The translations under genes were made by a program, and so were the position numbers. A stretch of 34,265 nt of DNA from a virus (taxonomy: Duplodnaviria > Caudoviricetes), in IMG/VR virus record IMGVR_UViG_3300042997_001168, positions 1 to 34,265 of that record. One strand, given 5' to 3'. Positions 1-34,265 of this stretch are shown in pieces; the first letter of the stretch is position 1, and each line of letters begins with the position of its first letter. The notes beneath the pieces were generated by a model. The model was not told the origin of the DNA. It made no database searches and was given only the letters and a program-made list of their open reading frames with translations.

Positions 1-61
1 CGTCCGGGCTACGCCCGGCCTCCGCTTCCCCCCACACGTCATCTACGATGTCGCTGACCCT

Positions 62-1666
62 TCAACTGCGATGTCGCTGTGCACCATCCTTCGGCGCCAT
101 CTCTATCGGCCGCCACCCCGCCTCAAACTCCTGCCCCAACGCCTGTAGTTCGGACATCGGGGTGCGGAGGGCGGCCCTGAGGTCAGCAATGTGCGCCTGC
201 ATCAGCGGGTTCGTGCCTGCGTCAGCCCTGTCGCCGTCATCATAGTCGGCAATGAAGCGCTCGATAGCCTCCCGAAGCCCCTCCACGCCCGCGTCATTCT
301 GGGGAGGGGAGGAACGGCGGTCCGCCTGCGCCACAAGCCCCTCCCGCGATACCGTCGCGCTCTCCCCTTCCGCATCATGCGATAGAGGGGTGGCAAGGGC
401 GTAGGCGCGAACGCAGGGCTGTTCGTCCTCGCCATACCAAGGCCAGTAGAATATCTCCGACTGGCCGCGCTCTATGGCCTCCCGCTCGGTTTCGTGTGTG
501 AACCAGATGAAGCCCTTGCGGCTGTCGCGCCTATCTACAGAAGGCACGCTTTGTCCGTCCCAAACTATCCACCCCGTCAGCGGGAGGTTAAGGGTGCGCA
601 GGGCCGCTTTGTAGGCGTTGCTATGTTCAAGCTGGATATTCTTACGACTATCCGCCGCTTCCCATGCCTGAGCGATGGCAACCATCCCCTCCAGCGCCTC
701 CCTCAGCGCACCCCCCGCCCCACTGCTGGCAGGCGCGCTCTCCCCCTCCGATGGGGAGGAAAGGAGCGCAACATCCATTCGATCAGCCAAGATAGCAGCA
801 GCGTGCCCTAGACTATCCGGCGGGTTCTTGTGCTGCTGATCCCGAAGCCAGCATTTCGCATCGTAAATGCCGCGACGGTATGCCTCGCTCACCACATCCA
901 AAGCAGGCGCGGGAGGGGTGGCGCGGACCATGTTGATCTGCGCATCGCAGCTAAGGCACCCTTCGCGGACGGTCCCATTGCCGATTGTCCACCCGGTATC
1001 GTTGCACCGTTTGCACTTCACCGCCTCCTGATCGGCCGCAGGGGGTGATGAAAGGGCTGGTATGTGGTCATTCATAGCGGCGGCAAAACTGCGACCGGCC
1101 TTTTGTGCCTCCCACCCAGCGATGAAGGCATTTTCGACCGCCTCCCGCCCATTGCCCGCAGGCTCTACCGATGGGGAAAGGGCGGCGCTCTGATCCCTGA
1201 TTACCTGACCGGCCTTGAGCATTGCCGCCACCAGTTCCGAGCGGAGGGCCTTTGCCGGAGGGTTGTCCAGGATGGCCACAAGAGCCTCCAACTCCTTTGC
1301 TTCGATCCACGGTGCCCGCACCTCCTGACCTGCGGGCGAAGTTGAGAGGGCTGCGAGGGCATCGGCCGCCGCATAGCAGTCGCCCATCGTCAACTGCTTC
1401 CTCGCCATTGAACTGCCGCTGGTGACCGGCATAGACGCCGGGACGCTTCTACGCGGGTCGGCGTATGCTGCGAACGCCTCCAGCGCCGCTATTATGTCGG
1501 GGGTCATGCTGAGAGCCTTTCCAGCCGGGCCTTTAACCGGCGAATCTCGCGCTGTTCCGCCGCTTCGCTCATCGGGTAGTGAGAGCGAGTTGGGCTGATC
1601 ATCTGGCGATGACCGGGGCGCTGCATGGATGCCGCCCGCTGGTAGATTGCTGCTGTCATCGCTCAA
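62..1666 (-). CDS. Mosaic phage accessory protein with an internal CxxC..CxxC Zn finger and a truncated DUF551-like tail; true start may be ATG 1507
   Basis: 534-aa ORF with TTG start after AAAGGA; motifs CKRCNDTG..CLSC and C-terminal WRPIEMAPKDG; repeated ALSS/ALSP and LREA linkers. Confidence 0.6.
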   Translation of the reverse strand: MSDDSSNLPAGGIHAAPRSSPDDQPNSLSLPDERSGGTARDSPVKGPAGKALSMTPDIIAALEAFAAYADPRRSVPASMPVTSGSSMARKQLTMGDCYAAADALAALSTSPAGQEVRAPWIEAKELEALVAILDNPPAKALRSELVAAMLKAGQVIRDQSAALSPSVEPAGNGREAVENAFIAGWEAQKAGRSFAAAMNDHIPALSSPPAADQEAVKCKRCNDTGWTIGNGTVREGCLSCDAQINMVRATPPAPALDVVSEAYRRGIYDAKCWLRDQQHKNPPDSLGHAAAILADRMDVALLSSPSEGESAPASSGAGGALREALEGMVAIAQAWEAADSRKNIQLEHSNAYKAALRTLNLPLTGWIVWDGQSVPSVDRRDSRKGFIWFTHETEREAIERGQSEIFYWPWYGEDEQPCVRAYALATPLSHDAEGESATVSREGLVAQADRRSSPPQNDAGVEGLREAIERFIADYDDGDRADAGTNPLMQAHIADLRAALRTPMSELQALGQEFEAGWRPIEMAPKDGAQRHRS

Positions 1667-1728
1667 TCCTTTCTGCGCTGCCTTTACATCCCGGTTGACA
1701 GCGCACTTCGCCGGGCCGTTGGAATGGG

Positions 1729-2052
1729 TTAGGCTATTGCCGCCTCGTAGCGCTCACGGGCCTTCCGCTTCCGGTCGTTGGCGGTAGCCTCAATGCCAGC
1801 AATTGCTTGTTGGAACTCCTTGCGAGCCTCGCAAATGGCGGCGAAATGCTCCATGTCGCGGACAGTGATCGCCTGCTCTCGATGGAGATATTGAGCGTCG
1901 GCACGCCCGTGCGCTGGCGATACGCGATTCTTGTGGGTGTGAACGATTTCCACGTAGAGACGTTGTGCCGTTTCTTTCGTCACACGATAGAGCCAGACCG
2001 TTTCGCTCCATCTGGAAATGGCTGCGACAAGCTTTTCAGGTTCACCCATCAC
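1729..2052 (-). CDS. Hypothetical phage protein
   Basis: 107-aa ORF coupled by a 4-nt overlap to the upstream gene in the left operon. Confidence 0.65.
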   Translation of the reverse strand: MMGEPEKLVAAISRWSETVWLYRVTKETAQRLYVEIVHTHKNRVSPAHGRADAQYLHREQAITVRDMEHFAAICEARKEFQQAIAGIEATANDRKRKARERYEAAIA

Positions 2053-2270
2053 GCCACCCCTTTATCGCGGAACTGCTTGAGATTGGCGCGGGAGCGGCGG
2101 TGCTTCTCCGCGTCGGAACGCAATGCATCAAGCTTCGCCTGCGCTTCCAAATACAGGTCGCGGTAGTGGTTGCCGCGCTCGTTCTCGATGGCGATCCTGC
2201 TTTCCTGATCCACATTCGCCTTAGCCATCAGGGCCAGGGCGGCTTCGTGCTTCTTTTTGCTGATGAACAT
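2049..2270 (-). CDS. Hypothetical coiled-coil phage protein
   Basis: 73 aa, GGAG-type RBS, helical composition. Confidence 0.65.
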   Translation of the reverse strand: MFISKKKHEAALALMAKANVDQESRIAIENERGNHYRDLYLEAQAKLDALRSDAEKHRRSRANLKQFRDKGVA

Positions 2271-2282
2271 GGGTTTCTCCCC

Positions 2283-2795
2283 TCAGGCCGCGCGGTTGAT
2301 TTCGTCAGACAGCGGAATGCCGTGACGGGCCGCGTATTTTCTGATGAGCGCTCCACGCGGGACGCCCTTTCTGTTTGTGATTTTGGGCGTTGTAACAGCC
2401 TGTTCCGCGCCCCAACCCTTGGCCAATCTGAGCCATAAGGTCCCAACAGAAAGGCCAGAAATATCGGCCCATTCCGCAAGGGTTTTAGAAACCCCATTCA
2501 CTTCAATGATACGGTTCCCGCGCTTGTTGCGCCCCTGCTCGACGCGAGACGCCCATTTGCAATTACCGGGATGGTAGCCATCGTCATTGTTAAGGCGTTC
2601 GATTGACATGCCATCTGGAGGATCGCCCATGTCAGACAGAAAGTTGTCGAAAGTCATCCATCGTTCGCAGATGGTTATGCCTCTTCCGCCATAGTCGGGA
2701 TACTGCTTGACGTTGGGGTTCAAGCAACGCGCCTTTATGCCACTCCATATCCCGTAGACGCGAGTGAATGACTTGCCGTGCCTGAATCGTGTCAT
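2283..2795 (-). CDS. HNH-family homing endonuclease
   Basis: Y..W..IK.RC.NPN...Y..YGGRGI.ICERW..F..FL.DMG..P...SIER.NND.GY.PGNC.WA...Q..N is the typical phage HNH signature. Confidence 0.85.
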   Translation of the reverse strand: MTRFRHGKSFTRVYGIWSGIKARCLNPNVKQYPDYGGRGITICERWMTFDNFLSDMGDPPDGMSIERLNNDDGYHPGNCKWASRVEQGRNKRGNRIIEVNGVSKTLAEWADISGLSVGTLWLRLAKGWGAEQAVTTPKITNRKGVPRGALIRKYAARHGIPLSDEINRAA

Positions 2796-3184
2796 GCGGC
2801 ATCCCTTTCTTCCAGATCAATGCCGCGCTCAGCGGCGTAACACCTGATCAGCTCAATCAGGTCGCTGAACTGCGCCTTGGTCAGCTTAGATGAGCGGAAG
2901 CCCACCGGGACCATGCCTTTGCCGTCCAGCGCTTCTTCAAACCGCTGCGTATGATCCAGACTGTGCATGAACAGCGCCTTCCAGACATCCGGCGTCAGTT
3001 CCCGACCTTCGGGCCGTGCGCGGCTGATCTCCGACAACATCGCCCACATGAGCGCGTTCTGGTCGTTCGTGCGGCGTGCTGGTCGGATCGTCACGACTGC
3101 GCCAGTGGGAACCTTCTCGATCAGCCGATGCGCCTGCATGCGGCGATAGTCGTTCGTCAGGATGACGGTTTGCCCTTCAGACAT
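2792..3184 (-). CDS. ninB: NinB/Orf-family recombination mediator
   Basis: RTNDQNALMWAMLSEISR, W K.LF and SSKLTKAQFSDLIELI..YAAE.GI motifs; start reassigned to ATG 3184. Confidence 0.85.
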   Translation of the reverse strand: MSEGQTVILTNDYRRMQAHRLIEKVPTGAVVTIRPARRTNDQNALMWAMLSEISRARPEGRELTPDVWKALFMHSLDHTQRFEEALDGKGMVPVGFRSSKLTKAQFSDLIELIRCYAAERGIDLEERDAA

Positions 3185-3515
3185 TTCGCTTCGCCTCCAT
3201 GATCTCGGCACGGCGCGGGGATGCCTTGGCGAATTCCTCCGCAAGCGCCTTCATGCTGATGTTGTTGGCCCGCTCGAATGACGGCTCGCCCATTTGATGC
3301 TGGCGGGCATGACATTCGTGACAGAGGGAAATGGTCCAGTAATCGTGCGGCTTCTGGCCCATGCCAGCGCCGGTCCCGATACGCACATGAGCAACCTCGA
3401 TCGCTGCGGTGGAACCGCAGGCGCAGCACGCATGGCTGCGGACGAAATTGCAGTGCGCCTGACTGCGCCACCGGGTGGAGCGCTTGGCAGGTTTCGGGAT
3501 GCGGCGCGGGAGCAT
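3177..3515 (-). CDS. DUF968-like putative HNHc nuclease
   Basis: WRS..H..FVRS..CCACG..EVAH.R..GMGQKP.D..TI.LC.ECH..QH pattern. Confidence 0.7.
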   Translation of the reverse strand: MLPRRIPKPAKRSTRWRSQAHCNFVRSHACCACGSTAAIEVAHVRIGTGAGMGQKPHDYWTISLCHECHARQHQMGEPSFERANNISMKALAEEFAKASPRRAEIMEAKRNV

Positions 3516-3976
3516 TAGTTGTCGAAGCCCGGAACGAAATCGTCGCCATCATCAAAGCCGGGGATATAGCCTTCATCCCCTTGGCCATATGACTTGCGGC
3601 GTTCCCCGCGCTGGTCGCCAGCAGGCGCGCCGTCCAGCATGGTCAGCACCGCGCCGGGGCCGTTTAGGACGATCTCAGTCGTGTAGCGGTCGTTCCCCTG
3701 CTGATCCTGCCATTTGCGGGTTTGCAGCTTGCCCTCAAGATAGACCTTGGAGCCTTTGCGGAGGAAGCGTTCAGCCACCCCGACCAACCCGTCAGACAGG
3801 ATAGCAATGCTATGCCATTCGGTGCGCTCCTTGCGCTCCCCGCTGGTGCGGTCCTTCCAGCTTTCCGAAGTGGCGATCCGCATATTGCAGACGCGCCCAC
3901 CGTTCTGGAAGCTCTTGACCTCCGGATCGGAGCCAAGATTCCCCACCAGAATTACCTTATTGACGCTTCCCGCCAT
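3515..3976 (-). CDS. ssb: Single-stranded DNA-binding protein
   Basis: [48 protein letters not shown] and an acidic tail; start at 3976 in a TAATG overlap. Confidence 0.95.
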
Positions 3977-4425
3977 TATGCTGCCTTCCTGTTTTTCCAA
4001 ATTGTGCGAGGAGATTTTTCACCTGTCCGAGCGCGAAAGAATTCCCGCGCCTTCGGCATGTTCAGGTTTTCTTTCTGCGTCCCCCAGCGAAGGTTTCCCG
4101 GTCGGTTGTTGGACGGGTTTTCATCCAAGTGCATGACCACCGGCTTGCCTTCCGGCTGCGGACCATGAAACGCCTCACAAACTAGGCGAGCCACGTTGAA
4201 TGTCTTCTTCAGACCGACGATGTAGATTATGCGCCTCTTGGGCACTCCTTCCCTGCCGGTGGCGGATTTCTGCTCAATGCCCCAGCGGGGCTTGGGGTCA
4301 GCGTAGTGCCTCCGCCGCCCGTTCGCTCCGATGGAGGTGTAAGGCTTTAGCTTGACGCGGCCCAGGCTGGACGCCTGCATTTGAGGAACGCTGGGAATAT
4401 CCCGCCAAATCTCTTCGTCTACCAT
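3976..4425 (-). CDS. NUMOD4-HNH homing endonuclease
   Basis: EEIWRDIP...SSLGRVK (NUMOD4) and [28 protein letters not shown] (HNH). Confidence 0.85.
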
Positions 4426-4427
4426 AT

Positions 4428-5126
4428 CTAGAACGCCTCTTTCCGCGTTTCGACCTTCACGCCGTCAATCGGGCGGGTCTTGAAATTGCGGCGCACATAT
4501 TCATCGATGAAGGCCGTCACGGCTTCGCGGTCGTTCTTCGCGATCCAGTGCAGCGCGGCGCGGCGGTCTTCGATCTCGTAGACCTGAACCGTGCGCATGC
4601 CTTTCACGGTGTCCTTGGCAGCGATGCGGGCCTGCTTTTGCGCCTCCTCGGCGGCGGCGATCAGTTCGTCCGCCTTGCGCTGCTCATCTATACTGGAGGC
4701 GTTCGCGGCCAGATGCGCCTTGCGCGCCTCTTCCGCGATCCTGTCAGCCTCTTCCTGCGCTTTGCGGCGAGCCTCTTCCTTTTCCGCTGCCAGTCTGGCC
4801 TTGTACGGGGCCTGCGCGGCGACAAGGCATTTCACCTGCCGGTCAAGGTCGTCTTGCGTTGGCTTCCACCGCGCCACCTCGGATTTCCAGGCGTCGTGCA
4901 GCGGCTTCGTGCATTCGTCGCGGGCAACGTCAACCGCCTTTCGAGCGGCTTTCAGTTCCTTGAGAAGCGCATCGGTCGCTTCAAGCTGGCCATCGGTTTC
5001 GACGGTCGCCCCATCAAGCCAGTGCGCTGCCTCCTCCAGAATCGCGCCAAACGGCTCAAGCGCGACATCTATCGGGTCTGGAGGATTGTTGCCGCCGATC
5101 ACGGCGCGGGGATTATGAGCGTTCAC
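4428..5126 (-). CDS. Coiled-coil recombination-module protein (Gam/Gp157-like, tentative)
   Basis: 232 aa, long helical region, C-terminal PIDGVKV; lies between the annealase and ssb. Confidence 0.6.
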   Translation of the reverse strand: MNAHNPRAVIGGNNPPDPIDVALEPFGAILEEAAHWLDGATVETDGQLEATDALLKELKAARKAVDVARDECTKPLHDAWKSEVARWKPTQDDLDRQVKCLVAAQAPYKARLAAEKEEARRKAQEEADRIAEEARKAHLAANASSIDEQRKADELIAAAEEAQKQARIAAKDTVKGMRTVQVYEIEDRRAALHWIAKNDREAVTAFIDEYVRRNFKTRPIDGVKVETRKEAF

Positions 5127-5136
5127 AAGCGGCTCC

Positions 5137-5865
5137 TCAGTAAGGGATTTCGTCGTTCAGGTCGGCGCTGTGTTGCGGGTTCGCTTGCGCCGCCTTCTTG
5201 GCGAGAATGTCGGATAGCGCCTTCATCGCGGCCGGAAACTTGGCGGCGGGAAGGTCGCGGGCGCGCTTCACCCCCGCTCGGGCCAAGAACTTGACCTGAT
5301 CCACGCCAGCCTCGCGCATCTTGTCTTCCAGCATCAGTTCCTTTTCAGGATCGACGCATTCGACTTCGGGTCGGGCTTCCGGCTTTTCCTCCGCAGCATC
5401 TTCGGCATGAAGATCACCCTTGTGCCAAAGGTCCAGCGCAGCGCCGAAGCGCATCGCGGCATTGCGCAGAGCGTCCCCGATGATCTCTTTCACTGCATCG
5501 CCGCCCTGCTTGCCGTCAGCCGATCCATAACCAAGGCGCGTCACGCCGCAGACGGTCAGCTTGATCCACATACCGCCGTTGCGATCCAGAGCGGGCAGGC
5601 CGTCAGGCGCGAAGGCGACCGGTTCCCATGTCCATTCCGGATCAGTGTCCAGCAGCCGGTCGGTCAGGGCAGCATGGCCAACATAATCCAGGTGCACGGC
5701 ATTCCGGTGATGATGGCCGCCGCACACTTGGCAGTTAAAAAGCATCGCGTTCTTGTCGTTCTTGCGCTGCTCAATTTGCGCCTTCGTTTCCTTCGGGAGC
5801 TTGCTGATCTGGTTTTCAGGGAACGGCGCCCTCAACTTTGCGAGCGCATCGGTCTTGTCGCTCAT
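5137..5865 (-). CDS. Sak/Rad52-like single-strand annealing protein
   Basis: LDYVGHA..TDRL...DPEW.W, LTVCGVTR.GYG and KE.IGDALRNAAMRFG..LDLW are Rad52/Rad22-family motifs. Confidence 0.85.
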   Translation of the reverse strand: MSDKTDALAKLRAPFPENQISKLPKETKAQIEQRKNDKNAMLFNCQVCGGHHHRNAVHLDYVGHAALTDRLLDTDPEWTWEPVAFAPDGLPALDRNGGMWIKLTVCGVTRLGYGSADGKQGGDAVKEIIGDALRNAAMRFGAALDLWHKGDLHAEDAAEEKPEARPEVECVDPEKELMLEDKMREAGVDQVKFLARAGVKRARDLPAAKFPAAMKALSDILAKKAAQANPQHSADLNDEIPY

Positions 5866-5981
5866 TGTTCTGGTCCTTCGTTGTAAAATGGGTCCGGATC
5901 GGCGCGTCCCGCTTCATGAGCGGCGATGATCCACGCGATGTCAGGTTCGCCGTCAGCAAGGACGGAGGTCTGCGCGTTCAT
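5862..5981 (-). CDS. 39-aa small protein (MNAQTSVLADGEPDIAWIIAAHEAGRADPDPFYNEGPEQ), not in the ORF track
   Basis: Exactly fills the gap with ATGA overlaps at both ends. Confidence 0.6.
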   Translation of the reverse strand: MNAQTSVLADGEPDIAWIIAAHEAGRADPDPFYNEGPEQ

Positions 5982-6250
5982 GCCCTGATCCCATGCTTGT
6001 GTTCCCATGCGCGGCGGCTTTGCTCAGCCATCGTGATGGGCGGTTCGTCATGGATGCGCTCTTGTCCCTGCGCTTCGGCAGCGTCGGCCAGTTCATCATC
6101 CGTCATGGGACGCCAGCCATGGCCGCAGCAGATCGGGCAGTCCTCTTCATGCACACCGGAAATGATGCCGAAGCGGCGGACCTGAACCCATCCATGGCCT
6201 GCGCAGTGATCGCACTCGACCGATGGGCCATCATAATCGCGGATAGCCAT
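5978..6250 (-). CDS. Small protein with DnaJ-type CxxCxGxG Zn-finger repeats
   Basis: CDHCAGHG and CPICCGHG. Confidence 0.7.
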   Translation of the reverse strand: MAIRDYDGPSVECDHCAGHGWVQVRRFGIISGVHEEDCPICCGHGWRPMTDDELADAAEAQGQERIHDEPPITMAEQSRRAWEHKHGIRA

Positions 6251-6254
6251 CTCC

Positions 6255-6608
6255 CTACCCCTTCACCGGCAGCGCATCGACCGCATCACGGAAGGACGCA
6301 GGCGCGGCGTCATGCTCGCGGATCAGATTGAGAACGGCCTCTTTGCATTCGGCGGCAGTCTTGAGGACGGGTGCGGCGTTCTTGGCGGCGTCCAGCTTAA
6401 CGCGCAGGTCGGCAATCGCCTCGTCCAGCGATTCACCTTTCCCGTCGCAGGCCACGCCCTTCAGAATGTCGCTATGCGGCCAATAGCAGCGCACGCTCCA
6501 AAGCCTGCCCCAATGAACCCCAGGGATGTAAACGGTCATGTCCGGGATTTCGGCTGCGGCCAGATATTCCTGCGCGATCTGCGCCTTGCAAACGGTTTCG
6601 ATCTGCAT
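6255..6608 (-). CDS. Hypothetical phage protein
   Basis: Start moved to ATG 6608 after GGAGGAG; directly follows the upstream stop. Confidence 0.6.
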   Translation of the reverse strand: MQIETVCKAQIAQEYLAAAEIPDMTVYIPGVHWGRLWSVRCYWPHSDILKGVACDGKGESLDEAIADLRVKLDAAKNAAPVLKTAAECKEAVLNLIREHDAAPASFRDAVDALPVKG

Positions 6609-6609
6609 G

Positions 6610-6828
6610 TTACTTCTCCTCCCGGCGCCCAAGCGCCATGAATGCGTCGATGCTCTCAGCCATCCGATGGCGGTGAACGGTTCCGATTGCGCCGCCCGGA
6701 TAGTGGCGAAAGGCGATGCTCCGCAGATGCTCGCGGGCCTCAAGCCGATACTTGGCCTGCATGAAGTCCAGGCCGGGGACGGCTTCCATTTCCGCATGTA
6801 TCTCGCGGATGGTGGGCATGTAGCTCAT
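6610..6828 (-). CDS. Hypothetical phage protein
   Basis: 72 aa, ATGA overlap with the upstream gene. Confidence 0.65.
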   Translation of the reverse strand: MSYMPTIREIHAEMEAVPGLDFMQAKYRLEAREHLRSIAFRHYPGGAIGTVHRHRMAESIDAFMALGRREEK

Positions 6829-7058
6829 TGCCCTGCCTCCAGCTTGGCGAGCAGTTGGCGGGCCTGATGTCCATCAGGCGCGAGCGGCCCGCAGCGCCGC
6901 ATCAGAAGCTTGACGCACTCCACCAGTTCCGCCTTTTCGGCTTCAAGCTTGGTGATGGCGTCGGCGGCTGCATCCCTGATGCAGAACGGCTTGTCTCGAC
7001 GCATGTCGAACTCAACTCCGCGCCGCAGATCGGCAACCAGTTCGCTATACTTGCTCAT
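6825..7058 (-). CDS. Hypothetical protein (Ead/Ea22-like helical motif)
   Basis: MSKYSELVADLR...DAADAITKLEAEKAELVE; start reassigned to ATG 7058. Confidence 0.6.
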   Translation of the reverse strand: MSKYSELVADLRRGVEFDMRRDKPFCIRDAAADAITKLEAEKAELVECVKLLMRRCGPLAPDGHQARQLLAKLEAGQ

Positions 7059-7072
7059 GAGAACGGCCATCC

Positions 7073-7297
7073 TCAGCAGTGGCAGTTGCCGGAAACAGCA
7101 GGATTGCCATTCGGCTTTCCGCACATTCCGCACCTGCCTTGGCTACGAAACTGCTTGGCTCGCGCCACAGCAGGGCTATCAACGTGATGAGTGATTTCCT
7201 CACCACAGCGGGCGCATGACGCTCCGAAACTGGCCGTCCCACAGCAACTGGAGAACGGCGTTGAATTGAAGTCATTGGCGCAATAGGTGTGGGCCAT
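7073..7297 (-). CDS. Cys-rich small protein
   Basis: 74 aa with CC..CxxC..CxxC..CxC; GGAGG RBS upstream. Confidence 0.55.
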   Translation of the reverse strand: MAHTYCANDFNSTPFSSCCGTASFGASCARCGEEITHHVDSPAVARAKQFRSQGRCGMCGKPNGNPAVSGNCHC

Positions 7298-7299
7298 GA

Positions 7300-7425
7300 T
7301 CACAAACCTCCCGCCACGATCCAAAGCGGCAGAGCCACCAGAACGAGAGCAATCGTCACGGCTTCAAGGCGGGTCAGCGTTATGCTGTCGCGGCCATTGC
7401 GAAGGGCGTTGGTGAAGCGGGTCAT
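7300..7425 (-). CDS. 41-aa single-TM protein (MTRFTNALRNGRDSITLTRLEAVTIALVLVALPLWIVAGGL), not in the ORF track
   Basis: ATGA overlap with the upstream gene, fills the gap, hydrophobic C-terminal half. Confidence 0.55.
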   Translation of the reverse strand: MTRFTNALRNGRDSITLTRLEAVTIALVLVALPLWIVAGGL

Positions 7426-7697
7426 GCGAAGTCCCCCGGCTCAAGACCGGACAGTTCTTCAATCATCGCCCAATGCGCACCATCCGGCAGATCAAGCGCA
7501 TCAACGAAGGCGTAGACATCATCACGGTCCATCGCGGCCATAGGGCGCTTGCGGTTATATGGATCGCCCTGCCGGGTTTTCTTGCCGTGCTTGTCCCTGC
7601 GGTGATCGTTCTTTGCCTGTTGATTGGCAAAGGTGCGTCCGCAGCCGTCGATTGTGCAGGTGAAGCGCTTTTGCTCCACGTTGTTAGAAGCCATCAT
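7422..7697 (-). CDS. C2H2 zinc-finger protein
   Basis: FTCTIDGCGRTFANQQAKNDHRRDKH; AGGAG RBS before ATG 7697. Confidence 0.7.
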   Translation of the reverse strand: MMASNNVEQKRFTCTIDGCGRTFANQQAKNDHRRDKHGKKTRQGDPYNRKRPMAAMDRDDVYAFVDALDLPDGAHWAMIEELSGLEPGDFA

Positions 7698-7763
7698 ACC
7701 TGCTCCTGTGATGCTGAATCTCATCACCGCCCTGCCCCCGATAAGAGGCAGGACAGGGGGAGA

Positions 7764-8507
7764 TCAGAGTTGTCCGTAATCAGCCGGGCGGGCGGGTATT
7801 TCGTCAGGACTTGCGAACCCGAACAGCGGCAGGAAGAAGAAGGCCTGCCCACGCTCGCGCATAAGGCTGGCGCCCTGAATTTCGCTTGATGCCCCTGCGG
7901 CGTCCCGTGCGGCGTCCCCTGCGGCGTCCCATGCGGCGTCCCCTGCGGCGTCCCATGCGGCGTCCCCTGCGGCGTCCCGTGCGGCGTCCCCTGCGGCGTC
8001 CCATGCGGCGGCCCGTGCGGCGTCCCCTGCGGCGTCCCCTGCGGCGTCCCGTGCGGCGTCCCCTGCGGCGTCCCCTGCGGCGTCCCATGCGGCGTCCCAT
8101 GCGGCGGCCCGTGCGGCGTCCCATGCCTTCCAATCCTCCGGCGTCATCTGGTCCAGATGCCACCAGAAATCGAGCAGCTTGCTCCACTGGTCGCCAAGCA
8201 CCTTGCCGGGATCGGTCAGGACGATGGAGGGAGCGCCGTCCACACTGTCATTGATATTCCGAAGCAGGACCGCGTGAGCGCGGCTGATCTTGAGAAGGTC
8301 GGCAGTCAGCTTGTCGGCGTTCGCCTGTTCGGTGCGGTTGAGATCGTCATGCGACAGGCCGCCGATCAGATGAAGCACCTGACCCTGTGCGCACATGCAG
8401 CCGAGATTTTCCGGGTCCGCTTCGTAAGCGCGCCAGTCGATCAGCGATCCCTTGTAAGGACGGCCATCGCCGCTATCCCAACGCTCAATGATTTCCGCAA
8501 GCTGCAC
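7764..8507 (-). CDS. Phage protein with an AA[W/G/R][D/A] tetrapeptide repeat tract
   Basis: Probable GTG start at 8507 after GAAGGAGGAAG; repeat tract in the C-terminal half. Confidence 0.75.
   Translation of the reverse strand: MQLAEIIERWDSGDGRPYKGSLIDWRAYEADPENLGCMCAQGQVLHLIGGLSHDDLNRTEQANADKLTADLLKISRAHAVLLRNINDSVDGAPSIVLTDPGKVLGDQWSKLLDFWWHLDQMTPEDWKAWDAARAAAWDAAWDAAGDAAGDAARDAAGDAAGDAARAAAWDAAGDAARDAAGDAAWDAAGDAAWDAAGDAARDAAGASSEIQGASLMRERGQAFFFLPLFGFASPDEIPARPADYGQL
7891..8126. repeat. 12-bp coding tandem repeat, 19 full units plus a partial unit
   Basis: Plus-strand unit [t/g]ccc[c/g/a]tgcggcg, contiguous with no spacers. Confidence 0.95.
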
Positions 8508-8530
8508 TTCTCTTCCTCCTTCGGCGTTCG

Positions 8531-8773
8531 TTAGGCGGCCATGACCAGCGTGGCGGACGAAAGGCAGCGGGCGACAATCACCGCAGCGCACTCTTCGGCG
8601 CTGGGGAACTCGCAGGCAGCGTCATACCCGACCGCATCAATGCAGGCGTCGAGCAGGCGATTGCTGGTCTGGATGTAGCCGCGCGGATCAGCGCAGGTTT
8701 CGAAGTCACCCATGCGATGCAGGCTGCTCAACAGCCCGTCGATGGTTTCGAATTGCGCCAGAGTGATCTGCAT
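8531..8773 (-). CDS. Hypothetical protein, first gene of the PL operon
   Basis: 80 aa, strong AAGGAGG RBS, immediately downstream of PL. Confidence 0.75.
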   Translation of the reverse strand: MQITLAQFETIDGLLSSLHRMGDFETCADPRGYIQTSNRLLDACIDAVGYDAACEFPSAEECAAVIVARCLSSATLVMAA

Positions 8774-8805
8774 CTCTTCCTCCTTCGGCTTGGCCGGTAG
8801 GAGGG

Positions 8806-8859
8806 GTTATGTACCCTGATTAGGTACGTGTCAATATAATTGTACCCTATTTAGGGACA
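8806..8859 (-). promoter_or_regulatory. PL promoter with two 19-bp operators (TGTACC-N7-GGTACA type)
   Basis: Minus strand TTGACA(8834-8829)-17-CATAAC(8811-8806). Operators tgtaccctgattaggtacg (8810-8828) and tgtaccctatttagggaca (8841-8859). Confidence 0.8.
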
Positions 8860-8890
8860 TTTTTTTTCGTAGCCCGCGAATCACGCCCAC

Positions 8891-8925
8891 AAAAAAGCCC
8901 CGCCCCTCAGGCGAGAGGCGGGGGC
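8891..8925 (-). terminator. Intrinsic terminator insulating PL
   Basis: GC-rich stem followed by T6 on the minus strand. Confidence 0.8.
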
Positions 8926-9008
8926 AGTAGGGTCGCACACGGGCAAAGCCCGCAGCGCAGTAGATCACGAAGGTGGGTTGATTCACATACCGAGAATGGG
9001 GGATGGCG

Positions 9009-9037
9009 AAAGAAAACCCCGGCGGATTAGGCCGGGG
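9009..9037 (-). terminator. Intrinsic terminator closing the putative ncRNA
   Basis: CCCCGGC/GCCGGGG stem followed by TTTTCTTT on the minus strand. Confidence 0.75.
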
Positions 9038-9148
9038 GCTGCTGGCGGTATCTACATCGGACAAAGGCTTGTTATCACCCGGTTGTCCGATGGCCTTCCC
9101 CTAAAAGGGAGAGGTCTTAGACGCGGATCGCGATGGAGAGCCGCTAGC
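9009..9148 (-). ncRNA. Putative structured ~140-nt ncRNA downstream of the PemK-like remnant
   Basis: Own promoter TTGACG(9183-9178)-17-TATATG(9160-9155). Closing stem 9141-9148/9041-9048, perfect 10-bp stem 9055-9064/9083-9092, terminator. Confidence 0.55.
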
Positions 9149-9165
9149 CATCCTCATATAGGTTT

Positions 9166-9387
9166 TCAGAGGTGCTTCGTCAATGTCGATAGCCCCAGCG
9201 CCCGCAACACACATTGGCGGACGATCTTGAAGTTATCTGCATCCAGCGGATCGTAATGATAGCGCCTGGTGCCGTCCGGATTTTTGCCAGTTCGGATAAA
9301 ATCCAGCCTGTGAAAGCCAACAGCATTCACCATGTCACCCTTTACCCATACCCCCGTACTAGACCAGGGATGCGGAAGCGCCCAACG
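9166..9387 (-). pseudogene. C-terminal half of a PemK/MazF-superfamily toxin
   Basis: Hand translation: LPHPWSSTGVWVKGDMVNAVGFHRLDFIRTGKNPDGTRRYHYDPLDADNFKIVRQCVLRALGLSTLTKHL*. In-frame TGA at 9388-9390 and no N-terminal K.RPVVV..CTVV half. Confidence 0.65.
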
Positions 9388-9495
9388 TCAAGCCCAACAA
9401 AATACAACCTAAATACAGCAACTTACTCCCCCTATCGCAAGTTACTCACAGTTCATCGCGTTCCAGTCATTTCCTATTTACCTCGACTCGCGTAA

Positions 9496-9510
9496 GAACG
9501 AATCAGGAAC
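9496..9510. promoter_or_regulatory. Alphaproteobacterial LexA (SOS) box
   Basis: GAAC-gaatcag-GAAC equals GTTC-N7-GTTC on the other strand; intergenic, 16 bp before an ATG, with -35-like TCGACT at 9483-9488. Confidence 0.75.
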
Positions 9511-9526
9511 ATAGGTGAGGATGGCG

Positions 9527-9814
9527 ATGGCAGTCACACTACATGAGCCGGCCTGTGAAGTTGGGTGCAGGACATGCCTGCTATCCTGCGCCGTCATGCC
9601 TGAGCGCTTGGCTTGGTGGGATCGAGAGATTGAGCGGCTCTTGCGGGAGCGTTCAATGGCTCCTGTGCAGCACGAATTAGCCGATCAACTTGGTAGCGCG
9701 CTAACTGCCCGCGAAGACCTTCTGCGACGGTTCGAATCCACACCGAGGTCGAAGAACCTGGAGGAACTTCTTGGGCCAAGTCGGAAACGATATCGCGCAT
9801 CTCGTCTTCATTAG
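9527..9814 (+). CDS. Putative SOS-inducible Cys-motif protein (candidate antirepressor), antisense to the repressor 3' half
   Basis: GAGG RBS, LexA box upstream, C-x3-C-x2-C-x3-C followed by a helical region. Confidence 0.5.
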   Translation: MAVTLHEPACEVGCRTCLLSCAVMPERLAWWDREIERLLRERSMAPVQHELADQLGSALTAREDLLRRFESTPRSKNLEELLGPSRKRYRASRLH

Positions 9815-10010
9815 GGATTGGAGCTGCTTCGAAAATCTCGTGAGGCTGACATTTTAGATGCGGCGCTAACCTGCGCGCCCAATCGAGCGTCATGGGCAGA
9901 ATTCCCTGCTCCAGCTTCACGATCGTTGAGCGTCCCGACCCTGCCAGTTCCCCCAGCTTGGCTTGAGAAAGGTCCGCCTTTTCGCGTGCTTCTTTGATGC
10001 TCATGACCAT
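9594..10010 (-). CDS. cI: XRE-family phage repressor (CI-like) with no S24 peptidase domain
   Basis: IKEAREKADLSQAKLGELAGSGRSTIVKLEQG HTH; divergent from cro across the operators; 138 aa from ATG 10010. Confidence 0.85.
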   Translation of the reverse strand: MVMSIKEAREKADLSQAKLGELAGSGRSTIVKLEQGILPMTLDWARRLAPHLKCQPHEIFEAAPIPNEDEMRDIVSDLAQEVPPGSSTSVWIRTVAEGLRGQLARYQVDRLIRAAQEPLNAPARAAQSLDPTKPSAQA

Positions 10011-10099
10011 GCGCCGAGCATCGGTACATAGACCCATAAGCTCAAGAACCGGCGCAGGGTACATTTGCGCTTGAATGTCGTACCTAAGTTGGGTACAAC
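10010..10099. promoter_or_regulatory. OR region: three operators with PRM and PR
   Basis: Operators at 10010-10028, 10045-10063 and 10079-10097 (cgtacctaagttgggtaca). PR is TTGAAT(10071)-17-TACAAC(10094). PRM on the minus strand is TTGAGC(10045)-17-GATGCT(10022). Confidence 0.75.
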
Positions 10100-10107
10100 C
10101 GCTAAGC

Positions 10108-10341
10108 ATGAGCAAGACCCCACTTCGGCGCTTCCTTGAGGAAAGCGAACAGTCGGCAGAGGCCTTTGCGGCAAGCCATCATTTCAGCCCTTGGACCATC
10201 CGCCATTATGCGCGCGGCGACAAGATGCCATCGTTCCGTGCCCAGCGCGCGTTGAACGACGCGACGGGAGGGGCTGTTACCCCGAACGATTGGCTGGAGT
10301 GGTCAAGCCAGCAGGCCACCAAGCAGGCGGATGCAGCATGA
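10108..10341 (+). CDS. cro: Cro-like transcriptional regulator
   Basis: LRRFL..FA..TIRHYARG.KMPS....L...TGGAVTPNDW pattern; first gene after PR. Confidence 0.8.
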   Translation: MSKTPLRRFLEESEQSAEAFAASHHFSPWTIRHYARGDKMPSFRAQRALNDATGGAVTPNDWLEWSSQQATKQADAA

Positions 10342-10517
10342 ACGTCACCATAGATTGGTGGGCCATCCCCGCGCTCATAACCATAGGTTCGCTGATCTGG
10401 GCTTTCTGGCCGCAGCGAACCACCGGCTACGGCGCTGACATTGTAGGCGTGGTTCAATTTCTCGCCTCCATCATTGTCAGTCTGGCGGCGTGGCTGGTCT
10501 GGAGTTTGTTGGCATGA
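10338..10517 (+). CDS. 59-aa two-TM membrane protein
   Basis: ATGA overlap with cro; two hydrophobic segments. Confidence 0.7.
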   Translation: MNVTIDWWAIPALITIGSLIWAFWPQRTTGYGADIVGVVQFLASIIVSLAAWLVWSLLA

Positions 10518-10546
10518 CCCCCACACATCAGATTGGGAGGGGCGCC

Positions 10547-10792
10547 ATGCCTTTCGCTTGCAACTGCATCGGGCCGCAGAACGGTGATCCCGTCTGCCCT
10601 TGCCGGATGCCGGCTTATCGCGAGCGGGAAATGCACAAGCGGTCGCACCGGCTTCTCATGAAGTTGATGGCTGACCGCATGAACTCCGACATTCCCAGCG
10701 GCACGGCTCTCTGCTGCGTCTGCGGCAAGGTCATCTGCGATCATACCGACATGGAATTCGCTGGCCTCGCTCCTGATCCGGAGGCTCGCTAA
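10547..10792 (+). CDS. Cys-rich hypothetical protein (alternative start 10514)
   Basis: CNCIGPQNGDPVCPCRM and CCVCGK..CDH; GGAGG RBS. Confidence 0.6.
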   Translation: MPFACNCIGPQNGDPVCPCRMPAYREREMHKRSHRLLMKLMADRMNSDIPSGTALCCVCGKVICDHTDMEFAGLAPDPEAR

Positions 10793-10795
10793 CAG

Positions 10796-11011
10796 ATGCC
10801 CCACAACCTCCCCAATAGCAACGAGACCAGCACGGGCTTCCATGCCGTAGTCGAGACGCCCGAAGGCATCTCCTACGTCGCTGACCGCCCGGTTCTCATC
10901 ATCACGAATGCCTTGGGTCGCAAGGCAGGCGCGGACAGGGCTGATCCCCCTTGTCCTGTCCGCGCCAATGTTTCCACCTTTGATCATGGATGCCGCAATG
11001 CAGCAGAATGA
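10796..11011 (+). CDS. Hypothetical protein
   Basis: 71 aa, GGAGG upstream, fills the gap in the operon. Confidence 0.4.
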   Translation: MPHNLPNSNETSTGFHAVVETPEGISYVADRPVLIITNALGRKAGADRADPPCPVRANVSTFDHGCRNAAE

Positions 11012-11480
11012 CCCAAGCGTCGTTGCGAAAGCGCAGCGATTGAATAAACCGCAGGTTCATGCCCATCTCATGGAAGGATGGACCCGCGCGATCACGAAAC
11101 TCGGCAAGGGCAAGTTCGCGGACGCACTGGAAATCAGCACCGTCGCGCTCGACAAGCAGCTTACCGGATCGATGCCCGGCTTCGACATCATCGACAAGGC
11201 CATGGACGCCTGCCCTACCGTGCTGGACGAATATATCCGCGCCAAGGGTAAGCGCATCGTGGACGAGAACGCTGTCTGCGATACGGACGACGCCTCCCTG
11301 CTGATCGCCCGTCTGCTGGTGAAGCTGCAAGAGGCAGAGCATCCCGATAGCCCCGGTGGCCGCAATATCGTCCATTCCGAATTGCTCGGCATGGAAAGCC
11401 TGATCCGCCAGCTTAACGGCGCGACCTCCAACTGGCTGCATCAGATCGAACAGATTCGGCGGCCCAGGAGCGTGGCATGA
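10998..11480 (+). CDS. CII-like HTH regulator (by position)
   Basis: GKGKFADALEISTVALDKQL HTH-like segment, downstream of cro. Confidence 0.6.
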   Translation: MQQNDPSVVAKAQRLNKPQVHAHLMEGWTRAITKLGKGKFADALEISTVALDKQLTGSMPGFDIIDKAMDACPTVLDEYIRAKGKRIVDENAVCDTDDASLLIARLLVKLQEAEHPDSPGGRNIVHSELLGMESLIRQLNGATSNWLHQIEQIRRPRSVA

Positions 11481-12127
11481 CCTACCAGCGCAAGGAAGTC
11501 ATCGGCAAGGCCGAGCTTTATTTGGGCGATTGCCGCGATATTCTGCCGACGCTGCCCAAGGTGGACGCGGTGGTCACTGATCCGCCTTATGGGATTGGGG
11601 CCGCTAAAGGCAAAGCTCACAGTAGCATCCGCGACAACAGCGAATGGGAGCAACAAAACTGGGATGATGCGCGTCCGGATAATCGGACGTTTCACATGAT
11701 CCTCGCAAGGGCGGCCAAGGCCGCGATCTGGGGAGGTAACTACTTCGCGGATCTACTGCCGGCTTCCTCTGGGTGGCTGGTTTGGCGTAAGCCAGAAGCG
11801 GAAACTGGCTTTTCTCTTGCTGACGTTGAACTCTGCTGGACCACTGAGGATTTTGCCTCGCGTTGCCGCACTTATGCGAGGCGCGATGGCAACGACCATC
11901 CCACACAGAAGCCTGTCTCGATCATGCTGTGGACCCTCGGATTCATTGAGGGCCAAACCATCCTCGACCCGTTCATGGGCAGCGGCTCCACCGGCGTTGC
12001 AGCCGTCCAGATGGGCCGTCAGTTCATCGGCATCGAGCGCGAGCCGAAGTATTTCGACATCGCCTGTCGCCGCATCGAGGACGCTCAGCGCCAAGGGGAC
12101 ATGTTCCTCGGGGAGGCAGCGGCATGA
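11477..12127 (+). CDS. Orphan N6-A/N4-C DNA methyltransferase (beta class)
   Basis: TDPPY precedes HPTQKP and LDPFMGSGST. Confidence 0.9.
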   Translation: MTYQRKEVIGKAELYLGDCRDILPTLPKVDAVVTDPPYGIGAAKGKAHSSIRDNSEWEQQNWDDARPDNRTFHMILARAAKAAIWGGNYFADLLPASSGWLVWRKPEAETGFSLADVELCWTTEDFASRCRTYARRDGNDHPTQKPVSIMLWTLGFIEGQTILDPFMGSGSTGVAAVQMGRQFIGIEREPKYFDIACRRIEDAQRQGDMFLGEAAA

Positions 12128-12291
12128 ACTTCCAAGACGCCCAAACCCGTGCAGCGGCGACCTATTATCGCGCCAAAGCCGACTTCGAACGGCTGGACGC
12201 CCTGTCCCGCCAACGCGCCCTCACAGAGCAGGAAAGCCGGCTGCTGGAGAATGCCATCAATCGCATGGCTGTGTGGGGAGCGGCGGCATGA
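12124..12291 (+). CDS. 55-aa hypothetical protein (MNFQDAQTRAAATYY...), not in the ORF track
   Basis: ATGA overlaps at both ends. Confidence 0.65.
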   Translation: MNFQDAQTRAAATYYRAKADFERLDALSRQRALTEQESRLLENAINRMAVWGAAA

Positions 12292-12713
12292 TAACGGTCT
12301 CTCTCCCATGGCCGCCATCGGCCCTGCGTCCCAATGCATCGTCCCCAGGGGCATGGCGCGTCAAGCAGACGGCGGCCAAGCGCTACAAGGCCGACTGCCG
12401 CATTCTGTGCATCGCCAATGGCATAGAGCCTGTGTCGCTCGACGCTGCGCATCTGACAATCCGGTTCTGCCCGCCTGACGCCCGCCGCCGCGATCTCGAC
12501 AACATGCTGGCCAGCTTCAAGCAGGGCATCGACGCCATCAGCGAGAGCATCGGCATAGACGATTACCGCTTTGGCTTCACCATCGTTCGTGGCGCGCCTG
12601 TGAAGGGCGGCTGTGTCCATGTGACGATCAACGAAGAATACGACGCACGGCCGATTGGCGAAATCGTCAACGGCGTCCTCGCAAATATCGAGAGGAAGGC
12701 ATTGCAGCCGTGA
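12288..12713 (+). CDS. rusA: RusA-like Holliday junction resolvase
   Basis: LPWPPS.L.PN and F.PPD.RRRDLDN....K..ID.I....GIDD; start reassigned to 12288. Confidence 0.85.
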   Translation: MITVSLPWPPSALRPNASSPGAWRVKQTAAKRYKADCRILCIANGIEPVSLDAAHLTIRFCPPDARRRDLDNMLASFKQGIDAISESIGIDDYRFGFTIVRGAPVKGGCVHVTINEEYDARPIGEIVNGVLANIERKALQP

Positions 12714-12907
12714 GCAAGAAACCGGAAAAGCTATCTGTTTCCACCATGATGGTGGAGGCAAAGCGCCTCGCCATTCTAGGTAGCCTATTGGATACATACA
12801 GCGAAACCTCAGATCGAGAAGCGCTTGTCTCATCCCTTCGGAGGGCTGGCATGTTGGGCGATGATCACGCTCGCTTGCTCTTGGCCCAACCGGCAGCGGA
12901 GGCTTGA
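12710..12907 (+). CDS. Hypothetical protein
   Basis: 65 aa, GTGA overlap with rusA. Confidence 0.55.
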   Translation: MSKKPEKLSVSTMMVEAKRLAILGSLLDTYSETSDREALVSSLRRAGMLGDDHARLLLAQPAAEA

Positions 12908-12909
12908 TC

Positions 12910-13512
12910 ATGGGCAAATTCATGGACAGCGCTGCCTTCGCAGAACAGACCATTTATCGGCGCATAGCGAAGCATGGCTCCGCTATTAAGTTGACGGATT
13001 CTCAGCGGGCTGTCCTCATAAAGTTCGTTAATCTATGGTTCTATCATCGCGGCAAATCCGGCGCGATCGAATATAGCCAAGATGATTTTAACGCCTCGCT
13101 AGACCTGTCGGATCGCGCCATTCGAGGTGCGATTGGTCGCCTTATGGAATTGGGCATCGTCATTCGCATCGCGGGCGGGGTCGGTCGCGGCAACGTCTCT
13201 GTGTATGGCGTGGACTTGACCAAGTTGCAGGAGGTTCTCGCCCCGGAAGCGGCAATACAATGCGCCGGAGAAACTGTCTCCCTTCATGGAGAGATAAAAG
13301 TGGCACGCAGCCGCCCCTCCTATAGAGATAATAAATACCGCTCAGATTTTCCTAGCCGGGTTTGGTTCGTTGTGAGGCTTCGTAAAGCTATCGACTGGAC
13401 CGCTCTGGGCACTGTCCTGCGCCGGATAGCCGCAAACGCCAGAGCATGGTTCCGCCCTAGGCCGCAAACTCCATCTTCCGGCTGGAATAATTATGTTGGA
13501 GCGTTGTCATGA
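12910..13512 (+). CDS. Winged-helix DNA-binding protein (replication initiator-like)
   Basis: YSQDDF...LDLSDRAIRGAIGRLMELGIV.R..G..RG..SVY wHTH, immediately upstream of the helicase. Confidence 0.6.
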   Translation: MGKFMDSAAFAEQTIYRRIAKHGSAIKLTDSQRAVLIKFVNLWFYHRGKSGAIEYSQDDFNASLDLSDRAIRGAIGRLMELGIVIRIAGGVGRGNVSVYGVDLTKLQEVLAPEAAIQCAGETVSLHGEIKVARSRPSYRDNKYRSDFPSRVWFVVRLRKAIDWTALGTVLRRIAANARAWFRPRPQTPSSGWNNYVGALS

Positions 13513-14954
13513 TTCCGCTCTGGGAACATCAGGAGCAATCCGTCCAGCTTCTGCGCCGCTCAATCTCGGCTGGGAAAATCCGACCGATGTTGAAGCAGCC
13601 CACGGGAGCCGGAAAAACCCGCACCGCCGCCGCGATCATCGAGAGCGCCACGTCACGCGGCAACAGGGTTGTGTTCATCGTGGACGCAATCTCGCTGATC
13701 GATCAGACGGTTCAAAGTTTCTGGGAACTCGGCATTCGCGATGTCGGAGTGATCCAGGCCAGCCACACCATGACCGATTGGTCGAAGCCGGTTCAGGTAG
13801 CTTCGGTCCAGACGCTCCAGCGGCGCGGCATGCCCGATGTTGACATGGCGATCGTGGACGAGGCGCATGTTCGCAACCAGTGGTTGGAGGACCAGTTCTC
13901 CGGCGAAAAGTGGGCAAAGCGGCCTGTCATCGGGCTTTCGGCCACGCCATGGTCGAAGGGATTGGGGCTTGTCTATGACGATCTGATCGAGCCGATCACC
14001 ATGCGCCAACTCATCGACAAGGGCATGTTGCTCGACTTCCGCGTCTTCGCCCCATCCCACCCTGATCTGAACGGCGTTGCGGTCACCGGTGGCGATTACA
14101 ACGGGAAGCAATTGGGGGACCGCATGGCCAATTCGGGGCTGATCGCGGACATCGTGTCGACATGGTTGCGCCTTGGCGAAAACCGCCCGACACTGTGCTA
14201 TTGCGTGGACCGCGCCCATGCCAAGAAGGTTCAGCAGCGCTTCGTGGAAGCCGGGGTCGCCGCCGAATATATCGACATGAACACCGACACTGGCGAGCGG
14301 GCACGCATCCAGGGAAGGCTTGAGCGCGGCGAAACCAAGGTGGTTTGCAACATCGCCACGCTCACCAAGGGCGTTGACTGGAAAATCGGCTGCATCATCA
14401 TCGCCCGCCCGACCAAATCCAAGATGCTGCATGTCCAGATCGCCGGCCGCGTCATCCGCGCCAACAGCGGCTATCCCGATGGCCTGGTGCTGGATCACAG
14501 CGACAACATGCTTCGCCTTGGCCTTCCGACAGACATCGGCTCCATGCCGCTCTGCACTGCGAAAAAGGGCGAGCGCAAAACCGAGAGGCAGGACCCGTTG
14601 CCGAAGGAATGCCCGTCTTGCGGCTTCCTCAAGGCTCCCAAGGTGCGGGAATGCCCCATTTGCAAATTCACGCCTGAGACCCGCTCCGACCTTGAGGAAG
14701 AGGATGGTGAGCTGGTCCAGATCGGCGGCAAGAAACGTCAGTTCACGATGGCCGAAAAGCAGCTTTGGTATTCCGGCCTTCGGTTCATTCAGGTCCAGCG
14801 CGGCTACAAGGATGGCTGGACCTCCAACCAGTACAAAACCAAGTTCGGGGTATGGCCGCAGGGATTGAGCAAAATCCCTTCTGAACCGACCCCCGAAATC
14901 GAGAGCTGGGTTCGGTCCCAGCAAATCCGTTATGCGAAGAGGAAAGCCGCGTGA
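13509..14954 (+). CDS. SF2 DEAD/DEAH-box helicase with C-terminal Zn ribbon
   Basis: PTGAGKT, DEAH, SATP, Q..GRVIR, CPSC..CPIC. Confidence 0.92.
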   Translation: MIPLWEHQEQSVQLLRRSISAGKIRPMLKQPTGAGKTRTAAAIIESATSRGNRVVFIVDAISLIDQTVQSFWELGIRDVGVIQASHTMTDWSKPVQVASVQTLQRRGMPDVDMAIVDEAHVRNQWLEDQFSGEKWAKRPVIGLSATPWSKGLGLVYDDLIEPITMRQLIDKGMLLDFRVFAPSHPDLNGVAVTGGDYNGKQLGDRMANSGLIADIVSTWLRLGENRPTLCYCVDRAHAKKVQQRFVEAGVAAEYIDMNTDTGERARIQGRLERGETKVVCNIATLTKGVDWKIGCIIIARPTKSKMLHVQIAGRVIRANSGYPDGLVLDHSDNMLRLGLPTDIGSMPLCTAKKGERKTERQDPLPKECPSCGFLKAPKVRECPICKFTPETRSDLEEEDGELVQIGGKKRQFTMAEKQLWYSGLRFIQVQRGYKDGWTSNQYKTKFGVWPQGLSKIPSEPTPEIESWVRSQQIRYAKRKAA

Positions 14955-15859
14955 TGATCGGAATCTCCGAGCAATGCGTCAACCGCTGGCATTCGATCCT
15001 GCCACAGCTTGGCGTGTCTCCCAAGTACCTGACCGGGAAGCAGACCCCCTGCCCCATGTGCGGCGGCAAGGATCGCTTCCGCTTCGATGACAAGGATGGA
15101 CGGGGGACATTCTACTGCAACCAGTGCGGCGCCGGTGATGGCGTTCAACTGATCATGATGGCCTTTCGCAAGACATTCCGGGAGGCCGCCGACATGATCC
15201 GCGAGGTTGCCCCTGGCTGCGAGCCTGCAAAACCGAAGCGGACCATGACGGAAGAGCAGAGGGTCAATGCCCTGCGCGAGGCATGGAAGGCCAGTCGCCC
15301 GATTGATGTCGCGGACGACGCGGGGCGGTATCTGCTGTCACGAGGCATCGAGCCGCCGTTCAGTCCCGCCCTGAGGTTCATCCCCCGCCTCAAGGTCACA
15401 GGCGAGAAAGTGTCTCATCTCGCGGCGATGATTGCCCTTGTCCGGGCGCCCAACGGTGAACCGCTGACCTTGCACCGGACCTATTTGCAGAATGGTGCGA
15501 AGGCGGACATCTCCAGCCCCAAGCGGCTCATGCCCGGCGACACTCCCCACGGTTCCTACATTGATCTGTCGCCTGAGGCCGAAGAGATGGGCGTCGCGGA
15601 AGGCATAGAGACAGCGCTCAGGGTGCAGCAACGCTTTGGCATCCCATGTTGGTCACTGATCAGCGCCGATGGTCTCAAGGCCTTCACACCGCCGCCTGTC
15701 GTGAAGCGGCTTCGCATATTCGGGGACAATGATCCGAAATTCGGAGGGCAGGCCGCGTCCTTCGCGCTCGCCCATCGGCTGGCTGTTCGCAACGATCATA
15801 TCGCGGTGTCAGTCGAAATCCCGCCAGAGACCGGCACGGATTGGGCAGATGCAGCATGA
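14951..15859 (+). CDS. Primase (Zn ribbon plus Toprim)
   Basis: PCPMCGGKDRFRFDDKDGRGTFYCNQCGAGDG; AEGIETAL and GDND Toprim motifs. Confidence 0.9.
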   Translation: MMIGISEQCVNRWHSILPQLGVSPKYLTGKQTPCPMCGGKDRFRFDDKDGRGTFYCNQCGAGDGVQLIMMAFRKTFREAADMIREVAPGCEPAKPKRTMTEEQRVNALREAWKASRPIDVADDAGRYLLSRGIEPPFSPALRFIPRLKVTGEKVSHLAAMIALVRAPNGEPLTLHRTYLQNGAKADISSPKRLMPGDTPHGSYIDLSPEAEEMGVAEGIETALRVQQRFGIPCWSLISADGLKAFTPPPVVKRLRIFGDNDPKFGGQAASFALAHRLAVRNDHIAVSVEIPPETGTDWADAA

Positions 15860-15908
15860 CGCAGCCCAATACTGGCACCGCAATGTACGACGCCGCTGAA
15901 GGAGATGA

Positions 15909-16127
15909 TTGATGGATACGACGCACATGGATACCCGCTTCGCCAAGATCGTGACGGACCTGAACGGGCGCGATCACATGTTGATTGAGGGGCACGTCAT
16001 CAGCCTAGTCGGGCCTGACGACGAGAACAACGCGATGGTCGATCTGATCGTTCGGGCGCTGCGCCGGGCTGGCAGAGATGATGGTGAGGTTATCTACGGC
16101 AGCGTTGCAGCGTCGGGAGGGCAGTGA
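15909..16127 (+). CDS. Hypothetical protein
   Basis: 72 aa, AAGGAG RBS, overlaps the next gene. Confidence 0.55.
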   Translation: MMDTTHMDTRFAKIVTDLNGRDHMLIEGHVISLVGPDDENNAMVDLIVRALRRAGRDDGEVIYGSVAASGGQ

Positions 16128-16420
16128 TGGCAGGATGGGCAGGAAACGACCCGGCGCCGATACCGCAGTGGGCCACAAATCGGGCGCAGCAGGAGCTTGG
16201 CGGCGCGCTAACGCCCGATCAGTTTTTGCGCGCCTTCGCCCGCTACATCGCCCAGCACGAACAGCCCTCGGTCGATCCTGATGTGATCGCGGTGCGGGAG
16301 ATTGTCGGCGCTGCATGTCGCAACAACGGTCTTTCGATAGCCGGAGAACTGAAAGCCGATAGCCCAGCAGAAATTGCCGCTGTCATCGCCTACCGCAAGC
16401 ACAAGGAGGAGGGGGAGTGA
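16124..16420 (+). CDS. Hypothetical protein
   Basis: 98 aa, GTGA overlap, GGAGG RBS. Confidence 0.6.
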   Translation: MMAGWAGNDPAPIPQWATNRAQQELGGALTPDQFLRAFARYIAQHEQPSVDPDVIAVREIVGAACRNNGLSIAGELKADSPAEIAAVIAYRKHKEEGE

Positions 16421-16575
16421 TGGGCTGGCACTGGCTGCGACACGAATGGACCCCATGGCGGCTGGAGGGGTCATTGTTCGACACAAGCAACAACCACAAG
16501 GTCGGCTTCATCCAAGTCCGCCACTGCAAGGTCTGCAATCTCCACAAGCGCAAGAGGTGGACGATATGGAGTTGA
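16420..16575 (+). CDS. 51-aa protein with H-x-W...R-x-C-xx-C motif, not in the ORF track
   Basis: MGWHWLRHEWTPWRLEG...QVRHCKVCNLHKRKRWTIWS; TGATG overlap and strong RBS. Confidence 0.55.
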   Translation: MGWHWLRHEWTPWRLEGSLFDTSNNHKVGFIQVRHCKVCNLHKRKRWTIWS

Positions 16576-16710
16576 GCATACCCAAATTCCCCGCCACAGC
16601 CTCACCAGACGCTAAAACGGCGCTTGGAGGTATCGAGGTAGCCAAGAGCATCAAATCGCGCTCTACGGGGCTGAAAACCGCCCGCCCATCCACAGAGGGG
16701 AGGTAGGGGG

Positions 16711-16980
16711 ATGGACGACTACAGCAACCACCCTGTCAGCCTGACGGAAGCCAAGGCCAACCGGGAATGCAACAGCGCCCTCTGGACGCCCCGTGATGCG
16801 CTGATCAGCATGCTTCGGGACATCGATAGCGGAGAGATCAATCCTGACGCTCTGGTGGCCGTCTGTCGCACCAAGGATGAGGACGGCGTGTACCGGACCA
16901 CATTCGTCAACGCCACGCCTGATGTCCATGTCGCCATGGGGCTGCTGACTCGCGGGCATTTCAGGTTGATGGAGGCTTGA
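16711..16980 (+). CDS. Hypothetical protein
   Basis: 89 aa, GGAGG RBS. Confidence 0.7.
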   Translation: MDDYSNHPVSLTEAKANRECNSALWTPRDALISMLRDIDSGEINPDALVAVCRTKDEDGVYRTTFVNATPDVHVAMGLLTRGHFRLMEA

Positions 16981-16982
16981 GG

Positions 16983-17138
16983 ATGCGAGGTAGGCCGCGC
17001 TCGGTAGCGCCGAAGATCGAAGCCCGCGCCCTCGCTATGCGCATGTCGGGGCAGCATGTGAACAAGTCGCGCATCGCCCGCGAACTTCATGTGCCGCTGC
17101 GCACCGTGTTCCGTGTGCTGCGGGGCGCTCAGGCTTGA
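16983..17138 (+). CDS. 51-aa HTH protein, not in the ORF track
   Basis: MRGRPR...NKSRIARELHVPLRTVFRVL resembles a Hin/resolvase-type HTH; GGAGG upstream. Confidence 0.65.
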   Translation: MRGRPRSVAPKIEARALAMRMSGQHVNKSRIARELHVPLRTVFRVLRGAQA

Positions 17139-17187
17139 ATTATGTCATATGCACAGGGTCTTGAATTGCATGTAATTGGTTTGGCCC

Positions 17188-17517
17188 ATGAGCGCGGGCC
17201 AGCCATTGAAAGTAGCAAAGAGTAGTAATCGCGGCTCCGCGCCGGGGGAAAGGCGTGGTGGGCGCAAGAAGGGCGTCCCAAACAAGGCTACACGCTCGAT
17301 CCGGGAGATAGCGCGGGAATACACCGATGAGGCCATCAACGGCTTGGTCGCGGTCCTGAAGAACAAGGATGAGCCAGCGGCGGCCCGAGTTGCAGCAGCC
17401 AACTCCATCCTTGATCGCGGATACGGCAAGGCCGCAACGATCGTGCAAGGCGACGAAGAGGGCGGCGCCGTCAAGGTTGTGACCCGTATTGAACTGGTCG
17501 GGGTCTCACCGGAATGA
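17188..17517 (+). CDS. terS: Terminase small subunit
   Basis: GGRKKGVPNKAT and RVAAANSILDRGYGK motifs; ATGA-coupled to terL. Confidence 0.75.
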   Translation: MSAGQPLKVAKSSNRGSAPGERRGGRKKGVPNKATRSIREIAREYTDEAINGLVAVLKNKDEPAAARVAAANSILDRGYGKAATIVQGDEEGGAVKVVTRIELVGVSPE

Positions 17518-18809
17518 CGGCGGCCCAGATCAAGATACCTGCCAAGCTGGTTCCGGTATTCGAAGGCGAGGCAGATGTGCGCGGCTCGCATGGCGGTCGT
17601 GGATCGGCAAAGACCCGCACCTTCGCTCTCATGACCGCTGTGCGCGCCTACAAGTGGGACATGGAAGGGCGACAGGGTATCATCCTGTGCGCCCGCCAGT
17701 TCATGAACTCGCTGGCGGATTCATCGCTTGAGGAGATCAAGGCGGCGATCCGCGAGACCGAATGGCTGCTGCCCCATTTCGACATTGGCGAAACCTACAT
17801 CCGCACCAAGTCAGGGCGGATCAATTATTCCTTCGTTGGCCTGTCCCGCAACCTGAACAGCATCAAGTCGAAGTTCCGCATTCTCTTGGCGTGGATCGAT
17901 GAGGCCGAGCCGGTCACCGAAGAGGCTTGGGTCAAGCTGATCCCGACGCTTCGCGAGGAAGACAGCGAGCTTTGGCTGACATGGAACCCGGAGCGGAAGA
18001 ACAGCGCGACCAACCAGCGCTTCCGCCATGCCAATGACAATGATCCCCGCGTCAAGATCGTGGAGATGAATTGGCGCGATAATCCGTGGTTCCCTGACAT
18101 CCTCAACCGCGTCCGCATCAAGGATCAGACAGAGCGCCCGGATCAGTACGGGCATATCTGGGAGGGTGAATATCTCACTGTCATTGAAGGCGCCTACTAC
18201 GCCAAGCATCTGACGCAAGCGCGGACCGATGGCCGCGTGTGCCGGGTTGCCGCTGATCCCTTGATGACGCTGCGAGCCATCTGGGACATTGGCGGAACCG
18301 GGGCTAAGGCGGATGCAACCGCAATCTGGATTGTCCAGTTCATCGGCAAGGAAATCCGCTTTCTTGACTATTACGAGGCGGTCGGTCAGCCGCTCGCCAC
18401 GCATATCCAATGGCTGCGGTCCAATGGCTATGAGAATGCCCTGTGCATCCTTCCGCATGACGGCGCGGCGCATGAGAAGGTCTATCAGACGACCTATGAA
18501 GGGGCACTGCGACAGGCGGGATTTCAGGTCGAGGTCGTGCCCAATCAGGGCGCTGGCGCAGCGATGCAGCGCGTGGAGGCCGCTCGTCGCCTCTTCCCTC
18601 AGATGTGGTTCGATGAAGAGCGCTGCGCCGGGGGCCTGGATGCCATCGGCTGGTATCATGAAAAGCGCGATGAAGAGCGGGGCATTGGCCTTGGCCCCAA
18701 TCACGATTGGTCGAGCCATGGTGCGGATGCCTTCGGGCTGACCGCTGTTTCCTATCGCGAGCCGAAATCGGCACGTCCTATCAACTACAGCAGCAGAGGT
18801 ATTGCCTGA
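17514..18809 (+). CDS. terL: Terminase large subunit (PBSX-like)
   Basis: GGRGSAKT, WIDEAE, TWNP, WDIG, HDWSSHGADAF. Confidence 0.95.
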   Translation: MTAAQIKIPAKLVPVFEGEADVRGSHGGRGSAKTRTFALMTAVRAYKWDMEGRQGIILCARQFMNSLADSSLEEIKAAIRETEWLLPHFDIGETYIRTKSGRINYSFVGLSRNLNSIKSKFRILLAWIDEAEPVTEEAWVKLIPTLREEDSELWLTWNPERKNSATNQRFRHANDNDPRVKIVEMNWRDNPWFPDILNRVRIKDQTERPDQYGHIWEGEYLTVIEGAYYAKHLTQARTDGRVCRVAADPLMTLRAIWDIGGTGAKADATAIWIVQFIGKEIRFLDYYEAVGQPLATHIQWLRSNGYENALCILPHDGAAHEKVYQTTYEGALRQAGFQVEVVPNQGAGAAMQRVEAARRLFPQMWFDEERCAGGLDAIGWYHEKRDEERGIGLGPNHDWSSHGADAFGLTAVSYREPKSARPINYSSRGIA

Positions 18810-20902
18810 TGGCCGGCGCGCCCGACATCACCTTGGCTTTCGAGAACGAAGGCCCTGACATGGACACGCTGGTCAACTTCCTGATGGAGGAAGAGCGGCG
18901 CGCTGAAGACGGCACGTTGCAGGAAGAGCGCGAGGTCGCGATCGACTTCTACAACGGCGAGCCTTTTGGCGATGAGGTCGACGGCCGCTCGCAGCTTGTG
19001 ACCCGCGATGTGGCAGAGGTCATTGACGATACCGTTGCCGAACTGCTGGACATCATGGTCAGCGGCGACAAGGTTGTCGAGTTCACGCACCCTGACAAGC
19101 GCGTTGCCGAAGAAGCTACCCATGCCGTTGGCCGTGAGTTCCATGACGGTCAGGATGGGTTTCGCATTCTCCAGGACTGGATCAAGGCGGGACTGCTGGA
19201 GAAATCCAGTGTCGCCAAGGTCTGCGTGGAGCATCAGCCGCCAAAACGTCGTGAGGCTGTGTTGTCGGTTGAGGAAATGTCCGCCATGGCTGAGCAGGGT
19301 GTGCAGTTCATCGCCTCTGCCCAGATGGACGATGAGGGCCAGCAATGGGGTGTTGCATGGCTTGAGCCGCAGGCGCCGAAGTTCCGCGATTATGTGACGC
19401 CCAACGAGGAGTTTGGCGTGGCGTCCGATGCTCGCGATCTGGACAACGGGTGCATCTATGACGTCTTCAAGATGCGCAAGACGCTCAGTGAAATCGCGGC
19501 CATGGGCTATGATGCCTCGGACCTCTGGGATGATGGCAATGAATCGCTGACCACGCTTTCATCTGTCCGGGACGATGGGCAGAATGAGAACATCGTGGAC
19601 TATCGCACAGGCGCCAACCGAGCCGTGTGGTTCCTTGAGGAATATGCCCGCTATGACCTGAACGGCGACGGCATTGCCGAGCTTCTGAAGGTTCACCGCG
19701 TCGGCAAGACCATTCTCGATGTCGAGGAAGTGGATGAGCAGCCCGGCGTCGTCTGGTGCCCCTTCCCCATGCCGGGACGGATCACGGGGCATTCTCTGGC
19801 CGACAAGGTGATGGACATTCAGCGCACGCGGTCGGTGGCTCTGCGCCAGACGATGGATGGGTTCTATTTCCAGAACAATCCGCGCGTCTGGCTCAACGAG
19901 TCATCTCAGGGCGATACGACCATTGACGACCTGCTGACCAGCAATCGCCCTGGTGGCGTTGTCCGCTGGATCGGCAGTATCAAGCCAGAGGTCAGCACAA
20001 GTTCCTTCGACATCGGTTCAGGCATCACCCTCATGGAAATGCTGGCCGGCGAGAAGGAGAGCCGCAGCGGCGTTACCCGTCTCAACCAGGGCATGACGAA
20101 CCCGGATTCGCTCAACAAGACAGCGACCGGCACGAAGCTCATGCAGCAGGCAGGCAAGAAGATCGCCCGCCTCATCACGCGCAACTTCGCTGAAGCATTT
20201 GCGCGTCTGATGCTGAAGAAGTACCGGTTGATGCGTCAGTTCGGGCGCCCGTTCGAAATCGTGATCGACGGCGAACAGCGAACCGTCGATCCGCGTAACT
20301 GGCCTGAGGACATGAACATCCGCGTCAAGGTTGGCCTTGGTACGGGCGACAAGGACGAGATGATCCAGCGCTTCATGATGCTGCTGGGCGTCGCTCAAGA
20401 AGCCATTGCGGGCGGCTCGCGGGTGTTCAACGACACCAACGTCTACAACATCGTCCGGTCGCTGGTGGAAGCCGGAAACCTCGGCAATGTCCGCGAACTG
20501 ATCACCGATCCCGATAGCCTGCCCCCGGCAGAAGAGAAGCCTGACCCCAAGATGATGGAGGTTCAGGCCAAGTCGATGCTGGAGGCGCAGAAACTCGACC
20601 AGCAGGCGAGGCAGGCGGCATTCGACAATGAACTGAAGGCGCGCCAGCAGGAGCATGACGCGGCGCTTGCTGCACAGCGGAACGAATATGACCTTGCCTC
20701 GAAGCGCGAGAAGTCGGCACTGGAGCAGGATTTGGCGCGACAGAAAGCCGAGTTCGAGGCGTCCCTCGCTCTTCGCCAGCAGCAGTTCGAAGAGGACATG
20801 GCCGAACGGCGCTTCGCTTTCGATCAGGAAATGGCATCGCGAAAGGCGGAGGCTGATGAAGCCCTGCCCAAGAAGCGGCCAGGTGGGAGGCTAGACGCAT
20901 GA
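18809..20902 (+). CDS. Portal protein (P22/SU10-like, helical C-terminal barrel)
   Basis: ~697 aa after terL, TGATG overlap, GRS..V..DV.E and TATG motifs, coiled-coil tail. Confidence 0.88.
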   Translation: MAGAPDITLAFENEGPDMDTLVNFLMEEERRAEDGTLQEEREVAIDFYNGEPFGDEVDGRSQLVTRDVAEVIDDTVAELLDIMVSGDKVVEFTHPDKRVAEEATHAVGREFHDGQDGFRILQDWIKAGLLEKSSVAKVCVEHQPPKRREAVLSVEEMSAMAEQGVQFIASAQMDDEGQQWGVAWLEPQAPKFRDYVTPNEEFGVASDARDLDNGCIYDVFKMRKTLSEIAAMGYDASDLWDDGNESLTTLSSVRDDGQNENIVDYRTGANRAVWFLEEYARYDLNGDGIAELLKVHRVGKTILDVEEVDEQPGVVWCPFPMPGRITGHSLADKVMDIQRTRSVALRQTMDGFYFQNNPRVWLNESSQGDTTIDDLLTSNRPGGVVRWIGSIKPEVSTSSFDIGSGITLMEMLAGEKESRSGVTRLNQGMTNPDSLNKTATGTKLMQQAGKKIARLITRNFAEAFARLMLKKYRLMRQFGRPFEIVIDGEQRTVDPRNWPEDMNIRVKVGLGTGDKDEMIQRFMMLLGVAQEAIAGGSRVFNDTNVYNIVRSLVEAGNLGNVRELITDPDSLPPAEEKPDPKMMEVQAKSMLEAQKLDQQARQAAFDNELKARQQEHDAALAAQRNEYDLASKREKSALEQDLARQKAEFEASLALRQQQFEEDMAERRFAFDQEMASRKAEADEALPKKRPGGRLDA

Positions 20903-21192
20903 CCCCGGCAGAACGCATGAAGCGTGCCCACGACGCGACAGCCGCAATGGAGGTCATCGCGCCCATCATCGATGCCCTGCGGTCGGAATATATGGCGGCG
21001 CAGATGAAGGCAGCGATCGATGAGCCGCACAAGCCGGACAAGATCATCAAGCTCTCGGTGGCTCAGCGCGTGATCAACACCGTCGAAAGCCATCTGCGCG
21101 CCGCCATCGCTGACGGCGGGATCGCCGCGCAGGAGAAGAACCGCGCCGACGAGATTGCGAACATGCCGGAAGCAAAGCGCCGCTGGCTGTAG
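20899..21192 (+). CDS. Small head-module protein
   Basis: 97 aa between the portal and scaffold genes, ATGA overlap. Confidence 0.7.
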   Translation: MTPAERMKRAHDATAAMEVIAPIIDALRSEYMAAQMKAAIDEPHKPDKIIKLSVAQRVINTVESHLRAAIADGGIAAQEKNRADEIANMPEAKRRWL

Positions 21193-21206
21193 TGGAGTGA
21201 AGAAAG

Positions 21207-22196
21207 ATGGTCGATGAAAGCACGCTGGAGAGCGTCCTTGGTCCGGAACTGGATGCCATGCTTGGCGAGGACGGCCAGCAGGAGGAAAAGCAGGAGCTTA
21301 TCAGCGAAGATGAGCTTTTGGGCGAGGAAGCGGGAGAGGCTTCGGAAGACGATGCCGAACCCGGCGAGGAAGGTGAAGAGGGTGAGGAAGCCGCTGCGCC
21401 AGCGGTAGAGGCACCGCATAGCTGGTCGAAGGAGGACAAGGCGATATTCGCCGCGCTCCCCGCTGAGGCGCAGGCGGTGATCCAGCGGCGCGAGACCGAG
21501 CGCGACAATTTCGTCAAGCAGAAGGCTTTCGAAGCGTCGAACACCCGTACTCAGGTTGCCAACGAAGCCCGCGACATCATCGTGAAAATGCATGAGGACC
21601 ATGCACAGAAGCTCAACGCCTATGCCCAGATGCTTCTGCCGCAGCCCCCCGATGAAAGACTGCTTTACAGCGGGAATCAGGATGATGTAATTATCTATCA
21701 ACGCCAGATGGCGGCATACCAGCGATCGACTGACCAGCAGCAGCAGTTGCACCAGCAGATCGCCCAGGCACAGGCCGCCGCACAGTCTGCGCGGGAACAG
21801 TCGCAGCAAGCCGAGCGTGCTTCGGATGCCCAGCGGTTGCAGGAACAACTCCCGGAATGGTTCGACCCATCCAGCGGCCCGAAACTGCGCGAACAGTTGC
21901 GGTCCATCGGCGCGGAACTCGGATATTCCAGCGAGTTGATGGCTGAAGCCTCTTCCGCCGACATCATCGCCCTGAAAAAGGCCGCCGAATGGAAGGCCGA
22001 CGCGGAGAAATACCGCGCTCTCATGGCGAAGAAGATGGAGACGGTTCGAGCCGCCAAGGATCTGCCGAAAATGGCGCGTCCAGGCGTGAAGCCGAGCAAG
22101 CAGCAAGCGAATGCCGCTCGTAGTCAGCAGGCATGGGACCGCCTCAAGGCCAATCCCAAGGACGCCGACGCCGCAGCAGCATTTCTGGGTCTCTGA
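21207..22196 (+). CDS. Capsid scaffolding protein
   Basis: Acidic N-terminus, Q/A-rich helices, directly upstream of the capsid gene. Confidence 0.75.
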   Translation: MVDESTLESVLGPELDAMLGEDGQQEEKQELISEDELLGEEAGEASEDDAEPGEEGEEGEEAAAPAVEAPHSWSKEDKAIFAALPAEAQAVIQRRETERDNFVKQKAFEASNTRTQVANEARDIIVKMHEDHAQKLNAYAQMLLPQPPDERLLYSGNQDDVIIYQRQMAAYQRSTDQQQQLHQQIAQAQAAAQSAREQSQQAERASDAQRLQEQLPEWFDPSSGPKLREQLRSIGAELGYSSELMAEASSADIIALKKAAEWKADAEKYRALMAKKMETVRAAKDLPKMARPGVKPSKQQANAARSQQAWDRLKANPKDADAAAAFLGL

Positions 22197-22248
22197 GCAG
22201 CAGTTTCCCCGTCGCGATGACGGTACTGCCCTTTGAAGGATTTTTTCA

Positions 22249-23217
22249 ATGGCTGTTCCAAGCAATACCATCCAGGCGGTTGGCCGCGTCGGCATCCGCG
22301 AAGACCTGTCCGACCGCATCGGTGAACTGTTCCCCGACGATGCGCCCGTAAAGCGCGCCATCGGCACCGGCCCCAAGGCCAAGCAGGTTTACACCGAATG
22401 GCAGACCGATGGCCTGAAGGCCGCCAATGGCGACAACAAGGCTGTCCAGGGCGATGATCTGGCGAACGAAAGCCGCCCGAACACCGTTCGCGTCGGCAAC
22501 TACACGCAGATCATGACCAAGGTCATCAGTTCGTCCACGACCATGGAAGCGTCTGACGCTGCCGGCCGTCGCTCTGAGCTGGCGCGTGAATCGATGAAGG
22601 CTCTGAAGGAAATCCAGACCGACCTCGAAACCCGCATCTGCTCTAAGTCGCCCGCCGTGCCGCCCACGACCTCCGTCGCTGGCGAAATGGCCGGCATGCT
22701 GGCGTGGATCAAGACCAACGACAACCGGGGCGCTGGTGGCGCCGACCCGACCTATTCGGGCGGTGCTTCCGGCTATCCCAGCGCCGCCATGACCAACGGC
22801 ACGCTGCGCACCTATGCGGAATCACAGTTGAAGACGGTCCTGGCAAGCGCGTGGGCTGCTGGCGGCAATCCCAAACTGGTCGTTACCAGCATCGGCCTGA
22901 AGCAGACGGCGGCGACCTTCGCGGGTCTCGCCACCCAGCGCCGTGAAGCGGGTAACAAGCGCCTGACGATCGTGGCGGGTGCCGACTTCTACGTGTCGGA
23001 CGTGGGCGAAGTGCAGTTCGTGCCGAGCCGCTACACCACGGGCCGCGATGCGCTGGTGATCGATCCTGATTATTGGGAACTGGCCTATCTCGACCCGCTC
23101 CAGCCGCGTGAACTGGCGGTCACCGGCCTCGCCACGCGCAAGGCCTGGTACATGGAAGTCACCATGCGTTCGCTGAACGAAGCCGCTTCCGGCGCTGTCT
23201 GCGACATCCAGCAGTAA
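22249..23217 (+). CDS. Major capsid protein (SU10/DUF5309-like)
   Basis: GIREDLSD.I, EWQTD.L and R.GNYTQI..K motifs; biased codon usage; followed by a UUCG hairpin. Confidence 0.88.
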   Translation: MAVPSNTIQAVGRVGIREDLSDRIGELFPDDAPVKRAIGTGPKAKQVYTEWQTDGLKAANGDNKAVQGDDLANESRPNTVRVGNYTQIMTKVISSSTTMEASDAAGRRSELARESMKALKEIQTDLETRICSKSPAVPPTTSVAGEMAGMLAWIKTNDNRGAGGADPTYSGGASGYPSAAMTNGTLRTYAESQLKTVLASAWAAGGNPKLVVTSIGLKQTAATFAGLATQRREAGNKRLTIVAGADFYVSDVGEVQFVPSRYTTGRDALVIDPDYWELAYLDPLQPRELAVTGLATRKAWYMEVTMRSLNEAASGAVCDIQQ

Positions 23218-23223
23218 CCGATT

Positions 23224-23251
23224 GAGGGGCGGGCTTCGGCTCGCCCTTCTT
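23224..23251 (+). terminator. Hairpin/terminator after the capsid gene
   Basis: gaggggcgggc-ttcg-gctcgcccttc with a short pyrimidine tail. Confidence 0.6.
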
Positions 23252-23267
23252 CATTGGAGAAGAGATT

Positions 23268-23459
23268 ATGACCACCGCAACCGACAAGCCCGTCAAGGTC
23301 CAGTGCGTCACGCACAATGTTGCCCTTGGCTCCGTTCATGCCGTCACCCGCGACAAGGAAGTCATCAGCGATGACGAACTGAACAAGGGCGACACCGCCG
23401 AGGTCGATGCCGATCTGGCGAAGTTCCTCATCGAGCGGGAGCAGGTGAAGCGTGTCTGA
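23268..23459 (+). CDS. Small virion-module protein
   Basis: 63 aa, GGAG RBS. Confidence 0.65.
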   Translation: MTTATDKPVKVQCVTHNVALGSVHAVTRDKEVISDDELNKGDTAEVDADLAKFLIEREQVKRV

Positions 23460-23787
23460 ACGCTGGGAGCTTATCGACCATTGCGCCGAAACCGGCCTGC
23501 GCAAGTGGATGAACTATGAGGCGGACGGCGACCAAATCCAGATCGCCTATGATCAGGATCGAGCCGCGCAGAATGTCATTCTCGACCGCAACAAGGCCAC
23601 TCAGGCCGATGGCTTCGATAAGCGCTCGGACATGTGGCACGCCGCCCATATCCCTGTTGGCGTCATGTACGAATGGCTCGTGAAGCATGGCGTCAACGCG
23701 TGGGACCCGGCGCACATCGATGGCGTCAAGCGGCTCCTGAACGACCCGGAGTATCGATACCTCCGGGTCAACCATTTCATCATGTGA
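23452..23787 (+). CDS. Virion-module hypothetical protein
   Basis: W.HAA.IP..V..EW...G..LNDPEY.YLR pattern typical of podovirus post-capsid genes. Confidence 0.7.
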   Translation: MSERWELIDHCAETGLRKWMNYEADGDQIQIAYDQDRAAQNVILDRNKATQADGFDKRSDMWHAAHIPVGVMYEWLVKHGVNAWDPAHIDGVKRLLNDPEYRYLRVNHFIM

Positions 23788-23795
23788 GGCTAGAA

Positions 23796-24473
23796 ATGCG
23801 CAAGATCATTGCCTTCATCGCCCTTCTGGCCTCGCCTTCGATAGCGATGGCGCAGCAGGCCGTCAGCGGCATCTATACGACCGCCACCCCCACTCTTTCG
23901 GATGGACAGCAGCGGCAGTTGCGCCTCGATAGCGCGGGCGCCCTGGTGACCAGTTCGGCTGGATCGGGCACAAGCTCCGGTCAGGTGCAGGGCACGCAGG
24001 CCGATAGCGCTACTGCCGTGGGCAACCCGGTCAATGTCGCGGGTCGCTATACCTCCACCCTGCCCACCCTTACCAATGGCCAGAGCGCGCAACTGCGGCA
24101 AAGCATCAACGGTGCCCAACTGGTTGCCCAGACGCCGACGACCGACGCGAATATCGCCATCGTGCCGGTCGCCTCTACTGCGGTGGAAAGCAACCGCGTC
24201 TTCAAGGCGTCGGCAGGTAATCTCTATCGATTGTCGATCACCTCAGGCGCTTCGGCGGGCTATCTCATGGTGTTCAATGCCACGACCGCCCCAGCCGATG
24301 GTGCGGTGACGCCGCTGGTTTGTCGCGCCATCGCTGCCAGTTCGACGCTGACCATTTCCTTCTCTGACTTTCCCGCTCGCTTCTCGACCGGCATCACGGC
24401 GGTTTTCTCCACGACCGGCTGCTTCACAAAGACGGCGAGCGCCACGGCCTATTTCGAGGGCTATACTCAATAA
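23796..24473 (+). CDS. Ser/Thr/Ala-rich beta protein with an apparent Sec signal peptide
   Basis: MRKIIAFIALLASPSIAMA|QQ; start reassigned to 23796. Confidence 0.7.
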   Translation: MRKIIAFIALLASPSIAMAQQAVSGIYTTATPTLSDGQQRQLRLDSAGALVTSSAGSGTSSGQVQGTQADSATAVGNPVNVAGRYTSTLPTLTNGQSAQLRQSINGAQLVAQTPTTDANIAIVPVASTAVESNRVFKASAGNLYRLSITSGASAGYLMVFNATTAPADGAVTPLVCRAIAASSTLTISFSDFPARFSTGITAVFSTTGCFTKTASATAYFEGYTQ

Positions 24474-24483
24474 GGGTGCAGCA

Positions 24484-25140
24484 ATGGGCATTTCCCTTGA
24501 CGTCATCGTCCCCGGCACCATCGGCAACTATGATGATCTGGTCGCCATGGTGGGCAACTGGCTCGACCGTGACGACCTGAATGACCGCATCCCGGAATTT
24601 GTGTCGCTACTGGAGGCGCGACTCAATCGTCTCCTGCGAACCGCCATGCAGGAGACGCCCGCAACTTGGGCGATCACGGGTGAGGAATATGCGCTGCCCG
24701 ATGATTTCCGGAAGATGCGCCGCCTTTATCCTGCCGGACAACCCAATCGGCCCTTCTCCGAGATATCAAGCAGCCAGCTTTCGGATTGGGCCTATTCCGG
24801 CTTTGCGCAGGTCTATGCCATCGAAGGGCGTACGCTGCGCTTCTCTCCCGCCCCAACGGCAGATGCCCCGCTGACAGTTCAGGCTGTCTATTGGCGCCGC
24901 ATTCCGCCTCTGGGCAGCTTCCAGCCCACCAACTGGATATTGGATGAGCACCCCGACATTTACGTGTGGGGCGCGCTCCACCAAGCAGCGACCTATATCC
25001 GCGATCCCGACGCCATCGACACATGCAAGGCCTATCTGGATGAAGCGATAGCGGAGTTGCAGTCTGCGTCTCGCAAGGATGCCTGGGGCGGCCCTCTGGC
25101 CCCAACTGTCGCCCGTCAGGTGCGGGGAGCGCGCTGTTGA
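24484..25140 (+). CDS. Head-tail adaptor protein
   Basis: YDDL...V..WL.R.DL...IP.F..L.E.RLNR.LR and TNW.L..HPD.Y..GAL motifs. Confidence 0.8.
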   Translation: MGISLDVIVPGTIGNYDDLVAMVGNWLDRDDLNDRIPEFVSLLEARLNRLLRTAMQETPATWAITGEEYALPDDFRKMRRLYPAGQPNRPFSEISSSQLSDWAYSGFAQVYAIEGRTLRFSPAPTADAPLTVQAVYWRRIPPLGSFQPTNWILDEHPDIYVWGALHQAATYIRDPDAIDTCKAYLDEAIAELQSASRKDAWGGPLAPTVARQVRGARC

Positions 25141-26540
25141 ACAAGCGCTTCCCCTTCGGCCCTCTGGAGCCTGACAAGCCGCTAAGCCAGTCGCGGGCAT
25201 ATAATGTGTTCCCGGCAGCGAACGGCTATCGTCCGGTCAAGTCGCCGGTCACATTCGCCGCGACTCTCGCGGGCATCATCAACGGCGCCTCCTACGTGTC
25301 GTCTGATGGCGTGGCTTCGATGATCGCGGGAACGGCAACGAACCTCTACAGCTATGACGGCACCAGTTGGAATAGTGAGCTTGGTTCGCTTAGCGCAACC
25401 GTATGGCGCTTCACGCAGTTCCGCGACTTGGCGATTGGCGTGAACGGCGGCACTCCGATCAAATACGAACTAACGGCGGGGAGCGCTGCGGCGCTAGGCG
25501 GAAGCCCGCCCGTGTCTGATCTTGTTGCCACGGTTCGCGATCAGGTGTTTCTTGCAGGCGATCCCACTGCAAGAAACACCTTGGCCATTTCAGGCTACAA
25601 CGACGCCGAAGGTTGGACGGCAGGCACCAATCAATGCCTGTACGTTCCGTTCCCCAATGGCGGCGACATCATGGGGCTTGCCGGGGGCGAAACGGGCATA
25701 ATCCTTCAGCGCAATTCGGTGCGCCGTGCGACCTATAATGGAGACGGCACAACGTGGTGGACCTTTGATGAGATCGCCAGTGACATCGGTTGCATGGCAA
25801 AAGGGTCGGTCGCCCGCGAAGGCAATTTGGTGTTTTTCCTGTCTGAAGAAGGGTTCAAGGTCACAGATCGCAATGAGGTGCGCCCCATAGGCCAAGAGAA
25901 GATCGACCGCGAGTTTTTCAGCCTCTACAGCCGCGATGACATTAAGAACATGACCTCTGCGGTTGACCCGCGCACCACAACCGTCATGTGGGCCATCCCT
26001 GGCACGCCGGGTCGCATCTGGTGCTATGATTGGACCCTGGGGGAATGGTCGACAATCGACACGTCGCTGCGCGCGATCTTTTCCGGCTTCACGTCCAGCA
26101 TATCGATGGACTCTCTTGATGCGCTCTATCCAGGCGGTCCAGACACGATGCCGATCAGCTTGGACAGCGACATCTTCTCTGGCGGCAACCCGCTGCTGGT
26201 CGTAGCGGCCTATAATGGCTCCATTAGCACTCTTTCCGGGCCGAATATGGCCGCCTCCTTCGCGTTCAAGCCAACAGAAATTGGCGATGGTCAACGCGCG
26301 CGCATCAGGGGGGCGCGTGTTGTGTCGGATGCGGTGCAGGGGACGGTCACGGTGGACGTTCGCGCACGGGCGGGAGACGCGGCGTCCACCGTTACATCAG
26401 GATCAATTCGCGACAATGGACGGGTGCCCCTGCGGGCTAATGGGCGGCATGTAGGTGTACAGGTCGACATCCCCGCTGGCGCGGTCTGGTCTTATGCACT
26501 TGGCGTCGACATCGAGTTTGAACAGGCGGGTGGGCGATGA
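25137..26540 (+). CDS. Tail nozzle / packaged-DNA stabilisation protein (P22 gp10-like)
   Basis: 467-aa beta-rich protein with an IGC...GS motif, following the adaptor. Confidence 0.75.
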   Translation: MNKRFPFGPLEPDKPLSQSRAYNVFPAANGYRPVKSPVTFAATLAGIINGASYVSSDGVASMIAGTATNLYSYDGTSWNSELGSLSATVWRFTQFRDLAIGVNGGTPIKYELTAGSAAALGGSPPVSDLVATVRDQVFLAGDPTARNTLAISGYNDAEGWTAGTNQCLYVPFPNGGDIMGLAGGETGIILQRNSVRRATYNGDGTTWWTFDEIASDIGCMAKGSVAREGNLVFFLSEEGFKVTDRNEVRPIGQEKIDREFFSLYSRDDIKNMTSAVDPRTTTVMWAIPGTPGRIWCYDWTLGEWSTIDTSLRAIFSGFTSSISMDSLDALYPGGPDTMPISLDSDIFSGGNPLLVVAAYNGSISTLSGPNMAASFAFKPTEIGDGQRARIRGARVVSDAVQGTVTVDVRARAGDAASTVTSGSIRDNGRVPLRANGRHVGVQVDIPAGAVWSYALGVDIEFEQAGGR

Positions 26541-26749
26541 TTCCTCTTCCCCCTACACCGCCCGCGATCAGCGCCTTGCCGGAATGGTGCCGGAAGGTGG
26601 CTGGATTGGTCAACGGGCTGCTCGCCAAGAGGCAGTTCCCGGAAAGCACCACAGCGCCCACCGATCCGCGCCCCGGCGATGGCTGGTTCGACACCTCCGT
26701 AAACAAGGCGAAGATATGGGACGGCAGTTCTTGGAATGCGCTCTGGTAG
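26537..26749 (+). CDS. Small tail-associated protein
   Basis: 70 aa with APT.P..GD.WFDT....KIWDG..W; ATGA overlap. Confidence 0.65.
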   Translation: MIPLPPTPPAISALPEWCRKVAGLVNGLLAKRQFPESTTAPTDPRPGDGWFDTSVNKAKIWDGSSWNALW

Positions 26750-27117
26750 TTTCCGAATGGGACGAATACCAGCGCTGGCGGGATGATTTCGCGGCCATCC
26801 TTGATCCCCGGTTCTACAGCGTGGAATGGCTCGACGGCGAGGTGTGGAGCGGGCGGATAAGGCTTTTCTCAGGCCCGAATTCCTGTATATTGGCGAGCAT
26901 CAAGCCGTATCCGACTGGAGCGCTAGAGCTTCACGTCATGGCGGCAGCCGGCGAACTGAATGAGCTAGTCTCATCAACCATCGTCTCCTGTGAAACTTGG
27001 GCAAGATCGGTCGGCTGCTGTGTCGCAGTCATTGAATCTCGCCCCGGCTGGGTGAAGACGATGAAGGCAAGCGGTTACGAACTTTATCAAACGGCTATCA
27101 GGAAGGAGCTTTCCTGA
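26716..27117 (+). CDS. GNAT-like fold virion assembly protein (start uncertain)
   Basis: LHV..AAG.L.E...E.WA...GC.....SR.GW.K..GY pattern, positioned before the ejection genes. Confidence 0.6.
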   Translation: MGRQFLECALVVSEWDEYQRWRDDFAAILDPRFYSVEWLDGEVWSGRIRLFSGPNSCILASIKPYPTGALELHVMAAAGELNELVSSTIVSCETWARSVGCCVAVIESRPGWVKTMKASGYELYQTAIRKELS

Positions 27118-27776
27118 TGGGCCTCAGCAGTTCGAAGACGACGACAGGGCCAAGCAAGCAGGCTTTGCCCTATCTTCAGTCGGCATCGTCCACCGTGCAA
27201 AACGCCTTTGCCGGCAACCAGGGCAACGTGAAGGACATCACGAACAGCCTCAAGGGGACGTTCGACAGCTATTCGATCGACAACCCGACGCTGACCGGCG
27301 CGCGCGGTTATGTCGATGATGTGCTGGGGGGCAAATATCTCGACGCCGGGAATCCCTATCTGGAAGGCGTGATCAACACCACGAACAACAGCGTTGCCGA
27401 CCGGGTGAACTCGCTGTTCAGCCGCAATGGGCAAACCGGCTCGTCGCGGCAGATCGGGGAGCTTGGCTCTCGCCTTGCCGAAGCCGAAAACAACCTGCGC
27501 TACACCGACTATAACAATGAGCGGGACCGCATGGCGTCGGCCGTGTCTCAGGCGCTCGGCCTCAACAGCGCGACGAATGAGAATGTACAGACGAAGGCCG
27601 GATTGGGCGCAACCACGGCTGGATTGCCCATGAATGACGCTCTCGCGCTCGCTCAGGCCCTTGGAGGCCTGTGGGGTGGCAGCACGACGACCAAGACCAG
27701 CGGGGGGCTTGGCTCTGCCCTGTTGGGCGTTGCCGGTTCTGCCTTAGGTGGTTGGGCAGGCGGGGGATTTCGTTAA
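27117..27776 (+). CDS. DNA ejection/internal virion protein (gp7-like position)
   Basis: MG..S..TTT N-terminus, NPYL motif, Gly-rich hydrophobic C-terminus. Confidence 0.7.
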   Translation: MGLSSSKTTTGPSKQALPYLQSASSTVQNAFAGNQGNVKDITNSLKGTFDSYSIDNPTLTGARGYVDDVLGGKYLDAGNPYLEGVINTTNNSVADRVNSLFSRNGQTGSSRQIGELGSRLAEAENNLRYTDYNNERDRMASAVSQALGLNSATNENVQTKAGLGATTAGLPMNDALALAQALGGLWGGSTTTKTSGGLGSALLGVAGSALGGWAGGGFR

Positions 27777-28447
27777 TGGCTATGATGTTTCGCGGCCTTG
27801 GGAAGCCCACTGATCAGCTTGATATTCAGATCGCGCCGCAGTCGAATGGGCTGTTCGACGGTGGCATGGGGCCGTCCGCCCCGCCCATGCCGATGCCCGC
27901 TCCTGCTGCTGACACCGGCAAGATCGGCACTGGCCGCATGATCGCGGGCTATGTCGGGGACGCTCTGGCCCAGCTTGGCGGGCTGCGGGGTAACTTCGCC
28001 CCGGCGATGCAGCAGCATCAGGAGGCATTGCGGCGGGCGCAGCAGGCCCAGTTGCAGCGGCAGGCTGAAATGCAGGATTGGGTGGCGAAGGAGCAATGGG
28101 AACGGGCCAATCCGAAGCCCATCAACAACGACACCGCCAACGACTTTTCCTATATTGAGCAAACGCTTGGCCGCGATTCAGCGCTTCAGTGGCTCAAGAA
28201 CAAAACTGATCCCATCGTCAGCATACCGGTGCCGGGGGGCACCTATCTGGGTCCGCGCTCTGGAATGGGCACGGTTGCGAAAGGAGGTGGTCAATCTTCT
28301 GTCGGTAATAGCGCGCCGCAGGCTGCTATCGACTATCTCCGCAACAACCCGTCTCTGGCGGATCAGTTTGACGCGAAATACGGGAAAGGCGCGGCTGCGG
28401 CAATTTTGGGAGGTGCGCCCTCGCAAGGGGGCGCCACCTTTCCCTGA
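27776..28447 (+). CDS. Second ejection/internal virion protein
   Basis: TAATG overlap; Q/A/G-rich; ends TTT CCC TGA. Confidence 0.7.
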
Positions 28448-28451
28448 TCCG

Positions 28452-28703
28452 ATGGGCGCTCCAGGCACGATGACCAGCGGACGACGCACGCCTGAGGGCA
28501 ATCGCGCGGTCGGAGGGGTTCCGAACAGCCATCATCTGACCGGCGATGGTGTGGACTATTCCGGCACGTCTGTTGCGGCGCTCAAGAGCTATTTCGGCCC
28601 GAACGCACGCTATCTCGATGAGGGCAACCACATCCACGTCACCCTGCCCGGCTATGGTCGGGTTCCTTACTTTGGCAAGCGCGGTACAGCGGGGCTTCGA
28701 TAA
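28452..28703 (+). CDS. Peptidase M15-type Zn peptidoglycan peptidase domain (possibly a frameshift extension of the upstream gene)
   Basis: TSGRR.PE.N..VGG..NS.HL.G...D...HIHV; no RBS before ATG 28452. Confidence 0.7.
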
Positions 28704-31171
28704 TGGCGCAGCAGAGCAATCCTTTCGATCAGTTTGACGAAACGCCCGCCTCTGCGGGACAGATCATTCGCGATCCCTTCGCGCAGCGTCGGGAGGATAG
28801 GGCGGATCGCAATGACGCGCGCGCTGAGCGCCGGGAGGATCGCCAGGACCAGCGCGAAGCGATCATGACCCCCGCGCAGCTTGAAGCGCTGCGACTGGAC
28901 AATGAGAAGAAGCGCCGCGACCTTGCTGCACAGCAGGCCACCGCCACTCCTGAGCAGCAGAAGGCGCAGTCGACCCTCGCCAATGACGAAATTATCGCCG
29001 CGATCCAGCGGGCGAAAGCCGATCTCCAGAATGGTGGCGCGGCAGGTTATTGGGCGCGCCTGCCTGAAATGTTCCAGCCGCAGTCTGCTATCAATCTCAG
29101 CGGCTCGCTCAATACAATCGCATCGCGCCTGACGCTGGATAAGCTCGCGCAACTAAAGCAGGCATCGCCTACCGGTGCATCGGGCCTTGGCTCTCTGACC
29201 GAGAAGGAAGGCGCGCTCCTTCGCGACAGTGTTGCTGCCTTGGGGCAGACGCAGGACCCGGCAAGGCTCATGGAGAGCCTGAACAATGTCGAGAAGCACT
29301 ATCGAAACGTGATGGCTCTCTCCAATGGCGAGGACTATCGTGATCCGAAGGTTGCGGAGCGCTATGGGATTGTTGCGGGACCGCCGAAGATTGGCACGGG
29401 CAACTCGTCCATGGAGGTTGATCCCAGCGGCGGCAATGTCGGACCGAATCCGGCACTAAAGGGCGTGAACGATGAGGTTCGCGCGCTCATCGGCATGGGA
29501 CGCCCCGTCGAGGAAATCCGAAATTATCTGCGCTCCAAGGGGGTCGATGACAGTCAGACGCAGGGGTTGGATGCCGCCACACAGTTCATCCGGGAGAACC
29601 CGTCTGAGCGTGGCAAGCCATACCGGGGCGATGTGTCCGTAGACCTGATGCGGACGGCTAATCCTAATGCCTTCGGGGCGCTGTCCGCTTCTCCGGTAGG
29701 GTCTTATTTCGGCGGGGCATTCAATGGTGCCACGGCTGGTCTATCTGATGAGGTGGTAGGCGGCATGTCGGCCCTCACTGGTGGTGACTACACGCAATCC
29801 CGCGATGCCTTCAATGCTCGCAAGAACCTTCTGAATGAAGCCAATCCCACTGCGGGTATGCTGGGCAACATCACGGGTGGAGCAATGGCGCTCGCTGCAC
29901 CAGGCGCTGCGCTCTCGCGGCTCGGTATCGGTGGCGCGGCAGAGGCTTCCACTTTTGCCCCTCGCCTTCTTGCCGAAGACGCGCTGTACGGTGGTTTGTA
30001 TGGCGCGGGGGAGAATAACGACAATCGCCTGTGGGGCGGCTTTACTGGCGCGCTGGAAGGTGCAGCCGGTGGCGCTGCTGGTCGTGGGGCATTTCGTGGT
30101 CTGGGCATGGCGTTTCGCGGTGCTCGTGGCGCAACTTCCGATGCAGCGCGCTATCTCCGCGAGCAGGGGGTGCCGCTGACGCCGGGGCAGGCTGCTGGCG
30201 GTCGTCTGAAGACAAGGGAAGATCGCCTTTCTGGGTTTCAAGGCATCGGAGATCGCATCGGTGAACTGCGTCGCCAAGGGCTAGAGGGTTTCAATGCCGC
30301 CGGTTTCCGGCAAAATCTGGAACCTATCGGAGAGCAAATCCCGCCCGGCCTGCTGGGAGAGGAGGCGGTCGAAGCAACGCGCGGGGCTGTCGGTCGCGGA
30401 TATGACGCGGCTTTGGGTGGCCGCACATTCGATGCCAATGACCCACAGTTTGTCACCGATCTGGGGCGTAGCCTTTCTGATGCTCGCGGCCTTCCCGCTA
30501 TCGGGGATCAGGCAGAATACTCCATTCAGCGCAGCATAGAGCCTTTCATCAGTCCGAACGGAACGATGAGCGGTCGCGGTATGCAGCAGGCGAGCCAAGA
30601 GTTGACGCGGCGCGGAACTCGTTTCGGCAACTCGCAGGACGCAGTTGGACCAGACGCAGCGAATACCCTGTCCGACGCATTAGCGGCGATTGAAGGACTG
30701 GTAGAACGCCAAAGCCCTGGCACGATTGATGCCTTCCGCGCCGCCAATGGCGCATATCGCGGCGGCCGGGTGCTGGAGGATGCGGTGGGCGCAGCGCGCA
30801 ACACCGGCCTTGGCCTGTTCACCCCTGCCCAGCTAACGAACGCGGCATATGCCAATGCCCGCCGTTTCGGTGGCCGGCAGTCCACGACTGATCGCCCCTT
30901 CTTCGAACTGTCGCGGGCGGGACAACAGGTTTTACCATCGACAATCCCAGACAGTGGGACAGCCGGTCGCGCCAGCGGGCCGGTTCGTGATGCTGTGCGC
31001 AATATCATTAATGCGCCGCTCTATTCGGACACGGGGCGTCAGGCAGCAGAGACCTTCTTTCTGGCGCCACGGCCGGCTGCGGTTGAACGGGTCGGGGACA
31101 TCATGGTCAATCGCGCCCGCATCCCCGGCATGTTTGGGAATGCCTTAGCGCTGCAATATTATGGGCAATAG
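28703..31171 (+). CDS. Large ejection/internal virion protein (gp16-like position)
   Basis: 822 aa, NPFDQFD start, Gly/Ala-rich central membrane-like segments. Confidence 0.75.
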   Translation: MAQQSNPFDQFDETPASAGQIIRDPFAQRREDRADRNDARAERREDRQDQREAIMTPAQLEALRLDNEKKRRDLAAQQATATPEQQKAQSTLANDEIIAAIQRAKADLQNGGAAGYWARLPEMFQPQSAINLSGSLNTIASRLTLDKLAQLKQASPTGASGLGSLTEKEGALLRDSVAALGQTQDPARLMESLNNVEKHYRNVMALSNGEDYRDPKVAERYGIVAGPPKIGTGNSSMEVDPSGGNVGPNPALKGVNDEVRALIGMGRPVEEIRNYLRSKGVDDSQTQGLDAATQFIRENPSERGKPYRGDVSVDLMRTANPNAFGALSASPVGSYFGGAFNGATAGLSDEVVGGMSALTGGDYTQSRDAFNARKNLLNEANPTAGMLGNITGGAMALAAPGAALSRLGIGGAAEASTFAPRLLAEDALYGGLYGAGENNDNRLWGGFTGALEGAAGGAAGRGAFRGLGMAFRGARGATSDAARYLREQGVPLTPGQAAGGRLKTREDRLSGFQGIGDRIGELRRQGLEGFNAAGFRQNLEPIGEQIPPGLLGEEAVEATRGAVGRGYDAALGGRTFDANDPQFVTDLGRSLSDARGLPAIGDQAEYSIQRSIEPFISPNGTMSGRGMQQASQELTRRGTRFGNSQDAVGPDAANTLSDALAAIEGLVERQSPGTIDAFRAANGAYRGGRVLEDAVGAARNTGLGLFTPAQLTNAAYANARRFGGRQSTTDRPFFELSRAGQQVLPSTIPDSGTAGRASGPVRDAVRNIINAPLYSDTGRQAAETFFLAPRPAAVERVGDIMVNRARIPGMFGNALALQYYGQ

Positions 31172-31423
31172 TCAGTTAAACCATCCGTTGGCCACTGCAT
31201 TGTATCCGATGATACATATTGCTCCATATGCTGCCCAAGCCGCGATCTTCCCGAAGCGCTCCCATCGGCGCAGCCTCAGATCGGGTTCGTATGTCTGCGT
31301 GCGCGGGTTCCAGTCGAGCGGGATTTCTGTGCGTCGGGCTTTCCAGTCCCGATATTCGAACATGAGGGCGCGCATGCCCGCAAATCCCGCTGATGCGGCG
31401 ACTATCTGCCAGTTGATGTCCAC
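31172..31423 (-). CDS. Small two-TM membrane protein (lysogenic cargo)
   Basis: 83 aa, two hydrophobic stretches, co-oriented with the mnt-like gene. Confidence 0.55.
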   Translation of the reverse strand: MDINWQIVAASAGFAGMRALMFEYRDWKARRTEIPLDWNPRTQTYEPDLRLRRWERFGKIAAWAAYGAICIIGYNAVANGWFN

Positions 31424-31454
31424 GACCCACCCCTACCCTATCGTGAGATGAGAC

Positions 31455-31772
31455 TCAATCGGGGCGACCATGACCCATCATCCGCTCACGCAAAGTTATC
31501 TCTGTAAGGAGGTTGTTCTTCTGTTGGGCTATCTCATCCAACTCTGCGGCTGTGTAGCGCATCCTAGCATCAAGCATCACTAGCTTCTCCCGAAGCTCAT
31601 CCAGTTTCTTATTCTCTATATCGCCAGCCACCAGGGTCAGCATCTCAATGATCTCACTGTTCATCGACCGGCCATTGGCCTTGGCGCGGGTGATGACGCG
31701 CTGATGAAGTTCGGGCGGTAGGCGCACGTTAAAGCGGATTTCTTCCTTAGCGCCATTTTTTTCGTTTGACAC
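31455..31772 (-). CDS. Arc/Mnt-family ribbon-helix-helix repressor with coiled-coil tail (Mnt-like; start 31772 or 31790)
   Basis: RFNVRLPPELHQRV...AKANGRSMNSEII. Confidence 0.85.
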   Translation of the reverse strand: MSNEKNGAKEEIRFNVRLPPELHQRVITRAKANGRSMNSEIIEMLTLVAGDIENKKLDELREKLVMLDARMRYTAAELDEIAQQKNNLLTEITLRERMMGHGRPD

Positions 31773-31812
31773 CACGCCTCCTAGCGCCATAAAAAGAATT
31801 TGGCACCACGCC
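31748..31812. promoter_or_regulatory. Tandem operator-like repeats between divergent RHH genes
   Basis: tagcgccat-N8-tttg[a/g]caccacgcc at 31748 and 31782 (34-bp period); TTGACA at 31766-31771. Confidence 0.65.
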
Positions 31813-31835
31813 AAAGAGGAAGGAGGTATAACGGA

Positions 31836-32009
31836 ATGCACAAGCGAGTCCAAGACTGGGACCGACTGGTCCTTCGTGTCCCGGATGGGATGCGTGAAGA
31901 GCTTGAAGAATTGGCAGCGGAGGACTGCCGCCCGCTGAACGGAGAGCTAATTTGGCTACTGAAGAGCGGCATCGCCGCCAGAAAAGCGGCGTCGAACCCG
32001 GTTGTCTAA
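31836..32009 (+). CDS. arc: Arc-like RHH repressor
   Basis: LVLRVPDGMREEL...A....R.LN.ELI..L; AGGAGG RBS. Confidence 0.8.
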   Translation: MHKRVQDWDRLVLRVPDGMREELEELAAEDCRPLNGELIWLLKSGIAARKAASNPVV

Positions 32010-32056
32010 GCCGAAGGGTTCGACGCCTTCACACACAAGGAATGCGATATGAACGA
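31982..32056 (-). ncRNA. Putative sar-like antisense RNA to ant
   Basis: Extended -10 TGaTATTAT (32070-32062) on the minus strand; 12-bp stem 31988-31999/32016-32027 followed by GCTTTTC. Confidence 0.5.
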
Positions 32057-32804
32057 GGAAGATAATATCAGCTTCCCGGTCGTGGCGCTAGGCCAGATCG
32101 GAGAAGGGGTGTTGCAGTCTGCCAATGCGCGGGAACTGCATGCCTATCTAGAGAACCGCGACGCTTTCGCAAACTGGATCGCTGATCGCATCCGGCAGTA
32201 CGGGTTCGTGGAAAACGTGGATTTCGTGACTTATTTGGAAAATACCAAAAAAGGTCGCCCATCCAAGGAATACCGCATCTCGCTCGATATGGCCAAGGAG
32301 ATGGCGATGGTGGAGCGGAATGAGAAGGGTAAGCAGGTCCGCCGCTATTTTATTGAATGTGAACGGCGAGCACTGACGCGCTCCCCTGCTCTCGACATGC
32401 GTGATATTGGCCAACTCCAGGTCGCCGCGCTCCAACTGATTGAGATGAATCAAGAGAAAGACGAAAAAATCGCAGTCTTGCTGCCCAAGGCGGAAGCGAT
32501 GGATCGGCTTGAAACATCCGAGGGTTCGGTCGGCCCACGCTTAGCGGCAAAAATGCTGAACATGCCCGAACGCAAGTTCATCAAATGGCTGGAGGCCAAT
32601 CATTGGGCGTTCCGTCAGAATGGCGTGGGGCCTCTGCAAGCTTACAAGGATAAGCGCGAACGGGGCTACCTCGAGCACCGACCCCACACTTACTATGATC
32701 AGGTCCGTGGCGAGGATCGCACTATCGCGCAGATGATGATCACCCCAAAGGGCTTGGCAAGATTGGCTGTTTTGCTGGGCGTGCAACTGGAGGCAGCGGC
32801 ATGA
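32049..32804 (+). CDS. ant: Phage antirepressor (AntA/AntB N-terminal plus KilAC/ANT C-terminal domain)
   Basis: NARELH..L....F..WI..RI..YGF.EN.DF, EY..SLDMAKE.AMVERNEKGKQ.RRYFIECE, PKA...D..AAK.L..ITPKGL..L. Confidence 0.9.
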   Translation: MNEEDNISFPVVALGQIGEGVLQSANARELHAYLENRDAFANWIADRIRQYGFVENVDFVTYLENTKKGRPSKEYRISLDMAKEMAMVERNEKGKQVRRYFIECERRALTRSPALDMRDIGQLQVAALQLIEMNQEKDEKIAVLLPKAEAMDRLETSEGSVGPRLAAKMLNMPERKFIKWLEANHWAFRQNGVGPLQAYKDKRERGYLEHRPHTYYDQVRGEDRTIAQMMITPKGLARLAVLLGVQLEAAA

Positions 32805-33031
32805 GCAATGATAATGAGTTCACACTCAAAAAGATCGAAATCTTCAACGGGTATGAGAGCGGCAATCCTGATGTCGCCCGGTGGTACGTGAACCATCACT
32901 ATTCAGATGGAACGGAATCTATCGTGGATGACAAGCCTTCCTATAAGGAGGCCCTCGGCTCGGCCGTGTATGGCGGCATGGAAGACCGCGTCTTCAACGT
33001 GCCTATAGAGGACAACTGCACCCTCCGATAA
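32801..33031 (+). CDS. Hypothetical protein
   Basis: 76 aa, ATGA overlap with ant. Confidence 0.65.
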   Translation: MSNDNEFTLKKIEIFNGYESGNPDVARWYVNHHYSDGTESIVDDKPSYKEALGSAVYGGMEDRVFNVPIEDNCTLR

Positions 33032-33103
33032 AAACAGAACGGCGCGGGCCTAGACCTCCCGCGCCGCTCCTAACCCTCAATCGATCTGATAAGGAGATCG
33101 ACC

Positions 33104-33478
33104 ATGGCTACACAGCCTCATACATCATCGCGCCGTTCGTTCCTAGCCGCTGCCGCACTGGCGCCAGTTGTTATCTCCGCGCCGGCCATTGCGGCACCCG
33201 CCCCGGATTATATGCAGCGCCTTTACGAACTCGACCTCTGGACGGCGCAGTTGGAAAACAGCGACGTTCCGGACGAAGAATGGAACCGGTGGGAGGTGGA
33301 ATCATCCCGCCTCTGGAAAGAAATCGCGGCACTTCCGGCCACCCCTGAAACCGCCAAGATAAAGGCGCGCTGCATTCACTCGATATGCAACGGTAGGCTT
33401 GAGGATGTGATCCACGGCCACTCAACATCGGAAAGGCTAGCTCGCCAAGTGCTGACGATCTTGGGCACGGCGACCTAA
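33104..33478 (+). CDS. Hypothetical protein with a twin-arginine-like N-terminus
   Basis: AAGGAG RBS; SRRSFLAAAALAPVVISAPAIA. Confidence 0.7.
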   Translation: MATQPHTSSRRSFLAAAALAPVVISAPAIAAPAPDYMQRLYELDLWTAQLENSDVPDEEWNRWEVESSRLWKEIAALPATPETAKIKARCIHSICNGRLEDVIHGHSTSERLARQVLTILGTAT

Positions 33479-33492
33479 CAACCACCTGCTAA

Positions 33493-33516
33493 GGCGGCCT
33501 TCGGGCCGCCATTTCT
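33493..33516 (+). terminator. Intrinsic terminator
   Basis: ggcggcc-ttcg-ggccgcc followed by atttct. Confidence 0.65.
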
Positions 33517-33665
33517 CCCCTTCCCTATCCCCGCGATTCTGCTACATTATCGCCATCAGTCGGGAACTGAGCCGCCGCCATAGGCCGCGCGCCAACCATC
33601 CCTAATCCCAACATTGCGAGATAGCTGCGGAAACACCGCCTCTCGCCCGGATTAGGAATAAAGCG

Positions 33666-34265
33666 TTGGCCGTTGAGGACTGGAGCACTACCGCAGGCGA
33701 CAATGGGACTGTTGGCCCTGTCAACATCGCTGAAGGCTGGCCCGCCGCGAACGCGAACAACGCGATCCGCGAGATAATGGCACAGATCAAGACGTGGGTG
33801 GACAACCTCGTCAACGTCTTTCAGCCCAAGACTACGCGCCTAGATAATATCTCGGCACTGGCTGGCATCGCCAACCACTTCCTGATGTTCACTGGCGCTG
33901 ACACCTATGCGGGCAAGCCGATAACGACCTTTGCGCAGGGTCTAGTCGCGATGTCGGATGCAGAGAGTATCGCCAACGCTCTTGGCGCTGTGCGGGTCGT
34001 CTCGGTCTCGCTTGGCAATCCTGGTTATATTCGCTTCCAGATTGGGCCTAGCTCATTCTTCCAGATCGCATGGGGAACCGTAACGGTCGGCCAGGATAGC
34101 CTGGCAAGCGTGACCTATCCCAACGCCTTCACAAGCCTTGCCATACCCGTTCCTGCCGCGATGGGGGTGAGTGGGAATAATAGCGCCAATGAAAACTGCG
34201 GCTATGTGAGCGGCTCCGGCACCGTCGGTGGCTTCTCCATCTACAATTCGGACAACCGAACATAC
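33666..34265 (+). CDS. Tail fibre protein, runs off the window end (not in the ORF track)
   Basis: Open from TTG 33666 to the end: MAVEDWSTTAGDN..NIAEG.PA...NNAIREIMAQI.. then GYIRF..QIAWG..VTYPNAF (gp53-like fibre tip). Confidence 0.75.
   Translation, partial: MAVEDWSTTAGDNGTVGPVNIAEGWPAANANNAIREIMAQIKTWVDNLVNVFQPKTTRLDNISALAGIANHFLMFTGADTYAGKPITTFAQGLVAMSDAESIANALGAVRVVSVSLGNPGYIRFQIGPSSFFQIAWGTVTVGQDSLASVTYPNAFTSLAIPVPAAMGVSGNNSANENCGYVSGSGTVGGFSIYNSDNRTY

Follow-up and report, generated by a model that had tools for sequence, protein, structure and literature searches.

In the type III toxin-antitoxin systems ToxIN, CptIN and TenpIN, as outlined in PMC5086642 and PMC12283969, an antitoxin RNA of tandem repeats lies upstream of the toxin gene, with a terminator between the two and a single promoter. 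Phage phiTE is a known case of escape from such a system, which according to the summary in PMC3475682 arose by laboratory repeat expansion. Neutralisation by RNA is also described for AbiF, a prophage-borne toxin that is neutralised by a directly binding structured RNA, RCd22 (the abiF motif; abstract-level account in PMC12373285). In addition, RNA motifs are listed as associated with the DUF3800 family (PMC5737381), and a table of candidate structured RNAs places DNAVirus_248 at most 25 bp from YifN/PemK genes in phages (Fremin et al. 2023, PMC10690425). Here we describe a phage locus in which half of a PemK/MazF-fold toxin gene is followed by a structured RNA, and compare it with these systems.

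The locus lies in a window of 34,265 nt, which is the entire IMG/VR record IMGVR_UViG_3300042997_001168 and is estimated to be 81% complete. The portal and capsid of this phage match SU10-type profiles, the closest cultured match to its capsid is that of the Sinorhizobium phage phiM5 (43%), and the closest toxin homologues having DNA include Sphingomonadales; we infer that the host belongs to the Alphaproteobacteria. An HTH repressor, a small HTH gene divergent from it and operator-like palindromes (Table 1) together indicate a lambda-like immunity region. The operator pattern has five matches in the window, four of them as pairs, against a chance mean of 0.45. An earlier, sequence-only reading had placed the locus between cI and PL, and this is borne out, as the remnant and RNA lie between the repressor and the left operators of the leftward promoter region. 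No relatives of the window cI were found in viral contigs. Farther left, a 12-nt tandem repeat (7892-8126; 19.6 copies, 91% matches) encoding Asp-Ala-Ala-(Trp/Gly/Arg) repeats lies inside the early-left ORF 8498-7764, which has two weak matches to PHROGs of unknown function.

Table 1. Features of the locus and of the surrounding immunity region, in window coordinates.
Feature	Position	Strand	Basis
Two operator-like palindromes over predicted leftward promoter PL	8810-8859		pattern scan; context
Intrinsic terminator, common to a related phage with other cargo	9009-9037	-	terminator scan, X17 contig
Whole 356-bp cassette (toxin remnant + promoter + RNA) in variable slot	9038-9393	-	X17 contig
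RNA arm: 10-bp helix, inner stem, GA-NNN-CAA loop (GAUAACAA, 9076-9069)	9050-9092	-	fold, covariation
RNA core: leader, P1, CUC/U internal loop, P2 hairpin, linker GUCUAAGA, P3	9093-9148	-	covariation, alignment
Predicted -10 box (CTATAT/TATATG), 17 nt from -35	9155-9161	-	sequence; spacing conserved
3' half of PemK/MazF-fold toxin gene (residues 71-141 + stop)	9166-9381	-	homology, PF02452
Predicted -35 box TTGACG, within toxin Leu-Thr codons	9178-9183	-	codon conservation
Non-homologous junction, TGA in frame at 9390-9388, forming left edge of swappable cassette	9382-9393	-	contig bridging
cI-like HTH repressor	9594-10010	-	profile match; context
Further two operator-like palindromes	10045-10097		pattern scan; context

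The frame at 9387-9166 runs from stop to stop over 73 codons behind the in-frame TGA, which confirms the C-terminal fragment initially read from the minus strand. The window peptide alone has no Pfam match, while a search with it returned 119 longer proteins among 169 candidates, 118 of which carry PF02452; the name used in source records is 'YifN (PemK superfamily)'. The best relative, P0001 (141 aa), is identical to the peptide at 61 of 71 residues and scores 40.2 bits against PF02452 (cut-off 23.1); its AlphaFold model (pLDDT 85.8) has only members of the MazF family among the listed Foldseek matches, the best being S. aureus MazF (E about 2e-6, TM about 0.6). The assignment to the PemK superfamily thus holds, whereas the resemblance to ToxN suggested with it does not, the best structural matches being type II MazF. 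The profile reaches 601 clusters at E<=1e-10, and the net charge of the homologous proteins ranges from +3 to +13. Two residues of the intact homologues that align with MazF catalytic positions, R30 (119/119) and S52 (118/119), are those we take to be the MazF-type catalytic Arg and Ser/Thr, and the intact protein is predicted to be an endoribonuclease toxin. The start codon and both predicted catalytic residues belong to the half that is missing from the window copy, so the remnant cannot be an active nuclease. This 5' half was not found anywhere in the 34-kb record, and no frameshifted or decayed version of it was found, with no trace upstream of 9381. The remnant itself, free of stops and decay, keeps 25 of 25 family-conserved residues, which suggests that the truncation may be recent; the window copy may accordingly be a recent relic, and a recent neutral loss is possible.

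Misassembly was rejected as the cause of the truncation, since contigs from runs X4 (9260-9511) and X5 (9338-9659) bridge the junction with zero differences; run X1, possibly the source itself, was left out of this count. The break in the toxin gene coincides with the boundary of a slot. In one contig of soil run X17, with 30 letters on its short side, the same flanks (up to 9037 and from 9394) enclose 1045 other bases, which makes the intervening stretch an exchangeable cassette behind cI; another X17 contig shows a loose end at 9389. The alternative cargo apparently opens with an ATG about 10 nt inside the junction. Slots of the same type behind a repressor hold intact modules at four loci (L004, L066, L256, L258) and a lone RNA at a fifth (L102). 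All 11 of 11 cultured-phage matches of the intact protein are small Vibrio phages (Vinavirales), and in Vibrio phage 10N.237.312.C11_PE001 (L256:1320-1450) the gene sits at the genome end behind a LexA-like repressor, and the RNA is found some 130 nt downstream of the gene.

The sequence-only reading had pointed to TTGACG in the last codons of the remnant and TATATG 17 nt farther on (9160-9155), and both are present; a sigma-70 scan of the window with a generic consensus called no site at either, and support for a promoter comes from conservation. At the Leu-Thr site, 72 of 74 homologues use TTG and 64 of 74 use ACA, compared with 23% and 19% elsewhere in the same genes. TTGAC precedes the RNA core at 80 of 84 loci, an AT-rich hexamer follows at the same spacing in homologues, and in shorter genes (L031, L081) the -35 box keeps its distance to the RNA, across or behind the stop codon. 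The -10 box was read with the alphaproteobacterial -10 consensus in mind. The predicted -35 box is selected at the DNA level within the toxin codons, and the RNA would be transcribed from its own predicted promoter. The proposed intrinsic terminator is likewise present, as a hairpin (9037-9017) followed by a U-tract, though it lies within the flank shared with the phage carrying other cargo and may therefore belong to the slot.

Downstream of the remnant lies a structured RNA of ~140 nt, with a fold of marked stability (z = -3.6; 0 of 200 shuffles as stable). Throughout the family its order is P1, the CUC/U loop, a variable P2, single-stranded (GUC or AU)UAAGA, P3, the arm and the terminator. 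In the window copy, P1 comprises 9144-9141 with 9126-9123, the linker GUCUAAGA between P2 and P3 is single-stranded, and the P3 hairpin (9114-9094) is longer than usual. A covariation check downstream of homologues, as proposed with the original reading, found a conserved RNA: among 80 aligned copies and 21 pairs in five helices, 95.7% of cells are paired compared with 75.4% when shuffled, a control that is inflated by related sequences, and two-sided changes occur in 16 of the 21 pairs; slid controls, which preserve relatedness, all reach at most 46%. The perfect 10-bp helix described earlier is confirmed (9092-9083 with 9064-9055). Conversely, the enclosing stem drawn at the time, GCUAGCGG/CCGCCAGC, is rejected as the family fold, because GCGG at 9144-9141 covaries with CCGC at 9126-9123; it is the minimum-energy fold of the window copy, 5.6 kcal/mol below the family fold.

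Family P1 is disfavoured in the single-sequence fold of the window RNA (probability 0.0003), which we count against our preferred reading; the median in 79 homologues is 0.85, with 12 of them also below 0.1. Prefixes of the window RNA of 60-100 nt fold into P1 with a probability of 0.91-0.98, so co-transcriptional folding or protein binding could restore the family fold, and all invariant RNA positions are intact in this copy. The strongest covariation falls on pairs that are nested or adjacent. Pairing of the invariant loop C with the linker AG is conceivable, though these positions do not vary. The comparison with Rfam 15 proposed earlier gave no gathering-score match over the RNA in the window, at 10 linked loci or at 8 lone loci. 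No tandem repeats occur in 8127-9700, each of the 5 genomes searched holds a single RNA copy, and no variable guide segment is seen in the alignment.

Among homologous loci, 6 viral ones and the best 80 of 112 genomic ones were compared; the RNA stands directly behind the stop codon in 84 of the 86, 79 of these being in alignment A2, one (L011) identical to L010 and four recognised by model. In the two exceptions, the gene is cut off by a contig end (L046) or interrupted at residue 119 (L080), and the close genes found without an RNA are broken (L080, L391, L392). Behind distant homologues (~30-47% identity), from plasmids and a Vibrio phage, the RNA model matches in 8 of 15 cases at E<0.01 and in 12 of 15 at E<0.1, with the arm better conserved than the core, which also counts against our preferred reading. 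By a loose pattern, the arm is retained in 114 of the 126 unique RNAs linked to a toxin, but in only 18 of the 50 without one. The module is patchily distributed: of 151 genomes sampled from the family of Sphingobium algorifonticola, 6 have the protein and 5 the RNA, and of 151 from that of Roseovarius nubinhibens, 9 and 6, with the two adjacent in 7 genomes overall. These genome-wide RNA searches scored 27 candidates per genome and missed divergent copies, which direct scans later found behind four more genes (E 1e-4 to 0.4); the remaining genes comprise one that ends at a contig edge, two broken ones lacking the RNA and a distant one whose downstream stretch differs. Four RNAs stand alone in bacterial genomes of these samples (L246, L247, L382, L384).

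The lack of an adjacent protein antitoxin that had been remarked on in the window extends to intact homologues, where none of 97 small flanking ORFs is of MazE/PemI type; other matches among them are one Arc/RHH and three HTH, mutually unrelated. The 186 upstream ORFs form small clusters only, the largest having six members, and look transposase-like by eye; no shared element was seen by eye in the upstream 75-nt stretches of homologues. In its intact form, the family comprises a single gene for a MazF-fold protein of ~141 aa, one covarying RNA behind it and no conserved partner gene. Two further results count against our preferred reading: the neighbours show no defence enrichment, 6 of 112 having PADLOC matches, several of them incidental; and for the homologue on E. 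coli p5217 (33% identity) the RNA model finds no match, and an 86-aa ORF lies just upstream of it. PADLOC gave no match for the PemK/MazF-fold protein itself.

Several loci show variations on this arrangement. Tightly coupled upstream ORFs of 86 and 126 aa are found at L255:90-875 (E. coli p5217) and L261:518-1317 (a Fluviibacter plasmid), together with no RNA match or an arm match only, and these lineages possibly use a protein partner. On the Citrobacter plasmid pLHC5-1-6.9k (L260:1272-1384), a DUF3800 gene converges on the PemK gene, with the RNA located between the two. At L393:1700-2050, a much more remote PemK-like gene (E 1e-4) has behind it a stretch resembling a promoter, then a GC-paired segment and a terminator, these differing in sequence, which hints at further RNA-linked subfamilies. 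Behind the RNA arm at L017:5540-5640, L031:5540-5640, L021:5535-5620 and L140 there is, by eye, a stretch like the 3' half of a tRNA, followed at L017 and L031 by one like the 5' half; ARAGORN found no whole tRNA. A test for cleavage-motif avoidance within the toxin genes was uninformative, with TAAG at rank 91 of 256 and a depletion general for TA-containing words. Pairwise protein and RNA identities correlate (rho 0.43, 76 loci), as kinship alone would also produce.

The RNA also occurs without the toxin, at 57 loci in 33 upstream contexts, 14 of which have a viral member; toxin-less here means that no toxin gene lies within the available upstream DNA of at least 250 nt. Searches with two core patterns returned 31 viral loci, and a search with one of them returned 118 in metagenomes, of which 19 that failed the helix parse were dropped as chance matches; L148, which failed too, was retained for its intact P1 and its position between two tRNAs. 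Seven loci with less than 250 nt of upstream DNA were set aside, as was L161, an internal deletion. As the patterns fixed much of the core sequence, core invariance in lone copies is partly circular; P2 pairing and P3 closure, neither of which the patterns required, are kept. An arm-only pattern gave 114 matches in viral contigs, of which none of the first 80 passed the RNA model, and the gene is present at only two of the arm-only loci, both already known. A blastn search of the window RNA against cultured phages returned four chance matches, and a second query with the core returned none.

Lone copies are often trimmed to a core of ~45 nt. Within a marine phage group of 13 members, what remains upstream is about 13 codons, the -35 box alone or nothing but the -10 box, with the core kept throughout and the arm replaced in some members. 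Core-only copies lie 3-10 nt behind the stop codons of unrelated genes in compact phages; the cultured Celeribacter phage P12053L carries the core behind the stop codon of its ribonucleotide reductase gene, and other cores adjoin tRNA genes, at L148 between tRNA-Met and tRNA-Thr and at L172 after tRNA-Lys. The arm is absent from 12 of the 14 viral toxin-less contexts, another point against our preferred reading. At L100 (= L118; 1400-2550, minus strand), a lone RNA, a tRNA-like attachment-site fragment (by eye) and a distant PemK gene with its own divergent RNA occur together, giving two RNA variants within 1.1 kb. The suggestion that the window phage kept only the RNA and its promoter gains from the recurrence of toxin-less copies in unrelated phages and is weakened by the undecayed remnant (25/25), whose truncation may be recent. 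Repeated capture and minimisation by phages suggests counter-defence, comparable to the phiTE pseudo-ToxI as summarised in PMC3475682, and we tentatively regard the lone phage copies as possible anti-defence elements.

We hypothesize, with a probability of about 0.58, that the cassette combines the 3' half of a toxin gene with an RNA that is likely a direct-binding antitoxin, such that the phage would make the antidote without the toxin. For the family as a whole, a toxin with an RNA antitoxin is the probable arrangement: it is the simplest reading of a predicted RNase that has its catalytic residues intact, no protein partner and an obligate structured RNA with its own predicted promoter, and lone RNAs are common while RNA-less close genes are broken, an asymmetry typical of addiction modules. 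The parent system envisaged at the outset, a toxin with a downstream RNA, is upheld in its MazF-fold gene, its covarying downstream RNA and its lack of a protein antitoxin, and revised in its fold, the one drawn not being the conserved one. Transcribed from a promoter of its own, the RNA would outnumber the toxin mRNA and block the enzyme; the single-stranded Y-U-A-A-G-A linker, exposed between two helices, would probably mimic the substrate. The UAAGA linker is the likely contact with the protein, a proposal based on the substrate preferences of MazF. Host shut-off during infection could deplete the RNA and free the toxin, leading to abortive infection or addiction. The remnant may survive in the window phage because it holds the promoter, and making the RNA would shield a phage against related toxins in its host. 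It is conceivable, if less than even odds, that MazF with a downstream RNA represents a fourth architecture of RNA-neutralised nucleases, whose ~45-nt core has been captured by temperate and lytic alphaproteobacterial phages as anti-defence. The sites of capture may, on an equally tentative footing, be behind stop codons, among tRNAs or, in the window, behind cI with the donor promoter.

The same observations can be arranged differently. If the family is a toxin-RNA antitoxin pair and the window copy a neutral relic whose toxin was recently lost through a deletion or recombination at the slot edge, with the harmless RNA hitchhiking, then a remnant without stops and with 25 of 25 conserved residues, a break that coincides with the slot boundary, lone RNAs in bacterial genomes too (four, listed above) and a predicted equilibrium fold that departs from the family fold would all be expected. 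Such a relic is nevertheless rather unlikely, given that the truncated form is bridged in two other studies (X4, X5), though perhaps of one campaign, that the promoter and every invariant RNA position are intact, and that core-only copies 3-10 nt behind unrelated genes of compact phages would go unexplained. It is improbable that the RNA is instead a partner other than an inhibitor (the scaffold, sensor, guide or processed substrate of an RNP), which lone phage copies would titrate or hijack: no variable guide segment is seen, and no close gene was found to be intact yet lacking the RNA, as would suit a protective role. In favour of such a partner, the linkage is strict, two RNA domains are separately conserved, the layout is unlike every type III system described in the accounts of PMC5086642 and PMC12283969, and the Weinberg 2017 lists (PMC5737381) include terminator-ended protein-linked motifs of unknown function (DUF3800-I and others).

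Invariant unpaired bases, together with core-only copies directly behind stop codons or adjoining tRNA genes (L148, L172), might also mean that the ~45-nt core works independently of the protein where phage genes and tRNAs have their 3' ends, for instance as a self-cleaving ribozyme or as a signal for processing or stability. We consider this quite improbable, as tight linkage to one protein family would be unusual for ribozymes as characterised in PMC5737381, no Rfam ribozyme matches the window (E<=5) or eight lone loci (E<=3), and the predicted start lies only ~4 nt before P1, with a terminator following. There is very little to be expected of a selected 55-aa peptide, started at an internal ATG (9333-9166), that would poison toxin dimers, or of the RNA as a cis-acting 3'-UTR or antisense regulator: an ATG-started frame of that length exists and the remnant is undecayed, but other toxin-less phages keep 13 codons or none, and the RNA lies on the same strand with its own predicted promoter.

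The antitoxin reading places the family among known systems as follows. With the type III systems, as PMC5086642 and PMC12283969 outline them, it shares a fold related to MazF/Kid, a non-coding RNA that is its sole conserved partner and ends in a terminator, and an occurrence in phages and plasmids. It differs in that the RNA is downstream, a single unrepeated unit, with a predicted promoter inside the toxin gene; moreover, the protein is structurally closest to type II MazF. The helices seen in the RNA are nested, though pairing of loop C with the linker might yet give a fold like the H-type pseudoknot of type III RNAs. With the type II systems MazEF and PemIK it shares that fold (TM about 0.6) and the aligned catalytic Arg and Ser/Thr, yet it has no MazE/PemI gene, and its protein is ~30 residues longer and below the NCBIfam MazF cut-offs. 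The protein of AbiF, according to PMC12373285, belongs to the unrelated Abi_2 family, and the RNA here has no Rfam match to the abiF motif. The Rfam pemK motif (RF02913) and the DUF3800-linked motifs, as listed in PMC5737381, are likewise protein-linked structured RNAs, and no Rfam match to them occurs here. DNAVirus_248 is unlikely to be the same RNA, as its table description (PMC10690425) gives a palindromic element of 57 nt from Neisseria phages, with the gene downstream and no terminator. Titles and abstracts of the papers listed by literature searches gave no description of the RNA-linked family, although the motif may sit unnamed in the Weinberg 2017 or Fremin 2023 lists, and the accessible text of bioRxiv 10.64898/2026.09.22.753630 mentions neither PemK nor MazF.

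On our best reading, the family would be a type III-like toxin-RNA antitoxin with a new architecture: unrepeated, downstream and with its own promoter. Databases name these PemK/MazF-fold proteins type II toxins, and because searches for type III systems look for repeats and a terminator upstream of the gene, a MazF-fold protein with a single downstream RNA would be missed. The phiTE pseudo-ToxI, as summarised in PMC3475682, shares the phage-borne antitoxin-like RNA without a toxin and its capture by recombination, whereas the putative antitoxin copies here are natural and single and occur in 14 viral contexts, some with a promoter of their own and others lacking one. If the reading is true, the family links type II and type III toxin-antitoxin systems, and its lone RNAs would constitute a naturally widespread RNA counter-defence whose carriers include the cultured phage P12053L.
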